A DNA stretch of 61,107 nt, the filler included, from an uncultured bacterium (GTDB lineage: Bacteria; Hinthialibacterota; Hinthialibacteria; Hinthialibacterales; Hinthialibacteraceae), in NCBI GenBank assembly GCA_964449065.1. It is 4 parts of 4 records of this genome, joined end to end, with 100 filler letters (N's around TTAATTAATTAA, not from the genome) between each part and the next. Parts side by side here need not be neighbours in the genome. Positions count along the whole stretch, not along the records: positions 30,638 to 45,837 come from CAYVAZ010000103.1; 3 more parts are not named here. The stretch is one strand, 5' to 3'. This document shows positions 1 to 61,107 of this stretch, piece after piece. Within the stretch, counting starts at the first letter, position 1. The number at the start of each line of letters is the position of its first letter. Position numbers and translations under genes: made by a program. The notes below the pieces were generated by a model that saw nothing but the letters and a program-made list of their open reading frames with translations, had not been told where the DNA came from and did no database searches.

Positions 1-758
1 TGCGTGAACAAATTTGGCGTGGTATTGAGAAAAAACGCGGTATCAAAGCTGGTATCGCGGTGGGCGTGAATCCAGGCGACGCGGTGGATGAAGCGGTAGA
101 GCGGATCACGCCAATGCAACCGTTTGGCATTATACCCCATTGCCTGGACGGCTTTGCAGCAGGCATCTTGCAGGTAATTGTGTCCAGCGGTCATGAAACG
201 GATTTGCTTAGGAAACGGCAACGATATGTTGCGGTTTGATTTTGCGTAATCCATGAACGTGTGGATAAGACGGGTTTGAATATCCAGCATTGTTTGATGA
301 ATCGCATGACAAGTTTGGTTGGGAAGCATAGGATTGCCTTTGTGGACTTGAAGCGGAGCGGCCGAGATTTCGGGATATTGTTTCAACAAACTTTGTAGGG
401 CATCCTGCCATGAGTTATGGACTAAAAACAGGCAGCGTTCGGATTGCAGCCAGTTGCGTATATCGTGGGTTTCCAGCCAGCCGCGAAAGAGTTCGACACG
501 GTCTTCGATGAGAAGCAAGCGGCGGTTTTTGTTGTCGCGCAGGTTGGCAAGGCTGATGAATTTGTCGATTTCGTAAAGCGCGGGTGAATTGGAGACTTGA
601 TACAAGACATGCAATTCGGCGGTTTCATTGAGTTCTATTGGTACCGGTTTGGGTTGGATTTCACCTGTCCACGGTGAGATGGTTTGGATGAGTTTGGCAA
701 TGCCGGGGTAAACGGATTGCAGCGCGGCTTGATTTTGCTGGAAGAGATCGGTACCCAC
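1..758 (-). CDS. Partial CDS running off the window edge; possible Maf/CgeB-like glycosylation-associated protein
   Basis: Not in the ORF track. Manual translation gives AAGGAG RBS, GTG at 758 and an open frame to position 1 (MGTDLFQQNQAALQSVYPGIAKLI...LLLIEDRVELFRGWLETHDIRNWL...). Family call is weak. Confidence 0.55.
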   Translation of the reverse strand, partial: MGTDLFQQNQAALQSVYPGIAKLIQTISPWTGEIQPKPVPIELNETAELHVLYQVSNSPALYEIDKFISLANLRDNKNRRLLLIEDRVELFRGWLETHDIRNWLQSERCLFLVHNSWQDALQSLLKQYPEISAAPLQVHKGNPMLPNQTCHAIHQTMLDIQTRLIHTFMDYAKSNRNISLPFPKQIRFMTAGHNYLQDACCKAVQAMGYNAKRLHWRDPLYRFIHRVAWIHAHRDTSFDTAFFLNTTPNLFT

Positions 759-862
759 CGGAGAATGTGCTCCTTATCTATTGAAACATTTTTCTGACTA
801 TTGGGTAACAGGATAACGGTGAATGTCTTTCTCTGCCACAGCGGCACAAAGATCAAAGAGGT

Positions 863-968
863 TATACCAATTTCATTTGGGATGGTTCAGAAAGAAAACC
901 GCTATGTTCTTCTTTCGCTGAGGCTTATCGCCGCGCTTACTCTACAATACAAATTGGAAACGGTATTA
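863..968. repeat. Short element with imperfect terminal inverted repeats
   Basis: Left arm TATACCAATTTCATTTG; right arm reverse complement TAATACCGTTTCCAATTTG. The right terminus overlaps the brnA stop codon. Confidence 0.45.
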
Positions 969-1298
969 TTCATGTGAAGAAATGTATTCTTTTAATGCCT
1001 CGTTCATACGGAATCGCCATCCTTCACCGCCAGACTTGAAATATTCAATCACTTCGGAATCTAGTGGAATAGAGATAAGTTCTTTGTTTGAATGACCTTG
1101 AATTTCACTTTCTTCGCGTGCGCGTTGGCTGAGGTCAACTAAGTCATTATAAATCTCAGGGGGCAAGACTTCACGTGCGGGACGTAATTGTTTTAACTCC
1201 TCATCCGTTAGTTCACGGGTATCAGGGTCTTCCGCAATTCCCCGGTTGATTTCTTCTTCTTCCTTTTTTGTGGGGATATGTAAGTTATGCTTTTTCAT
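966..1298 (-). CDS. brnA: BrnA-family antitoxin
   Basis: C-terminal KELISIPLDSEVIEYFKSGGEGWRFRMNEAL motif; likely ATG at 1298 overlapping the brnT end. Confidence 0.85.
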   Translation of the reverse strand: MKKHNLHIPTKKEEEEINRGIAEDPDTRELTDEELKQLRPAREVLPPEIYNDLVDLSQRAREESEIQGHSNKELISIPLDSEVIEYFKSGGEGWRFRMNEALKEYISSHE

Positions 1299-1554
1299 AT
1301 TCAACCACTTCTCGACGATTCGCCTTACGAAAACTGATAATGCGAATGGTGTCTCCACGAACCGTATAAACCAGGCAATGTAACCGGTTTCCTATGGGAG
1401 CATACGCAATCTTGCGAGGCTCACCATAATCACGCCGATCATCGTCCTGAATGACCGCATATTCCCATTCTAAAAATTCCGCGTTTTTAAAATCGGTATC
1501 GTGCTTTTCAATATTTTGCTGTCGTTTCTGTTTGTCCCATTCGTATTTTATCAT
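1285..1554 (-). CDS. brnT: BrnT-family toxin
   Basis: YEWDKQKRQQNIEKH...DYGEPR...VYTVRGDTIRIISFRKAN motifs. Confidence 0.9.
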   Translation of the reverse strand: MIKYEWDKQKRQQNIEKHDTDFKNAEFLEWEYAVIQDDDRRDYGEPRKIAYAPIGNRLHCLVYTVRGDTIRIISFRKANRREVVEYEKA

Positions 1555-1592
1555 TTCATTCTATTAATAAAAACAAAAAATATCAAATAGGT

Positions 1593-2948
1593 TTACGAAA
1601 CAATCCCCAAACCAATGCCGTCGAGACATGACGTGCCGAGTTTGCCTTCGTTGACATTAAAGATAGTTGGGAAGCGGTCGCGCCAGCCTTCGTTTGCTGC
1701 GGGACAGTATTGCCTGCCGTTGCCTTCAATCGCTGCGATGCCGGGAATGTGTACCGCAAGGCTGACCGAATGTAGAAACGAAGCGCCGGGGCAGGTTAGA
1801 TCCTGCACACATAAGAACATGTTGTATTTTTGCGCGGCGGCTGCCATGAGCAGCGATTGGCTTTGGCCTTTGCAGGCTTTGAGGGCAACTCCGGAATAGC
1901 CCTGCTCACGCGCCAGCAATAGGGTTTCAAAATCTTCCAGCGATTCATCGATGACCACCGGTTTAATCTCGGCGGCTTTGTGCATTTTGTTACCGGGATG
2001 GGCGCGCAAGTCGCGGGCGGTGGGCTGCTCGATATACTGCACCCGTTCGGTGGCTTTGGGGGCTTTCTCTTTGATTTGATTGAGGAACTCGATCAGGTAT
2101 TCAACATTTTCGCAGCGTTCATTGAAATCCAAGCTGTAGTGCCAGGTATCGACCCCGCGGATGGATTGGGTTTCTTCGGTCACGCGGTCGATTTCGGCTA
2201 TCCGGTTCACATCCCACTCTAAATTGCCGCCGTTGAGTTTTATTTTGAGATGGGTCAGACCGTCGGTTGTGATCCATTCGGGCAGCGTTTCGGGCAGACC
2301 GTCGTTAATGCGGTTTTGGATGTCTTCATCGGTAAGGGGATCAAGCGCGCCCACCAGATGATAGAGCGGAATATCCGGAATGGCGGTTTTGGAGACGTAT
2401 TGATCAAGATATTCTCCGGCAAATTCTTCATTCAGGTAATGAGATAAGTCGTTTGTCATGTGTTCCGGCGAATATGTGCTGAAACAATTTAATCCAAGCA
2501 ATTTGCCGTAGGCATCGTGAATGGCAGCATCGAAAGGGCTTGCTGTAACCAATGTACAGAGTTTGGGGATATCTTGTTTCAATTCTTTTTCCCATGAAAG
2601 GGATTTGGCCATTTTCAGATAGATTGGTTCCAACTCATGGTTGATATCGATGGGATGTCCGTATCCGTCATACGATTCGGTCACGTGCTGAATTTCTTTC
2701 GCCAAATCCAGCATAACTTGCCGGGTTTCATCGAACGATAAAACCTTCGAAGGAAATGCCCAGAGGTTGCTCATAGGCATTGAGCCAAAGCCCTGCGCCT
2801 CTTTGCCGGAACGGTCTTTTACGCGAACCGTAACATTCAAGTCAATCATGTCCTCAACAACCACACCGCCGAATTTAAGCGGGGCACGGAAATTGTAGGG
2901 CACGAATTCAATTTCTACGGATGTGATGGTGATATCGGTGTCTTTCAT
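1593..2948 (-). CDS. Enolase-superfamily (mandelate racemase/muconate lactonizing) enzyme
   Basis: KIK, DFNE, EQP and DES catalytic/metal-ligand motifs. Confidence 0.8.
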   Translation of the reverse strand: MKDTDITITSVEIEFVPYNFRAPLKFGGVVVEDMIDLNVTVRVKDRSGKEAQGFGSMPMSNLWAFPSKVLSFDETRQVMLDLAKEIQHVTESYDGYGHPIDINHELEPIYLKMAKSLSWEKELKQDIPKLCTLVTASPFDAAIHDAYGKLLGLNCFSTYSPEHMTNDLSHYLNEEFAGEYLDQYVSKTAIPDIPLYHLVGALDPLTDEDIQNRINDGLPETLPEWITTDGLTHLKIKLNGGNLEWDVNRIAEIDRVTEETQSIRGVDTWHYSLDFNERCENVEYLIEFLNQIKEKAPKATERVQYIEQPTARDLRAHPGNKMHKAAEIKPVVIDESLEDFETLLLAREQGYSGVALKACKGQSQSLLMAAAAQKYNMFLCVQDLTCPGASFLHSVSLAVHIPGIAAIEGNGRQYCPAANEGWRDRFPTIFNVNEGKLGTSCLDGIGLGIVS

Positions 2949-2974
2949 AAGTCTTCGCCTATTTTTTAGTATTC

Positions 2975-3122
2975 TAGTACAGCGTTACACATGAATCGAT
3001 GGCAGCCTCGCCTTTGTTGCCCTCCTTATTTAAGGGGGGATCGAAACACGCTTTCAACTACGCAAAATCCCCCGGAGCCTATGGCTCCACCCCCTTATGC
3101 AAGGGGGTACAACACTGCGCTA
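2975..3122. repeat. IR-bounded element with two REP-like hairpins
   Basis: Ends TAGTACAGCGTT and (reverse complement) TAGCGCAGTGTT; internal CCCTCCTTATTTAAGGGGGG and CCCCCTTATGCAAGGGGG. A similar left end and hairpin occur at 15172-15234. Confidence 0.55.
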
Positions 3123-3183
3123 ACGCTTGTGAATGACTGATCCCACTCATTTCATGCGGATGGGTAAGCATTCACCCATCATG

Positions 3184-4383
3184 TCAGCCTTGATGAACTA
3201 CTAGTAACCATTTTTTATAACGTTCTACTTGATCATGCACTACCTTGTCCCAATCGTAAACCCGTTCGATCAGTTTCCGGGCGTTTTGGCGGAGATGATT
3301 TCGCTTTTCGCTGTTTCCCAGTAATTCGATTATAGACGTCGTGAAATCATCCGGCATATCGCTGATCATCAAGTGTTCTTGGTGTTGGCCGTCCAAGCCT
3401 TCGCAGCCGGTGGAGGTGCTGACGATGGCCCGACCGCTGGCCATGGCTTCTAAGATTTTAAGCCGGATTCCTCCGCCCACCCGCAGAGGGACTATATAAA
3501 CGTTTGCTTGCTCAATATACGGCTGGATATCCGGGACTCTCCCTGTCACAACGATGCCGTCTTTTTCATGATACTGATGAATCGAATCGGGCGGGCTTGA
3601 TCCAACCACATAAAATTGCGCGTTGGGGATTCGGTTTCGAATCTTCGGCCAGCAATGGCGCAGAAAATATAACACTCCATCCGCGTTAGGATAATAGGAT
3701 AAGGTGCCGGTAAAGACCACAATGGGTTCGTTGCCGGTCTCTTCCATATAGGGGTAGGCGGTTAACTCCACGCCGGGGCGTTGGTGCATGACTTGGAGTG
3801 TGGAATCCAATTGATTCAATCCATCGCGGTCGAGTGGGGAAATGGAGAGAACCTTATCGAATTTGCGGCAGGCATTTAGCTCGAAGTTTCTGGTTCGCAA
3901 ACCTTCCAGAAAGAAAGCCATTTTTTTCAGGGGATTCCGGTTGGCTTTGCCGTAGCGCAGCAAGATATTGCCTTCGATATTTTCTTTGTAATGAATTTTC
4001 AGCACATCCCAATTGGGATTGACATATTTGGTGGTGTAAAAATTTTGGGCGTGAACGATATCAATGTTTTGGCGTTGGATTACCCGTTCAATGTATCCTG
4101 CCATTTGGTGATTGTAGAACCGGTGCGCTTTGTAGGGCTGGGTAGAAACCAAACAGCGCAGCAATGGGTAAAGCGACCATTTGCCGTAAGCCGGAAAGGC
4201 GGCAACTTCTTCACAATGCTCTTTCATCACATCCAAAGCATCGAGTTCCGAGGGGTGATGATACAAACAAACCACACTCACGCGGTTGGTGTTGGCAAAG
4301 CGTTTGATGGTGTTCCAGGTGACGATGCGTCCTCCGCTGTGGGGCGGAAAGGGGATTTGAGGCGTGATAAACAAAATATTCAT
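3184..4383 (-). CDS. Glycosyltransferase family 4 (GT-B)
   Basis: PFPPHSGGRI N-terminus; GGGIRLKILEAMASGRAIVSTS. Confidence 0.9.
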   Translation of the reverse strand: MNILFITPQIPFPPHSGGRIVTWNTIKRFANTNRVSVVCLYHHPSELDALDVMKEHCEEVAAFPAYGKWSLYPLLRCLVSTQPYKAHRFYNHQMAGYIERVIQRQNIDIVHAQNFYTTKYVNPNWDVLKIHYKENIEGNILLRYGKANRNPLKKMAFFLEGLRTRNFELNACRKFDKVLSISPLDRDGLNQLDSTLQVMHQRPGVELTAYPYMEETGNEPIVVFTGTLSYYPNADGVLYFLRHCWPKIRNRIPNAQFYVVGSSPPDSIHQYHEKDGIVVTGRVPDIQPYIEQANVYIVPLRVGGGIRLKILEAMASGRAIVSTSTGCEGLDGQHQEHLMISDMPDDFTTSIIELLGNSEKRNHLRQNARKLIERVYDWDKVVHDQVERYKKWLLVVHQG

Positions 4384-4392
4384 AGCGGATCG

Positions 4393-5625
4393 TTATACAA
4401 TGCGGGATACCAGCGACAGGCATTGCAAGGTGGTTTGGCGAACCGATTCGGTTTTGTCGCGTTCGCTGAATTCGGGATGGATGTAGGGATTGCGCAAATG
4501 TTGGAGATAGATGAGCTGATTCGAGAGTTCGATCGTTTTCGGATTATCCAGCCCTTTGACACCCAGGGGATTTTTGATTTCGATTTTTCCTTTGCGGTTG
4601 GGCACGGTATGGGTTTGTCCCCAGCAATATAAGATGACGCCCAGCGCTTTGAGGCCGTCCGGTTTGTATTTGGATTCATGCTGAATAATTCGTTCCAATA
4701 CCTGCCGGGTGATATCGGCGTTGATTTCCAGGTGTTCATTCTGGGCGGTGCGGATTAAATGCTGTCCGAAGAAAATATCCAAATTGTGGATGGAAATATC
4801 GTAGAGATCATCGGCAAGTTTTTTGATGTGTTTTGACGATAAAAATTTAGTCACCTTTTTCCCAATGCGGATTTTCACTTCATTTTCGACGGCGAAGGAA
4901 TAGGAGAAGCCGATATTGCGTTCCACCGAGGCTGCCGAATCGGAATGATACATTTGTTCGGCTACACCCAGCATGGATTGGGTTTCGTCATCGAGTTGAT
5001 CGACTTCGGGCAGATCTTGTTGGACGGTTGCCAGGGCTTTGTCGATATCCCAAGTTTGATCGACGGCCGGCGCGTTGGAACTTAGGCGTTCTACCAGTTC
5101 AAGCATTTCGTAGACTTCACCTTTGATGGCGGCATCGACGTTTGGGTCCTGCAACCAGCGGTTGCATTCTTCGCGGAGGGCAACGGTATCCTGCGGTGAA
5201 CCGCCGGAAAGAGCATCGATTTTTCGTTTCAGTTCCTCCAACTGCCGCGCTTGGTTGTATACTTGATCCAATTTTTGATAAAGCGTTTCAATTTCCTGTT
5301 CGATGCGCGATTTGCTGAGGACGCAGGCGGCGCCATACTGCTGCGCCAAGGCGCCTTCGTCGAACGTACCCACGGCGGAAATCATGATGATGGGCAAAGA
5401 AGGATATACACTTTTTACTTGCTTAATAAACCGCAATCCCTCGTCGTGGGTCCGCATATCCAAATCGGTGATGACCACGTGGGGGGCGGCCGACTGGAGT
5501 TGCTCCATACCTTGGTCGGAATCTTCCGCTTCGCTGACGGTATAACCGGCGAGTGTAAGATTTCGCACCACGGAACCGCGGTATTGAGGATTGTCATCGA
5601 CGACAAGAACGCGTTTTTCACTCAT
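4393..5625 (-). CDS. Response regulator (REC) with a large uncharacterised C-terminal domain
   Basis: VLVVDD, VITDLDM phospho-Asp, ISA and K of REC; C-terminal RNPYIH. Confidence 0.8.
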   Translation of the reverse strand: MSEKRVLVVDDNPQYRGSVVRNLTLAGYTVSEAEDSDQGMEQLQSAAPHVVITDLDMRTHDEGLRFIKQVKSVYPSLPIIMISAVGTFDEGALAQQYGAACVLSKSRIEQEIETLYQKLDQVYNQARQLEELKRKIDALSGGSPQDTVALREECNRWLQDPNVDAAIKGEVYEMLELVERLSSNAPAVDQTWDIDKALATVQQDLPEVDQLDDETQSMLGVAEQMYHSDSAASVERNIGFSYSFAVENEVKIRIGKKVTKFLSSKHIKKLADDLYDISIHNLDIFFGQHLIRTAQNEHLEINADITRQVLERIIQHESKYKPDGLKALGVILYCWGQTHTVPNRKGKIEIKNPLGVKGLDNPKTIELSNQLIYLQHLRNPYIHPEFSERDKTESVRQTTLQCLSLVSRIV

Positions 5626-5642
5626 TGGAATTGGGGAATCCT

Positions 5643-6641
5643 TTATGACGAGAACGGTAATGAAACCGGTTCGCCGGTTTCAATGGAGCGGTACGCACCG
5701 AGTGCGACCTCCATTGCTTTTAATCCGTCGTAGCCTGTGACCGGGGCTTCTTTGCCTTCGCGTATCATCTTGGTGAACGAACGGATCAGGCCCAAATCAA
5801 TGTTGTCCGTCCAAGATGCCCATTCGGCTTTTACGGTTTTGTTATTGTAGATTGCCACGTGCTGTTTGAAAGCGTCTACGGATATGGACCCTTGATCGCC
5901 GGTAATTTCCATCGTCACATCTCCCCAGGTTGGAAAGGATGCATTGGGGCGCGACCAGGAGGTATCCAAGGTTGCAAAGGTGCCGCCTTCAAATTCCAGC
6001 GAGAGCAGGCCGGTGTCTTCAACATGGATATCGCTGTAAAAATTTTGTGCGGCTTCCGCGTAGACGGAGACCACTTCTTTCCCCAACATCCAGCGCCAGA
6101 CATCAACAACATGGACGGTATGGTCGAGCACCGCCCCGCCGCCGGAGAGTTCTGTTTGGATAAACCATCCGCCCGGCATGGTGCCGCGATTGGTGCCGGC
6201 CATCCCGAATATATTGCCCAATTTGCCTTTGGAAACAATGAAATGAACCCGGTTGATTACCGTGCTGTAACGGCAGGGGAAAGCAATCATAAGTTGCACG
6301 CCCTGCTGTTTGCAGTGATCGATCATCTCATTGGCATCGGCGATGTTGGTCGCGATGGGTTTTTCGCATAGGATGTGTTTTTGGGCATCCGCGGCCATGA
6401 GGGTGTATTTTTTGTGATGAATGTTTTCCGTGCAGATCACAACCCCCTGGATATCTTGCTGTAAAAGCGCGCCGCAATCGGTAAAGGCTTGTGTGTGGAA
6501 TTGTTTTGCGGCTTCGTTGGCGCGGTTTTCATCTTCATCAAACACACCGGCTAATTCAACACCTTCCAATTGTGTAATACAGTCAGCATAGCTGTAGGCA
6601 TGCATGTGGGCGAATGAGATGATTCCTAAACGTATGGTCAT
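5643..6641 (-). CDS. Gfo/Idh/MocA oxidoreductase
   Basis: HILCEKP; GGGAVLDHTVH. Confidence 0.9.
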   Translation of the reverse strand: MTIRLGIISFAHMHAYSYADCITQLEGVELAGVFDEDENRANEAAKQFHTQAFTDCGALLQQDIQGVVICTENIHHKKYTLMAADAQKHILCEKPIATNIADANEMIDHCKQQGVQLMIAFPCRYSTVINRVHFIVSKGKLGNIFGMAGTNRGTMPGGWFIQTELSGGGAVLDHTVHVVDVWRWMLGKEVVSVYAEAAQNFYSDIHVEDTGLLSLEFEGGTFATLDTSWSRPNASFPTWGDVTMEITGDQGSISVDAFKQHVAIYNNKTVKAEWASWTDNIDLGLIRSFTKMIREGKEAPVTGYDGLKAMEVALGAYRSIETGEPVSLPFSS

Positions 6642-6656
6642 GGTTTCAATCTCCCT

Positions 6657-7646
6657 TTATGACACCGCAACCGGTTTGTGTGATTGCATGGATTCTATTG
6701 CCGCCAGCGAACAGCGAACCGCTGCCAAGCCGTCTTGCGGCGGGATGGGATTTTCAATTTTACCGTTGACGGCATCTAAAAATCCCTTGAATGCAAGATA
6801 CTGTGCCGGATAGATGACCGGGCTTTCGGTGAAGTAGCTTCTGCCGTCTGTCTCCACGCTTAGCAGCGAAACCTCCAGCGGGACGGACTCTTGATTTTTG
6901 TAATGAATCAACCCGTCATTGCCGGCGACTTCAACCGCCAAGTTATACTGCCCGCGGTGGCTCCAGCTGGATTCGATGTGAGCGATGGCTCCGTTTTGCA
7001 TCCGTACGGAAGCGAGGGCGTAATCCATCGCATCGGTTTGCGTTCGCCCCAACATGCCTTGGCAAAAGATTCGCTGCACACCGCCAAAGCACCATAAGAG
7101 GAAATCAAACTCATGGCACATGGCATCTAGCACCACGCCGCCGCTGCTTTCGAAATTGCTATACCATTTTTTGGGATGCGGCGTTTGGCGGCTGAGGCGG
7201 ATCATCCCCGGTTTGCCGGCGGAACCGCCGGATGCGCGCTGTTTGATGAGGGTGTATTCACGGTAAAAGCGCAGAAGATGATCGACAGTGATGACAAGAT
7301 TTTTTTCTTTCGCCAGTTGGATGAGTTCTTCGCCTTCGTTCACATTTCGGACAAACGGCATTTCTATGAACACGTGCTTTCCATGTTCTAAAGCGTCTTT
7401 GGCGTGAGCGTAATGAAATAGCGTAGGGGTGGCAACGATTACGGCTTGGATTTCCGGATGACTCACCACCGCTTCGATGGAATCGGCTGCCGCACCGCCG
7501 AATTTGCCGGTCAGTTCCTGCGCGGCGGCGGGATTGGTATCCATCACCGCGATGAGTTGAGCGTCCGGCAACTGGGTTAACGATTCGGCATGGGCGTTGC
7601 CCATTGTGCCCGCACCGATCATTCCAACACCAATCATATCCCTCAA
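6657..7646 (-). CDS. Gfo/Idh/MocA oxidoreductase
   Basis: GAGTMG Rossmann motif; HVFIEMP (K to M change in EKP); GGVVLDAMCH. Confidence 0.85.
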   Translation of the reverse strand: MRDMIGVGMIGAGTMGNAHAESLTQLPDAQLIAVMDTNPAAAQELTGKFGGAAADSIEAVVSHPEIQAVIVATPTLFHYAHAKDALEHGKHVFIEMPFVRNVNEGEELIQLAKEKNLVITVDHLLRFYREYTLIKQRASGGSAGKPGMIRLSRQTPHPKKWYSNFESSGGVVLDAMCHEFDFLLWCFGGVQRIFCQGMLGRTQTDAMDYALASVRMQNGAIAHIESSWSHRGQYNLAVEVAGNDGLIHYKNQESVPLEVSLLSVETDGRSYFTESPVIYPAQYLAFKGFLDAVNGKIENPIPPQDGLAAVRCSLAAIESMQSHKPVAVS

Positions 7647-7773
7647 TCCTTTCTGTATACGCTGTGCATACCTTGCCAGGATTTTGAATTAAATCAATGA
7701 AAACCCGCGTTAAAATTCTATCTGCGGAAATTTGGACGCACAGAAAGCAGGCCGAAAGCCTGCGCCAACCTGT

Positions 7774-9420
7774 TTACATGCGTTCGGGCGCGTTGAGTTT
7801 CAACAGCCGCAAGCCGTTGCGCATCACTTGGCGGACCGCCAGCACCAGATGAAAGCGCGCCAGGCTGCCTGCTTTGTCACTTTCATCCAATACCTTTTGC
7901 ACTTGATAATAGTGGTGAAAGGTTTTGGCAAGATCTTCAAGATAGGCCGGCACCAAATGCGATTCGCGTTTTTCGGCGGCCTCCATCACCACGGATGGGT
8001 AGAAAAAGAGTTTTAATAAAATCTCACGTTCCAGTTTACTTTCGTAGATTGAATGATCGACATCAAGCGATTCGGAAAATTCGAAGCCGCGTTCCAGCGC
8101 TTTGGCTTCCATGCTGCAAGCGCGCGCGTGAACGTATTGCAGGTAATACACCGGGTTTTCCATGGATTGTTCTTTCGCAAGGTCCCAATCAAAGACCATT
8201 TGCGCGCTGTAGCTGCGCTGGGTGAAGAAATAGCGGGTGACATCCGCTCCCAGCTCATCCACCATATCGCTGAGGGTCATAAAATCGCCGGAGCGGGTTG
8301 ATAGTTTGATTTTTTCGCCTCCACGCGAGATGCTGACCATTTGATTGAGGAGGTATTCTAACTTATTCAGGTCATACCCAAACATGCCGAGGGCGATTTT
8401 GACGCGCTCGACCTGGCTGTGGTGGTCGTGCCCCATGACGTTAACCATGAGGTCGACCCCGCGGTTGTATTTATCGCGGTGATAGGCGATATCCGGGGTA
8501 ACGTAGGTGGGTTCGCCGTCGCGTTTGACCAAGACGCGGTCTTTTTCATCACCATGATCGGTGGTTCTAAGCCAGACCGCATCTTCTTTTTTATAGGTTG
8601 CCCCTTTTTCCGCTAGTTCATCTAGTGTTGCCTTGACTGCACCTGAGGTATGGAGTGAATTTTCGCTGAAGGTGGTATCAAACTTCACGCGCAGTTTGCG
8701 CAGGTCATCCATGATTAACACCATGATGACTCCGGAGGCAAAATCGGTGAACGGTTTCCAACTATCTTCATTCACCAGCGAATCGCCTTTAACATGGCGT
8801 AAAGCGGCCGCAATGGTGCGGATGTAATCCCCACGATAGCCGTTTTCCGGCAGGGGGGAATCGATGTCAAACAACTGGCGGTAACGGGCGCGGACAGAGA
8901 GCCCCAGCATCTGCATTTGAACACCGGCATCGTTGTAATAGTATTCGCGGGTGACGTCATATCCCACCGCTTGCAGGATTTCAGCCGCCATATCGCCTAC
9001 GACAGCCCCGCGAACGTGGCCGACATGTAAGGGGCCGGTGGGATTGGCGCTGACGTATTCGACCAACGCGCGCCGGCCTTTGTATTTTTCGGAACGGCCG
9101 TATTGCTCTTTGGTTTGCAGGATGGATTTCATCATCCCGGTGAAGACGGTGTTGTGGAGGCGTACATTGATAAAGCCCGGTCCGGCAACATTAACTGATG
9201 CGACCAATCCGCTGTCTTCCAGCGGCTTTTTGAGTTCTTCCGCCAATTCGCGGGGATTTTTTTTGAGCGGTTTGGCCAGCTGCATGGCGGCGTTAGAGGC
9301 TAAATCGCCATGCTGAAAATCGCGCGCGGCGGTAAAATACACCTCCGGCGCATCATCCGTAAGCGCGTTGACCGCATGTTGCAGACATTTGTTCAGTTGA
9401 GTTACGGTTTCAAAATACAT
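7774..9420 (-). CDS. argS: Arginine--tRNA ligase
   Basis: VEYVSANPTGPLHVGH (HIGH motif); YLQYVHAR; C-terminal APERM. Confidence 0.97.
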   Translation of the reverse strand: MYFETVTQLNKCLQHAVNALTDDAPEVYFTAARDFQHGDLASNAAMQLAKPLKKNPRELAEELKKPLEDSGLVASVNVAGPGFINVRLHNTVFTGMMKSILQTKEQYGRSEKYKGRRALVEYVSANPTGPLHVGHVRGAVVGDMAAEILQAVGYDVTREYYYNDAGVQMQMLGLSVRARYRQLFDIDSPLPENGYRGDYIRTIAAALRHVKGDSLVNEDSWKPFTDFASGVIMVLIMDDLRKLRVKFDTTFSENSLHTSGAVKATLDELAEKGATYKKEDAVWLRTTDHGDEKDRVLVKRDGEPTYVTPDIAYHRDKYNRGVDLMVNVMGHDHHSQVERVKIALGMFGYDLNKLEYLLNQMVSISRGGEKIKLSTRSGDFMTLSDMVDELGADVTRYFFTQRSYSAQMVFDWDLAKEQSMENPVYYLQYVHARACSMEAKALERGFEFSESLDVDHSIYESKLEREILLKLFFYPSVVMEAAEKRESHLVPAYLEDLAKTFHHYYQVQKVLDESDKAGSLARFHLVLAVRQVMRNGLRLLKLNAPERM

Positions 9421-9504
9421 ATGTTTCTCATTGATTCCTAAGTAGTAGACTGGGAAAGCACTCAGTATAATTATGAATTGAATCTTGCCAATCGTTGCAG
9501 AAAA

Positions 9505-10716
9505 TCAACACGCATGTTTGGTTTGGTGTTGAGAGAGATTCAGCATGTAGAGCGTTAGAAAAAACACCATCCCCACTAGCAGAAAAAAGAGAGGAATTTC
9601 TTCAAACGTTTTAGCCAGAATGAATGAGATAAAAAAAATAACGATACCCAACCCCAAATGATTCGTGTATTTAGGATTTCCGTACAACGCCTCCGCTCCA
9701 ATCCAATAAACCGGCGGGATGAGCAGAACCAAGTGATGCTTTTCGGAGACCGGCATCATCCACAAACTCGCCAGCAGGTAAACGCTCCATGCTAGTATCC
9801 TATTGCGTTCGGTTTCATGCTTTTGGACCCAAACGAGATCCAACAATAGAATAGCAAGCAGCAATACGGCATTGAGAATTTCCCGGGCGGCAAGCGTTCG
9901 CCATGCAAATATATAGGCCGAAAAATCATACAGTGTCGTTTGAATTTGATGGGTGCCTTTTGGGAAATTCTCAGCGGGGAGCACGTTGAACATGGTATCG
10001 AAGTATAGTTGATAGGCTGAAAACAGGGCATTGCCCATCGTGAAGTACGGCAGAAGAAATAATGCTGCCATCAACAGGATTGCCGCCCCGATCATCCGCC
10101 ATGCCCGGCGGATAAGAAAATAAAAAAGAATCAATATTGGCAGCGGTTTTATCGATAAGGCGAGAGCCAATGCTATCGCAGAGAACAGCCGGTTGTTCCA
10201 AGCATATTGGTGCAGTGAGATCATGCAAAGGAACAACACGATGAGATTCACTTGCCCGTTTTTAAGCTCATTTTGGATGGGAACATACATTATAAGGATC
10301 AACAGAAATACCGGGAGAGTGCATGACCATGAGATAGAGGGGAATTTTTTTGTTTGCCGAAATGATTCCGCCAGGTAGAGAATCCCGAAGAGGGAAACGA
10401 GGCTTAATCCATACCAAATGATGCCGTTAAACGGAAAGGGAACCCACGTGAGAGGAATGGCAAGAAACGCGAGAACGGGTGGATAGAGATAACTGCTATA
10501 GGGGGATTCATGCATACCTTGATACGGGGAATTTCCGGAAACAACCTGCTTGGCGGCTTGTATAAACAACTGAAAATCCAGGCCGCTTTTGGACAGGGTA
10601 AGATCGAAGGTTTGGAAAAATAAATACACCAAAGCGCCGAACAAAAGAAATGCCGAAACAATTTGGCCGGTCTGATTTTCTGAAATCTTACGGATCCAAT
10701 TGCGGAGTGGATTCAA
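9505..10716 (-). CDS. GT87/DUF2029-type membrane glycosyltransferase
   Basis: Multi-pass membrane protein; DFQLF, YLYPP, GQVN, SIKPLP, HHLVLL motifs. Confidence 0.75.
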   Translation of the reverse strand: MNPLRNWIRKISENQTGQIVSAFLLFGALVYLFFQTFDLTLSKSGLDFQLFIQAAKQVVSGNSPYQGMHESPYSSYLYPPVLAFLAIPLTWVPFPFNGIIWYGLSLVSLFGILYLAESFRQTKKFPSISWSCTLPVFLLILIMYVPIQNELKNGQVNLIVLFLCMISLHQYAWNNRLFSAIALALALSIKPLPILILFYFLIRRAWRMIGAAILLMAALFLLPYFTMGNALFSAYQLYFDTMFNVLPAENFPKGTHQIQTTLYDFSAYIFAWRTLAAREILNAVLLLAILLLDLVWVQKHETERNRILAWSVYLLASLWMMPVSEKHHLVLLIPPVYWIGAEALYGNPKYTNHLGLGIVIFFISFILAKTFEEIPLFFLLVGMVFFLTLYMLNLSQHQTKHAC

Positions 10717-10730
10717 ATTATCACCTTCAT

Positions 10731-11210
10731 CTAAATTTGTTTATTCCCAGCAACCGGCAGCCGCATGATGAGGCCGTCTTCTTGGGGGCTGGTGTAGTAA
10801 TTTTTGCGGCGTCCCACCACTTCAAAGCCAAAGCGTTCGTACATGGCAATGGCAGGCCGGTTCGATTCGCGCACTTCCAAGATGACGGATATACATTGGT
10901 TTTGCTTGGCGGTATTGATGGCTTTTTCCATCAACAAGGCGCCGATTCCCCGTCTACGAGTATCGATATGAACAGCGATATTCGAAAGAGTCAAATCAAC
11001 CCCTTTCCAGCCCCAGCAAAAACAATAGCCTACGATCTTGTTTTTTACAGTATGTTCTGCCACAAAGTGGTGATGGTATTTTGTGTTTTGAAACTCTCCC
11101 CGCAGCAGTTCGTATTTCCATGGATCGGGATGCGCCAGCAGTTCAATGGCGTGGACCTCATTCAAGTCGGCTTCTTGCATCGGGCGTACAATGATTTCTT
11201 TTTTCATCAT
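10731..11210 (-). CDS. rimI: Ribosomal protein S18 N-acetyltransferase
   Basis: LEVRESNRPAIAMYERFGF...RKNYY; lies downstream of tsaB; start moved to the ATG at 11210. Confidence 0.9.
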   Translation of the reverse strand: MMKKEIIVRPMQEADLNEVHAIELLAHPDPWKYELLRGEFQNTKYHHHFVAEHTVKNKIVGYCFCWGWKGVDLTLSNIAVHIDTRRRGIGALLMEKAINTAKQNQCISVILEVRESNRPAIAMYERFGFEVVGRRKNYYTSPQEDGLIMRLPVAGNKQI

Positions 11211-11287
11211 TAAACCGTTATCGCTGACAAGTGGGCTGTTTTCCATAAATTCCATCAAGATGTTCTGATTGCAATGCAATGCCAACC

Positions 11288-11312
11288 GTACCGGCTGGAA
11301 GCCGGCGCTCCC
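11288..11312. repeat. REP-like hairpin CCGGCTTCYAGCCGG family
   Basis: Copies at about 11288-11312 (reverse), 20141-20163, 29271-29294 and 47507-47531, all intergenic. Confidence 0.65.
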
Positions 11313-11335
11313 CGAAACGCATTAGGTTCGTGACA

Positions 11336-12031
11336 TTATTTTTGATGCAGCCGTTTCCAATTAATTTCGGCCTGTGAGGCTCCCAAATAATGCGGCTGCA
11401 TTTCATGGGGCCGCAACGCATTGCCATTTTCCAGGGTTTGAAAGGCCAATTGAGTCAAACAATCCGCCCGCGGTAGATCATAGGTTGATGGGATGAGAAT
11501 GCAATCATCCCGCAGCATACCTTGCAGCGGTTGAATAAACGGAGACAGACCGGGGCCGAAGAATACGGTCGGTTCGGTGATGTGTGAAATGAGTTCTTCC
11601 GGCTGGACGTATAATTCTTGGGTTACGGGATCGGGTTGTTTTTGATCCCATGAAAACACCTGCGCGTACATCCAGCCTTTGCGCGCGGCAATGATGGGGC
11701 ATAGATGATACCGGCAATGGGGAAGGCTCCAAGCTAACACTTCGAGCGAGGAGAACGCGAAACCCGGAAGTTGGCGGCCGAAGGCCAGGCCTTGCGCGGT
11801 GGCGATGCCGATGCGAAGGCCGGTGTATGAGCCTGGCCCTTTGACGCACGCGATGGCGGTTAGGTCATCCACCCGTTTGTGGGTGCGTTCCAGCAATCTG
11901 TCGATTGCGGGCATCAGTCCTTCGCTGTGAGTTAAATCGACACTAACGGTCAACAAGCCGCGGATGCCTTGTTGATTGCGCAGTGCAACCGAACCAATCG
12001 AAGACGACGTATCAATTCCCAATATTAACAT
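11336..12031 (-). CDS. tsaB: tRNA t6A biosynthesis protein TsaB
   Basis: MLILGIDTSS start at 12031; HSEGLMP; GPGSYTGLRIG. Confidence 0.93.
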   Translation of the reverse strand: MLILGIDTSSSIGSVALRNQQGIRGLLTVSVDLTHSEGLMPAIDRLLERTHKRVDDLTAIACVKGPGSYTGLRIGIATAQGLAFGRQLPGFAFSSLEVLAWSLPHCRYHLCPIIAARKGWMYAQVFSWDQKQPDPVTQELYVQPEELISHITEPTVFFGPGLSPFIQPLQGMLRDDCILIPSTYDLPRADCLTQLAFQTLENGNALRPHEMQPHYLGASQAEINWKRLHQK

Positions 12032-13119
12032 CGCCCCACCTCGTGCAGGTGGTTTTGACCGCGAAAAGCGGTGAAGAGTGTCCAGGTTCTGGATTCTTCT
12101 CCTGTTTGTTCTCCATAAAGATGAACGGTGTTCGAAGGCAGCAAGTCTCCGATACGTTCCGCCCATTCAATGACAATACAACCATCGGGATTGGTTAGCG
12201 CTTCGTGCCAAAACTCATGGTCTTCTTTTTGCAGTTCATCGATACGGTAGCAATCGATATGGCGCAAGAACGGCTCACCTTCGTATTCGTGAATGAAAAC
12301 ATACGTGGGGCTGGAGACGGTTTGCTTCGCGTTACAGGCGTTTGCCAACCCTTTCACGAATTCCGTTTTCCCTGTGCCTAAATTACCGTGAAGGGCGATA
12401 ACAGGTTCGTTTAGCAATCCCTTTGCTGCCAAATTTTGAGCGAACGATTGGGTTTCGGCGGGTGAATGGGTACGGTGTTCGCTCCATGTTGGCGTGATGA
12501 TATTGGTGTGATGCATTTTGTCGGTGACGACTCTATCCAATGGAATATCATGCGGTTCGGTTTTGATAGCGTGGAGCAGTTGCATGTCATATCCCACCCC
12601 GATAGTGACCGCGTCTTCACGCTTTTGCTGTAAAAAACGGTCATAGTATCCGCCGCCATAACCAATGCGGTAACCGAAGACATCAAACGCGACTGCCGGA
12701 ACAATAAAGAGATCAATCTCTTGCGGCTGTATCAGCGGGCATTGAGCGTCATCCGGTTCTAAAATGCCAAATGCGCCGGTTTGTTGATATACATTGACAT
12801 CCGAAACATGATAAAAGTCGATGGCTTTTTGTTTGATCTTGGGTAAGACCACACGCTTGTTTTGTGCCAGACAATTTCCAATAAAATGAGAGACATCCAC
12901 TTCATTACGGAAACCGTTATAACAAGCGATGGTTTGCGCGGATATAATTTCAGGAAGATGGGCAAGAATTTGATTGATGATTGCGTTTTTATAAGCGACC
13001 GCTTTGGGTGCCAGTTGGGCGCGTTCTGCAATGAGAACTGGGCGCAGAGTGGTTTTGTTTTGAGCAGAGTCGTCCCAAAATGCTTGCTTTCGTTCCGCGT
13101 GCTGAAACGGATTTTTCAT
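12025..13119 (-). CDS. tsaE: Fusion of 5-formyltetrahydrofolate cyclo-ligase and TsaE ATPase
   Basis: N-half VPAVAFD..GYRIGYGGGYYDR..EPHDIPLD; C-half GNLGTGKT, SSPTY, HIDCYR, IEWAE; one continuous frame. Confidence 0.9.
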   Translation of the reverse strand: MKNPFQHAERKQAFWDDSAQNKTTLRPVLIAERAQLAPKAVAYKNAIINQILAHLPEIISAQTIACYNGFRNEVDVSHFIGNCLAQNKRVVLPKIKQKAIDFYHVSDVNVYQQTGAFGILEPDDAQCPLIQPQEIDLFIVPAVAFDVFGYRIGYGGGYYDRFLQQKREDAVTIGVGYDMQLLHAIKTEPHDIPLDRVVTDKMHHTNIITPTWSEHRTHSPAETQSFAQNLAAKGLLNEPVIALHGNLGTGKTEFVKGLANACNAKQTVSSPTYVFIHEYEGEPFLRHIDCYRIDELQKEDHEFWHEALTNPDGCIVIEWAERIGDLLPSNTVHLYGEQTGEESRTWTLFTAFRGQNHLHEVGRC

Positions 13120-13149
13120 TTTGGACCAGTGCGTAAAGTTGAATTCGGT

Positions 13150-13845
13150 TTAGTTAATCGGTTCTGCCGCTTCGGCTTCCAGCCATTCGATGCGCTGGCG
13201 CGCTTGGGAAAACCAGCTGGAAGTCGAATCGATGCCTTGATAGGCTTCTAAGGCGTTTTCATCCTGGCCTAGGTCTTCGTAGCAGGCGCCTTCGAGATAG
13301 CGGAGTTGATTCTTCAGTTCGTCAGAATGTGCCTTTGGCAGTTGCTCCTGAACAATTGCCAATGCCTCGCTGGATTGATCCAAACTGCGAAGAGATTGAA
13401 TCACCCCAACTTGGGCTAAGAACGCATCGGCGCCATTCAGTTTTGATAACGCGGTTTGGTATTCGCTTAATGCCGTTTCATAATCGCCTTGCTGAAAGAG
13501 GCTGTCTGCACGCAGCAAGCGGGCAACCGGAGAGATATCCGCATCGGGAAAATCTTGCAGCAGCACACCAAACTGCTGGGCGGCTTCCTCAAAGTTTTCT
13601 TGCTGGATGAGCGTATTGGCGACAGCAAATTGTTCTTGTACCGCAACAAAATCCGATTGCGATTTTTGCTGATATAAGTAGTAGGCAACATAGGCCAGGG
13701 CAATCACACCGATTACCATCAGGATCATACCGCCATGCTGCTCATAGCTGTGTTTGATTTTCGAAGTCAGTTCCCCGAACATGACTGCAACTTCGTCTTC
13801 TTTGAGGCGCTTTTGCAGTTCTTTATGATCAATTTTGGAGGCCAT
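13150..13845 (-). CDS. Membrane-anchored TPR protein (YfgM-like)
   Basis: Single TM helix after KELQKRLKEDE, followed by TPR-like helices; RBS before ATG 13845. Confidence 0.65.
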   Translation of the reverse strand: MASKIDHKELQKRLKEDEVAVMFGELTSKIKHSYEQHGGMILMVIGVIALAYVAYYLYQQKSQSDFVAVQEQFAVANTLIQQENFEEAAQQFGVLLQDFPDADISPVARLLRADSLFQQGDYETALSEYQTALSKLNGADAFLAQVGVIQSLRSLDQSSEALAIVQEQLPKAHSDELKNQLRYLEGACYEDLGQDENALEAYQGIDSTSSWFSQARQRIEWLEAEAAEPIN

Positions 13846-14043
13846 GTTTCTTCCTTGTTCCACATTTGTTCTATGCCGCGTAAACGGTAAATTGTACAGC
13901 AGGGTAATGCGGAGTCAACTCAGGTGGATGGGACGGGTCTGATGGAAGAGGAGTTTTTCCCTCTACAGAATGGTATCCAAACTCTCTGCGATGTTCTATA
14001 CTTAGAAATCAATTGTGAATAAGCCAGTGGGGGAGATGGTGAA

Positions 14044-15174
14044 ATGAAACAGATACCGGTCATTGCTTTCGTTGGATATATGACTATCACTCTATCGCTG
14101 CACGCGAACGACTTAGAGTCCATCCAATGGGAAAAGATTGTGATTAATGAGAATTCCAGTTTTGAGGCTGCGGGAATCGGCGATATCGATTTGGACGGCC
14201 ACAATGACATTATGTGCGGTTCGTATTGGTATGCCGGTCCGGATTTTAACGAACGCTACTTCATTACGGAAATTGAAAAGCCCAATACCTATTACAACGA
14301 TTTCGCCAACGAGTTGATGGACGTGGACGGCGACGGGGATTTGGATGCCATCTCGGCGACGTGGTTCAGCCGCAGTGTATTGTGGCGGGAAAATCCCGGT
14401 GAGAAGGGCAAACCGTGGACGGAGCACACCATCGATAAACCCGGCAACTGCGAAACCGCTTTGTTGGTAGATATCAATAACGACGGCGTGCTGGATATAT
14501 TGCCCAATATGGTACGCGGTGTGGTTTGGTATGAGAAACTCGGTAAAGACAAAGCCGAATGGAAGAAGCACGATTTCGGCACAAAAGGCGCCGGGCACGG
14601 ACAGGGTGCTGGGGATATAAACGGCGACGGAATCTTAGATATTATCTGCAACACCGGGTGGTATGAAAGTAGTCAAAATGGGGATGAGATTATCTGGACC
14701 TTTCGGGACGAATGGAATTTGGGGACGGCCAGCATTCCGATATTGGTGTATGACGTGAACAATGACGGCCAACAGGATATCGTTTGGGGTATGGGACACA
14801 ACTACGGGCTCTATTGGCTGGAACAAGCGGAAGAACACGGCAAACGAATGTGGTGGCGGCACACGATTGACGAAAGTTGGTCGCAAGCACACTATATTTT
14901 CGCGGCAGATATTGCCGGGGATGAAGATTTAGAACTCATCGCCGGTAAACGGGTCTTTGCGCATGACGGCAAAGACCCCGGCGGACATGATCCTCTGGTG
15001 AATTATGTCTATCAATACAACCGGGAAAGCAGCGAATGGAAACGGCATTCCATTCATAAAGGCGGCAATGCAGGGTTTGGATTGAACCCCGGTATTGGGG
15101 ATATCGACAAAGACGGCGATTTGGATCTTGTCTGTCCCGGAAAAAAAGGGTTGTATTTGTTTAAGCAAAACTAG
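14044..15174 (+). CDS. Secreted FG-GAP/VCBS repeat protein
   Basis: Signal peptide; repeated D-x-D/N-x-D-G-x-x-D motifs. Confidence 0.85.
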   Translation: MKQIPVIAFVGYMTITLSLHANDLESIQWEKIVINENSSFEAAGIGDIDLDGHNDIMCGSYWYAGPDFNERYFITEIEKPNTYYNDFANELMDVDGDGDLDAISATWFSRSVLWRENPGEKGKPWTEHTIDKPGNCETALLVDINNDGVLDILPNMVRGVVWYEKLGKDKAEWKKHDFGTKGAGHGQGAGDINGDGILDIICNTGWYESSQNGDEIIWTFRDEWNLGTASIPILVYDVNNDGQQDIVWGMGHNYGLYWLEQAEEHGKRMWWRHTIDESWSQAHYIFAADIAGDEDLELIAGKRVFAHDGKDPGGHDPLVNYVYQYNRESSEWKRHSIHKGGNAGFGLNPGIGDIDKDGDLDLVCPGKKGLYLFKQN

Positions 15175-15234
15175 TACAGTGTCAACGATTAAATGACGGG
15201 TGTCGATCCCCCCCTCCCCCCTTATCAAGGGGGG

Positions 15235-15334
15235 NNNNNNNNNNNNNNNNNNNNNNNNNNNNNNNNNNNNNNNNNNNNTTAATTAATTAANNNNNNNNNN
15301 NNNNNNNNNNNNNNNNNNNNNNNNNNNNNNNNNN
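15235..15334. other. Artificial scaffold linker
   Basis: N-run flanking TTAATTAATTAA (stop codons in all six frames). Confidence 0.95.
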
Positions 15335-15410
15335 AACCCTCACCCCGGCCCTCTCCCGGTGGGCGAGGGCGATAGATTCAGCGAACGATTAGAAAAACGG
15401 GCATATCATA
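15335..15410. repeat. Dispersed repeat of about 75 bp with REP-like hairpin
   Basis: CCCTCACCCCGGCCCTCTCCCGGTGGGCGAGGGCGATAGAT...GCGAACGATT is nearly identical to 59043-59117. Confidence 0.75.
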
Positions 15411-15449
15411 ATGTAGTGCGTAACATGAATTAATAATAAGGATAAGTCT

Positions 15450-17234
15450 ATGGATATACTTTTGGGGTTAGCCGGGATTTTGGTGTTAGGCATCATGGCG
15501 CAGTGGCTGGCGTGGATGTGGAGGATTCCATCGATTCTGCTGCTGCTGTTGTTCGGCATATTGACCGGGCCGGTGTTTGGATTTTTGCAGCCGGATTTGC
15601 TGTTCGGCGATTTGCTGCTGCCGCTGGTTTCGTTATCGGTCGCCATCATTTTGTTTGAGGGTGGACTGACGCTGCATTATTCGGAACTGAAAGAAACCGG
15701 CGCGGTGATGGGGAAGTTGATTTCAATCGGCGCCCTGGTGACCTGGCTGCTATGTTCGTATTTTGCCTACCTTTGTTTTGGGCTTGATTTAAAACTATCG
15801 TTTTTGCTGGGCGCGATCTTGATTGTCAGCGGGCCGACGGTGATCGGGCCGTTGCTCATGCAGGTACGTCCCAACAGCCGGATGCGTTCAATTCTAAAGT
15901 GGGAAGGAATTTTGATCGACCCCATCGGCGCGCTGGTTTCGGTGTTAATGTTCGAGATTATTGTGGAAACCGGGTATGGGTCTACAGCAGGGTTTGTGGC
16001 GTTCGCCGTCGCCAAAACGATTGGAGTCGGTCTTGTACTGGGCATCGGGGGCGCGTTGTTGATGATTATTCTATTTCAACGGTATTGGGTACCGGATCAT
16101 TTGCACAACCCGTTTTCGCTGGCCATGGTGTCTATCGTGTTTGTGCTCTCCAATCAAATCATGCATGAATCGGGGCTGCTGTCCGTCACGATAATGGGAA
16201 TTGTGCTGGCCAATCAAAAGCAGATTACCGTGCAGCATCTGCTGGCGTTTAAAGAAGATTTGCGGGTGCTGTTGATCTCGGCCTTGTTTGTCATTTTGGT
16301 GGCGCGCCTGCAATGGGAACACATCCAGCAAATGAATATGCAGGCGTTGATCTTTTTGCTGTTAGTGATTTTGGTGGTGCGTCCCGCGGCAGTGATTTTA
16401 TCGACGCTGGGCAGTCAGATCCCCTGGAATGAACGTTTGTTTCTGTCGTGGGTGGCACCGCGCGGGATTGTGGCGGCGGCGATTGCGTCTGTGTTTTCGC
16501 TAACCCTGTTGGAAGAAGGATATGCCGGGGCGGAACAAATTATCGCGGTGACCTTTTTTGTGATTATCGGAACGGTGTTGATCTATGGGTTTACCGCGCT
16601 GCCGTTGGCGAAGTTGTTGAAGGTAAGTGAAGCCCATGCAAAGGGTTTGTTGTTTGTCGGGGCGCATCCGTGGGTGCAGGGGCTGGCAAAGCTGCTGCAA
16701 GACGAGAAGTTTCCGGTGATGATGATTGACACCAATCGTGGATACATCAAAAAAGCTAGATTGGATGGGCTGCGGGCGTATCCGCAAAACGTGTTTTCGG
16801 AATTTGAGTATTTGGGCGGCATTCGCCGGGTATTAGCAATGACCCCGAACGATGAACTTAATTCATTGGTATGCGTTCACTTCTTGGAATGGTTTGACCG
16901 CAAAGAAATTTATCAGTTGCAGCCCGAAGATATGAGCGAGGAAGACCATGAGAATCAACCCGGGCATTTGCACGGCCGCTTTTTGTTCCGCAAGCATATC
17001 ACCTATGCCGATTTACATCACAAGTATTTTTTGGGCAACAAGTTTAAAAAAACCAAACTAACGGAAGAGTTTGGGTATGAAGAGTTTCAGGAATACTACA
17101 ACAACAAAGCGCTGCCTCTTTTTATTATTAACGAGAAACGCGAATTGACAGTTCTCACATTGGATCAGGAATTGATGCCAAAGGCGGGGCAGACATTAAT
17201 TTCATTGGTGCCGAAAGTTGAAGAAAAATCGTAA
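15450..17234 (+). CDS. CPA1 sodium:proton antiporter with C-terminal TrkA_N-like domain
   Basis: ILFEGG, SGPTVIGP, EGILIDP, PRGIVAAA motifs; about 12 TM segments. Confidence 0.88.
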   Translation: MDILLGLAGILVLGIMAQWLAWMWRIPSILLLLLFGILTGPVFGFLQPDLLFGDLLLPLVSLSVAIILFEGGLTLHYSELKETGAVMGKLISIGALVTWLLCSYFAYLCFGLDLKLSFLLGAILIVSGPTVIGPLLMQVRPNSRMRSILKWEGILIDPIGALVSVLMFEIIVETGYGSTAGFVAFAVAKTIGVGLVLGIGGALLMIILFQRYWVPDHLHNPFSLAMVSIVFVLSNQIMHESGLLSVTIMGIVLANQKQITVQHLLAFKEDLRVLLISALFVILVARLQWEHIQQMNMQALIFLLLVILVVRPAAVILSTLGSQIPWNERLFLSWVAPRGIVAAAIASVFSLTLLEEGYAGAEQIIAVTFFVIIGTVLIYGFTALPLAKLLKVSEAHAKGLLFVGAHPWVQGLAKLLQDEKFPVMMIDTNRGYIKKARLDGLRAYPQNVFSEFEYLGGIRRVLAMTPNDELNSLVCVHFLEWFDRKEIYQLQPEDMSEEDHENQPGHLHGRFLFRKHITYADLHHKYFLGNKFKKTKLTEEFGYEEFQEYYNNKALPLFIINEKRELTVLTLDQELMPKAGQTLISLVPKVEEKS

Positions 17235-17422
17235 ATTGTTATACGGTTTCAATTTAATTTTGTGTGATGCGAATTTCCCTTTCAAGACCGGGGAGGTTTA
17301 GGATTGGATTGACCGTTCGATCATCACCCCCCCCTCTAACTCCCCCCAATCTTGTGGGGAGAAAATTGAGGCCTTCGAAAGATACATTAGCCACGTATCA
17401 AACTTTATTTTTTGTAAAGGTA

Positions 17423-20071
17423 TTATTTGTCATAGATACGAAAGTCATCCGCGAGGATATGCCCCCAGGCACCCGCGGCGTAATCGGCAACGGTGATCCG
17501 CGCGGTTTGTCCCAGCCAGGGTGTAAGGTCCCACTCCACTCTGCGAAGCGTTTCGGATTGATCTCCGGTTTCGCGAAACACCGTTTGCCCATTTATTTTT
17601 AGTGAAACATAGACTGTGTTTTGATCGCTGCCTCCACCGATTAAAAAATCCATGTGATTGAAATCCAGTGTAAATTCCGGTGAGATTAGTGTTCCAAGAT
17701 AGCGGTCTTTGCCGTCGAAGTAACTGTTGATGAAGTAGTTGCCTTCAAAGCCGGTGACCGGCAGTTGCTCTCCGATGCTCCTGAATGAAGGCTGGGTCCC
17801 AAACGCTTCGCCTTCGGTGATCCAACCTTCGTAGGTTCCGTTTTCGAAGTTCCAGTAATAGCCGGGGGGGCGGTCGGTTTGGATGATGTGATCGATTGCC
17901 ATCCACGACTGGCGGTCGCGGTCGGCGGCCAGCCACACAGCCTGCTTGTTTTTCCACGGCGCCATCGACCAGGATATTTGCTGCCATCCCGATGTTTCGC
18001 CGCCGTGCAAAACACGCGCAACCTGCCAGCCGTATATGCCGTCTTGCTCGTAATGCAGTTCTTCCGGTTTGAGGTAAAACTTTGTTTCTCCCACCAGCGG
18101 TTCGTTGGGAAGATGATCGAATATGTGTTTTACGCTGGGAGGATTGGATGGATTTCGATCCGCGATTTTCTGTTTGACTGCAAGGCAAAAAACGGTGGGC
18201 GATGCGTCTTTGGGCATGTTGGCAAAGAAGTGAAGGTCATCGCCCTGAATGATAAAAGGTTCGGATTGAAGGGTTCCCATAAAGCGCTGGTTTGCGCCTG
18301 TGCCCGAAACGGCCGCGCCGGAACCGACGACGCTCAGGCTTCGATTGGGGAATGATCCGAACGCAAAGCCGACGGATTCGGTATGGGAGTAGGCGGTTTC
18401 AAACTCCCAGGTCATGCGGTCGGGGTCTTCTGGCAGAGGAATACGTTGGATGATTAACCCCTTTTTATCGGATTTGGTCAGTGTCCATGAGGAAAAGGAT
18501 GGCCGCAGCAATTCTTGAATCGGCTGTTCAGGAATCGGGCGGGATTGCTTTTGATAATAGGTAATTTGTTGTTGTTTATAGGTATCATAATTCCCAAGCA
18601 GTAAGTTTTGAATGGGTGAAATAAGGGAAAACGACAACGGTGTCTGGTCATGATGCCATAGTTCTTTGGGCAATTCAAAGATGATTTCCGGACAGAGTTG
18701 AAACGCTTGAATGGCGGTGACGCGGATGCCGTTGAGGCTTTGCCGCATGAGGGGGATTTCATTTTGGATAGCCAAGTTGAGGGGGATAACGGTTTGGTCT
18801 TGCGGGAGGTTGGCATATAGAGTGGGATGAAACGGGATGGCAACCGTTTGATTTTTGTTTCGGGTTTGGGTGTCAAGGATGGTGTGGATATTTTGGCTGA
18901 TATCTTGCAGTAACTTCGCTTGGGAGATGGAGCGCTGCCAGACGGTGGGTTGATCAAACCAGCCCAGAAAGAGGATGAGCAATGCGGCAGCGCCGGCGGC
19001 TTCATGGCGGAGAGACGGGAGGGAATACGCCAGAAGCAAAAGGCCTTGGGCGGCGTAGGGAATAAGAAGTATCAACAATACCAGAGCGTATTGGGTGTGA
19101 TGAAGAGTATCGAGCGGCACGATGAAAAAAAACGACGCAAGCAGGGATAACAGCGTAAATAAAAATGCAATCGGTATCCAACCGGATTGATACTGCTGGA
19201 TCAGTCCGGCTAACACAACCATACCGAATAGCGGCAGGGGAACCCACCACTGCGCTCCGCCGTTGCCCATCCATACAAGAAAGTGTCTGAGATTTTCATG
19301 CGCTTGGAATGAGAGCCATGGAAACGTGCCCCATGCAATCAAAGGGGACGGCATGGATACAAGATACCCCCCGCCTAAGGTCTGAGCGTTAATGCTTTGG
19401 ATCAGGTAAAACAGCACAGCCGGTAAGACGGCTATCCAAGAAAGCAGGAAAACGGATTCGGTTTTCTTTGCGTGCCATACCGAATGAATGGTTGTTGCTA
19501 TTGCGATGACAATAGAGGCAATAAAGCCCATGCTGCCGCAAAAACTGATTGCAAGAAGAATAAAATAAGAGACGGGGTTGCTTGCGTTCTTTTGCAGGAG
19601 CCATTCGATAACCAACCAAGCCAGGATAACTTGTGAAGGCATAAAAAACATAGAGTACCATAGAAGAGGATTGCCAAAAAATAACAAATAAGCGGTCAAT
19701 GAAAACGTTGTTTTGTTCTCTTGCCTAAGCCAACGGGCCGCGCGGAAAATCAGTAATGTGTTGAATGCGGACTGCCATAGCCAGAGTGTGGAATACGGCG
19801 GCAGATGCAGCCATTCGGCAAACCAAATCAAAAGCGTAACGATGATGTTGATATTTTGATAGCAGTCTGTTACCTGTTCGCTTAACACGAAGTGAAGGGT
19901 TCCGTTCAGGATTCTGGCGAACAGCAGGTTGATGACTTCGGATTGGGGATAGAGATAGAGAATGTAATCGCAAAACATGAGCGCGCCAGCCAGTATCATG
20001 GCCGCGAGGGTTGATACGATGGCGGGGATCCAAAATTCAGTCAATACGGGATGGATTGGTTTTGCACTCAT
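17423..20071 (-). CDS. Multi-pass membrane protein with C-terminal carbohydrate-binding-like beta-sandwich repeats
   Basis: Hydrophobic N-half; two repeats of the FE..G.AFG...GTL.S..F...W...W.....D.I type; likely start at 20071. Confidence 0.6.
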   Translation of the reverse strand: MSAKPIHPVLTEFWIPAIVSTLAAMILAGALMFCDYILYLYPQSEVINLLFARILNGTLHFVLSEQVTDCYQNINIIVTLLIWFAEWLHLPPYSTLWLWQSAFNTLLIFRAARWLRQENKTTFSLTAYLLFFGNPLLWYSMFFMPSQVILAWLVIEWLLQKNASNPVSYFILLAISFCGSMGFIASIVIAIATTIHSVWHAKKTESVFLLSWIAVLPAVLFYLIQSINAQTLGGGYLVSMPSPLIAWGTFPWLSFQAHENLRHFLVWMGNGGAQWWVPLPLFGMVVLAGLIQQYQSGWIPIAFLFTLLSLLASFFFIVPLDTLHHTQYALVLLILLIPYAAQGLLLLAYSLPSLRHEAAGAAALLILFLGWFDQPTVWQRSISQAKLLQDISQNIHTILDTQTRNKNQTVAIPFHPTLYANLPQDQTVIPLNLAIQNEIPLMRQSLNGIRVTAIQAFQLCPEIIFELPKELWHHDQTPLSFSLISPIQNLLLGNYDTYKQQQITYYQKQSRPIPEQPIQELLRPSFSSWTLTKSDKKGLIIQRIPLPEDPDRMTWEFETAYSHTESVGFAFGSFPNRSLSVVGSGAAVSGTGANQRFMGTLQSEPFIIQGDDLHFFANMPKDASPTVFCLAVKQKIADRNPSNPPSVKHIFDHLPNEPLVGETKFYLKPEELHYEQDGIYGWQVARVLHGGETSGWQQISWSMAPWKNKQAVWLAADRDRQSWMAIDHIIQTDRPPGYYWNFENGTYEGWITEGEAFGTQPSFRSIGEQLPVTGFEGNYFINSYFDGKDRYLGTLISPEFTLDFNHMDFLIGGGSDQNTVYVSLKINGQTVFRETGDQSETLRRVEWDLTPWLGQTARITVADYAAGAWGHILADDFRIYDK

Positions 20072-20112
20072 TATGATGCGATTGTATAAGGCATTTGATT
20101 TGCGGCAATCTC

Positions 20113-20207
20113 TAGAGCGTTTCAAAGTTGAATAGCCGGGTAGCACCGGCTTCTAGCCGGTACATGTATGTACACTCTGCACCTCTGCGCAAACCTGAAT
20201 TGCTCTA
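20113..20207. repeat. IR-bounded element containing a REP hairpin
   Basis: Ends TAGAGCGTTTCA and (reverse complement) TAGAGCAATTCA; internal CACCGGCTTCTAGCCGGTA. Confidence 0.6.
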
Positions 20208-20215
20208 ATGCGCAC

Positions 20216-20713
20216 TCATTTTTCGGCTAGCGATTTAATCCATTGAATCGAAGTCTCTTCTGCCGGTTTCAGAATGGTCAGGCTTTCCGATTCTGCGGCA
20301 GTGCAGAGGCGGTTGTCGTCCGAGATGAAGATGAGGTCTTGTATGTTCTGTACGGTCATTTATAATGCCGCTGAAAGGTGTAGTGCATCCGCAGCTTTCA
20401 AGGAATGTTTTCTTACCATATCTATGCTTCGATAAAAGATGCTATCATTCAAGTTGATAAAGGATAAAGCATTTGTGCTTTCAAATAGAAAGGTAGTTAC
20501 ATATCCATTAGCCTCTTCTTTTGTGAATTGATTTTCACGCATCAACCGCATAGCAACGGAGGCGAATTCTGATATAGTGTGTTTAGCTGTATACAAATTT
20601 ATATTGTCTTTTTGTTTTAGACGATAAAGATGATTCATGAAATCGGTACCGGTTTCACTCCAGTACCGTTTTATTAATGCGGAAGTATCTATATAAAAGT
20701 GGATATCCCGCAT
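20216..20713 (-). pseudogene. vapC: VapC/PIN toxin interrupted by an in-frame TAA
   Basis: YIDTSALIKRY..DALHLSAAL, TAA at 20360-20362, then in-frame MTVQNIQDLIFISDDNRLCTAAESESLTILKP matching the paralog at 21093-21581. Confidence 0.85.
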
Positions 20714-20718
20714 TCGCT

Positions 20719-20919
20719 TTACCAGCCTGCTTCACGTTCTTCCATAATGATATCGGATACTTTTCTACCTTTTAGTTTTTGTTGAGAGAGTGCCTGGCAC
20801 TCTTCAACAGACATTTTTTTATAGGGGCCTATTGTAGACATGATTTTTTCAATATCATCGTTTTTTAATGTGCTGGTTGTTGGTTGGGTTTTAGTTTCTT
20901 GTTCTGTAGTTTCACGCAT
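20719..20919 (-). CDS. Putative antitoxin
   Basis: 66 aa upstream of the PIN gene; ends GRKVSDIIMEER. Confidence 0.7.
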   Translation of the reverse strand: MRETTEQETKTQPTTSTLKNDDIEKIMSTIGPYKKMSVEECQALSQQKLKGRKVSDIIMEEREAGW

Positions 20920-21092
20920 AATTGATACGATCCTTTAAAGCTCTCTTATTTGTTTTCATTCATTGTAACACATATTAACCATTAGAAATGTAGAATTCAT
21001 TCCAAATAATACATTTTATATTGAAAGAAACTGAACTTTTGGTTAGCGGAAGCCTCGCCCTTCCCAAATTCGAACAGATTTTGATATCTACT

Positions 21093-21581
21093 CTAATTGT
21101 CTGAAAGCGATTTGATAAATGGAATCGAATTGTCTTTTGCCGGTTTCAGAATGGTCAGACTTTCCGATTCTGCGGCAGTGCAAAGGCGGTTGTCATCTGA
21201 AATAAATATGAGGTCTTGTACTTCTTCTTGTAATTCCAATGCACATGCGAGGTGAAGGGCGTCTGCAGCTTTTAGGGGATGTTGGAATACCAGATCGATT
21301 GAACGGTCGGTAATTTCATCACTGATTTCAATAAAATTGATGGTAGAAGTGCTTTCCACTAGAAAGTCTTGTACATAAGACCGCGCCAAATTAGCCGTAA
21401 ATTTTCCCTCTCGTGCTAAACGGGAAGCCGCGGAAGCGAGTTCGGTTGTTGTTTGATTGAGTGTGATTAGTTTTTGATTATAGTTTGTTACATATACGAA
21501 TAATGCCTGCACGAAATCCGTTCCTAATTCTCTCCAATACCTCTTAACTAAAGATGAAGTGTCAATGTAGAACTCGGGCAT
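21093..21581 (-). CDS. vapC: VapC/PIN toxin
   Basis: YIDTSSLVKRY, E, DALHLA and SDD acidic PIN residues. Confidence 0.88.
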   Translation of the reverse strand: MPEFYIDTSSLVKRYWRELGTDFVQALFVYVTNYNQKLITLNQTTTELASAASRLAREGKFTANLARSYVQDFLVESTSTINFIEISDEITDRSIDLVFQHPLKAADALHLACALELQEEVQDLIFISDDNRLCTAAESESLTILKPAKDNSIPFIKSLSDN

Positions 21582-21793
21582 TAATATCCCTCATCACGTT
21601 CCTCACGAATAATATCGGATACTTTTCTGCCTTGTAACTTCTCTTCAGAAAGTTTTAGCAGTTCCTCATGAGTCAGGTCTTCGCATGGCCCTAATCTAGC
21701 CATGATTCTATCGACATCTTCTAGGGTTAAGTTTCTAATTTTCAACTTGGATTTTGTGGCGGTCGTGTTCTTGTTCTCTATTTTTTTGCTCAT
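21581..21793 (-). CDS. Putative antitoxin
   Basis: 70 aa, translationally coupled to the PIN gene; ends GRKVSDIIREER. Confidence 0.7.
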   Translation of the reverse strand: MSKKIENKNTTATKSKLKIRNLTLEDVDRIMARLGPCEDLTHEELLKLSEEKLQGRKVSDIIREERDEGY

Positions 21794-21966
21794 TGGGTTA
21801 ATCCTATTTTTGCCTTTATTTCACTATTCATTATAACACAAAATCATAACGGATATGGAAAAATTTATCCGGTGGGCTTCCGGAGGGAGATTGAGAAAGT
21901 ATCAAAGACAATACCCCGCGATTTCATTATTGCGCCGCAACCCCATCTATTTTCAACCATCCGGTA

Positions 21967-23403
21967 TTAAGCAAAAAGGGCTTCGATGGGTTTGCCGTGG
22001 CCGTCTGGGGTGACAAAGAAGGGGCGCTCTTCCACGGTGTAGAACAGGTCCGGTGGAATGCCCAGCGCGCTGTAGATGGTGGCGTGAAAGTCCATGACCT
22101 CAACCGGATTTTCGATGGTGTCGCAGGGGCGTTCGACGGCGGTTTTGCCATAGAGAAATCCCTCTTTAAAGCCGCCGCCAAAGAGCAGGGCGGAATGCGC
22201 GCCGGTGAAGTGGCGGTGCATGCCGTAGTGTTTTTCTTCTTCGATGATTTCGGGAACATCGACTTGATCTTTGACGGGCTCATCGGGTTTGCCTTCCGTA
22301 ATCATATCACGGCCGAACTCAGAGGCGACCATAACGATGGTGCGGTCTAACAGTCCACGCTCTTTTAAATCGTTAATGAGTTGCGAGATGGGGGCATCGA
22401 TATCTTTTTTCAGCTGCACCATGCGCGAGTGGCCGTTTTCATGCGTGTCGAATCCTAAGAAAGGAATGTATTCGTAGCTCACTTCAATAAAGCGAACGCC
22501 GGCTTCAACCAGTCGGCGCGCCAGCAGGCAGCCCAAACCAAAGCGGCCGGTGTTGTAGATGTTGTAAGATTCTTCCGGCTCAAGGGAAAGATCAAACGCC
22601 TTGGCGGCATCAGACTGCATGAGTTCATGCGCCCCGGCAAGCGCTTCTTTGAACTGGCGTTTGGCGGTGTGTTCGTTGGCGGTGCCTTTTTGGGCGTCGA
22701 CAAAGGCTTTGTAGCGTTCCCACCGTTGGTTGAACCGTTTTTCGGACATCCCGGCAGGAGGCTGAACCACCGAAACGGCTTGCGCCGGTTCGGGGACAAA
22801 GATAGGGCCGTATTGCGACCCTAAAAAGCCGGCGGTGTGATAGGCTTTGACTTCGAAATCTTCGCCGCCGACATCAAAACGCTGGCCGATATCGACAAAC
22901 GCGGGCACCCCTTTTTCACGCTGGCCTAATGTGCGGGACACAATCGCTCCCATGGCGGGAGCATGTACCGTTTGAGGCGGTACGTATCCGGTATGAAAAT
23001 GGTATTGATGGCGCGAATGAAGTATAAAACCTAAATCGGCAGAACGCATCGAGCGGATAAGGCTTCCATATTTCATGACATCGGCGATTTTTTCTAAGCC
23101 TTGCGATATCTCGATTCCATCCACGCTGGTGGGGATGGATGGGAATGTCGAAAGCACCTTTTGCGATGGCAGGCCCTTTTCAAACGGGGTATAACGTTTG
23201 GGATCAAAGGTTTCGGTTTGGGCCATGCCGCCCGCGAGCCACAGGAAGATGATGGAGTCAGCGGTGCCTTTGGGTTTGTGCGCCTCGACCGCTTGGATGG
23301 CTTTGGGGCCGAGGACGGGCGAGGCCATCATGGCTCCCGCCAAGCTGGTTTTGAGCATATCGCGGCGGTTTATGGTATTGGCTTGGACTGTTTTTGTCAT
23401 CAT
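21967..23403 (-). CDS. DUF1501 protein with Tat signal
   Basis: NRRDML; IFLWLAGGMAQTETFDPK; CLLARRLVEAGVRF; SEFGR. Confidence 0.9.
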   Translation of the reverse strand: MMTKTVQANTINRRDMLKTSLAGAMMASPVLGPKAIQAVEAHKPKGTADSIIFLWLAGGMAQTETFDPKRYTPFEKGLPSQKVLSTFPSIPTSVDGIEISQGLEKIADVMKYGSLIRSMRSADLGFILHSRHQYHFHTGYVPPQTVHAPAMGAIVSRTLGQREKGVPAFVDIGQRFDVGGEDFEVKAYHTAGFLGSQYGPIFVPEPAQAVSVVQPPAGMSEKRFNQRWERYKAFVDAQKGTANEHTAKRQFKEALAGAHELMQSDAAKAFDLSLEPEESYNIYNTGRFGLGCLLARRLVEAGVRFIEVSYEYIPFLGFDTHENGHSRMVQLKKDIDAPISQLINDLKERGLLDRTIVMVASEFGRDMITEGKPDEPVKDQVDVPEIIEEEKHYGMHRHFTGAHSALLFGGGFKEGFLYGKTAVERPCDTIENPVEVMDFHATIYSALGIPPDLFYTVEERPFFVTPDGHGKPIEALFA

Positions 23404-23442
23404 CTCACCTCGGTGTTCTCTGAGCCTCTGTGGTGCAAACGA

Positions 23443-24987
23443 TCAATGAATGAATTGAAATTCAGGATTCATGAATATGATCCACAAAAAGTCTTCGATG
23501 TTTTGTTTTTGCTCTTTTTCGGATGGTTTGGGCGGTTTGCGGAACGCGTCGGAGATGCCGAACATTTCAAGCGCCAGTTTGGTTTCGGTTTTGTTGGGTT
23601 GCCGGCAATAGGCGCGTTGATAGATTTGCTGAATAAAACGCTTCTTATCCGCCGCAAAGATTTCGTCGTTTTCGTAGATATGTTCCGCGGCATTGGTTAG
23701 GCGGTCGGCGAAGTCGTCTCCGTTAACCATTTCGAGCATCTGCAGGATGGTGGCCTGCTGGTCACGGGCGGAGACCACCTGTTCGCGGTTGGGTCTTCCC
23801 AATGCTATGGAAAGCTGTCCCGGTTTTTTATAGCGCCAGGCGCGGATAATGGGATTGTTAATTTGAATGTGGAACAACCCGTCTACTTCCGGATAATAAT
23901 GGGTAACGATAGCGATATTGTCGAGCAGGTGTTCGCTGGTCATCCGGCGCGGGGATGGATTGGCGTATTCCGGCGTGTAGGGCACGCGCTTTTTGGATAC
24001 CGACTGCATGGAGTANNNNNNNNNNNNNNNNNNNNNNNNNNNNNNNNNNNNNNNNNNNNNNNNNNNNNNNNNNNNNNNNNNNNNNNNNNNNNNNNNNNNN
24101 NNNNNNNNNNNNNNNTCTTCCCCGCCCGGCAGGGGAAATTGGGCGTGGGCGATTTCTCCGGTGAGCTTATCACAGCGGTAAATTTCAAGTTTCTCTTCGG
24201 CAAAGAAGGATGCGAGGCCATAGGTGTCTTGCAGGGTATACGGCTTGGTAAAGTGGTTGTGGCAGGACGCGCATTTCAGCGTGGTTGCCAAAAAGACCTG
24301 CCCCACGTTTTGCGCGGCTTGGATAACGGGACGCTGGCTGGCGTTGATTCGCCCGCGCCAGTTGATGCCCTTCAGAAAGCCGGTGGCTTCGCGGTCACTG
24401 GGGTTAAGCAGCTGCGCGACCATGATATCGTACGCGCGGTTTTCTTTCAGCGATTCATACAACCATTCGGTCACCGAGCCGCGCAGGTTATCGATGTTGG
24501 TTTGCTCATCATTGCGCAGCAGGTCATTCCAAAACGTCATCCAGTGTTCGGCGTACATTTCATTGGCTGATAGAAGCGAGTCGATCAACTCTGCGCGTTT
24601 GGTTTCATCATTGCTTGCAAAAAATTCTCTCTGCTGGTCAATCGGGGGCAAAAGGCCGATGACATCCAAATAAGCTTTGCGGAGGAAAAGGTAATCGGGA
24701 GAACGTCCGCCGGTTTCTTGTTCTTCTTCTTTTACCCATTTATCGATGTACCAGTCGATGGGGTTGCCGTCGTAATCGGTAGGCAGCGTGTTGGGCTTTT
24801 CGATATCTTTCACTTTTCGCTTTTGTTCTCTCCGCCACTCCTGCCAGTCGGGTTCGGAGGGGGTGGTGGTGATGTTGACTTTAACCTTGCCTACACCGGT
24901 GTCATCAGGGGGACGCACGGCAAGAAGCGTTAGAACAATGATCAAACTGCAAAGCAAAACCAGTTGAATTCGTAATGGTGTTTTCAT
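23443..24987 (-). CDS. DUF1549/DUF1553 (PSCyt2/PSD1) protein spanning an N gap
   Basis: FLRKAYLDVIGLLP, CASCHNH, RRMTSEHLLD, PEFQFIH; true length across the gap unknown. Confidence 0.8.
   Translation of the reverse strand: MKTPLRIQLVLLCSLIIVLTLLAVRPPDDTGVGKVKVNITTTPSEPDWQEWRREQKRKVKDIEKPNTLPTDYDGNPIDWYIDKWVKEEEQETGGRSPDYLFLRKAYLDVIGLLPPIDQQREFFASNDETKRAELIDSLLSANEMYAEHWMTFWNDLLRNDEQTNIDNLRGSVTEWLYESLKENRAYDIMVAQLLNPSDREATGFLKGINWRGRINASQRPVIQAAQNVGQVFLATTLKCASCHNHFTKPYTLQDTYGLASFFAEEKLEIYRCDKLTGEIAHAQFPLPGGEXXXXXXXXXXXXXXXXXXXXXXXXXXXXXXXXXXYSMQSVSKKRVPYTPEYANPSPRRMTSEHLLDNIAIVTHYYPEVDGLFHIQINNPIIRAWRYKKPGQLSIALGRPNREQVVSARDQQATILQMLEMVNGDDFADRLTNAAEHIYENDEIFAADKKRFIQQIYQRAYCRQPNKTETKLALEMFGISDAFRKPPKPSEKEQKQNIEDFLWIIFMNPEFQFIH
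24016..24115. other. Assembly gap (100 N)
   Basis: N-run. Confidence 0.99.
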
Positions 24988-25282
24988 ACTTTCCATCCAC
25001 AAAGCAAATTGAATTGTTTTGATTTAATTATAAAACATTCGCGGAATCTCTACAACGGTAAAGTGGGATATCCGGACGGGATTTTTGAGAACGAACGGCC
25101 TGTTTGATCTCCACGCCCCTCACAAATAAGGAGAACAACGGCAGATTTCGTCTGTCCAACTCTGAGACGCTCCAATGCCATGTCAATGCCTCTTTTCTTG
25201 TACTATACATATATGGCTTCAACTCACCTTCTTGGTATACTGTGTGTCACCATACATCACTCATCATTCAGGAGCCCGCATC

Positions 25283-27901
25283 ATGATCCGCATCCATCTC
25301 TTAATCCTATCCGCTATCTTTGTATCAAATCCCGTGCAATCCGCTGAGATGATTCCGTTTGAATTGCCGTGGGATGACGATTCGGAGAGCATCACCAACG
25401 TCAGCCATCTGTTGGAAAAACCTGCTGGTAAACATGGTTTCATCCGTGCGGAAGGCGACCGGCTGGTAGACGGTGCAGGCAAGCCGTTCCGCATATTGGG
25501 GGTGAACACCGCCTTCTCCGGCAACTTCCCCACGCATGAGCAGGCCGAAAAGATCGCCGCCCGCATGGCGAAGTTTGGCATCAACGCGGTGCGCGTCCAT
25601 CACCTGGATACCGCCCGCTCTCCGAACGGTATATGGAAAGCGGATACAGCGGACAAGCAGGATTTTGATAGGGAGAGGCTCGACCGCTTGGATTACTTCA
25701 TTGCCGCGTTAAAAAAGAACGGCATCTACACCAACATTAATTTAAAAGTCGGACGCAAAACCGTAGAGGCCGACGGCGTCCCCCACGCGGATGAACTGCC
25801 GACTTATGACAAAGGCCCCGATCACTTTTATCCGCGTTTGATTGAGATCCAAAAGAACTATGCCCGCGATTTGCTCACGCATGTGAACCCATACACCGGC
25901 AACAATTATCTAAATGAGCCTGCCATTGTCACCATCGAAATTAACAATGAGAGCGGGCTTATCTGGCAATGGGCCAACCGTTCGCTCGATTCCATGCCGC
26001 AAGAATATTGGGATGTGCTGCAATCCGATTGGAATAAATTCTTAGCGGATCAGTATGATTCCACTGAAGAACTTAGAAGGGTGTGGACACCCGAATCCAA
26101 AGGCGATGGCAGCGAAATGCTTGCTGAGGATTTGGGGCATTGGGTGTTCCAAACCATCGACCAAGCCGAGGGAAAAGTGATTTCCCGTACGAACCACTAT
26201 CAGGGGCAGCCTGCCGCCGGGATGGATATCACCCGAACAAGCGGTCAGTCCTGGCATGTGCAGATGTTCTATCCGCAACTGGTGGTTGCAAAGGGTGAGT
26301 TCTATCAGGTGAACTTGCACATGAAGGCCAATCCGCCGCGCACCGTGAGTGTCGGTTTGCAGCAGGATCATGACCCCTGGCAGCGGTTGGATGAGCCGGT
26401 TAAGATTGATCTTACCAACGCATGGCAGGAAGTTAACTTATCATTCTCTCCCAACGCCGGCGATGACAAAGCGCGGCTGATTATATCCGAAATGGCGAAT
26501 CAAACGGGCAAGGTGTGGCTCTCGCAGCCGTCGATGGTAAACAAAGCCCCGGAGGTGTTGGGTGATGATGAAGCGCTGGAAGACGGCAGCATCCATGCCG
26601 TAACGCGCAAGGACTACGGCGCCAAAACCTATGCTTGCCAGCGCGATTGGATGGCGTTCTTGGTCCGCCGTGAAACCCAATACAACCAAGTGATGTATGG
26701 CTATCTGCGGGATGAACTCAATGCCAAGCCGATGATCACCGGAACGCAGATCGGGTTTGCGCCCTACACCTCACAACTGGTACATGATCTCATCGATACG
26801 CACGGCTACTTCAATCATCCCCACTTTCCCAACCGGCAGTGGGATATGAGCGATTGGTATGTGGAAAACGAATCGATCATCAACCAAGAAAACAATGTGC
26901 TGTTTCGCCTGATGGAGCGGCAGGTAAAAGGCAAACCCTTCACGGTATCCGAATACAACCACCCCGCGCCGATGCCGTTTGCATCCGAAGGAATCCCCCT
27001 TCCCGCCGCTTATGGCGCCTTTCAAGGCTGGGACGGTATCTACTATTTCGCTTACAGCCACAGCAATGATTATGAAGACAAATCGATCAACAGTTTTTTT
27101 GACATCGCCGGGCATACACCAAAGATGCTTTGTATGCCTGCCGCCGCGAATATGTTTTTGCGGGGGGATATCCAAGTTTCTCCCATGACGGTCTCGTCGC
27201 GTCATACGTTGGATAGTCTCGTCAATTTCTTAACAGACCAGAACGGCGGATTGTGGGGCTTAAACCATCTTCATACGTTTCCGGGTGAAAATATCACCAC
27301 CCATGTACGAACCGTTGTGGATATTGCAAGCGAACAACCGGAAGCAAAGGAGTACGGTCTGCGCAATCCACAAGAGAGTTCGACCCATGAGTTGTATTGG
27401 GTGCAGTCATCAACAGCCTCTCCAAATCCTGAAGATGTGTATGTCTTGATTCAATCCCCCAAAACCAAAGGGTTCATCGGTTTTCATGGAGATCAACAGT
27501 ATTCTTTACATGACGGAATTCAATTAAAAATTGGAGAGACAGAAGAAGGCTGGGCGAATGTGCTGCTCACGTGGATGAAGTCATCGGACGAAGGAGAGCA
27601 TTGGCTGTTGACCGCGACGGGATATTCGGAAAACCAAGGGATGCAGTGGATCCGCGAAGAAAAAACCAGCGTCGGACGCAATTGGGGAGACGGGCCGCCT
27701 CTGGTTGAGCCCATCGGTTTGCAACTTTGGATGGAAACGATGTCTTCCGAACCAGGTGTCGCATATCCATTGGATGTACGGGGACAACGCATCTCCAGTC
27801 AATTCATTCAATGGAAACGAGAGGAAAGCTGGGACATGCTGCGGTTGGATGAAAACCAAAAATCATTATGGTATGAAATAGTGATGCCCAAATCGCCGTA
27901 A
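25283..27901 (+). CDS. Secreted clan GH-A glycoside hydrolase (GH5-like) with inserted CBM4/9-like domain
   Basis: AGGAG RBS; signal peptide; GINAVRVHH, EINNE (acid/base), VSEYNH (nucleophile); WHVQM..YQVNL CBM-like insert. Confidence 0.7.
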   Translation: MIRIHLLILSAIFVSNPVQSAEMIPFELPWDDDSESITNVSHLLEKPAGKHGFIRAEGDRLVDGAGKPFRILGVNTAFSGNFPTHEQAEKIAARMAKFGINAVRVHHLDTARSPNGIWKADTADKQDFDRERLDRLDYFIAALKKNGIYTNINLKVGRKTVEADGVPHADELPTYDKGPDHFYPRLIEIQKNYARDLLTHVNPYTGNNYLNEPAIVTIEINNESGLIWQWANRSLDSMPQEYWDVLQSDWNKFLADQYDSTEELRRVWTPESKGDGSEMLAEDLGHWVFQTIDQAEGKVISRTNHYQGQPAAGMDITRTSGQSWHVQMFYPQLVVAKGEFYQVNLHMKANPPRTVSVGLQQDHDPWQRLDEPVKIDLTNAWQEVNLSFSPNAGDDKARLIISEMANQTGKVWLSQPSMVNKAPEVLGDDEALEDGSIHAVTRKDYGAKTYACQRDWMAFLVRRETQYNQVMYGYLRDELNAKPMITGTQIGFAPYTSQLVHDLIDTHGYFNHPHFPNRQWDMSDWYVENESIINQENNVLFRLMERQVKGKPFTVSEYNHPAPMPFASEGIPLPAAYGAFQGWDGIYYFAYSHSNDYEDKSINSFFDIAGHTPKMLCMPAAANMFLRGDIQVSPMTVSSRHTLDSLVNFLTDQNGGLWGLNHLHTFPGENITTHVRTVVDIASEQPEAKEYGLRNPQESSTHELYWVQSSTASPNPEDVYVLIQSPKTKGFIGFHGDQQYSLHDGIQLKIGETEEGWANVLLTWMKSSDEGEHWLLTATGYSENQGMQWIREEKTSVGRNWGDGPPLVEPIGLQLWMETMSSEPGVAYPLDVRGQRISSQFIQWKREESWDMLRLDENQKSLWYEIVMPKSP

Positions 27902-28041
27902 TGTACCGGTGTAAGAATAGCAGAAGTTGTGAGGCGCAATCCTTGACAACGGCCGCTTTTCTTAAGAGCATTCTCTGTATGAGCATTCTACTTATGAAAC
28001 AATATTTATTTTGTTATCTGAAAAGATAAAAGGAGCGTATC

Positions 28042-29061
28042 ATGCCTGGATTTATCGCCGATGGATCGGTCGTCTTTCTGTTAATACTCATCATTATATT
28101 TTTGGCGTTTTTCTTTTACTTTATTCCGTTTCGTTTGTACATTGCGGCCTTTACATCTGGGGTGTCGGTTTCGATGCTTTCGCTCATCGGGATGCGTCTT
28201 CGCCGTGTGCCGCCCAGCATGGTGGTGAACCCGCTGATCAACGCGACCAAAGCGGGGCTGACGTTGACCACCAACGAACTGGAAGCCCACTATTTGGCTG
28301 GCGGAAACGTCTATCAAGTCGTGCAGGCGTTGATCTCGGCCGACAAAGCGAACATTCCCCTCGCGTTTGAGCGCGCCGCCGCGATTGACCTGGCCGGGCG
28401 CGATGTGTTTGAAGCGGTGCAGATGTCCGTCCGCCCCAAGGTGATTGACTGTCCAGATCCTGGAAAAGGGATGGATAAAGTGGCCGCGGTGGCGATGGAT
28501 GGGATTCAACTGCGCGCCAACGCCCGTGTAACCGTGAAAGCCAACCTGGACCGGTTGGTGGGTGGAGCGACAGAAGAAACCATTGTTGCCCGTGTGGGTG
28601 AGGGGATTGTCACCACCATTGGTTCCGCGGAATCGCACAAAAAGGTGCTGGAAAACCCCGATATGATCTCGCGGAACGTGCTCTCAAAGGGCTTGGATTC
28701 CGGGACAGGGTTTGAGATTCTCTCCATTGATATTTCCGATATCGACGTCGGCGAAAACATCGGCGCGAAGCTGCAGATCGACCAGGCTGAGGCTGACAAG
28801 AAGATCGCGCAGGCTAAGGCCGAAGAACGCAAGGCGATGGCCATCGCGCAAGAGCAAGAGATGAAAGCACGTGTTGAAGAAATGCGTGCCCGCGTGGTCG
28901 AAGCCGAGGCACAGGTTCCGCTGGCCATGGCCGAAGCTTTCCGCCAAGGCAACCTCGGTGTGATGGATTATTACAACATGAAGAATGTGGTTGCGGATAC
29001 ATCCATGCGTGAGTCGATCGCCAAGCCGCCGGAAGAAAGCCAATACGAAGATAATCAGTAA
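28042..29061 (+). CDS. floA: Flotillin-like protein FloA (YqfA/UPF0365)
   Basis: [31 protein letters not shown] motifs. Confidence 0.93.
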
Positions 29062-29146
29062 ACGGCGAATCGTGAAATACGATTAACGAAAAAAGTAAGG
29101 CTTGGGGAATGTGGAAATCTCAGCAATCCTTTCGCTTGCACGGAGT

Positions 29147-29180
29147 GGGGTTGAACTATTGATGTTCACCCCCTTCTTTT
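29147..29180 (+). terminator. Probable rho-independent terminator
   Basis: GGGGTTGAAC-loop-GTTCACCCCC followed by TTCTTTT downstream of floA. Confidence 0.6.
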
Positions 29181-29227
29181 ATTCTTTTGTTTTGTGAGGT
29201 AAATGTTTCCTCTCGAACATTGTTTTT

Positions 29228-29329
29228 TATACGGATTCAAATAAATTTTGTGTGATTCCTCCATAAAAGGGGTGCATCGGCTTCCAGCCGGTACCGCGCA
29301 CCGCATATTATTTCATTGAAGCGGTATTA
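29228..29329. repeat. IR-bounded element containing a REP hairpin
   Basis: Ends TATACGGATTCAA and (reverse complement) TAATACCGCTTCAA; the left end resembles 17241-17267 and about 30116-30140. Confidence 0.55.
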
Positions 29330-29693
29330 TATGGTTTCTTCTGACGGCTGAAATAGTTCCTTGTCAAATTGTTCCTGGGACGGCCTGGATGACGGCTCGC
29401 AGGAGCTTTCTTTTCACACCTAAAATATTTTGCTTGTTTCGGTTAAGTTCGGTTGCTTCATACCGATACTATCTTGTGTATCAGTGACTGTAATTCTATC
29501 GCTAAGTTTTTTTTGCTCCGTGCTTTGCGATGGTTATGCACTTTCTGGATTGCGAATGGCAATCGGGTTGAGGACTTTGATGATTTGCTTTGGATATGGA
29601 TGTCTTAACAAAAAAGTATGATGGGCACCCTCTGTCATTACGGCATCTTCCGGCAAATCACGCACCCAACAGAAGAACCGAGGGGGAAGTCCG

Positions 29694-30032
29694 ATGTCAC
29701 AAGTACAAGAATACGCCAAAGAAAAGGTGGCCTGTAAACTGTGCGGGAAACCGTCTATCACTGTGATTTGCATGCACTGCTTTTTAAATTACAACTACAA
29801 AATGTACGCGCAGACAGATGAAGATATGATAGATTTTCAGGCTAAAGAAGAAAAGGAAGAGTTGGCCGAGGGATTGGAAAAATTGGTAACGATTGCAAAA
29901 GGGAATGACGTGATGGATTGTCAAGAAGATCGTTCAAGACATGACCACCGAAAAAATGGAACAGATGACCACGATGTGTTTCATCACTTTTCGTTGAAAT
30001 CGATTATGGAGCGGCTGCCGAAGTTTGAGTAA
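29694..30032 (+). CDS. Small hypothetical protein with CxxC...CxxC
   Basis: GAGGGGG RBS; CKLC...CMHC; terminator follows. Confidence 0.55.
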   Translation: MSQVQEYAKEKVACKLCGKPSITVICMHCFLNYNYKMYAQTDEDMIDFQAKEEKEELAEGLEKLVTIAKGNDVMDCQEDRSRHDHRKNGTDDHDVFHHFSLKSIMERLPKFE

Positions 30033-30080
30033 CGTTCTTTTTCACAGATAGATCATCGGTAGACCCGATAATTGATAGAG

Positions 30081-30104
30081 AAGCCCCCTGTATTCGGGGC
30101 TTTT
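30081..30104 (+). terminator. Rho-independent terminator
   Basis: AAGCCCC-loop-GGGGCTTTT. Confidence 0.7.
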
Positions 30105-30202
30105 CTTCTGTGCGCGGCCTTTCAATTTAATTTTGTTTGATTCTCCCTACAAGAAACATGGTTCGTCAAAGTTGAAATCACCAACCCATTAATACCACCC
30201 AG

Positions 30203-30226
30203 CCTCCTCCATTCCATTGGGGGAGG
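30203..30226. repeat. REP-like hairpin CCTCCCCCAWTGCAWTGGGGGAGG family
   Basis: Copies at 30203-30226, 30701-30724 and 58650-58673; degenerate copy near 17340-17361. Confidence 0.7.
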
Positions 30227-30537
30227 CGTATTGTTTAATCATCATTTATTTGAATTCGTATTAGAAAGAACATTTTTCCTGCAACTTGGTAGAAGTTTAA
30301 GATCGCTAAATCAATGACAGTGGGGAAGGGTGGATTAAAGGTAACATTCCGTACCATATCTTTCTAGAGCATTTCTGGTTTGCGAAGATAGAAAGAGATC
30401 GTCTTTGATCCCCCCTACCCCAATGCCATTGTCTTAAAGAACCTACTCATTTCTTAGACCCTTTCAGGGTCAGATTTTCTCGCACATTTCCAGGGGCGGC
30501 GTTCCCTTCGGTCACTCTGCCCCTGGCTATCATCTGT

Positions 30538-30637
30538 NNNNNNNNNNNNNNNNNNNNNNNNNNNNNNNNNNNNNNNNNNNNTTAATTAATTAANNNNNNN
30601 NNNNNNNNNNNNNNNNNNNNNNNNNNNNNNNNNNNNN
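30538..30637. other. Artificial scaffold linker
   Basis: N-run with TTAATTAATTAA. Confidence 0.95.
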
Positions 30638-30905
30638 CATTTCCTGTTTATCCAACCTTGAATTGCTCTAATTCCTTAAGTCAATGACATTGCCACCTAG
30701 CCTCCCCCATTGCATTGGGGGAGGAATGAGAAAATCGATTCGATTTTTTGACTATGCAATTCATATCGCTAACCTGTTACCAAACTTTTAATGCAAACAC
30801 TAGACAGAAAATCAAGTTATGATTTAGTTTGTATTGAATCGTGATTATTCTGCAACTTAATCGATCAAGATATGTACAAATAATTCGCGAAAAAAAGAGT
30901 TGTTC

Positions 30906-32699
30906 ATGAATTCACCCAATCGTCCTTATCGTGAAATTACCCTTCAGGCGATGGTGCTTGGCGTGCTCATCGGTGTAATGCTGAGCGCTTGCTTTACTTA
31001 TGCGGGGCTTTTGATTGGCTTTACCATCGGCGGATCTGCTGTGGCGGCTATATTGGGATTTGGGATTCTGCGCGGCATTCTGCGCAACTGCTCCATCGTC
31101 GAAAACAACATCAACCAAACCATTGCTTCCTCCATCAATATTACTACTTCCGGCATCATTTTCACCATCCCCGCGTTTTACTTGATGGGCGTGGATTTCA
31201 ATCCGGTGTTGGTGGGACTGTCAGCCATTGCCGGGGCGCTCTTGGGCATCTTTTTTATTATCCCGATCCGCAAACAGCTGATCGATCTTGACCGGCTGCG
31301 TTTCCCCACTGGAACCGCGGTGGCAACGGTGTTGAAGTCGCCCGGAGCAGGGATTCAAAAATCAATCATTCTTGCAGTAGGGATGATCATCAGTGCGTTG
31401 GTGTATTTCTTCAGCCAATTTCCGGTCCGGCTTTTTAACGATACTTTATTGTTCGGTATCGATTTTACCGTGATTCCTCATGAAATTGATTTTGGCCCCT
31501 TCGATCCATTTCCACCGGATGTGGTAAATGTTTGGGCCATTAGCATGTTTTCTCTTGGAGCAGGGTTTATTTCCGGTAGGCCCGGCTTGGTCGTTCTTAT
31601 AGGCGGTATTCTCGCGTATTGGATCATTACCCCCTATGTCACTTTTATGGATTGGCTTCCCAATGAAATATCGGAGGCATATCATCAGTCCAAACGGGAT
31701 GGTGATACTGAAGTGTATGTTCAGTATGGTAAAGAAATCAGCGGATGGGTGCACGGCGCGATTAACCGTCCGCTGGGTATTGGGATGCTAATTGGCGGAG
31801 CCTTAACGGGAATCGCCCTGTCGCTACCGTCAATAAAGGCTTCGTTCGCCAGCTTAAAACGAATTGAGTTAAAGAACACCAGTCCGGAAGAAATGCCGTT
31901 GAAGTATTTGTATTATGGAATCGCGGCCGCGTTTGTTCTGCTATTCATCGCCACCTATTACACCGCTCCGGTTGGGGTTTGGCGCGCTCTTTTGGTGGCG
32001 GTCTTTGGCACGTTATGGTTGGGATTTGCGGGAGTGGTGGTGGCGCAGGCAACGGGGATGACCGACTGGTCTCCCATCAGCGGGATGGCTTTGTTGGGTG
32101 TGGTGATTGTTTTGATGATGACCAACCATTCGGTGGAGGCGGCTATTGTTGTCGGTGCTGCAATTGCTGTGGCAACCAGTATGTGCGCGGATATGATGCA
32201 GGATTTAAAAACCGGTTATCTTGTTGGTGCCACCCCCATTCGCCAGCAGTTTATGGAATTGTGCTTTGTAGCAATCGGCCCGGTTGTCAGCCTTACCGTA
32301 CTTGCATTGCTATGGAACAGCTTCGGTTTTGGGCCGGGGAAAGATCTCACCGCACCGCAAGGCCAGGCGCTGCAAGCGGCGATTGAAGGGATACAAGGCG
32401 GCAATGTACCGTGGCCCAAATACCTGAGCGGCGCCATAATCGGGGCAGCGGTATCGTTTACCGGCATTCCGGGGATTGGTGTGCTGATCGGGCTTTCTAT
32501 GTATCTGCCCATTCAATATATTCTGCCCTACGGATTGGGGTGTTTGGTCAATATGTTGTGTCTAAAGAGTGCAGGGAAACATTGGGTCAATGAAAAAGGT
32601 ATACCCTTTGCCGCCGGTTTGTTGGTGGGTGAGCCGTTGGTTGTCGTCGGTCAGTCATTGTTAATCATAAGCGGCGTAATTCTGCCGCCGGGTGGATGA
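30906..32699 (+). CDS. OPT/YSL-family oligopeptide transporter
   Basis: REITLQA, ENNINQTIAS, LRFPTGTA, SPISG, DMMQDLKTG motifs. Confidence 0.9.
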   Translation: MNSPNRPYREITLQAMVLGVLIGVMLSACFTYAGLLIGFTIGGSAVAAILGFGILRGILRNCSIVENNINQTIASSINITTSGIIFTIPAFYLMGVDFNPVLVGLSAIAGALLGIFFIIPIRKQLIDLDRLRFPTGTAVATVLKSPGAGIQKSIILAVGMIISALVYFFSQFPVRLFNDTLLFGIDFTVIPHEIDFGPFDPFPPDVVNVWAISMFSLGAGFISGRPGLVVLIGGILAYWIITPYVTFMDWLPNEISEAYHQSKRDGDTEVYVQYGKEISGWVHGAINRPLGIGMLIGGALTGIALSLPSIKASFASLKRIELKNTSPEEMPLKYLYYGIAAAFVLLFIATYYTAPVGVWRALLVAVFGTLWLGFAGVVVAQATGMTDWSPISGMALLGVVIVLMMTNHSVEAAIVVGAAIAVATSMCADMMQDLKTGYLVGATPIRQQFMELCFVAIGPVVSLTVLALLWNSFGFGPGKDLTAPQGQALQAAIEGIQGGNVPWPKYLSGAIIGAAVSFTGIPGIGVLIGLSMYLPIQYILPYGLGCLVNMLCLKSAGKHWVNEKGIPFAAGLLVGEPLVVVGQSLLIISGVILPPGG

Positions 32700-33306
32700 G
32701 ATGAACAAACAGGTTTCATACGTTTTGATGATCGCAGGGACAGTCGGCGCGTCGATTACCGCTGCCCGTACTCTTCCGAACGAACCGGGGTGGGAAAGCA
32801 CGTGGCAAATCAATACAGGCTTCTTTGTGTTTTCTTTGGCTGTATTGACCGTGGGTGTCATGATCAGCAGAATAAAAGACAAACCGTTGTTGGATGTTGA
32901 TTCCGAAACCCAAGAGGATTCTTCCATTCCCGATAGGTTTTTATTGGATGCAAAATCCGAACTGCAATCGCTGTTTCAGCAAAGCGGAGAGTTATCGACT
33001 CATGAACTGTATCAAAAACTCGGCACCATCATGCAAAATCATTTGCAGCCGTTTGAAGAAAACCGGCAGCACATCATCGATAAATACGGAATGGGAAAAT
33101 ACGCATTGGTTATGACCCCGTTTGCCGAGGCTGAACGTTACCTCAACCGGGCTTGGAGCGCCGCGGTTGATGAACACAAAGAAGAATCTGTAACCTACAT
33201 CGAACGCGCCGTTCCATCGCTGCAAGAGGCGTATGAAGAAATGGATAAACTCCAACAGGATTCATCCCGAGGCCAATCGCAAACGGCATATACCGTGCAT
33301 CCATGA
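32692..33306 (+). CDS. Hypothetical membrane protein coupled to the OPT gene
   Basis: Two TM segments, then a helical domain (FAEAERYLNRAWSAAVD); overlaps the OPT stop. Confidence 0.65.
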   Translation: MDEMNKQVSYVLMIAGTVGASITAARTLPNEPGWESTWQINTGFFVFSLAVLTVGVMISRIKDKPLLDVDSETQEDSSIPDRFLLDAKSELQSLFQQSGELSTHELYQKLGTIMQNHLQPFEENRQHIIDKYGMGKYALVMTPFAEAERYLNRAWSAAVDEHKEESVTYIERAVPSLQEAYEEMDKLQQDSSRGQSQTAYTVHP

Positions 33307-33420
33307 AGTGGGCTGTCACCGGGGCACTCTATCGAGGCCGTGCCTGGAATCGGGAAGACAAGAATTAATCTATCTTCCCTATCCAGAACCCTTTTATCGT
33401 TCCGCACGAAAAAACGATCT

Positions 33421-34878
33421 CTAAATTTTAAAACTCGGCACCATTGTCGCGCCGTATTGCTTCATCAATGAATTAAGGTGCTGCTGCAAGTCCTGCCGCA
33501 ATTCATAACTGGATGCGTCGCTGATCAAGTTGTTCATCTCTTTGGGATCATTGGATAAATCATACACTTCATCCAAATCAAACACGCCGTGATAGTGCAT
33601 GAACTTTTCGTTTTCCGTACGCACGCCCATCACTGTCGGGGTTTGCGGAAAGGCGGCTTCCCAGAAGTATTCATACAGCATGGCTTCCCGCCAGTTTACA
33701 TCTTCCCCGCGCAGAATCGGCAAGAACGATTCTCCCTGCACGCTTTCTGGAATTGGCGCGCCCGCGGCATCCAAGATGGTTGGGCAGATGTCAATATTTA
33801 AACCGATGCGGTCTGTCTCTTGATTGGGTTTGATCATCTCCGGGCAATGGGCGATCAGCGGAACGCGGATGGATTCTTCATACATACAGCGTTTGTCGAT
33901 GAGGCCATGCTCGCCGTGCAAAAAGCCGTTGTCACTCATAAACAGGACCAAGGTGTCTTCCAACTGCCCGGTTTCTTCCAGCGTATCCAGCACGCGGCCG
34001 ACGCTGTCATCCACCGCCAGCATGGTGCGGTTGTAATCCAGAATGAATTGATCGAAGTAGGTAAAGTCATGGTACATATAATCCACACCGTGCCAGCTGT
34101 GGCGTTGGCGGCGTACCCAGTTCGGTTTGCCTTCGTAGTTTTCTTTGGTGTCCGCCATGGAATCCGGAAATTGAATTTCGACATCCGAGTATTTGTCTTT
34201 ATGCCGTTCCGCCGGGAAAAACTCGGCATGAACCGCTTTATGGGATAGACACATATAATAAGGCTTGGTGTGGTCGCGTTTGATGTAATCCACCGCGTAG
34301 TCGGTCAGCATATCGGTGGTGTAGCCTTCATAATCATTGCGCTCACCGTTGATGTTTAACGTTGGATTGTAGTAACGCCCCTGCCCGCGGAAACTAACCC
34401 AATGGTCGAAGCCGGGACGCGGGTCATCCGAACTGCCGCCCATGTGCCATTTGCCTATGTAGGCGGTTTCATACCCGTTTTTCTGCAATTCCACCGGGAA
34501 GGTGGGTGTCCCTGCCGGCACGGGAGTTGAGTTGTTCATGACACCATGAACATGGGCATATTGCCCGGTTAAAACGCTGGCGCGGCTGGGGGAACACAAC
34601 GATGTGGTTACAAACGCGTTGTTGAACTTCATGCCATTGGCGGCCAGGCGGTCTAGGTTCGGGGTTTCCAAAAACGGGTGATTCATATTGCTCATCGAAT
34701 CAAAGCGCATGTCGTCGATGAAGATAAAGATGATATTGCGCTTTTTCTGCTGCGCCTGCGCGTCTGGTGTGTTGATGGTATTTACAAATGGAAAGGCTGC
34801 CGCGGCGGCCGCCCCGGTTTTCACAAAATCTCTCCGGCTGATTTGGCCGTTTTCTTTGGTGTATTGTTCTATTTTCAT
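33421..34878 (-). CDS. Tat-exported formylglycine-dependent sulfatase
   Basis: SRRDFVK; CSPSR; GKWHMG; SDNG. Confidence 0.93.
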   Translation of the reverse strand: MKIEQYTKENGQISRRDFVKTGAAAAAAFPFVNTINTPDAQAQQKKRNIIFIFIDDMRFDSMSNMNHPFLETPNLDRLAANGMKFNNAFVTTSLCSPSRASVLTGQYAHVHGVMNNSTPVPAGTPTFPVELQKNGYETAYIGKWHMGGSSDDPRPGFDHWVSFRGQGRYYNPTLNINGERNDYEGYTTDMLTDYAVDYIKRDHTKPYYMCLSHKAVHAEFFPAERHKDKYSDVEIQFPDSMADTKENYEGKPNWVRRQRHSWHGVDYMYHDFTYFDQFILDYNRTMLAVDDSVGRVLDTLEETGQLEDTLVLFMSDNGFLHGEHGLIDKRCMYEESIRVPLIAHCPEMIKPNQETDRIGLNIDICPTILDAAGAPIPESVQGESFLPILRGEDVNWREAMLYEYFWEAAFPQTPTVMGVRTENEKFMHYHGVFDLDEVYDLSNDPKEMNNLISDASSYELRQDLQQHLNSLMKQYGATMVPSFKI

Positions 34879-35272
34879 GGTTCTCTCCCCTAAATAATTC
34901 TTTCTGATTCTAAGGGAAAATATTGGTAAAATAAAGAGGTTTGGGATAGATATTCAACTGACAAGCAAATAATTTTGGTGCATGTTGTAACTTCTCTATA
35001 CCGCGAAAGATAAACCAACTCAATCCTAAAACGCTTAAACTTGCCCGCAACCCATCTTATGAAACCATCCAATGATTGGGGTGAATTAAAATATTTATGG
35101 ACTTAAAAAAATTATACCGACAAACATATAAATATGTGTATGTATCATATATGCATATAAATGAGTATGTTATGGAATATTTATTATTATTGTATATATA
35201 TGATAAATTCAGTTATGTTAATAATTTAATGTAATGCTATTAAATTATTAACATAATTTTTTTAAAAAAAAC

Positions 35273-35303
35273 TTGACAGTAAATGAGGGGGGGGGGCTAA
35301 TCT
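35273..35303 (+). promoter_or_regulatory. Sigma70-like promoter with a G10 tract in the spacer
   Basis: TTGACA 35273-35278; G10 35287-35296; candidate -10 TAATCT 35298-35303 (19-nt spacer); AT-rich upstream region; AGGAGG RBS downstream. Confidence 0.55.
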
Positions 35304-35344
35304 ATATAAATAATACGTTTTAAAAAAAAGTTAGGAGGAAAAAC

Positions 35345-35788
35345 ATGAAGAGATTTTTGGTTGTAAGTGGTTTTTTAAGTATCTTAACTGTTTATTTGTT
35401 GGTTTCAACGGGTGCAGCCTCATCAATGCGTGCATTGTCATTTGATGAGATGGAGAATTTGACAGGCGGGCAGACAACACCATGTACCTATTGTACGGAT
35501 TACAGTTGGAGAGTTAAAGGTGCAACACTTTGCGAAACGAATGGATATACCATAGTGTATGATGCCTTATGTCACCCTATCGGCGGCGATGATTGCGTTA
35601 ACCTTGATGAACTTGTGGATTGTAGTACCTGCATAAAAGAAGTGAAATATAAAAAAAACTCAGCTATTGATGGTGGAACTTCAGCAACGGTGCGTTCATT
35701 TTGCTGGGCCGGCACTCTTTATGATTGGAATTGCTCAGGAGGAGTAGAAATCGAAAGTACAATTATTGGAAGATTGACTTGCCCTTAA
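35345..35788 (+). CDS. Secreted Cys-rich precursor with double-glycine leader
   Basis: Signal peptide (about aa 1-25), then MRALSFDEMENLTGG, then a 105-aa core with 10 Cys. Confidence 0.75.
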   Translation: MKRFLVVSGFLSILTVYLLVSTGAASSMRALSFDEMENLTGGQTTPCTYCTDYSWRVKGATLCETNGYTIVYDALCHPIGGDDCVNLDELVDCSTCIKEVKYKKNSAIDGGTSATVRSFCWAGTLYDWNCSGGVEIESTIIGRLTCP

Positions 35789-35837
35789 AAGTAAAATTGT
35801 AAATGAATAAAAAAACCAATAACGAGAGGAAATAAAC

Positions 35838-36815
35838 ATGTTTGGAGTAATTAAAAAAACGACAATATATCTGGCAATATTCTTAACAACTGTCATATCA
35901 GTACAAGCACAATCCGAAACGGTTAAAGAACTCTTCCAAGCGGTAGATCAATCCATTTCCGGGGTAAAAATAACTACGCGGTCTACCACGATCACTCCGA
36001 AAGAACGATATAATGATATGGCGGCAATGAATCGAAACAATGCATTAATTAGACAAAGACAAACAAAAGAAAGAGTCGCACGAAGAAGTGAGAAAGTTGA
36101 GTTTAATTTTCCGGATGTGGAAGAAAGTTACCCCATGGCAACAGAAGATGTGTATAAAATAACTGAAAAAGAACTCATCTATGCGAATGGAGAAATACAA
36201 ATGACAGCCGAAATCTCCCCGGATTCGGCTGGAGGCAGTCAATTTATTCGACAAACGGTTTTGTTGGGATTAACGGAAGACATAACAATTATCTTTCACA
36301 AGGTGTCGAATGATACACTGGACCCGGCAATCGAACCTTTTGCTAGGATAGAGAAAAAACCAATCCCGACCAAGTTGTTTTCAAGAGGGGCACACGCATA
36401 TGGCAGAGGCTTATCCTCTTTTTCGGGAACCAACATGGTTATGTCCAAAGATACAGAGTCAGCGAACGAAGATAAATACATCATTTCCATTGAGGCTGGA
36501 AGTAATGAGCCGGAATTTACACATGCGGTTATTCATGTGGATAAATCCAAAGGATTTTGTTGGACGGATGCGTATTTTTATAATCAAGAAGTCTTGAAAG
36601 AGGAGCTTCATGCGTCTGATTTTCGATTGGTTGATGGGTACTGGTTCCCGTTTCACATGGAAAGCACTTTTTATCTTCCGGAAAGTGATAGAACAGAAGA
36701 AAACATTATAAACCACAGATCATTTTCTGAAATTACGTCGTTGGAAATCGATCCATCTTTAACTCTAAATGCGGAAAGTTTGATCACGCCAGATATGAAA
36801 GTTTACCGCCGATAG
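35838..36815 (+). CDS. Secreted hypothetical protein with LolA-like C-terminus
   Basis: Signal peptide ending VQA; C-terminal VDKSKGF...SDFRLVDGYWFPFHME pattern; GAGG RBS. Confidence 0.55.
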   Translation: MFGVIKKTTIYLAIFLTTVISVQAQSETVKELFQAVDQSISGVKITTRSTTITPKERYNDMAAMNRNNALIRQRQTKERVARRSEKVEFNFPDVEESYPMATEDVYKITEKELIYANGEIQMTAEISPDSAGGSQFIRQTVLLGLTEDITIIFHKVSNDTLDPAIEPFARIEKKPIPTKLFSRGAHAYGRGLSSFSGTNMVMSKDTESANEDKYIISIEAGSNEPEFTHAVIHVDKSKGFCWTDAYFYNQEVLKEELHASDFRLVDGYWFPFHMESTFYLPESDRTEENIINHRSFSEITSLEIDPSLTLNAESLITPDMKVYRR

Positions 36816-36914
36816 AGACTCAAAAATTGACGACGGGTGGGGTCTAATTGTGAAAAAAAAACAATTAGACCCTTCTTATTCCGTTTATCCAACCGCAATG
36901 CAGAGGATGATTCC

Positions 36915-38369
36915 ATGATACATAAGATCAAAAGAATTTTATTCTTGTTGATTCTATCTACTTCCAGTTTTGGTGCCCATAGCCAATACGAGACAGGAAA
37001 CAAGAATACTTGGCCTGATTTGGAAAACCATTCCGCTTACCATTACAAACGGTATCCCTGCGGTTTTAATGCCATGTATTATCTTCTTCAGCGATTGGAC
37101 AGGATGGCACAACTGAATGATGATGACAAAGAAACCTTATTAAAGATACCGGATATCGCAACTTTTAATCATTTACGGGAAATTAGCGGGAAGATAGGCG
37201 TTACATTGGAAGGGTTTCAAGTTACCTATAGTGAAATAAATGACTTTTCACTCATGATGACCATATTAGATGATGAACAGTATCAAGAAAATCATTATGT
37301 GGTGATTGAAAAAATAGATGATTCGGATCGATGGCTGGTGACGGATTGGCCTAATGCAAGATATACGCTTACTTCGAGTGAATTGCAAAAAATCACAAAT
37401 GGTTTCGTATTGGTTCCGGTCGAAAGCGTTGCAGAGTCCATACCCGGCCCGATACTCGTTGTGGATAGAAATCCAATAAATGTAGGAGATCATGAAAAAG
37501 ACGAAGTGTTCAATTTGCGTTATAAAGTATTCAATTATGGAACGAAACCCTTGACCATAGACGCAATAAATAGCACTTGCCAATGCACCATTCCAAATCT
37601 AAACCAAAAGTCAATAATGCCGGGTCAAAGCGAACTGTTCACAGTGGAAGTTACTACTTCTGAAAAAACTGGTGAGTGGAACGAATTCATCACGCTAAAA
37701 TGCAATGACACATATTTACCATCACCTGTAATAACTGTTTCCGGTAACAGTAAGCCATTATGGGAAATTTCAAAGGAAAAAATAGCATTTCGATATACTA
37801 CATTGTTTGACATCCGGGAAAAACAGATCGAATTAACCATAAAATTCAATACAAAAAAAGAATTACATCCGGATGATTTTATGATTGAAATTTTGTCAGA
37901 TACGTTTTTTCAATATCAAATCAATTCTCAATTGTTGGCCATGAAAAGGTCTGGTTTGACAAAGTCCTTTAAATATATGTTTACTTTGAATACGGATATG
38001 CTTGTCCCATTACTCGTTGATGGTGTTGTGATTATACAACACAAAACAAAGCCAGACATTGATATCAGAATCCCGCTATTTATACATCCCCCTAAAGATT
38101 TTCGGATTTATCCACAACCAGCAACACTTACATTAAATCAACCCGCATCTATTGAACTACAGGCTGGAGCAATCGACTTGGGAAATACAAAGATCATTTC
38201 TGATTTAGATTTTGTAACCGTAAGTAATGTAAGCACAACCAATCAAACTAATAACATGACTATCACAATTTATAAAGATTATAAGGAAAGTTTCCTGCCA
38301 TTAACCCTTATCAATGGTGATAGAAAAGCTACTATTGGCATTCCGGTGTTTTCAAGTACTTTATTTTAG
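36915..38369 (+). CDS. Secreted peptidase C39-like domain fused to DUF1573 Ig-like domain
   Basis: Signal peptide from ATG 36915; CGFNAMY...NHYVVIE...VTDWP (C-H-D); FNYGTKPLTIDAINSTCQCT...IMPG. Confidence 0.75.
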   Translation: MIHKIKRILFLLILSTSSFGAHSQYETGNKNTWPDLENHSAYHYKRYPCGFNAMYYLLQRLDRMAQLNDDDKETLLKIPDIATFNHLREISGKIGVTLEGFQVTYSEINDFSLMMTILDDEQYQENHYVVIEKIDDSDRWLVTDWPNARYTLTSSELQKITNGFVLVPVESVAESIPGPILVVDRNPINVGDHEKDEVFNLRYKVFNYGTKPLTIDAINSTCQCTIPNLNQKSIMPGQSELFTVEVTTSEKTGEWNEFITLKCNDTYLPSPVITVSGNSKPLWEISKEKIAFRYTTLFDIREKQIELTIKFNTKKELHPDDFMIEILSDTFFQYQINSQLLAMKRSGLTKSFKYMFTLNTDMLVPLLVDGVVIIQHKTKPDIDIRIPLFIHPPKDFRIYPQPATLTLNQPASIELQAGAIDLGNTKIISDLDFVTVSNVSTTNQTNNMTITIYKDYKESFLPLTLINGDRKATIGIPVFSSTLF

Positions 38370-38423
38370 TTGATAAAAGACTGAAAACGTTCTGCTATAT
38401 CCATCCAACTATCATTATCAAAT

Positions 38424-39170
38424 TTAATTTTCCCCCATGGGCTGCATGTTGCCGATCAGTTCCCAGCGGTTTTCCGCCCGGCGAACTTCCCATCCCTTGG
38501 GTTTGAATGTGCGGATTATCTCACGCGCCATCAAGCGGTTGCCGCGCGGGTTCATGTGCACGCCATCGGTGGTTAGCAGCTTTTCATCGTTTAACTTCAT
38601 TTCATACAGTTTCGTGAACGTGGCGAACAAATCGCACAATAGTACGTCTTGCTCTTTGGCTAGTTCACGCAGAAAGTCGTTGTATTTTCTTAACTTCTGG
38701 TTTTCTTTGCTGTCTACATTTTCATAGATGGGGGTGGCGGTTAACAGCAATACCTTTGCACCGGCATTTTTGCAGCGATTCACGATTTCGGTCATGTTTT
38801 TCTTATAGTCAGGCAATTCAACACCTTCGGGCTCAAACTTAAATTGATGCCACACATCGTTTACCCCGCATGAGATGCTGACCCAATCGGGATTGTGGCT
38901 GAGCACATCATCCTGCAGCCGCGCCAGCATATCGTTCGACTTATGCCCGCTGATGCCCGCATTGACGGCTTTGATTTCATAGCCGTTTACCCCGCAAAAG
39001 AGCTTGATCAGCGAGATGTAGCCTTCGGGCTTGGAAGCCGCTTGTGTGATGCTGTCACCCAAGAAAACGACCGTATCTCCGTCTTTCAGCATAAATTCAT
39101 TTTGGCTTAATGTCGTGCTTTCACTTAAAACCACCAGAAATAACCCTAAAAATAGCGATAAAATCTTCAT
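38424..39170 (-). CDS. SGNH/GDSL hydrolase
   Basis: FLGDSIT, NAGISG, GVND, DGVH. Confidence 0.92.
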   Translation of the reverse strand: MKILSLFLGLFLVVLSESTTLSQNEFMLKDGDTVVFLGDSITQAASKPEGYISLIKLFCGVNGYEIKAVNAGISGHKSNDMLARLQDDVLSHNPDWVSISCGVNDVWHQFKFEPEGVELPDYKKNMTEIVNRCKNAGAKVLLLTATPIYENVDSKENQKLRKYNDFLRELAKEQDVLLCDLFATFTKLYEMKLNDEKLLTTDGVHMNPRGNRLMAREIIRTFKPKGWEVRRAENRWELIGNMQPMGEN

Positions 39171-39316
39171 ATTGTTACCCTCTTATGTTATGATTGTCTA
39201 ATACTACCATATTTTGGAAGCGTTGACAAAGAGCCGGAAATGCAAATTACCGTAAAAAAATGGGCATTTTTTGTGGATGATTTTTGATCCGTATGATATA
39301 GTTTTGTGTACGGTGA

Positions 39317-39416
39317 NNNNNNNNNNNNNNNNNNNNNNNNNNNNNNNNNNNNNNNNNNNNNNNNNNNNNNNNNNNNNNNNNNNNNNNNNNNNNNNNNNNN
39401 NNNNNNNNNNNNNNNN
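39317..39416. other. Assembly gap (100 N)
   Basis: N-run. Confidence 0.99.
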
Positions 39417-39700
39417 GATATGCTCCTGCGATGAATGTGTGTGATTCGGCTTACTGCTGAAAAAGGGATAGAAAAGCGGATACATTTAAAATTTGTCAAT
39501 ATGATGGGGCTATCTTTTATATATAGCCTATTCATATACAATAGCGAATTTGGGTTTAAGCTATTCGGGGATAGTGGCTTGCATCCAATTTTCACCGTTT
39601 TTATTTTAACAAAATTTTACAATCTTTTGTATATCCCCGTTGTTGCTTTGAACAGAAGCGATATTGTTGCAGCACACAGCCTATATTAAAGAGAGCGGCT

Positions 39701-40567
39701 ATGATGGACGGAAGACTTTATAACGACAGAAATAAGTCGCGCAAAAAGCGCGGGTTTTCGATGATTGAGATGATCATCGTTATTGGTATCTTAGGCATCA
39801 TGATTGGCGTGGGTGCCACCAGTTTTGTGACCCAGGCCAACCGCAACCGCCTCAATACCACCAGCCGCATCATCTCCACCACCCTGCAGCAGGCGCGCCA
39901 GATGGCGATTGCGATGCGCCAAGACCGGCGGGTTGCAATTGACGCGGGAGAGTTGGACGGCTTTTCGAACAATGATATATCCGGTGTGCGGATTGAACCG
40001 GCCCGGATTTGGATTGAAGGCAAACGCTGTGAGCAGCTCCCATTCAGCGCGAACGCCGCGTGTCAAGGCGGCGGTACCGATCTTCCCAACGCCATTGAAT
40101 TGACCGATACCGAAAATTTGCCGGATGGCGTGATGATTGGGTTTGATGATGAAGTGCCCGGTATAGATGGCCCCAATATCTTTTATGTGGAATTTAGCCC
40201 GCGCGGTAATGTCAGCAAAGTGTATTATGAGGATGAAGAGCAAGAAACGCTTCCTAATTTTCATGAAGCGGTCATCTTTGTTATACGCGACAATGAGTCC
40301 TTCCAGCTGCGAAGCGGTACCGTGGATTATCATACTTTAGTCAATAATGGCAGAAGCCTTCCAGAATTTGAATTCAATCAAGGGGATGATAGAAGCAATA
40401 CGAACGAAGAAGTGATCCGCGAAGATTTAGAGCGCTATGACATCAACACCGTTGAAATCATCCGCTTAACCGGACGCACGCGTACGTATGATTATGCGGT
40501 TTTAGGTCCGTTCCCCTTGGACCATCCACCCGAATCAACAGATTTTGACCCTGATCTTAGACAATAG
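39701..40567 (+). CDS. Prepilin-type protein, GspH/FimT-like
   Basis: KKRG|FSMIEMIIV class III signal; LQQARQMAI. Confidence 0.8.
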   Translation: MMDGRLYNDRNKSRKKRGFSMIEMIIVIGILGIMIGVGATSFVTQANRNRLNTTSRIISTTLQQARQMAIAMRQDRRVAIDAGELDGFSNNDISGVRIEPARIWIEGKRCEQLPFSANAACQGGGTDLPNAIELTDTENLPDGVMIGFDDEVPGIDGPNIFYVEFSPRGNVSKVYYEDEEQETLPNFHEAVIFVIRDNESFQLRSGTVDYHTLVNNGRSLPEFEFNQGDDRSNTNEEVIREDLERYDINTVEIIRLTGRTRTYDYAVLGPFPLDHPPESTDFDPDLRQ

Positions 40568-40589
40568 GCGATAAGAGAGGAAAAGCATC

Positions 40590-42071
40590 ATGATATTCTT
40601 CTTGAAAGAATATAAAGACAAACAAGGACTTTCTTTAATTGAGGTGGTGGTCGCCGCCGCGATTATGGGAGTGGGTTTGCTCTCTATTGTGCAGATATTC
40701 CCATACGGTATTCAAGCCAGCCGCCGCTCGGAAGATTTAACCCAGGCCACCATGCTTGCCAATACCATCTTTGAGGGCCTCAAATCCGACCCGGTTAACT
40801 TCCCCATTTTGCCGAACGATTCGGATACATTGGTTCCTATCCCCGGTAACGGATTTGATGATGATACGAATAATTCGATGTTTGATCAAACCCGCACCCG
40901 CGGCCGCCGCGCTCCCGGCGACTTTAACAACAACGGCATTCCCGATACTGATTATGACGGTACGCCCGAACGCGATGGCTCCCCCCACTTTACCGGCCGG
41001 CCCAACGGCTTGGATGATGACGGCGACGGCGTCATCGATGACAGCGGCGACAGCAGCTCGAAAAGCTTTCAAGCCGTCCCGCGTTCATTTTCCCTTTTGG
41101 CCCCGGATGGCGATTACAACTACGATCCAGAACTCAATATCGATGAAGAATTCGCCGATGGTATCGATAATGACCGTGACGGGTTGATTGATGAAGATAC
41201 GCGGTTGCCGTCTGTCCGTATCGGCGGCAGCAACTTTATGATTCCCTGGATTGCGGGGGATGGAATAGATAACGATGGAGATGGCGAAGACAATGATAAT
41301 GATCCTAACACGCCCGCAATCGCCGATGGCTTAGACAACAATAATGACGGCCGGATAGACGAAGGCATCGATGAAGAAATTTGGGATGGACGGGACAATG
41401 ACGGCAACAATGGAGTGGATGAAGACACTCAACTCGCCGCGTTTCCCTTTATGCCGGCAAAATTAGCGCCTCCTTTTGACCGCTATAGTTGGCAAATCAG
41501 AGTAGGTAGTGTGCCCGATAATGGCAATTATGGCCTGATTGATAGGAATGGGGATGGAATTCCTGAACTTGGCGATGGCGTGGATAACGACGGTGATGGT
41601 TTGGTGGATGAAGAATTGCCCGACGGTTTGGACTTTGATTTCCCCGTTTCATCCACCGGACGCGGTTTGAATATTCAGGCCTATACCCGCCAGCCCACAT
41701 CCGACGGATTGGTGGATGAAGACACGGTTTCAGGCACGCTGCCGAACTGGCGCCGGGTTGAAATCATCATCACCTGGGGCGGCGACGGTGAGGACAATGA
41801 TGGAGATATGCAGTCTGTTGACCCAAGATTTGACGGCAGACGATCCGTCAGCCGTTCGACCATTTCATACAGTGGCATTACTTGGGGGATCGACGAAGAA
41901 AAAGAAGACGGGATTGACAACGATTTTGACGGCGAAATCGATGAAGATACCTATAAATTTGATTTTAAACTGGTTGGATTCATCAATTTGGATGATCCAT
42001 CCGAGTCGTTCACGTTTCGAAGTGGGCAGCCGAGAGGCATCGCGCCATCGATCGTTTCGAATATCCGGTAG
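40590..42071 (+). CDS. Prepilin-type protein, GspI/PilV-like, with acidic repeats
   Basis: KQG|LSLIEVVVA; ATMLANTIFE; RRVEIIITW; multiple DGxDNDxDGxxDE. Confidence 0.8.
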   Translation: MIFFLKEYKDKQGLSLIEVVVAAAIMGVGLLSIVQIFPYGIQASRRSEDLTQATMLANTIFEGLKSDPVNFPILPNDSDTLVPIPGNGFDDDTNNSMFDQTRTRGRRAPGDFNNNGIPDTDYDGTPERDGSPHFTGRPNGLDDDGDGVIDDSGDSSSKSFQAVPRSFSLLAPDGDYNYDPELNIDEEFADGIDNDRDGLIDEDTRLPSVRIGGSNFMIPWIAGDGIDNDGDGEDNDNDPNTPAIADGLDNNNDGRIDEGIDEEIWDGRDNDGNNGVDEDTQLAAFPFMPAKLAPPFDRYSWQIRVGSVPDNGNYGLIDRNGDGIPELGDGVDNDGDGLVDEELPDGLDFDFPVSSTGRGLNIQAYTRQPTSDGLVDEDTVSGTLPNWRRVEIIITWGGDGEDNDGDMQSVDPRFDGRRSVSRSTISYSGITWGIDEEKEDGIDNDFDGEIDEDTYKFDFKLVGFINLDDPSESFTFRSGQPRGIAPSIVSNIR

Positions 42072-42107
42072 ATAGAGGTAATAGATTACGTTCTGGAGAA
42101 AAGCATA

Positions 42108-43448
42108 ATGAAGCCAAATCCAGGTAGGACAGAGAAAACAAAATATCATTCCAAAAAGGCGTTCACGCTGATTGAGATTATGATTTCAATGGGCGTGTTG
42201 TCGATCCTTGCTGGAATCGCGGCGCAAACGTTTGTGGCGATTTTAGACTCGCGCGATGTCGCCTTAAAGCGGTTGGAAGTGAACGAGAACGCCCGAACGG
42301 TATTGGATTTTATCAGCGCGGATATCCGCACGGCTTATTTAACACCGGATTCCATTAAACCCGTGAATCCCCGCAATATTCAAGAAGGGACTCCCCGGTT
42401 TCGCTTTGCGGGCATTCACCGTGATATTTCGACCGAAGATGAACCGGGGATACCTGGTGCCGGCATTGATGATGACGGTGACGGCTTGATTGATGAAGAA
42501 GTGCTGGATGGAGTCGGAGGCGATTATCCTGGTGGTGCGGTTACCTCCCTTAAAAGCGGCAGAGCGCAAGAAGACCCCGGCTGTACCCGGGTGGATGATG
42601 AAGGGAATATTCTATTCAATGATGCCTCTTGTGTTGACGAAGATATTGGGTTGATCCCCAGTGATGTCCTTCACTTTGTCAGTGCGGTCGAAAACTCCGG
42701 TCAAACCATACTGCAAGAAATTTCATACGGATTGAATCCGGAAGGCACCCGGTTGGTACGGCGTGCGCAAGTGCTATCGCTTGACGGTGGCTCCCGCGCC
42801 CGCGTAGAACTGATTGATTTTGGCCAGTTTGTTGATAACGCAACCCGCAAGCGGTTGGTACCGCAGGCACCGGCTATTGGAGCCCCGGTTTCCCGTTCTG
42901 CCGTACGCGCTTCGGTTCAGAACTGGAACGATGGATCGAAATTTGGTCAACTCCAAGCGCGGTCCAGTAACTTTACCAATCAAAACCCGGCCAAATTGTT
43001 TCAAGTGTTGGCGTATGATATCCGCGGCTTGCGCTTTCGCTATTGGTATTACGATTACAACCGCGGCGGCTGGCGTTTTACCCGCGAATGGGATTCCGCC
43101 CGTGAAACCGCTTTGCTCACGCCGGGAGAAAACCTGTTTAATCAGCCTGCGCTGAACAGTGGAATTGAAGGAAGAAATCGAATGGGGTTCGAGAACATTA
43201 TCGTCAATGAACCGGAAGATATGTATCCGCGGATAGGGGGGATGGATTTTTTGGTGCGCAGTCCGCGGCAACTTACCAGTTCAAATGAATTTACGGAATC
43301 CCTACAAAGTATTGCGAAACAGACAGATGGATTGCCGAACATGGTGGAAATCACGGTCTACGCGCAAGACCGCGAACGTACCTTAAACCCAAGAGCGTTT
43401 ACAACCCGTGTGTTTGTTCCAAACAACTACCGCAGTTTGGGTATATAA
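42108..43448 (+). CDS. Prepilin-type protein, GspJ/PilW-like
   Basis: KKA|FTLIEIMIS; ARTVLDFISADIRTA; LRFRYW; LPNMVEITV. Confidence 0.8.
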   Translation: MKPNPGRTEKTKYHSKKAFTLIEIMISMGVLSILAGIAAQTFVAILDSRDVALKRLEVNENARTVLDFISADIRTAYLTPDSIKPVNPRNIQEGTPRFRFAGIHRDISTEDEPGIPGAGIDDDGDGLIDEEVLDGVGGDYPGGAVTSLKSGRAQEDPGCTRVDDEGNILFNDASCVDEDIGLIPSDVLHFVSAVENSGQTILQEISYGLNPEGTRLVRRAQVLSLDGGSRARVELIDFGQFVDNATRKRLVPQAPAIGAPVSRSAVRASVQNWNDGSKFGQLQARSSNFTNQNPAKLFQVLAYDIRGLRFRYWYYDYNRGGWRFTREWDSARETALLTPGENLFNQPALNSGIEGRNRMGFENIIVNEPEDMYPRIGGMDFLVRSPRQLTSSNEFTESLQSIAKQTDGLPNMVEITVYAQDRERTLNPRAFTTRVFVPNNYRSLGI

Positions 43449-43478
43449 CCCTTGAAGCCGCAGGCAGAGGAAGCAGTT

Positions 43479-45837
43479 ATGAATACGTTAAACAAACAAT
43501 TAACACTACCGCGTCAACCCAAAACGAATCCCAAAAAAGGGATCGCGTTGATCACCGTGCTCGCGTTTTTATCCATTTTCGCGATCATCATGGTTTCGTT
43601 TGTGTTCTCGATTCGCATTGAAGAGGTCACCACGCAAAACTATTCGGACAGCATCAACATTGAGCAGGCTTCCGAAGCCGCCATTCAGGCGGTTCTCAGC
43701 CAAGTGGCGCGCGATTTAGACACCAGCGAACCCAATATGATACTGGGGCGTCCGCAGCCGCGTTATATTTCGTTGCTGGACCCGTGGGCGGTGGGGTATG
43801 CCGGTCAAGCCGGGCCGCGTGTGCTGTATGATGCCCGCAGCTATCAGGTGGATATCCGCCCTGAACGTCAGTTCCGCCGCGCGGGCATGCAAGTGTATCC
43901 CACACCGATTCCACTGGGTGTGGATGAAGACCCCGAAGGCGATGTCACTGGATTCCAGCGCATTGTTCCCAATAACCAACGGGGGCGTGGAGACGGCTTT
44001 CCCGGTTTGGCAAATATCGACGATAGTTTGGATGGCTTGGTGGATAACGGCGGCGATACCGATTTGGCTGAAGATGATGATGAAGACTTTTTGCTGAATG
44101 AAGATCCGATGGATCTACGGCGTCCCGATTTAGGGGGTTCCGGTTTTTTCTTCCCTGCCGGTACCGGTTATGATGCCGACGGCGACCGTTTGGGTGTCAC
44201 AGATGAAAGCGCGAAACTTAACATCAACTTTGCGGGGAATAACAACAGCAACAGCAATCAGTATACTTACAATCTCGGCACTGGCCCTTCCGAACTGGAT
44301 TTGCCGGCTTACATCTATGGCCGGGTATTTCGTTTTTTAACCACAGGCGGTAATGTGTCACAACTCAATGCGCAGCAAGCCCAAGAAATTGCGGAACAGA
44401 TCGTCAACTTCCGCTATGGCAGCACGGGCGATGGCGGTCAATCACCCGCCAAACCGGGTGTGGATAATGCCGATGATAATTTAAACAACTCGCCTCAAAT
44501 ATTTGACGTCATTGAATTCAGCCAAGCCTACCAAACCAGCACCTTTGACGGCGAACCCTTTGCCATCGTAGGCGATGAATTGGATAACGATGACGATGGA
44601 TTTTTAAATGAAGAAGACGAACGCTACATCGGCCCCGCGACCGAAAACCAAAGCGGTACGCCGCTAACCGATGGGATTATTCGAACCCAAAACGGCGAAG
44701 AATTCCGGATGGGTGATAAAGTAGATAACGACGGCGACGGCTTTATCGATGAACAAAACGAGGGCATTGATGATTCATCTGAGTTTGATGTGTTCAAGCC
44801 CAAAGGCGATGACCGCCCGTATGCCTCTTCCGATGATTTAAAATTACTGGACGCGATACCGGATAGCGACCCGCCATTTGTGGTAAACGCGCCGCCATCT
44901 TTGTTTCAAATCTTACAGTCTTCCACCACGATTTTTAGCCAATCCGATCAAGTAGCAGGACCCATGAGCGGCAAAAATAATGAAGTGGCTAAAATCAACC
45001 CCAACATGATCAGCAATTGGCGCGCGGTCGATGTGTGGGAACAAGGCGACCCGGTCTCCAACCGCGCCGATTTTCAATACACCTCAGCCATGAAGGTGGA
45101 AGAACTGCTGCCCGCGTTGCAAGTGGATAACGACGGCGATTGGCAGATGTTTGCCGAACCGGATGTGATGAACGGCCAAGCCGATGGCATTGATAATGAC
45201 GGCGACGGCTTGGTGGATGAATCGTCCGATGATTGGGATGGAAACTTATATGCCAGTGGAGATTTCGACAGTTTTTCGGAAGCCGATACCGCATCGCTTG
45301 CCCTGCAAAATAGTATTGACGATGATGGCGACGGCCAAACCCGCGATGAAAACCGTCCGGGAGAAGATGTTGTCCGCCGTAAACGCGTACTGGGTACCGA
45401 AGAAGGCGGTGATGATGAAAATGAAGAAGTTACTTTCCGTCCGCGCGAAGAGAGAGAAATCGAGATCCGGATGGGGATGGTTGCCGAAGGCGACGGCGCC
45501 GACAACGACGGCGATGGTATCATCGATGATGACGGCGATTTCAATGGTGACAACATTATTACGTATGACCCCGAATGGCATGTGAATGAAGACGGCCCTG
45601 GCGATCTGAGCGGTGACGGCTACCCCGGATTGGGCGGCAATCCTGAAATGCGGGATGAAGACAATGCGGAAGGCGATATTGTCCGCAGACCCGATGTAAC
45701 GGATGATCTGCTGGTGACCAGTTTTGCCGATGACGATTTTGACGGGTTTGCCGATTTTAATGATCCGCAAGTTCTTGCGGCGATGTATACGCCGGAACTG
45801 GATGGTGTGGATAACGACGGCGACGGCGCGGTGGATG
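43479..45837 (+). CDS. GspK/PilX-like protein with acidic repeats, truncated at scaffold end
   Basis: KKG|IALITVL (no Glu5, typical of GspK/PilX); ASEAAIQ; DESAKLNIN; many DNDGDG repeats. Confidence 0.78.
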
Positions 45838-45937
45838 NNNNNNNNNNNNNNNNNNNNNNNNNNNNNNNNNNNNNNNNNNNNTTAATTAATTAANNNNNNN
45901 NNNNNNNNNNNNNNNNNNNNNNNNNNNNNNNNNNNNN
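45838..45937. other. Artificial scaffold linker
   Basis: N-run with TTAATTAATTAA. Confidence 0.95.
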
Positions 45938-46528
45938 GATGTCGCCCGGTTCGGGCTCGATTTCATGCATCGCGTCGCGCATGGCTTGCACGTCTTGTTT
46001 GTCCATCCACTCTTTAAAATCTTCGCGGTTGACGTCTTCTTTAAACCCCACCCACGATTTCACGCCGGGGCGGGTATCGATCACAATCCAGCATTCATTC
46101 TTCCCAAAATCCGAGTTGAGGTGTTTCTTCGAAAATTCCGGTGACGGATGCCAGTGCACAGGAATATGTGCGCCCTCACCAACGTCGAATATTTTCATCA
46201 ACACCCCCAGTTTCGGGCCGAATCGTTCTACGTGTTTCTGACCGAGCGTTTCATTGGGATACGCTTTTAAAAGGTCTTCCAGCAGGATGGTTTCGCCTTT
46301 GGGATCTTTGATCAGGCTTAATCCTTTGGTGGGCCAGTTGTCGCGTCCCGGAGTGACGGCGACGTTGGTCGAGAAAATCCATTCTTCCGAATTGTAGTCG
46401 TCTTTGGGATCGTCTTCTCCCATAAACTTGGCGCGCAGTTTGCCCCCATTATAAAAATGCAGGTAGGTATTGGGCTGCAAGTGTAACGGTTTGCCTACCA
46501 GCGGCTTAAGTTCTTCAGCAGATGCCAT
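45938..46528 (-). CDS. Class I mannose-6-phosphate isomerase-like cupin (partial)
   Basis: SEEW, LMKIFD, PVHWHP, GKNECW motifs. Confidence 0.7.
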
Positions 46529-46698
46529 GATGTATCCTCCAAGAATAGTATGAATAAAAGGGATTTGTAACCATATTATGGTAACGCCATTGCCTCAAGG
46601 ATGTATAGGCCAATGAACCAACGATTTCGCCGATTTTCTCTTGTCTTTTTTTCGAATGATTTCATAATTGATTTTGACTATACTCATGAGAGTAGAAT

Positions 46699-47064
46699 AT
46701 GAGTAAAGAACCAACGAACTTTAAGGAATTGGTCTTTCTTGGCAGTTCGAAAAAAGCGTTATCCAAATTTCCCAAAGAGGTCAAACGGCAATTTGGTTTT
46801 GATTTGGATGCGGTTCAGGGTGGTGAAACACCACCAAATGCAAAAAGGCTAAAGGGTTTGATTAATGTACTGGAACTGGTTAAACGGTATGATTCAGATA
46901 CGTACCGGGCTGTGTATACTGTCAATATTGGTTAGGTAATTTATGTGTTACATTGTTTTATGAAAAAGACAAAAAGCGGAATCCAAACTTCTAAACAGGA
47001 TATGGAGATCATACAAACTCGTTTAAAGGAAGCCATTGCGCATAGCAAAGGAGAACAATCATGA
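46699..47064 (+). pseudogene. RelE/HigB (Gp49-like) toxin interrupted by an in-frame TAG
   Basis: DTYRAVYTVNIG, TAG at 46933-46935, then VIYVLHCFMKKTKSGIQT...RLKEA to TGA 47064 overlapping the antitoxin ATG. Confidence 0.85.
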
Positions 47065-47390
47065 CGAAAAAAATTGAATATACAGAAAGCTGCGGCAATG
47101 TGTTTGAAGATCTTGGATTGGAAAATGCCGATTATTTATTGGCTAAGAGCCGGTTAAGACTAACCATACTGGATAGGATTGAAGAACGGGGCCTCACAAA
47201 AAAAGAAGCCGCAAAAATTCTCGGTACTCAACCTTCAAAAATATCCGGTCTCAGTACCGGTGAAGGTGTAGATGCCATGTCTTTCGATCAACTCTTGGAT
47301 TGGTTACAAAAGCTGGATTTAAATGTCACCGTGTCCATCCAGCCTCTCTATAAATCACAAAAGAAAGCCGAGATGCGGGTTACCGTATAG
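47061..47390 (+). CDS. XRE/HigA-like antitoxin
   Basis: GNVFEDLGL..LTKKEAAKILGTQPSKIS HTH. Confidence 0.85.
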   Translation: MTKKIEYTESCGNVFEDLGLENADYLLAKSRLRLTILDRIEERGLTKKEAAKILGTQPSKISGLSTGEGVDAMSFDQLLDWLQKLDLNVTVSIQPLYKSQKKAEMRVTV

Positions 47391-47576
47391 CGGATTTCCC
47401 CTAAAACATGCAATCCTCTAACGTTCAATTGAATTTTCCCCGGATTCGGTTAGTCTGTATGCAAAACGAATATCATAAAGCATATGCCAATAGAAAGTTC
47501 GTTTTGGGGAGCATCGGCTTCCAGCCGGTGCATGAAGAAGTAATACTCAATCAGAACGTATCTTTGGCAATCGCTA
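47388..47576. repeat. IR-bounded element containing a REP hairpin
   Basis: Starts at the antitoxin TAG: TAGCGGATTTCC and (reverse complement) TAGCGATTGCC; internal GCATCGGCTTCCAGCCGGTGC. Confidence 0.5.
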
Positions 47577-47588
47577 CAGGAAGCACGT

Positions 47589-47870
47589 ATGTCAAACAAT
47601 CCCGAAGACAAAGACTGGCAGGAAAAGCAAATTCCGCTGAAAGACGTTGTGTTGAGCAACAGCTGGGCGATGCAGGCGATTCTGCAATACCTGGAGGAAG
47701 TGCACCCCGGCGCGCGCGACCGCATCTGGGAACACTACCAGCACATGAAATCCCTCTCCGAAGGCTCGCAGACCGATACCCAAGCATCCACCGAAGACGT
47801 ACCGTTTGAAGAAGAGGAAAGTTGGATCGATGACTTAGACTTGGGTGAATCCAACAACACCGTCAACTAA
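47589..47870 (+). CDS. Hypothetical acidic protein
   Basis: AGGAAG RBS; plausible codon usage. Confidence 0.55.
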   Translation: MSNNPEDKDWQEKQIPLKDVVLSNSWAMQAILQYLEEVHPGARDRIWEHYQHMKSLSEGSQTDTQASTEDVPFEEEESWIDDLDLGESNNTVN

Positions 47871-47871
47871 C

Positions 47872-48777
47872 GTGAATACGATTTATACCACTCTTATCAT
47901 TCTGCTTTCAGCCATTCTGCTTACCCATTGCGGATCGCCGCAACAGAACGATACCGCATCCCCCTTTCCGGAAACATGGACGGTCTTGCAGCAGGAAGAC
48001 ATCGGCGCGTATCAGTATCTCTTTGGATTCTCGACAACACCGGACGGTTTTGAGGAATACCAATTTTTTATCCAACATAACGGTGAGGTCGCGGTCAACA
48101 AAAATTGCAGCCAGCACACAAAAGTTGTATCCGTGGGCGAACAAAGCTTCTTGGACCCTTCAGCCGCCAACCCCGAAATCGTGGATTTGAACGCGGACGG
48201 CAGCCTCGAATTGGTGATCCAGCATTACACTGGCGGGGCGCACTGCTGTTTTGAGTATTGGATCTATTCATTGGGCGGGCAACTCACTGAAATCGCCAAG
48301 CTGGAGACGATGGACTCTCCACTGATCTTTCACAACATCGATGACGACGCGGTGTATGAAGTAGAAGGCGTGGATAAAACCTTTGCCTACTGGCAATCCG
48401 CGTATGCCTACTCTCCCGCGCCGCCGGTGATTATGCAGTTCACGCCCACCGGCTTGATTTTGGATTTCGAACAAATGCGCAAACCGCCGCCCGGCGAAAG
48501 CGAACTGGCCACCACGGTTATGCGTGTGCGCAGCGAACTGGGGCGTGAAATCTCTCCCCACCACGATGAAGCCTGGCGCCATGCCGGCATCCCCACCGCG
48601 ATGTGGGCCACCATGCTTGACCTCATCTACACCGGCAACGGCAATACCGCCTGGGAATTCTTCGACCGCGTCTGGCGAAACGGTGTCAGCGGCAAAGAAG
48701 AGTTCCGCGCGGCATTCCAAGAGGCCCTTCAGTCCAGCCCCTATTGGGACGGCATCCGCGAAATGAACGGGTGGTAG
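47872..48777 (+). CDS. Putative lipoprotein
   Basis: Hydrophobic signal ending LLTHC; DLNADG; YTGGAHCC motif; start uncertain (47845 or 47872). Confidence 0.65.
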   Translation: MNTIYTTLIILLSAILLTHCGSPQQNDTASPFPETWTVLQQEDIGAYQYLFGFSTTPDGFEEYQFFIQHNGEVAVNKNCSQHTKVVSVGEQSFLDPSAANPEIVDLNADGSLELVIQHYTGGAHCCFEYWIYSLGGQLTEIAKLETMDSPLIFHNIDDDAVYEVEGVDKTFAYWQSAYAYSPAPPVIMQFTPTGLILDFEQMRKPPPGESELATTVMRVRSELGREISPHHDEAWRHAGIPTAMWATMLDLIYTGNGNTAWEFFDRVWRNGVSGKEEFRAAFQEALQSSPYWDGIREMNGW

Positions 48778-48835
48778 AAAATTGGGTTTAGTGAAAGAAT
48801 ATATATTCGCCTAACACAGCATAGGGAGTGATACG

Positions 48836-49894
48836 GTGGATGAAACGGTACGTCTAAGAACGGATATATTCCGCGAGATCAAAACACTGATTGAACAAAG
48901 CCGTCAGCAAGCGGCAGTGACGGTCAATGCCGCGATGACTCTGCTGTATTGGCAAATCGGCAAGCGAATCAACGATGAAATCCTGCATGATCAACGGGCG
49001 GAATACGGCAAGCAGATTGTTGAATCACTGTCACGCGAGTTAACAAAAGAATATGGGAAAGGATGGAGTAAGAGGCATTTGCATCATTGTCTTCGGTTTG
49101 CGGAGATATTCCCGGATATTCAAATTGTGAACGCACTGCGTACACAATTAAGTTGGACACATATCAGAACAATTATCCCCATTGATGATGAATTAAAACG
49201 CGAGTTTTACATTGAAATATGTAAACATGAACGATGGAGCACGCGGACGCTTCAAGAACGCATCAACTCAATGCTGTATGAGCGCACGGCCATCAGCAAA
49301 AAGCCGGAAGACACCATCAAAAACGAGCTGAAACAGTTGGGGGAAAGCGGGCAAATCTCTCCGGATTTGGTGTTTCGCGATCCCTATGTGTTGGATTTTC
49401 TTGATTTGAAAGACACGTTTTCCGAGCAGGATTTAGAATCGGCGATTGTGGCGGAATTGCAGCGCTTTATAACGGAGTTGGGAACCGATTTTGCCTATTT
49501 GGCCCGCCAAAAACGAATCACAATCGACAATCGGGATTATTACCTGGACTTGCTGTTTTATCACCGGCGCCTTAAATCCCTGGTTGCCATCGATTTAAAG
49601 ATGGGTGAATTTGATGCCGCATATAAAGGGGAAATGGAATTGTATCTGTCGTATTTGAATCAATACGAAGCGGTCGAAGGGGAAAATCCACCCGTGGGTT
49701 TGATTCTATGCGCGGGGAAAAATCCCGAGCATGTTGAATTGCTGCAATTGCACAAGAGCAATATCAAAGTAGCAGATTACTTCACCGTCCTGCCTCCTAA
49801 AGAGGTGCTGCTGGAAAAACTTCATCAAGCGATTGCCATCGCGCGAAACCGCTTATCCAGCCGGCCGGAGAAAGATGAAACACTCGAAGAATGA
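48836..49894 (+). CDS. YhcG/DUF1016 PD-(D/E)XK nuclease-family protein
   Basis: YWQIG, LSWTH, RDPYVLDFL, DLLFYHRRL..IDLK, GLILC. Confidence 0.92.
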   Translation: MDETVRLRTDIFREIKTLIEQSRQQAAVTVNAAMTLLYWQIGKRINDEILHDQRAEYGKQIVESLSRELTKEYGKGWSKRHLHHCLRFAEIFPDIQIVNALRTQLSWTHIRTIIPIDDELKREFYIEICKHERWSTRTLQERINSMLYERTAISKKPEDTIKNELKQLGESGQISPDLVFRDPYVLDFLDLKDTFSEQDLESAIVAELQRFITELGTDFAYLARQKRITIDNRDYYLDLLFYHRRLKSLVAIDLKMGEFDAAYKGEMELYLSYLNQYEAVEGENPPVGLILCAGKNPEHVELLQLHKSNIKVADYFTVLPPKEVLLEKLHQAIAIARNRLSSRPEKDETLEE

Positions 49895-50113
49895 GAAGCC
49901 GCCCTTTCCTGATGCGGCAACCGTAGGCCAAGCCCTACTTTGCCCATAAAGAACATGGATATGAACCTAAAAAAAACCGTAGATCGGCAAAGGATATTGA
50001 TAAGGTACTGTATACATTGCAATTAGAAACTGAGGTGCAGTTGAATCTCTTCACCGAAATGGTGAAGAGTATGATTTCAATTAAGCCGTTATAATCATTA
50101 TACCAAACTCTAA

Positions 50114-50182
50114 ACTCTAAATGAGTTTAAACCGATTGATATACGAACTCCTTTGGAGGTATTTGATTATGACGAATCATGA
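50114..50182 (+). pseudogene. 3' remnant of a PIN-domain toxin
   Basis: Frame reads LNEFKPIDIRTPLEVFDYDES*, like PIN C-termini; overlaps the start of the next gene; stop codon immediately upstream. Confidence 0.45.
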
Positions 50183-50345
50183 ATTTAAAGTCATGGATTG
50201 GCTCAGAACCATACGGGATGAGCATAGTTTGGAATCCATCAATAAACCGTGGAAAGAAATTCAAAAAGAGAACGCGGAAGCCGTTGAACGATTTCATCAA
50301 CGTATAGAAAGCAAACAAAAGAAAAATAATTCTCAGCACCAATAA
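50169..50345 (+). CDS. Small antitoxin-like hypothetical protein
   Basis: GGAGG RBS before ATG 50169; FKVMDWLRTIRDE. Confidence 0.5.
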   Translation: MTNHEFKVMDWLRTIRDEHSLESINKPWKEIQKENAEAVERFHQRIESKQKKNNSQHQ

Positions 50346-50374
50346 AGCCATTAGCGCAATGGAATGATAACACG

Positions 50375-50548
50375 GCGCGGGTGGCTCAGGGCGGGCACTC
50401 GATACCGGAAGACACCATCCGCAGACGCTTCGCGAAAAGCGGGTATAATTTCGAACATCTCTACAAACCCATTGTGGATTCTTGGATTTTGTACGATAAC
50501 ACCAATACGGTTCCATTGCTGATAGAAACGGGAGAATCATCGATCTGA
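50375..50548 (+). pseudogene. 3' remnant of a zeta-toxin-like/COG4185 P-loop protein
   Basis: RVAQGGHSIPEDTIRRRF...LYKPIVDSWILYDN*; no start codon or P-loop present. Confidence 0.7.
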
Positions 50549-50596
50549 CCCAGCGGTATAAGGGAGAGATGCAAGTTAAATAGTAGAGATATGTTG

Positions 50597-50887
50597 TTAC
50601 AGATACTGTTCTACATCCATGCTTTCATGAAGTACTCGAATGATATCGATTTGATTGTCGTTGATACAGTAGAAAATTAAGTGTTTATTGATGATAAGGC
50701 ACCGAATCCCCTCTCTGACATCGCTGTAATCTTTGCCGATTTTGGGATGTTTTGATAACAATTGAATCCCACTGTCTAATTCATCCAGATATTTGTCGGC
50801 TTGCGTTTCATTCCATTGTTGAAAGGTGTATAACCAGATTCCGGTTAAGTCTTGCTCGGCGGCTTTGGTTTTGTGAATCTTATGCAT
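50597..50887 (-). CDS. parE: ParE-family toxin
   Basis: AEQDLTGIWLYT..W...QADKY..HLIFY..IIRVLHESMD. Confidence 0.9.
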   Translation of the reverse strand: MHKIHKTKAAEQDLTGIWLYTFQQWNETQADKYLDELDSGIQLLSKHPKIGKDYSDVREGIRCLIINKHLIFYCINDNQIDIIRVLHESMDVEQYL

Positions 50888-51137
50888 TGGAAGTGATCAA
50901 CCCGGCCTGCTCTTTTGCCTTGCGCTTGATTTCTTCCATATCCAATGGTCCGGCGGAACCGCTTTGCTCGCCTTCAATCAAGGCTTTTCGTAGCACATCG
51001 AGTTTAGTTTGGCGTTCTTCCAGCAAGCGCAGCGATTCGAGAATCACCTCAGTGGGAGACGCATAGCGGCCGGATTCGATTTGCTTTTGGATGTAGCCTT
51101 CCCAATACGGCCCCAGATCGATTGCAGTGGTTTTCAT
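50880..51137 (-). CDS. parD: ParD-family antitoxin
   Basis: IESGRYASPTEVILESLRLLE..LRKALIEGEQSG. Confidence 0.9.
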   Translation of the reverse strand: MKTTAIDLGPYWEGYIQKQIESGRYASPTEVILESLRLLEERQTKLDVLRKALIEGEQSGSAGPLDMEEIKRKAKEQAGLITSNA

Positions 51138-51225
51138 AGGGTATCCTCAATTCAATGTGTCCATGAGTATTTTAAAAGAATAGGCCTATTTTAGCAAGAA
51201 TAATTTATCTGTAATGATAAATCCG

Positions 51226-52260
51226 TCACGTCTGCGACAGGCTGTCCAAATTGCCGGAAAGAATCTCGGCGACGGGTTTGGTGAGTTCCATGCGTTCGAA
51301 GCAGATTTTCATGATGGCGGTGATGGGGGCCGCCAAAAACATCCCGATGAATCCCCAGATGGTGCCGAAAAAGATCAGCGATAGCAGCACGGTCACCGGA
51401 TGCAATTGCAGCGAACCGCCCAAAATCATCGGCGTCATCACGTTGCCGATCGCGAATTGAATCGCCCAGGGGATCAGCAGCACCAAGACTTTCGCGGTGA
51501 TCGAAAGCTCCGGGCTTAAAAACGCAACCGGCAGCGGCAAGATGGTGGCAATGATGGAACCGATGTTCGGAATAAAGTTAAGCATAAACGCCAAAAACCC
51601 AAACAACCACGAAAACTGCACGCCCAAAATTTCCAACGTAGACCCCACCAACACGCCGGTGACGGCGGAAATAAAGAACATGGTGAGCAAATACTTTTGA
51701 ATCTTTTGCTTGATCTCTTCGAGTATCCCCCCGCTGGGCAGCGAGCCGGTGGTGCTGCCGATCAGCATGAAGATCATAAAGATCATTACCAGCACCCCGT
51801 TGGAGAGAATGTTGAGCACACTGTTGAGGATATTGGTGATAAAGGCGGTTATGCTGCGCCCCGGGTTGTTAAAGATGGTTTGGTTCAATTCGTCTTGGTC
51901 GATACCCACATATTCCAAAGGCAGGGCTTTGATGGTTTCGGAAATGAAGGTTCGGATTTCTTCTTGGTACGAATGCACTTGGGTGGTGGCGTGCCCCACC
52001 ATCAACGAAACCATGGTGGCAAACGCGATCAGGATGGCGCTGCCGAACAAGATGGTTAGGGTCACCGCCACATAACGGGGAAAGCGCAAATGCTTCATCA
52101 AAATATCAATAATCGGCGTTAAGCAATAGGTAAAAAACACCGCCAGCACAAACGGGATCAATACCGAGCTGAGCCACGCGAAGGCAAAGCCCAGCGCGAT
52201 GGCACTGAGGATCACCATGCAAACGGTTTGTACACGGATATTTTGTTCGGTTGCATCCAT
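51226..52260 (-). CDS. AI-2E family transporter
   Basis: LNFIPNIG; LHPVTVLLSLIF.G.IWG..GMFLAAP. Confidence 0.9.
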   Translation of the reverse strand: MDATEQNIRVQTVCMVILSAIALGFAFAWLSSVLIPFVLAVFFTYCLTPIIDILMKHLRFPRYVAVTLTILFGSAILIAFATMVSLMVGHATTQVHSYQEEIRTFISETIKALPLEYVGIDQDELNQTIFNNPGRSITAFITNILNSVLNILSNGVLVMIFMIFMLIGSTTGSLPSGGILEEIKQKIQKYLLTMFFISAVTGVLVGSTLEILGVQFSWLFGFLAFMLNFIPNIGSIIATILPLPVAFLSPELSITAKVLVLLIPWAIQFAIGNVMTPMILGGSLQLHPVTVLLSLIFFGTIWGFIGMFLAAPITAIMKICFERMELTKPVAEILSGNLDSLSQT

Positions 52261-52357
52261 CAGGGCGCGCTTTCTATCAGGTTTTGCTGATAAATAGTAG
52301 TACGTAGGAGCGAATCAAAAAGGTTTAGTGAAGGTTCATTTTTTGGTAAAAAACGGC

Positions 52358-52729
52358 TTACGCGGAATCCGCGAAAAAGATGTCGTCATCCGCGATATCG
52401 GGGATGCCGATGACCATGACCAAATGATCGCCTTCGGAGGAATGCACCGCCAGCGGGTCGATCTTCACCATGGTGCCGGGCGTGAGGTCGAAGGATTCGC
52501 CGTCGATGGTCATGGTGCCGCTGCCTTCAAGGATGTAGTAGAACTCGGTGGTGCGTTTGTGATAATGCGCTTTCGAACCGTTGATACGCACCACATGGCA
52601 AAACGCGGGGGTCTCGTCGCCGGTGCTGAACAGGCGCTGGCGGTAGCCGCAGGTGCTTTTTTCTTTCTCAACATCACTCAGGCGTCTCACTTCAAAGCGT
52701 TTTTCGGTTACGGACATGGGGGCCTCCAT
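52358..52729 (-). CDS. Cupin-2 domain protein
   Basis: HYHKRTTEFYYILEG...H. Confidence 0.85.
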   Translation of the reverse strand: MEAPMSVTEKRFEVRRLSDVEKEKSTCGYRQRLFSTGDETPAFCHVVRINGSKAHYHKRTTEFYYILEGSGTMTIDGESFDLTPGTMVKIDPLAVHSSEGDHLVMVIGIPDIADDDIFFADSA

Positions 52730-52855
52730 TTGGTTTTGAATTGAAATCTATTTTGTATTATAAAAGAATTGATTACGAAGAGTAATAGCAATTTAGAATA
52801 TGAACAACTCCACATTTGTGATATAATACTTCGATACATTGGTTAGAGGTGAATA

Positions 52856-53050
52856 ATGTCAAAGATCATTGATGTAAGTGATTTGCCGGATGAGAAAGTG
52901 AAGCAAATCGAGATGTATGTGGATCATATTCGATTGGATTTGAAGGGTCAATCGAATCCTAATAGTGTACATCACAATCCGAAATTGAAGTCATGGAAAA
53001 TCGGTGTGAAGGGAAATTGTTCCCGCGAAGAGATCTATGAGCATATTTAG
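52856..53050 (+). CDS. Small hypothetical protein, antitoxin-like, no cognate toxin seen
   Basis: GAGGTG RBS; LPDEKVKQI..YVD; ends SREEIYE. Confidence 0.5.
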   Translation: MSKIIDVSDLPDEKVKQIEMYVDHIRLDLKGQSNPNSVHHNPKLKSWKIGVKGNCSREEIYEHI

Positions 53051-53322
53051 AAATTGGTGTTTTATCCTGAATAAAAATGATAAAAGATAAATGGAATTCG
53101 AATGGAATGAACAGAAATCTATAAACAACATAGCCAAACATAGAGTTTCTTTTGAAGAAGCTCAGACCGTATTTGATGATCCTTTTTATGTTGATTTTTA
53201 CGATCCGGATCATTCCATTGATGAGCATAGATATATTATTATAGGTGAGTCTGAAAATGGGCGCCTTTTAATTGTGGCATATACAGAACGAAATGATAGA
53301 ATAAGATTAGGAAATTATATAC

Positions 53323-53351
53323 TTGACAAACCCAAACCATTTTAGTATAAT
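53323..53351 (+). promoter_or_regulatory. Consensus sigma70 promoter overlapping the IRL
   Basis: TTGACA (53323-53328), 17 nt, TATAAT (53346-53351). Confidence 0.8.
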
Positions 53352-53384
53352 TTTTACATAAAATAAGCAAAGAGGGTTTGTTTA

Positions 53385-54304
53385 ATGTGCGAGGAAACTA
53401 CTTTATTCAAAATCATGCAACGCTTTCCAGATGAAGACAGCGCAAGAAAGTACCTTGAAGATGTGCGCTGGAAGAATGGGAAGTTTTGCCCTAAGTGTGG
53501 CTCTACAGCCGAACCATACGCATTAAAGCCAAAAGAAAGTTCAAAGCGTCCAGTTCGTAGAGGCGTTTACAAGTGCCGTGATTGCCGTAAGCAATTCACT
53601 GTAACCGTTGGCACTATCTTTGAAGCCTCTCACATCCCGTTGAACAAGTGGTTTATCGCAATATTTTTGATGTGTGCTAGCAAAAAAGGTATCTCTGCCC
53701 ATCAAATTCATAGAATGTTAGAAATGACTTACAAATCTGCATGGTTTATGTGTCACCGAATTCGTTATGCGATGACCCAAGACCCTTATACAGATAAACT
53801 TAAAGGTGTTATTGAGGCTGACGAAACTTATGTTGGTGGAAAAGGTAGAGGCAAGAGGGGTCGTGGCGCTGAAAAAAAGACCCCGGTTTTTACACTGCTT
53901 CAGCGTGACGGAAAGGTCAAATCTACCGTTGTACCTAAAGTTTCTGCAACCAATTTAAAGGAACAAATTCGCCAAAATGTTCAAAAATCTGTTATAATTA
54001 TGACTGATGAATTTCGTCCCTATCATGGTTTGTATAAAGAGTTTGTTGAGCATCATGTTGTTAATCATGGTAGAGGCGAGTATATGTCAGAGGTAATGCT
54101 CATACAAATACCGTTGAGGGTTTTTTTAGCCTGTTGAAACGTGGTATAACAGGCACATTCCATCATGTCAGCAAAGAGCATTTAAAAAGATATCTTGCTG
54201 AATTTGATTTTAGATGGAATAACAAAGATGTAACAGACGGTGAGCGGACAGACAATGCCATCAAAGGATTTGAAGGCAAAAGGTTGATGTACCGCCACTC
54301 ATAA
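53385..54304 (+). pseudogene. IS1595 transposase with a 2-bp frameshift
   Basis: CPKC..CRDC Zn ribbon, EADETYVGG, MTDE; extra AT near 54081-54085; the other frame continues VRGNAHTNTVEGFFSLLKRG...YLAEFDFRWN to TAA 54304. Confidence 0.88.
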
Positions 54305-54317
54305 AACGGAAAAAATA

Positions 54318-55523
54318 ATGAGCGTTCGTCTCCCAATAAATCCCGATATAGTTGAATGGGCAATCTCTAGATATTCCTTAAATCTAGAGGAAATATCTAG
54401 ACGTATGAACATCAATACAAATAGTATAGAGTCTTGGCTTTCTAAAGAAAAAATACCAACTTTAAATCAAATACAAAAACTTGCAAATGCCTTAAGGATA
54501 CCACAAGGTTATTTGTTCCTTTCTCGCCCCCCAGAAGAAGAAGTAAAAATTCCAGATTTTAGAACGATTGGAAGCATAGAAAATAAGGTAATAAGCCCAG
54601 AGTTAAGAGATGTTGTAAATAGCACAAAAAGAAAGCAGTCTTGGCTAAAAAAATACTTGATACAAGAAGGAATTCCACCATTAGAATTTATTGGCAAGTT
54701 TAATAAAGATAGCAGTGTAATGGATGTAGCAACCAGTATTATTCAAACACTAAATATCGATACAAAACTCAGAAAAAAATGTTCTGATTTTGAAGCCTTT
54801 TTTAGGGCTATTGTCAAAAGAAGTGAATTAAATGGAGTTTCCGTGATTAGAAGAGGGTATCCTGGAGAATTTAAAACAAGAAAAATAAGTGAAAAGGAAA
54901 TAAGAGGTTTTGCTCTTTGTGATCAATATGCACCATTCGTATTTGTTAACACGAATGATTCCATTGCAGCACAAAATTTTACGCTAATTCATGAATTGGC
55001 TCATATATGGATTGGTGAAGAAGGTATTTCTAATGTGCCTTTAAATCGTGCTTCTAGATATAATAATGAAACTGAAAATTTATGTAACCAAATAGCTGCT
55101 GAAGTTCTTGCTCCTGATAAAATGGTAAGGCAATTCTGGAAGCACGATCAAGAATTGGAATATAATCTAAAAAGATTATCTAGACTTTTTAAAGTTAGTG
55201 TATTGGTGATGTTAATTAGATCCAGAGATGCTGAAATAATTACACAAAACGAATTTGATGATTTTTACAGAAAATGGTTGAACTTTTATAATGAACTTGA
55301 AGAAAAAAGAAAAGAAGAATTAAAAAACAGAGAAGATAAAAGGATTTCTATGAAAAATCCATTCTTTGCTAAAAACAGTAAATCTTTCTCTGTGAAAGTA
55401 GTTAATGCTGCACTGAATGGCGAAATAATGTATAAGGATGCCGCTAATTTGTTGGATAGAGATAATACTGAAATAATTGACAAAATCGCTACATATTTAG
55501 ATACGGAAACTCATCTTGGATAA
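54318..55523 (+). CDS. XRE-HTH + ImmA/IrrE metallopeptidase
   Basis: N-terminal HTH, PDFRT, FTLIHELAH, ENLCNQIAAE. Confidence 0.9.
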   Translation: MSVRLPINPDIVEWAISRYSLNLEEISRRMNINTNSIESWLSKEKIPTLNQIQKLANALRIPQGYLFLSRPPEEEVKIPDFRTIGSIENKVISPELRDVVNSTKRKQSWLKKYLIQEGIPPLEFIGKFNKDSSVMDVATSIIQTLNIDTKLRKKCSDFEAFFRAIVKRSELNGVSVIRRGYPGEFKTRKISEKEIRGFALCDQYAPFVFVNTNDSIAAQNFTLIHELAHIWIGEEGISNVPLNRASRYNNETENLCNQIAAEVLAPDKMVRQFWKHDQELEYNLKRLSRLFKVSVLVMLIRSRDAEIITQNEFDDFYRKWLNFYNELEEKRKEELKNREDKRISMKNPFFAKNSKSFSVKVVNAALNGEIMYKDAANLLDRDNTEIIDKIATYLDTETHLG

Positions 55524-56220
55524 ATACATATTCGATGCTAACAGCTTTATACAAGCAGAAAGAGACTTTTTTGACATTGATGTAGTTCCTGCATTTTGGG
55601 AATTTATTGAATGTGGCTCGAATACCTGTAAAATTTATAGCATCAAAAATATTTATACCGAAATTATTAAAGAACGTCATAAAGACAGGTATAGATTAAA
55701 AGAGTGGGCAAAAATAGCTTTACAAAACGGTTTCTTTATTGATTTTAATCCAGATGCCAATGAGATACTTCAATCAATTTATGATTTTGTAATACAAAAA
55801 TTTCAACCGCAACATTCTGAACTCTTTTTTAGAGGCGCTGATGCGTATTTAATTGCACAAGCAAAATATGACGGATCAACTATCGTTACTTTTGAAAGAT
55901 TAGAGACAAGCATTATCAATAGCCTTAATGACCCCACAAAAAATAATCATGATAATAAAGTTCAAATTCCAAATATTTGTAAAGTATTTGGAGTAAATTG
56001 TCATAGATTGTATGAATTTTTGAGAGAGACAAAACCTAGATTTGTATTAGAAGGTGGTAGAGAATGGACAAGAAACCAACAAACGAAAAGCCTATCTCAA
56101 TCCCCATCAACTTCGACGACGTTATGGAAGCGTTCGCCAACACGAACCCGCATAAAGATAAAGTCAAGCAAAAAGAAAGTTACGATTCGGACAAATCGAA
56201 AGAAGAAGATTAAGCTTTAA
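55516..56220 (+). CDS. DUF4411 (PIN-like) protein
   Basis: YIFDANSFIQA..PAFWEFI..GADAYLIAQA..IVTFE..KVQIPNIC. Confidence 0.82.
   Translation: MDKYIFDANSFIQAERDFFDIDVVPAFWEFIECGSNTCKIYSIKNIYTEIIKERHKDRYRLKEWAKIALQNGFFIDFNPDANEILQSIYDFVIQKFQPQHSELFFRGADAYLIAQAKYDGSTIVTFERLETSIINSLNDPTKNNHDNKVQIPNICKVFGVNCHRLYEFLRETKPRFVLEGGREWTRNQQTKSLSQSPSTSTTLWKRSPTRTRIKIKSSKKKVTIRTNRKKKIKL
56064..56213 (+). CDS. Small 49-aa ORF near the IRR, overlapping the DUF4411 tail
   Basis: AAGGTGG RBS; MDKKPTNEKPISIPINFDDVMEAFANTNP... Confidence 0.4.
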   Translation: MDKKPTNEKPISIPINFDDVMEAFANTNPHKDKVKQKESYDSDKSKEED

Positions 56221-56286
56221 ATAAGTTTTGGGTTTGCGAAATATATAATTACCTAAGATTAATTAGTTCAAGAGAAGTTACTCGAT

Positions 56287-56541
56287 ATGAAAGATTCGCC
56301 TACGAAGAAGATGACGGAAGAATTGAATGATGACCTTCGCCCGGAGTACGACCTGAAGAATTTGCGTATCAGGAAACTTGGACCGAAACGAAAGCAATTT
56401 GGAAAGACTGTTGTCCATCTGGAACAGGATGTTGCCGAAGTGTTTCCGAATTCTGAATCCGTCAATAAAGCGCTCCGTTTTTTGATTCGTGTGACGAAAG
56501 AGAACAAAACCGGGCATTCCAATACCGGCAGTGGTTCTTAA
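56287..56541 (+). CDS. BrnA-like antitoxin
   Basis: DDLRPEYD..VHLEQDVAEVFPNSESVNKALRFLI; overlaps the 3' fragment of brnT. Confidence 0.8.
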   Translation: MKDSPTKKMTEELNDDLRPEYDLKNLRIRKLGPKRKQFGKTVVHLEQDVAEVFPNSESVNKALRFLIRVTKENKTGHSNTGSGS

Positions 56542-56621
56542 GCCGGAATACTCTTCCTCCTACCTGACGAAACCGCACTCTTCTTGTAAGATAAATCATC
56601 ATCAATGGATGGAACATTCTT

Positions 56622-57017
56622 ATGGTTAAAGCGGCACTCAAGATCGGGGCGGTGGGCGAACGCCGTTTTGTGGTGAGCGAAAAACACGCGATTGATTTTT
56701 CCGGCGACGGTATGCCGGCGGTGCTTTCCACGCCGTGGCTGATCTGGTATTTAGAGCATTCCGGCCGTGAGGCGGTCAAGCCTCATTTTGATGAAGGAGA
56801 AAGCCTGGTTGGGGTGCACATCGATGTCGAGCATCTCGCCCCGACCCCGTTGGGCGAAGAGGTAACCTGCCGGGCGCGTGTGGTGCAGCGGCAAGGCAAG
56901 CGGGTGTACTTCCGGGTAGAAGCCTTTGACGAACACGAACAAATCGCGCGCGGCATTATTCAGATGGTCATCATTCAAGTCGAGCCGTTTGCGGCTAAAG
57001 TGAAAGAGAAACAATGA
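56622..57017 (+). CDS. FlK-like hotdog thioesterase
   Basis: VLSTP..LE..VG..IDVEHLAPTPLG. Confidence 0.85.
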   Translation: MVKAALKIGAVGERRFVVSEKHAIDFSGDGMPAVLSTPWLIWYLEHSGREAVKPHFDEGESLVGVHIDVEHLAPTPLGEEVTCRARVVQRQGKRVYFRVEAFDEHEQIARGIIQMVIIQVEPFAAKVKEKQ

Positions 57018-58111
57018 ATGCGTTTTTTCCAACACCGGCTATTTTGATCGATCTTGCGGTTGTGAAACGCAATCTCAAGCGCATGGAGGAATATGCCAAA
57101 GCGCATCACTTGGATTTACGTCCCCACATTAAAACCCACAAATCCATCTTTTTTGGTGAAATCCAATTTAATTTCGATACCAGCGGGTTAACGGTCGCGA
57201 AAGTTTCCGAAGCGGCGGTGATGTCAAATGTTTGCGATGAAATTTTGATCGCTTATCCTCTCGTGGATTCCTTTCAGATTCAGCAGGCGGCGAAAATCAA
57301 ACAACTAACCCATACCTTTATTACAGCCGATTCTTCGCGGCCGTTGGAAGAACTCAATGAGGCGTCCGGCAAGGTCTCACGAACTCCGGTTGGTGTGTTG
57401 GTGGATGTAGATGTGGGCTATCACCGCACGGGGGTGCAATCACCGCAAGAGGCGTTGAAGATCGCGCGGGAAGTGGAGAAGTATCCATATTTAGAACTGA
57501 TTGGGCTGTTCTGCTATTACGGCCATATCTCACAATATCAGCCGCATGAACAAGAACCGCATTTAAAGAAGGTATCCCAAATCCTTCGCGATGTGCTTGC
57601 GCTGTGGAAAGAGCACGGCATTGAAGCGAAAACCGTGTCCGGCGGATCTACCCCTACCGCCTATCAATCGCATTTGATTCCGGAACTGACGGAAATTCGT
57701 CCGGGAACATACATCTTTAACGACCGCAACAGCATCAGCAGCGGTTTCTGCACCATTGATGATTGCGCGGCGCGTGTTTGTGCGACAGTCGTAAGCACCG
57801 CTGTTCCCGGCAAGGTGGTTGTGGATGCGGGCAGCAAAACCCTTTCCAGTGACCGGCTCATTCACAATCCCGATGAAGCCGGGCATGGTTTGGTTGTTGA
57901 TTACCCCGAAGCCAAGATCACCCGCCTGTCCGAAGAGCACGGCGAGATCGATATTACGCAATGCGCGTCCGCTCCCCAATTGGGAGAGCGTTTGTACATT
58001 ATCCCCAATCACATTTGTCCATGTATCAACCTGCAAAACCAGGTGATGATTCTGCATGAAGACGGTTCCATTAAAGCGGAACCGGTAGACGCGCGCGGCA
58101 TGGTGGTTTAG
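57014..58111 (+). CDS. DSD1/D-threonine aldolase-type PLP enzyme
   Basis: RPHIKTHK, HRTG, GGSTPT, EIRPGTY, SEEHG, PNHIC. Confidence 0.9.
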   Translation: MNAFFPTPAILIDLAVVKRNLKRMEEYAKAHHLDLRPHIKTHKSIFFGEIQFNFDTSGLTVAKVSEAAVMSNVCDEILIAYPLVDSFQIQQAAKIKQLTHTFITADSSRPLEELNEASGKVSRTPVGVLVDVDVGYHRTGVQSPQEALKIAREVEKYPYLELIGLFCYYGHISQYQPHEQEPHLKKVSQILRDVLALWKEHGIEAKTVSGGSTPTAYQSHLIPELTEIRPGTYIFNDRNSISSGFCTIDDCAARVCATVVSTAVPGKVVVDAGSKTLSSDRLIHNPDEAGHGLVVDYPEAKITRLSEEHGEIDITQCASAPQLGERLYIIPNHICPCINLQNQVMILHEDGSIKAEPVDARGMVV

Positions 58112-58140
58112 ATTAGAGAAAAACCTCGAAGGAAACTATC

Positions 58141-58521
58141 ATGCGAAGAGAGCAAGTCATTGCCAGCAAAGGCGCTTCGCCGAAAGGCATCTACTCGCAG
58201 GGGATCATCGCGGAAGGCAAACAGTTATTTGTATCGGGGCAGGGACCGGTTGATCCGGTTACCGGAGAACTGCAACTCGGAGCCTTTGCCGAACAGACCA
58301 AACTCACCTTTCAAAATGTCACGGCCATTCTGGAAGCCGCCGGGACCGGCTGGAACAACGTCATCAAAGTAAACATCTATTTATCCACCCTCGATCATTT
58401 TGCCGAGATGAATGATATCTATAAAACCTTTGTGGAAGAACCATACCCGGCCCGCACAACGGTCGAAGCCGGTTTGAACCAAATCGCCATTGAAGTGGAT
58501 TGTGTGGCGTTGGTTCCGTAA
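58141..58521 (+). CDS. RidA/YjgF family protein
   Basis: YSQG, FVSGQ, MNDIY, PARTTV, IEVDC. Confidence 0.9.
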   Translation: MRREQVIASKGASPKGIYSQGIIAEGKQLFVSGQGPVDPVTGELQLGAFAEQTKLTFQNVTAILEAAGTGWNNVIKVNIYLSTLDHFAEMNDIYKTFVEEPYPARTTVEAGLNQIAIEVDCVALVP

Positions 58522-58601
58522 TCATAAAACAGTGTTTAGGCACGAGTGACAAGCACCGAACCCTCAAACAAAGCCTTAAGGGATATAGCGAAGAAGAAAC
58601 G

Positions 58602-58773
58602 TAATAGGTCAGCGGTGTGAAGTGAAAAATCAAAAAGAGGTTCCTTATTCCTCCCCCAATGCAATGGGGGAGGTAGGGGGGGTAAGACACTCTCTTACAA
58701 AACCGGATCAACCCTCCCCTAACCCCTCCCAGGCTTGGGTGGGGGAGTCTCTCTTCAAACGGCTGACCAATTA
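58602..58773. mobile_element. MITE-like element (172 bp) with 21-bp terminal IRs and internal hairpins
   Basis: TAATAGGTCAGCGGTGTGAAG vs (reverse complement) TAATTGGTCAGCCGTTTGAAG, 18/21 match. Confidence 0.7.
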
Positions 58774-59000
58774 CGAAGAAACAGTATTGTTTCTTCGTAC
58801 GTGAGATGTTATATGAATCCCGCCTTTTTGGGATTAAGATGATTGGAGTACAAAAAAAGGTGAAGTTGCGTAAATGATGATTGACTACTACTTAAAAGAG
58901 AAATTGGTTACGGACCAAGTAATCTAAATCATACGCAAGGACTATCGTCTTCTCCCTTTAGGAAAAGATAAGAGATGAGGGCGAAGAGAACGGTTGCTCC

Positions 59001-59117
59001 TTATGACGCAGTAGTGTACAAAAAGGGGATTGTCACCAAACACCCTCACCCCGTCCCTCTCCCAGTGGGCGAGGGCGATAGATACTGCGAACGATTCAAA
59101 TAACGAGCATGTCGTAA
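59001..59117. repeat. Dispersed repeat, second copy of the 15335-15410 family
   Basis: Shared CCCTCACCCC..CCCTCTCCC.GTGGGCGAGGGCGATAGAT; weak termini TTATGAC/GTCGTAA. Confidence 0.65.
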
Positions 59118-59189
59118 CAAATATGTAATATCTGTTAGAATTTATTTATTTCAGAACCAGATTCAGAACAATGAATATAGGGGAGATCA

Positions 59190-61107
59190 ATGATGAATAA
59201 CCGTTTCGAAACCACCCGCCGCGAGATTTTGCAAATCGGAGCGCTCAGCTCATTCGGGCTGCTGATGCAGTCGGTATCGCCAAGTTTGATCAATGCGCAG
59301 GATAATGATGACGGCATGCAGCCGCTCAACCGCTTTCCCCGCATGATGCAGGAATACATGGTCAGTACAGTGCGCGAGATCGATAAGCGTAACCGCGAGA
59401 AAATCTTCAGCCTGCAAAAAGAGGTCGAAGCCCGCGCGTATGTCGATTCTGTGCAACGTAGGATCCATGAAAGTTTCGGAGCGTTTCCGAAAAAAACTCC
59501 TCTCAATCCCCGCATCACCAAGAAACTGGAACGCGATACCTATACTGTGGAAAACGTCATCTTTGAAAGCCGCCCCGGCTTTTTGGTGACGGCGAATTTG
59601 TATATCCCCAAAAACCGGGAAGGGAAATTGCCGGGCGTGGTGGGTACCTGCGGGCATTCCAGCAACGGCAAGGCTTCCGAGTATTATCAATCCTTTTCGC
59701 AGGGGTTGGCGAAGCTGGGGTATGTAGTGCTGCTGTATGATCCCATCGGCCAGGGAGAACGTTTGCAGTATGTGAACGACAATTTGGAATCGCGCATCGG
59801 TGTGGGTGTACGCGAACACCTGCAAGCCGGCAACCAGCAGTTTCTAGTCGGTGAAAACATCAGCAATTGGCGTGCGTGGGATGGCGTGCGCGCGCTGGAT
59901 TATCTGCAAACCCGCGAAGAGGTTGACCCGAATATGATCGGCGTGACCGGCAATTCCGGCGGCGGCACCATGACCACCTGGCTGTGCGGAATCGAGCAGC
60001 GCTGGGCAATGGGAGCCCCTAGCTGTTTTGTGACCACCTTCCTGCGTAATCTGGAAAACGAACTCCCTGCCGATACCGAGCAATGCCCGCCAAAAGCCTT
60101 GGCATTGGGGCTGGATCATTCCGACTTCCTCGCGGCAATGGCGCCCAAACCGGTGATCATCCTCGCGAAAGAAAAAGACTACTTTGATGCCCGCGGTTCG
60201 GAAGAAGCATATAAAAAGCTGAAGCATCTCTATAGGGTGTTGGGATATGAAGAAAATATAGGCTTATTTATCGGCCCGACTTACCATGGCTACAGCCAAG
60301 AAAACCGCGAAGCCATGTACCGCTGGTTTAACGATGTGACGGATATATCCGACGCGAAAACCGAACCGGAAATCAATGTTGAGAAAGATGAAGACCTGTG
60401 GTGCACGCCGAAAGGGCAGGTTGCCGCGGAAGGCTCACGCACGGTGTATTCGTTCACGCAAGAGAAATCGAAAGCGTTAGCGAAACAACGAAAAGCACTT
60501 GCGGGAGATGAGTTAATTCAAGAGGTACAGAAAACCCTTCGTTTGCCCGAACGCGAAGGTACGCCCAGATACCGATTATCCCGTCCGTTACGCAACCGTA
60601 AACACCCCCACCCGAACACGATCACCTATATGGTAGAAACCGAGCCGGATATTCTCATCCCGGTCTATCACCCCACACCGGAACGGTTGTATTCGCGCCC
60701 GGAACGCAATACCCGCAACGCGCTGCTGTATGTCTCGCATCTATCCTGCGATGAAGAACTGCGCAATGAATCTCTGATAAGAGAGTTGACGGAACAGCAT
60801 TCGAGTCACGCGTTGTTCGCTTGCGATGTACGCGGTGTTGGCGAATCGATGCCGAACACCTGCGGCGGCGATTTTTTTAGCGCCTACGGGCCGGATTATT
60901 TTTATGCCGCTCATTCCATCATGTTGGATTACCCATACATCGGGCAAAAAACGCATGATGTATTGCGGGTGCTGGATTGGCTTAATGCGAATGAATACAC
61001 CCATGTTCATTTGGCCGCCAAAGGCTGGGGGAGCATACCGGCTGCGTTCGCTGCGCTGCTTTCTGAGCCGGTAAAACAAGTAACATTGAAAAATGCGTTG
61101 TCTTCAT
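59190..61107 (+). CDS. Tat-exported alpha/beta hydrolase (acetylxylan esterase-like), partial
   Basis: Not in the ORF track. MMNNRFETTRREIL..FESRPG..TANLY..CGH..DPIGQGER..WDGVRALDYL..GVTGNSGGG; open to the window end. Confidence 0.85.
   Translation, partial: MMNNRFETTRREILQIGALSSFGLLMQSVSPSLINAQDNDDGMQPLNRFPRMMQEYMVSTVREIDKRNREKIFSLQKEVEARAYVDSVQRRIHESFGAFPKKTPLNPRITKKLERDTYTVENVIFESRPGFLVTANLYIPKNREGKLPGVVGTCGHSSNGKASEYYQSFSQGLAKLGYVVLLYDPIGQGERLQYVNDNLESRIGVGVREHLQAGNQQFLVGENISNWRAWDGVRALDYLQTREEVDPNMIGVTGNSGGGTMTTWLCGIEQRWAMGAPSCFVTTFLRNLENELPADTEQCPPKALALGLDHSDFLAAMAPKPVIILAKEKDYFDARGSEEAYKKLKHLYRVLGYEENIGLFIGPTYHGYSQENREAMYRWFNDVTDISDAKTEPEINVEKDEDLWCTPKGQVAAEGSRTVYSFTQEKSKALAKQRKALAGDELIQEVQKTLRLPEREGTPRYRLSRPLRNRKHPHPNTITYMVETEPDILIPVYHPTPERLYSRPERNTRNALLYVSHLSCDEELRNESLIRELTEQHSSHALFACDVRGVGESMPNTCGGDFFSAYGPDYFYAAHSIMLDYPYIGQKTHDVLRVLDWLNANEYTHVHLAAKGWGSIPAAFAALLSEPVKQVTLKNALSS

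Follow-up and report, generated by a model that had tools for sequence, protein, structure and literature searches.

Can double-glycine leader processing take place outside the cytoplasm, away from any ABC exporter? The question is raised by three adjacent genes within a 61,107-nucleotide stretch of DNA (the window, along which all positions are counted) from an uncultured member of the Hinthialibacterota, where a sequence-only reading had proposed a leader-bearing precursor, a LolA-like protein and an exported C39-DUF1573 protease. No description of a cassette of this type was found in the searched literature.

An inserted cassette of three putatively exported proteins

The genes lie in an AT-rich insert (34879–38423; GC 0.363) between two minus-strand host genes outside the system: a sulfatase with a TAT signal (33421–34878) and a GDSL/SGNH hydrolase (38424–39170) with an orthologue in 19/19 genomes of the family. 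Three ORFs, all on the plus strand, occupy 35345–35788 (147 aa), 35838–36815 (325 aa) and 36915–38369 (484 aa), and the AT-rich, co-oriented island of the sequence-only reading is borne out, with a GC content of 0.378 over the three genes against 0.474 for the genome, a value as low being reached in 19 of 1489 3-kb genome windows. The longest version of the gene 3 frame opens with a GTG at 36837; the ATG at 36915 is closely preceded by AGAGGA, which resembles a ribosome site, and starts a signal-like N-terminus. The insert site is empty in all seven relatives fetched, and no direct repeats of note flank it. Upstream of gene 1, an AT-rich region holds a perfect 18-bp inverted repeat with an 8-nt loop (35213–35256), longer than any in 300 Markov sequences (maximum 13 bp), whose exact arm occurs at a single place in the genome and which may be an operator or a hairpin. 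A promoter/terminator scan gave no excess over shuffles (10 promoter-like sites, vs 14.6).

All three N-termini comprise a basic n-region and a hydrophobic h-region (best 11-residue KD means of 2.55, 2.49 and 2.17 for genes 1–3), with, by eye, an SPase-I-like end and no lipobox; hydropathy and sequence thus point to signal peptides on all three proteins, as had been proposed. The claimed lack of a transporter and of modifying enzymes also holds: a search of 5 kb around on the same strand found no ABC Walker A motif, and there is no radical SAM, LanM, YcaO or similar enzyme among the three genes. A link to the pseudopilin genes (39701 onward) was rejected, the same genes flanking the SGNH gene in cassette-free relatives and the adjacency being at chance level. 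Bacteroides NVEALA loci may be similar in appearance to the cassette.

A double-glycine leader behind a predicted signal peptide

Gene 1 (35345–35788, plus strand) encodes the cargo P0001, of 147 aa, divided into a predicted Sec-type signal (~1–24/25), a propeptide to Gly41-Gly42, and a 105-aa acidic core (pI 4.6, 11.4 kDa, charge about -5). Double-glycine leaders are defined by hydrophobic residues at -12, -7 and -4, Glu at -8, and Gly-Gly/Ala/Ser (PMC6363468, PMC10885120); the segment L31–G42 (LSFDEMENLTGG, next residue Q; 35435–35470, plus strand) presents Leu-12, Glu-8, Met-7, Leu-4, Gly-2 and Gly-1, a 7/7 agreement reached by 0/500 shuffles. All ten Cys lie C-terminal of Gly42, so that both the leader and the Cys-rich core ascribed to gene 1 are upheld. 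A hydrophobic segment (4–20) precedes the leader, and the AF2 model predicts a signal helix (3–25) and a leader helix (33–39), with pLDDT <50 from residue 46, in the core. In the orthologue P0156, the leader and all 10 Cys are kept although the signal peptide has drifted.

Searches with P0001 returned a weak match to the TIGR04149 precursor model (11 bits, cut-off 25, E 0.27) and no usable match in the atlas; a weak Cys-rich PDB profile match, to uromodulin (E 0.025), was treated as chance. Curated precursor models weakly matched 3/33 cargos from C39 loci vs 0/20 from C39-free loci.

A putatively exported C39 peptidase fused to DUF1573

Profile searches resolve the gene 3 product (P0003, 484 aa; 36915–38369, plus strand) into a putatively exported C39 domain, a DUF1573/HYDIN-like Ig domain and further Ig-like sequence, with no other domain, transmembrane or ABC included, matched. 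The predicted domains scored above cut-off for both Peptidase_C39 (PF03412; 32.9 bits vs 22) and DUF1573 (PF07610; 52.2 vs 26.1), and matches to LahT147 (6mpz, E 2.5e-9) and PCAT1 align the proposed catalytic set as Cys49, His127 and Asp144. Among 45 C39-DUF1573 proteins, Cys is kept in 44, His in 44 and Asp in 38. The position six before Cys49 is His43 rather than Gln, which is found there in 6/45 relatives; a role for this Gln is doubted on the basis of the LahT structure (PMC6363468). The DUF1573 domain overlaps a HYDIN/VesB Ig-like model and carries a CxC motif (C222-Q-C224), with Cys222 kept in 44 and Cys224 in 43 of the 45 proteins; 8/47 DUF1573 domains lack CxC. The genome, which is 87% complete, contains two C39 matches, both in cassettes of this type and neither a PCAT. 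With no transporter domain in P0003 and the leader behind a signal peptide, the proposed placement of the leader/protease pair outside a PCAT is supported.

A partner with a predicted LolA-like fold

The gene 2 product (P0002, 325 aa; 35838–36815, plus strand), putatively exported, was assigned to the LolA superfamily by fold searches. The suggested LolA likeness stands at the level of fold and falls short at the level of the Pfam LolA_like model (24.4 bits, under the cut-off of 30): the AF2 model (pLDDT 76) retrieved with Foldseek 3bk5, P. gingivalis LolA3 (9tp6), NE2245 (3buu) and the DUF1329 protein 4z48 (E 9e-6 to 1e-4), with VIA giving Z 11.3 and rmsd 4.4 over 211 aligned residues. The predicted fold is thus shared, at an identity of 9–15%. 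Lipoprotein transport by P0002 is not implied, because the cargo lacks a lipobox, and the corresponding carrier reading was rejected, a lipobox-like motif occurring in 6/47 DUF1573 proteins and in none of the cassette here. Deletion of F. johnsoniae lolA3 left gliding and amylase secretion unaffected (PMC11885536). A complex prediction for P0002 with P0001 scored 0.01, the fold of the cargo being itself uncertain, and counts neither for nor against a pairing of the two.

Elsewhere, 5/51 partner proteins match LolA-like Pfam models, and a LolA-like-C39 fusion is found in locus L146. In one C39-free group, the LolA-like partners share homology with their counterparts in C39 loci (hhalign 95%; atlas 0.95); comparison of the LolA-like set with the partners of a glycosyltransferase-linked group (A9) and a mixed set (A11) did not establish homology. 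The absence of an immunity gene, which the sequence-only reading had noted, is open to doubt, since some loci have the LolA-like gene and the cargo duplicated jointly.

Leader and protease occur together

Cassettes of similar make-up are found in at least three phyla, and true C39-DUF1573 genes were recovered in 3/38 loci by a metagenome pattern scan and 11/41 by a genome scan. Five divergent cassettes are present in this genome, of which two (C103 and C58) include C39 and three (C68, C167 and C6) do not. In the neighbourhood comparison called for by the sequence-only reading, a leader scoring at least 5/7 was found in 23/33 cargos of 29 C39 loci, one of the 23 being a misplaced match inside the signal peptide, vs 0/20 cargos of 18 C39-free loci; within the phylum of the window, the figures are 5/9 and 0/19. 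The median spacer from h-region to Cys-core is 24 residues in C39 loci vs 10 in C39-free loci, a difference of about one leader length. Planctomycetota and Armatimonadota loci keep the leader despite poorly aligning cores, and Gly at -2 is almost invariant in the cargo alignment, while 10/33 C39-locus cargos score 4 or less and several leaders end in G-R, G-W, G-L, G-N or A-G.

Cargo cores vary in length and Cys spacing, and their net charge is zero or below in 33/33 cases from C39 loci and 17/20 from C39-free loci. Across the 47 loci, some of which reach contig edges, no same-strand Walker A motif was found within 5 kb. Cargo number also varies: tandem paralogues occur in L064 (three) and in C167 of this genome (two), L027 and L051 contain paired duplicates of cargo and LolA-like partner, and several cargos accompany a single partner in some loci. 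C39-DUF1573 loci without cargo exist (L085, and L144 with WD40 proteins in its place), and L034 has a leaderless cargo and an unfused C39 at a distance of 4.5 kb. Among the DUF1573-only loci of planctomycetes and armatimonads (L149–L194), cargo was seen in one (L191), and most DUF1573 genes sit outside such cassettes.

Related cassettes without the protease also lack the leader, and the trimming step therefore looks optional. The tree gives one supported independent C39/leader pair and four on the best topology, and a tree that unites all 19 cassettes lacking C39 is not rejected (p-AU 0.65); these may therefore form a single clade, and the co-occurrence may reflect one event. On the best reading of these comparisons, which amends the sequence-only reading, the constant part would be the cargo, an exported partner of ~300 aa and DUF1573, with the C39/leader pair as an optional module.

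Relation to known systems

The PCAT/AMS exporters LahT, PCAT1 and ComA share with P0003 the C39 fold and Cys-His-Asp triad, and their substrates share with P0001 the leader pattern of hydrophobic -12, -7 and -4, Glu-8 and Gly-Gly. Unlike PCAT/AMS systems, the cassette has no ABC or transmembrane transporter domains and no modifying enzymes, its C39 is fused to DUF1573, and protease and substrate both carry probable Sec-type signals, with the leader following the signal peptide. No modifying enzyme of the kind found in clusters of modified RiPPs is present among the three genes.

The sequence-only reading needs correcting in that a precedent exists for a C39 sent to the periplasm by Sec: FapD of Pseudomonas, the one such case met in the searched papers, is catalytically required there, since the C38A mutation stops secretion of Fap (PMC5557850). 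GG/GA cleavage is suspected there, the same source describing the FapD target as unclear. Fap and the cassette would share a periplasmic C39 and a Sec-exported cargo, the signals here being deduced from hydropathy; unlike Fap, the cassette has a Cys-rich cargo, a near-canonical leader and no FapF-like channel or amyloid repeats, and it includes LolA-like and DUF1573 parts that the Fap operon as described does not.

The CxC of P0003 is shared with DUF1573/OS_HP2 (seleno)proteins, DUF1573 being entered as a UGC selenoprotein in a table row of PMC9312934; model NF041425 gave 36 bits against a cut-off of 100. MauE is able to replace DsbB (bioRxiv 10.64898/2026.03.05.709764), and MauE genes occur in L063, and C176 of this genome has, by eye, a MauE/DoxX-like gene close to one for DUF1573. 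Unlike MauE-based oxidative folding, the insert has no MauE, and a redox role for DUF1573 is putative.

Proposed pathway and alternatives

On balance, the explanation we favour is that the cassette is mobile and polymorphic and yields one acidic, disulfide-rich mini-protein through two-step processing outside the cytoplasm, the leader and C39 being optional on a core of cargo, LolA-like protein and DUF1573. All three proteins would be exported via Sec and lose their signal peptides, leaving a propeptide of ~17 residues on the cargo; from family knowledge and the co-occurrence, its helix would dock on C39 by Leu31, Met36 and Leu39, and cleavage after Gly42 would release a 105-aa protein with the N-terminus QTTPC. 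Less firmly, the DUF1573 CxC and Ig-like domains might hold the cargo and aid its five possible disulfides, and, most speculatively, the LolA-like protein might be its cognate partner, as carrier or neutraliser. The product would most likely be a variable interaction protein at or beyond the cell surface, which could leave by a general route, for example one of the secretin systems of the genome (seven secretin matches). If the cleavage occurs, double-glycine processing is separable from ABC export and workable on Sec-exported, disulfide-bonded cargo. The cassette offers a putatively periplasmic C39 whose site comes close to the textbook pattern, with natural negative controls within the same genome, and it ties two uncharacterised families, DUF1573 and orphan LolA-like proteins, to one pathway.

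More tentatively, and with the odds against it, the cassettes could represent a widespread, undescribed route by which diderm phyla that have been little studied assemble disulfide-rich mini-proteins in the periplasm: folding of the cargo would fall to CxC-DUF1573, its transport or neutralisation to a cognate LolA-fold protein, and its activation to the optional leader/C39 pair acting as a switch. DUF1573 and orphan LolA-like proteins would then have functions, hypervariable disulfide mini-proteins of bacteria would form a large family of their own, and a periplasmic C39 would for the first time have a defined substrate.

Envelope signalling is unlikely; here the cargo, once cut, would serve as signal or ligand, with the LolA-fold protein in an RseB/MucB-like role and an ECF sigma factor or a response regulator relaying the output. 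An ECF-type sigma gene of L016 overlaps the start of the C39-DUF1573 protein, whose long N-terminal extension and hydrophobic segment are anti-sigma-like (7/45 family members have an extension of this kind, by eye); hand-picked neighbourhoods include sigma factors (L050, L077, L084 and L044) and response regulators (L022 and C6), the C68 partner has as its top atlas cluster one labelled MucB/RseB N-terminal domain, and the repeat upstream of the cassette is operator-like. However, the insert has no regulator gene, nearby regulators may merely control the cassette, and in structure P0002 matches LolA-like/DUF1329 proteins best, with RseB not among the matches listed.

It is improbable that the cargo is the subunit of a Fap-like fibre or surface layer, kept soluble by its propeptide until the C39 cut, with the Ig-like domains as chaperone. 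The FapD precedent (PMC5557850), the tandem paralogues of L064 and C167, and the HYDIN/VesB overlap fit such a pathway, but the three genes include no FapF-like channel, Asn/Gln amyloid repeats are not visible, core length and Cys spacing differ among cargos, and prepilin genes near 6/47 loci do not exceed the ~0.21 that their density in this genome predicts.

The bacteriocin-like toxin considered in the sequence-only reading, for which the LolA-like protein could be the immunity factor, is now disfavoured and has a slim chance of being correct. An AT-rich insertion at a site empty in relatives, five divergent cassettes in one genome and the duplicated cargo-partner pairs would suit it; the acidic cores argue against a classical bacteriocin, the 105-aa P0001 core of pI 4.6 departs from the short cationic core of class II, nothing in the Pfam and NCBIfam bacteriocin families exceeded cut-off for the 53 cargos, and one partner stands beside several cargos in some loci. 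A receptor-binding, non-membrane toxin is possible.

That C39 tethers the leader without cutting it, in the manner of the inactive C39-like domain of HlyB, or has a different substrate, is very improbable: its divergence (32.9 bits, with L022 and L030 under the Pfam cut-off), the non-canonical -1 residues of several leaders and the cargo-free C39 loci would fit, but the retention of Cys, His and Asp across the family and of Gly at -2 among the cargos argues against it.

Insertion of a three-gene cassette

The AT-rich, co-oriented island claimed by the sequence-only reading stands: on contig C103, one of the contigs C101-C104 that make up the window, three + strand genes (insert, window 34879..38423) are bounded by a sulfatase and an SGNH hydrolase gene, both on the - strand, and have a GC content of 0.378 against 0.474 for the genome, with equally low values in 19/1489 3-kb windows. 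Orthologues of the SGNH gene are present in 19/19 family genomes; in 7/7 relatives with DNA fetched, the gene runs into an orthologous sulfatase without a cassette (directly adjoining in five, with one prepilin-type gene between in two; in one of the seven, L208, recognised from the start of the sulfatase alone, at the locus edge), so that the cassette is taken as an insertion and the flanking genes as lying outside the system. The large, acidic, Asp-rich prepilin-type proteins (N_methyl) clustered at window 39701-45893 are unrelated to the insert, their genes being kept beside the SGNH gene in relatives. A perfect 18-bp inverted repeat (window 35213-35256) lies upstream of gene 1.

The cassette is real and is undescribed in the literature searched, most subscription journals lying outside that search: no description was found combining DUF1573 with C39, or of the cassette under DUF1573 alone; of a double-glycine leader with a Sec signal peptide and C39 (also with periplasm and Planctomycetes); or of a LolA-like, cysteine-rich and C39 peptidase combination. 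It varies known parts, with double-glycine/C39 processing apparently moved to the periplasm and added to a core of cargo, LolA-like protein and DUF1573.

Cargo, candidate partner and peptidase

The cargo encoded by gene 1 (P0001) has a hydrophobic segment (residues 4-20) that gives way, around Ala24/25, to an SPase-I-like end (by eye); LSFDEMENLTGG follows and leads into a core of 105 aa, of pI 4.6 and containing 10 Cys. The proposed double-glycine leader and Cys-rich core are borne out, the leader scoring 7/7 consensus positions (equalled by 0/500 shuffles), with Glu at -8 and a hydrophobic residue at each of -12, -7 and -4, the positions that PMC6363468 and PMC10885120 single out for LahT and ComA. 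The AF2 model has a helix at 33-39 and a core without confident prediction; there are two close homologues, of which the full-length one retains the leader and all Cys.

The gene 2 product (P0002) is LolA-like, as had been suggested, though its Pfam match is below cut-off: its model (pLDDT 76, pTM 0.64) matches the LolA superfamily in 6/6 cases with E < 0.001, and no other fold (top three Z 11.3, 11.1 and 10.7). Homology to the LolA-like set extends to the partners in one C39-free group (hhalign 95%, E 2.7e-8; the atlas agrees); comparison did not show it for those of the glycosyltransferase-linked group. Joint duplication of cargo and partner genes at L027:210-5730 and L051:2120-5354 suggests cognate pairing. 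An orphan LolA-like paralogue (36% identity) is encoded elsewhere in the genome (C43:3399-4553; L198), with no adjoining cargo or DUF1573 gene.

In the gene 3 product (P0003), C39 and DUF1573 are each above cut-off, and a nine-relative profile matches LahT147 (E 2.5e-9) and PCAT1, the Cys, His and Asp falling in line with theirs and confirming the C39-like set read from the sequence; six positions ahead of Cys49 there is a His in place of Gln. Among 45 C39-DUF1573 proteins chosen by length and match position, mostly out of the best 150 matches, Cys, His and Asp are conserved in 44, 44 and 38; the two DUF1573 cysteines are retained by 44 and 43 of the proteins. CxC occurs in 39/47 DUF1573 sequences of cassette loci. 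PMC9312934 records DUF1573 as a UGC selenoprotein.

Related cassettes and leader co-occurrence

Five cassettes of the same plan occur in the genome, all AT-rich (GC 0.33-0.38), with C39 on C103 and C58 and without it on C68, C167 and C6. The C39-DUF1573 gene on C58 (5283-8071; L199) is frameshifted at a G/A homopolymer run, possibly an assembly error, and its cargo leader is degenerate (4/7); the cargo on C6 (7773-12066; L197) is frameshifted at a T run just past the signal-like segment.

Loci around DUF1573 and C39 matches were gathered from 35 genomes of the phylum, with DNA-pattern retrieval, and from a hand-picked part of the matches in 51 Armatimonadota-centred and 51 Planctomycetota-centred genomes. 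A signal plus Cys-rich candidate was found automatically in 52/116 loci with a DUF1573 match, and hand curation gave 33 cargos at 29 C39 loci, and 20 more at 18 C39-free loci. C58, L093, L146 (LolA-like-C39 fusions, no DUF1573) and L191 were entered by hand; candidates at L031, L068, L163, L166, L169, L180 and C176, and surplus candidates at L033, L037, L058, L093 and L138, were removed as off-frame or unrelated. Left out were L042 and L017 (C39-free DUF1573 loci), the C6 cargo, and C39 loci without visible cargo (L085, L144, L145; near contig ends, L008, L068, L120, L129); L034 was classed C39-free despite an unfused C39 4.5 kb off.

Leaders of the double-glycine type were expected beside C39, and scores of at least 5/7 were found in 23/33 cargos of C39 loci (one, L148, inside the signal peptide) versus 0/20 of C39-free loci, counting related cargos, which are not independent, as separate. 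The consensus was fixed after the sequences were seen and later compared with papers. At 4/7 or above the counts are 31/33 versus 3/20, and at 5/7 or above within the phylum 5/9 versus 0/19; the motif-free spacer from h-region to Cys core points the same way (median 24 versus 10 residues). The DUF1573 tree is poorly resolved (14/58 branches starred). It supports one independent pair, and grouping the 19 C39-free cassettes as a single clade is not rejected (p-AU 0.65; L148 recoded negative). What can be said firmly is that wherever there is a C39 the leader persists, in three phyla or more and on poorly alignable cores, and that it is absent in the C39-free lineage or lineages.

A membrane protein bearing a motif similar to DIWWH, which we take to be GT-C-like (Pfam gave no match), occurs in 9/19 C39-free versus 0/28 C39 loci. 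The claimed lack of an ABC transporter gene holds, same-strand Walker A motifs being absent within 5 kb at every locus scanned. Cargo cores are acidic, and none of 53 cargos exceeded Pfam or NCBIfam cut-offs.

Proposed maturation

That the double-glycine/C39 pair has moved out of the cytoplasm is supported by leader/C39 co-occurrence, but is not unprecedented: FapD of the Fap system is likewise a periplasmic C39, Sec-exported, its catalytic Cys required for secretion and its target unclear (PMC5557850). Building on the observed anatomy, folds, triad, leader, insertion and co-occurrence, we lean towards a scheme in which a variable, secreted interaction protein would mature in the periplasm in two steps. 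The cassette proteins would leave the cytoplasm by Sec export and the cargo would be cleaved after Gly42, DUF1573 perhaps serving a redox or chaperone role and the LolA-like protein acting as the cargo's putative partner; the exit route and function proposed for the cargo are likewise conjectural.

Signalling linked to an ECF factor seems unlikely, even with L016:4457-6915, where an ECF-type sigma gene overlaps a C39-DUF1573 gene whose product has an anti-sigma-like N-terminal extension; similar extensions occur in P0059, P0076, P0086, P0094, P0107 and P0131. Still more doubtful, and equally so, are a cargo serving as fibre subunit and a toxin-immunity pair, while a C39 domain that does not cut is very improbable.

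Other C39 and DUF1573 loci

In the Armatimonadota-centred sample, L146:1570-6357 and L145:3960-5441 encode fusions of a LolA-like domain with a C39 at the C-terminus, without DUF1573; the L146 cargo leaders end A-G. Larger secreted proteins with a GGQ-TPTP start after the probable signal site occur at L042:7285-7968 and in L017 (301 aa). L144 (3970-6400 and upstream) is a different system, its C39-like/DUF1573 gene lying amid several paralogous WD40 proteins with a common N-terminal motif and TAT-like signals, together with probable radical SAM genes. At L009-L012 there are cytoplasmic C39-like proteins that stand alone, encoded next to a RimK-like ATP-grasp gene (by eye) in three family genomes (L009, L011, L012). 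At C176:1500-3478 and L018:5959-8225, a conserved DUF1573 gene is flanked by rhodanese-like and MauE/DoxX-like genes (by eye), possibly marking a housekeeping periplasmic redox locus; DsbB is replaceable by MauE according to a preprint (bioRxiv 10.64898/2026.03.05.709764).

Follow-up and report, generated by a model that had tools for sequence, protein, structure and literature searches.

The open reading frame at 35345-35788 (plus strand, 147 aa) is a genuine precursor gene, encoding a signal peptide, a double-glycine leader and a cysteine-rich core. It lies in the window analysed here, i.e., the whole stretch of 61,107 nucleotides from an uncultured bacterium of the Hinthialibacteraceae, and it opens a cassette in which it is followed by an exported protein with a putative LolA fold and an exported fusion of a C39 peptidase with a DUF1573 domain. 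Together, the three genes would constitute a transporter-independent, extracytoplasmic pre-pro-protein system, in which we consider it probable, judging from sequence, that the trio is exported by Sec and that the periplasmic C39 domain cleaves the precursor after Gly42. The cassette forms a low-GC island (0.30-0.41 versus 0.47) flanked by two convergent housekeeping-type genes, and its features are as follows.

35213..35256, no strand: perfect inverted repeat (18-bp arms separated by 8 nt), shortly before the promoter
35273..35303, plus strand: candidate promoter (TTGACA at 35273-35278, 8 nt, G10 at 35287-35296, C, TAATCT)
35333..35338, plus strand: ribosome-binding site AGGAGG, 6 nt 5' of Met1, recognised by sequence
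35345..35425, plus strand: Sec-type signal peptide, residues 1 to about 25-27 (MKR, hydrophobic stretch, GAASS), by a rule-based check
35426..35470, plus strand: double-glycine leader, residues 28-42, with the cut predicted after Gly42
35471..35788, plus strand: core of 105 aa with 10 Cys, one His and a net charge of -5
35838..36815, plus strand: putative LolA-fold protein, 325 aa, with a signal peptide that looks cleavable; it may act as a carrier, a binder or an immunity protein
36915..38369, plus strand: C39 peptidase-DUF1573 protein, 484 aa from the ATG at 36915, with Cys49, His127 and Asp144 and no ABC part

The leader numbering in the initial annotation, L(-12) S(-11) E(-8) M(-7) L(-4) G(-2) G(-1), is correct: the first GG of the precursor is formed by residues 41-42, and the hydrophobic positions -12, -7 and -4 are occupied by L31, M36 and L39. 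The accompanying description of the core, 105 aa long and containing 10 Cys with two CxxC pairs and CP at its end, was confirmed on the translated ORF, where the core Cys residues (47, 50, 63, 76, 84, 93, 96, 120, 130 and 146) are all those of the precursor. Scored with a position profile built from 31 leaders of other genomes, the own leader being excluded, the precursor site ranked first among 3,718,972 positions in 33,929 ORFs of its own genome (25.5 bits, with 17.9 for the runner-up), and thus the leader is more than a chance resemblance. No Pfam or NCBIfam model names the precursor; the leader gave only sub-threshold matches, among them a weak one to TIGR04149 (E 0.011, below cut-off).

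The sole near-full-length homolog, P0002 (61% identical), shares 12/27 residues of the signal peptide, 11/15 of the leader and 69/105 of the core, and retains all 10 Cys and both CxxC pairs. It also keeps the GG, whose loss among homologs had been put forward as a refutation of the leader. Translation from Met28, which would have removed the signal peptide, was rejected, as Met28 is Ile in P0002 and AGGAGG precedes Met1 with none before Met28; the signal peptide therefore stands. Relatives of the core were found at 61-74% identity only. A search for more distant ones among 1.84 billion representatives returned the sequence itself, P0003 and two chance matches to repeat proteins; a core search of the Atlas gave no usable match, and BLAST against the 33 other cores described below gave none. 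Structure prediction of the precursor, from a 3-row alignment, reached a pLDDT of 34, too low for the model to be used.

The LolA fold of the second protein is suggested by three weak sequence-level lines that agree: a match to PF17131 (E 2.6e-5, below cut-off), weak matches of the family profile to the LolA-superfamily structures 3buu and 9tp6 (E 0.001-0.005), and language-model neighbours that are LolA-, MucB/RseB- or TP0789-like (0.93-0.95). No Pfam or NCBIfam model reaches its cut-off on this protein. The third protein, encoded about 1.1 kb downstream of the precursor, matches PF03412 (E 7.5e-8, 32.7 bits at a cut-off of 22) and PF07610 (E 6.8e-14). It bears an N-terminal export signal, with the ATG start at 36915 supported by P0010, its DUF1573 contains the CxC (Cys222, Cys224), and it has additional, unassigned C-terminal domains. 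A profile of its C39 family matched the LahT147 (6MPZ, E 1e-15), PCAT1 and ComA peptidase structures (E 1e-15 to 1e-10); a single-sequence PDB search with the C39 domain gave chance matches only. No modifying enzyme of the RiPP type (lanthipeptide, radical-SAM or MNIO) was found among the window neighbours.

For comparison, C39-DUF1573 proteins were searched for in 35 genomes of the window's phylum, in a set of 401 genomes including 366 outside it, and in 61 genomes from each of two other phyla, with many matches. The 51 loci examined comprise 11 from the first searches, 10 of the new matches in one of the two other phyla and 30 of the 37 new matches in the second; pattern scans found one locus each in genome contigs and metagenome contigs, and one relative locus (L022) belongs to a MAG filed as a Candidatus Omnitrophota bacterium. 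As the 51 loci cluster in few lineages, the counts are not independent. Precursor candidates were picked without reference to the motif, as same-strand ORFs of 60-300 aa with at least 6 Cys, which gave 76 ORFs, 36 of them with a hydrophobic N-terminus. A loose leader pattern, written after the sequences had been viewed, matched 32/36 of the hydrophobic ORFs and 1/40 of the non-hydrophobic ones, and a stricter pattern matched 10/36 and 0/40, respectively. Two precursors were then added by eye (L056 and L088), one cut site was moved (L110), and L106 (a cargo without the motif) and L119 (probably no gene) were dropped, resulting in a final set of 34 precursors in 32 of the 51 loci; one more precursor, at L121, falls slightly below the Cys threshold. 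With the own locus left out, 28/34 precursors score at least 10 bits, compared with 7/1317 other ORFs of this genome with a hydrophobic N-terminus.

The two stacked leaders proposed at the outset, and the combination of a conserved leader with a variable core, are both supported at these 32 loci. The cores range from 44 to 124 aa, and only 10 pairs of them are alike by BLAST, none including the core studied here. In 32/34 precursors the N-side of the hydrophobic stretch is the more positive, which by the positive-inside rule places the leader outside. The rule-based signal-peptidase site is good in 15 of the 34 and lacking in 6, so that some precursors may remain in the membrane until they are cleaved at the GG. 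A LolA-like gene is present in 43/51 loci, often fused to the peptidase, and 18/51 C39 loci, some of them on cut contigs, show no leader-bearing cargo. Among 81 of the 149 listed neighbours of the relatives, no ABC, radical-SAM or lanthionine enzymes were found, and the recurrent domains were GT-C glycosyltransferase, FGE-like, cytochrome c554-like, CBM9, BlaI/M56 and sigma-factor domains; by eye, ABC genes lie a few kb from the L056 and L087 cassettes, outside the operon.

The predicted Sec export and periplasmic cleavage are supported by the genome-wide rank of the leader, the leave-one-out scores, the conserved catalytic triad, the positive-inside pattern and the lack of a C39-ABC protein. 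Among the 51 C39 proteins, the catalytic Cys is kept in 46, the His in 50 and the Asp in 43. The own genome (87% complete) contains two C39 matches, neither of them ABC-fused, and no C39-ABC fusion was found in it or in five other cassette-bearing genomes, where every ABC match begins past the peptidase part of the model. We propose that the precursor, the LolA-fold protein and the C39-DUF1573 protein, all of which carry signal peptides, would cross the inner membrane by Sec; the core would then form up to five disulfides, perhaps aided by the CxC of DUF1573; and the C39 domain would, as expected from its family, bind the leader helix through the hydrophobic residues at -12, -7 and -4 and cut after Gly42, freeing the 105-aa protein. 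Where a relative keeps its anchor uncleaved, release would come with the GG cut. In the last and least certain step, the LolA-fold protein would bind the cargo as a carrier or protector. 

It is rather improbable that the leader is merely a tag bound by a C39 domain with a chaperone role, such as the C39-like domain of HlyB has, or that the motif is a remnant. Three features would fit such a reading: the oxyanion Gln, six positions ahead of the catalytic Cys, is not conserved among the 51 proteins (it is His in this one), Ser or Thr replaces the Cys in 4/51 relatives, and residue -1 of the leader is variable (G 20, T 3, A 3 and S 2 of 31). However, Cys and His are kept at 32/32 precursor loci, Gly(-2) is near invariant, and the Ser/Thr loci carry no precursor, though three of them represent one genus. 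The Ser/Thr loci are L124, L125, L136 and L137, and several LolA-like genes each are found at L124, L125 and L136. Cleavage after the GG thus remains the preferred reading, and the precursor offers a precise, testable cut site in addition to the leads of a redox CxC and a contingency promoter.

The own genome provides a contrast that supports the pairing of leader and peptidase, as two DUF1573 cassettes without C39, C68 (L171) and C167 (L170), have a Cys-rich cargo that starts right after the signal peptide; the LolA-like gene of the C68 cassette was confirmed. These two loci and L163 have a DUF1573 without a fused C39, an exported partner of about 300 aa and a leaderless Cys-rich cargo, with a multi-pass membrane protein in two of the three. 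The leader tends to accompany the C39 peptidase, with L161, L168, L106 and L163 as exceptions: the C39-linked cargos of the first three score weakly (5.0, 0.0/1.3 and -4.5 bits, respectively), and at L163 a separate C39 gene lies 2 kb from the leaderless cargo. L161 (3784-6572, on C58) is the second C39 cassette of the own genome, with a 12-Cys cargo whose leader is degenerate; its C39 and DUF1573 occupy two overlapping frames, reflecting a frameshift or an assembly error. At 45 short loci with DUF1573 only, no Cys-rich cargo was present within a 1.5-kb flank. The partners of about 300 aa at L161, L170, L172, L163, L168 and L056 were considered as LolA-like and rejected, as they do not score with the LolA-like profile and are positional analogues only.

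The initial annotation had left open whether the core Cys residues form five disulfides or bind metal, and of these the disulfides are favoured and metal binding less so, because the protein is exported, 26/34 cores have an even number of Cys and the core contains a single His. A periplasmic metal-binding or redox protein acting through its CxxC pairs is the least probable of the functions weighed here. The two pairs are kept in P0002, and some loci have redox-type neighbours (cytochrome c554-like and FGE-like), but many cores are without CxxC, Cys spacing is not conserved, the core has its lone His, and hypervariability would not be expected of a metal chaperone. Disulfide formation thus remains the preferred reading, and we regard help from DUF1573 in this process as having slightly less than an even chance. 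A CxC lies behind the peptidase in 45/51 C39-DUF1573 proteins. Two LolA-C39-DUF1573 fusions, L139 (G502) and L140 (G461), have a TGA codon where the CxC begins, in place of its first Cys; a hairpin comes next, the frame stays open for 158 more residues, and both genomes contain selA and selB; these are probably selenoproteins with a UxC site, and no precursor was detected at either locus. A DUF1573 with a UGC motif is listed as a predicted selenoprotein in two reviews (PMC9312934 and PMC13188914), one of which argues that most such selenoproteins are redox-active. Among relatives, DUF1573-only genes stand beside a MauE-like gene at 13/26 loci. The sequence context suggests that the CxC is a redox folding site and that the fusion may both fold and cut its substrate, which would give DUF1573 a first testable job in disulfide handling; a structural disulfide is also possible. 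In the own genome, L173 (C176) is a DUF1573-rhodanese-MauE/DoxX operon.

Several known systems share parts of this arrangement. As described in the accessible text of PMC10885120 and PMC6363468, PCAT/AMS systems (LahT, ComA and PCAT1) likewise combine hydrophobic -12/-7/-4 positions and a GG leader with a Cys-His-Asp C39 peptidase and diverse cores. Their leader is N-terminal without a Sec signal, whereas here it stands behind one; the peptidase here is exported and fused to DUF1573 instead of an ABC part, Gln(-6) is not conserved, and the cores are Cys-rich and of the size range given above. The LahT co-crystal casts doubt on the role of this Gln, as it lies 4.3 A from the oxyanion, and a His has been proposed instead (PMC6363468, accessible text). 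In the cassette, the GG-leader/C39 pair would operate outside the cytoplasm and independently of an ABC exporter. By analogy, the closest precedent of the exported C39-DUF1573 protein appears to be the periplasmic FapD of the Pseudomonas Fap amyloid system, a stand-alone C39 with a Sec signal and no ABC part, whose Cys is needed and whose target is reported as unclear (PMC5557850, accessible text). In contrast to Fap, the cassette and the scanned neighbours lack a FapF-like channel and amyloid repeats, and a DUF1573 fusion, a LolA-fold partner and an adjacent canonical GG substrate are present. For periplasmic C39 peptidases, a class whose best-studied member had no clear target, the cassette may supply such a substrate. 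Members of the C39 family (n = 32) weakly match the NCBIfam models C39_FapD (13), pilus_FilB (4) and C39_PA2778 (1), and PCAT peptidase models match better.

Other comparisons concern the precursor and DUF1573. Bacteroidota NVEALA proteins (PF14055) have a signal peptide, a short conserved tag, a variable Cys-rich part and DUF1573 neighbours; no literature on them was found. Sec-exported bufferins may be a comparable group. Unlike both, the precursors here have no Pfam match and the cassette has no modifying enzyme. The DUF1573 UGC selenoproteins and NCBIfam OS_HP2 share the domain and the motif position (PMC9312934 and PMC13188914), but the domain here is of the Cys type and fused to a peptidase, and the redox activity of the former is, in those reviews, predicted only. 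No literature joining DUF1573 with C39 was found, and no description of the cassette was found by title or abstract in the open literature searched or in the accessible text of PMC10352776. The cassette is apparently an unpublished, recurring variant of the GG-leader/C39 system, and its leader could be used to search uncultured phyla for disulfide-rich scaffolds, many in number and unrelated to one another. Laboratory strains might in turn be made to produce such proteins with the aid of a GG protease that is soluble, periplasmic and joined to a folding domain.

Class II bacteriocins have a GG leader, some have disulfides, and their cores are small (under about 10 kDa), cationic and amphipathic. 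The precursor shares the GG leader with them and with microcins, but a signal peptide precedes it, the core has 105 aa and a net charge of -5, and no exporter was found; the class II bacteriocin frame of the initial annotation is therefore not supported. We tentatively propose, as the likeliest of the functions weighed, that the product is a hypervariable surface or secreted protein for interaction or adhesion, with its poly-G promoter as an on/off control, and not a membrane-permeabilising bacteriocin. Binding of the cargo by the LolA-fold protein is also predicted, with somewhat more confidence than this end function though with less than the disulfide help from DUF1573. The surface or secreted interaction protein is favoured over a toxin-immunity pair, signalling and metal binding.

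A secreted antibacterial protein, kept inactive by its leader until the cut and paired with the LolA-fold protein as cognate immunity, is unlikely. GG/C39 pairs typically mature bacteriocins (PMC10885120, accessible text), the cores are hypervariable, the islands are low-GC and patchy, L168 has the precursor-partner unit twice with one peptidase and partners 38% identical, and another poly-G promoter of the own genome drives a locus with a small exported DUF7689 protein. However, 25/34 cores are acidic, and the LolA-fold protein, 70-76% identical to its relatives, shows no faster divergence than the peptidase, which is 66% identical to its relative, and in this differs from typical immunity genes; moreover, LolA-like genes also occur without cargo (L001), and the L168 partners do not score with the LolA-like profile. 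A signalling module, in which the LolA-fold domain would sense the cut peptide or freed leader and elicit an ECF sigma or BlaI/BlaR1-type response, is less probable still. BlaI/M56 genes occur in L089, L092, L126, L127, L128 and L134; L127 (7218-9272) encodes a fusion of an M56/BlaR1 peptidase with a LolA-like domain; L056, L107, L110 and L166 have sigma-factor genes next to them; and at L056 (7050-8915), behind the sigma-factor gene, the C39-DUF1573 part is fused to a preceding membrane anchor that is anti-sigma-like by eye. Such regulators may control expression only, however, none stands beside this cassette, and a 105-aa core with five disulfides is large for a signal. We thus retain the surface or secreted interaction protein as the favoured product.

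The upstream region bears on this reading. The spacer of the candidate promoter is 19 nt at present and would be 17 nt after the loss of two G; a consensus promoter scan did not list 35273-35303 because this spacer exceeds 18. A homopolymer in the spacer behind TTGACA is the layout of phase-variable promoters, and the G10 tract between -35 and -10 suggests phase variation, making it a candidate contingency switch. In this genome, 4/10 G/C runs of at least 10 lie shortly behind TTGACA, versus 5/1293 six-base runs. The four sites are 35273-35303 of the window and C14:32, C167:4471 and C185:3635; this promoter and those on C167 and C185 drive exported Cys-rich loci, and the fourth points off its contig end. 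Such a layout speaks for surface products that face diversifying pressure. No length variants of the G10 were seen in the one contig covering the tract (among contigs of two DNA runs), and contigs drop rare variants; a poly-G tract was not seen before the other 33 precursors. The 5.2-Mb genome contains 8 perfect repeats whose arms reach 16 bp or more; the inverted repeat at 35213-35256 is among them and may be an operator or terminator.

On a broader and more doubtful reading, the cassette would belong to a widespread periplasmic 'fold, check and cut' line for bacterial miniproteins rich in disulfides, with a GG peptidase joined to a CxC/UxC redox domain, a LolA-fold carrier and a switchable library of cassettes. 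If true, there would be several cassettes per genome, some behind poly-G/C promoters, producing hypervariable surface or effector proteins. Conotoxins are made from precursors of signal, propeptide and cysteine framework, of which this line would then be a bacterial counterpart.

Some further loci are worth recording. At L168 (1159-5354), the precursor and partner unit occurs twice in tandem with a shared C39 gene. An orphan LolA-like paralog, 35% identical and without an upstream precursor, is found in the own genome at L001:3399-4553 (C43), and a 16-Cys gene is present on a short contig, C398. In the window, large prepilin-like genes whose repeats are rich in Asp and Gly are clustered at 39701-45893; a link to the cassette was considered and rejected, as about 116 such ORFs exist genome-wide and few in other loci, so that their proximity is likely due to chance. 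L169 (838-3573, on C185) comprises its poly-G promoter followed by genes for an exported TPR protein, an exported 197-aa DUF7689 protein with 10 Cys and an exported 231-aa protein, and is flanked by an insertion-sequence gene and an integrase-like fragment; the DUF7689 protein and the 231-aa protein look like a toxin-immunity pair.
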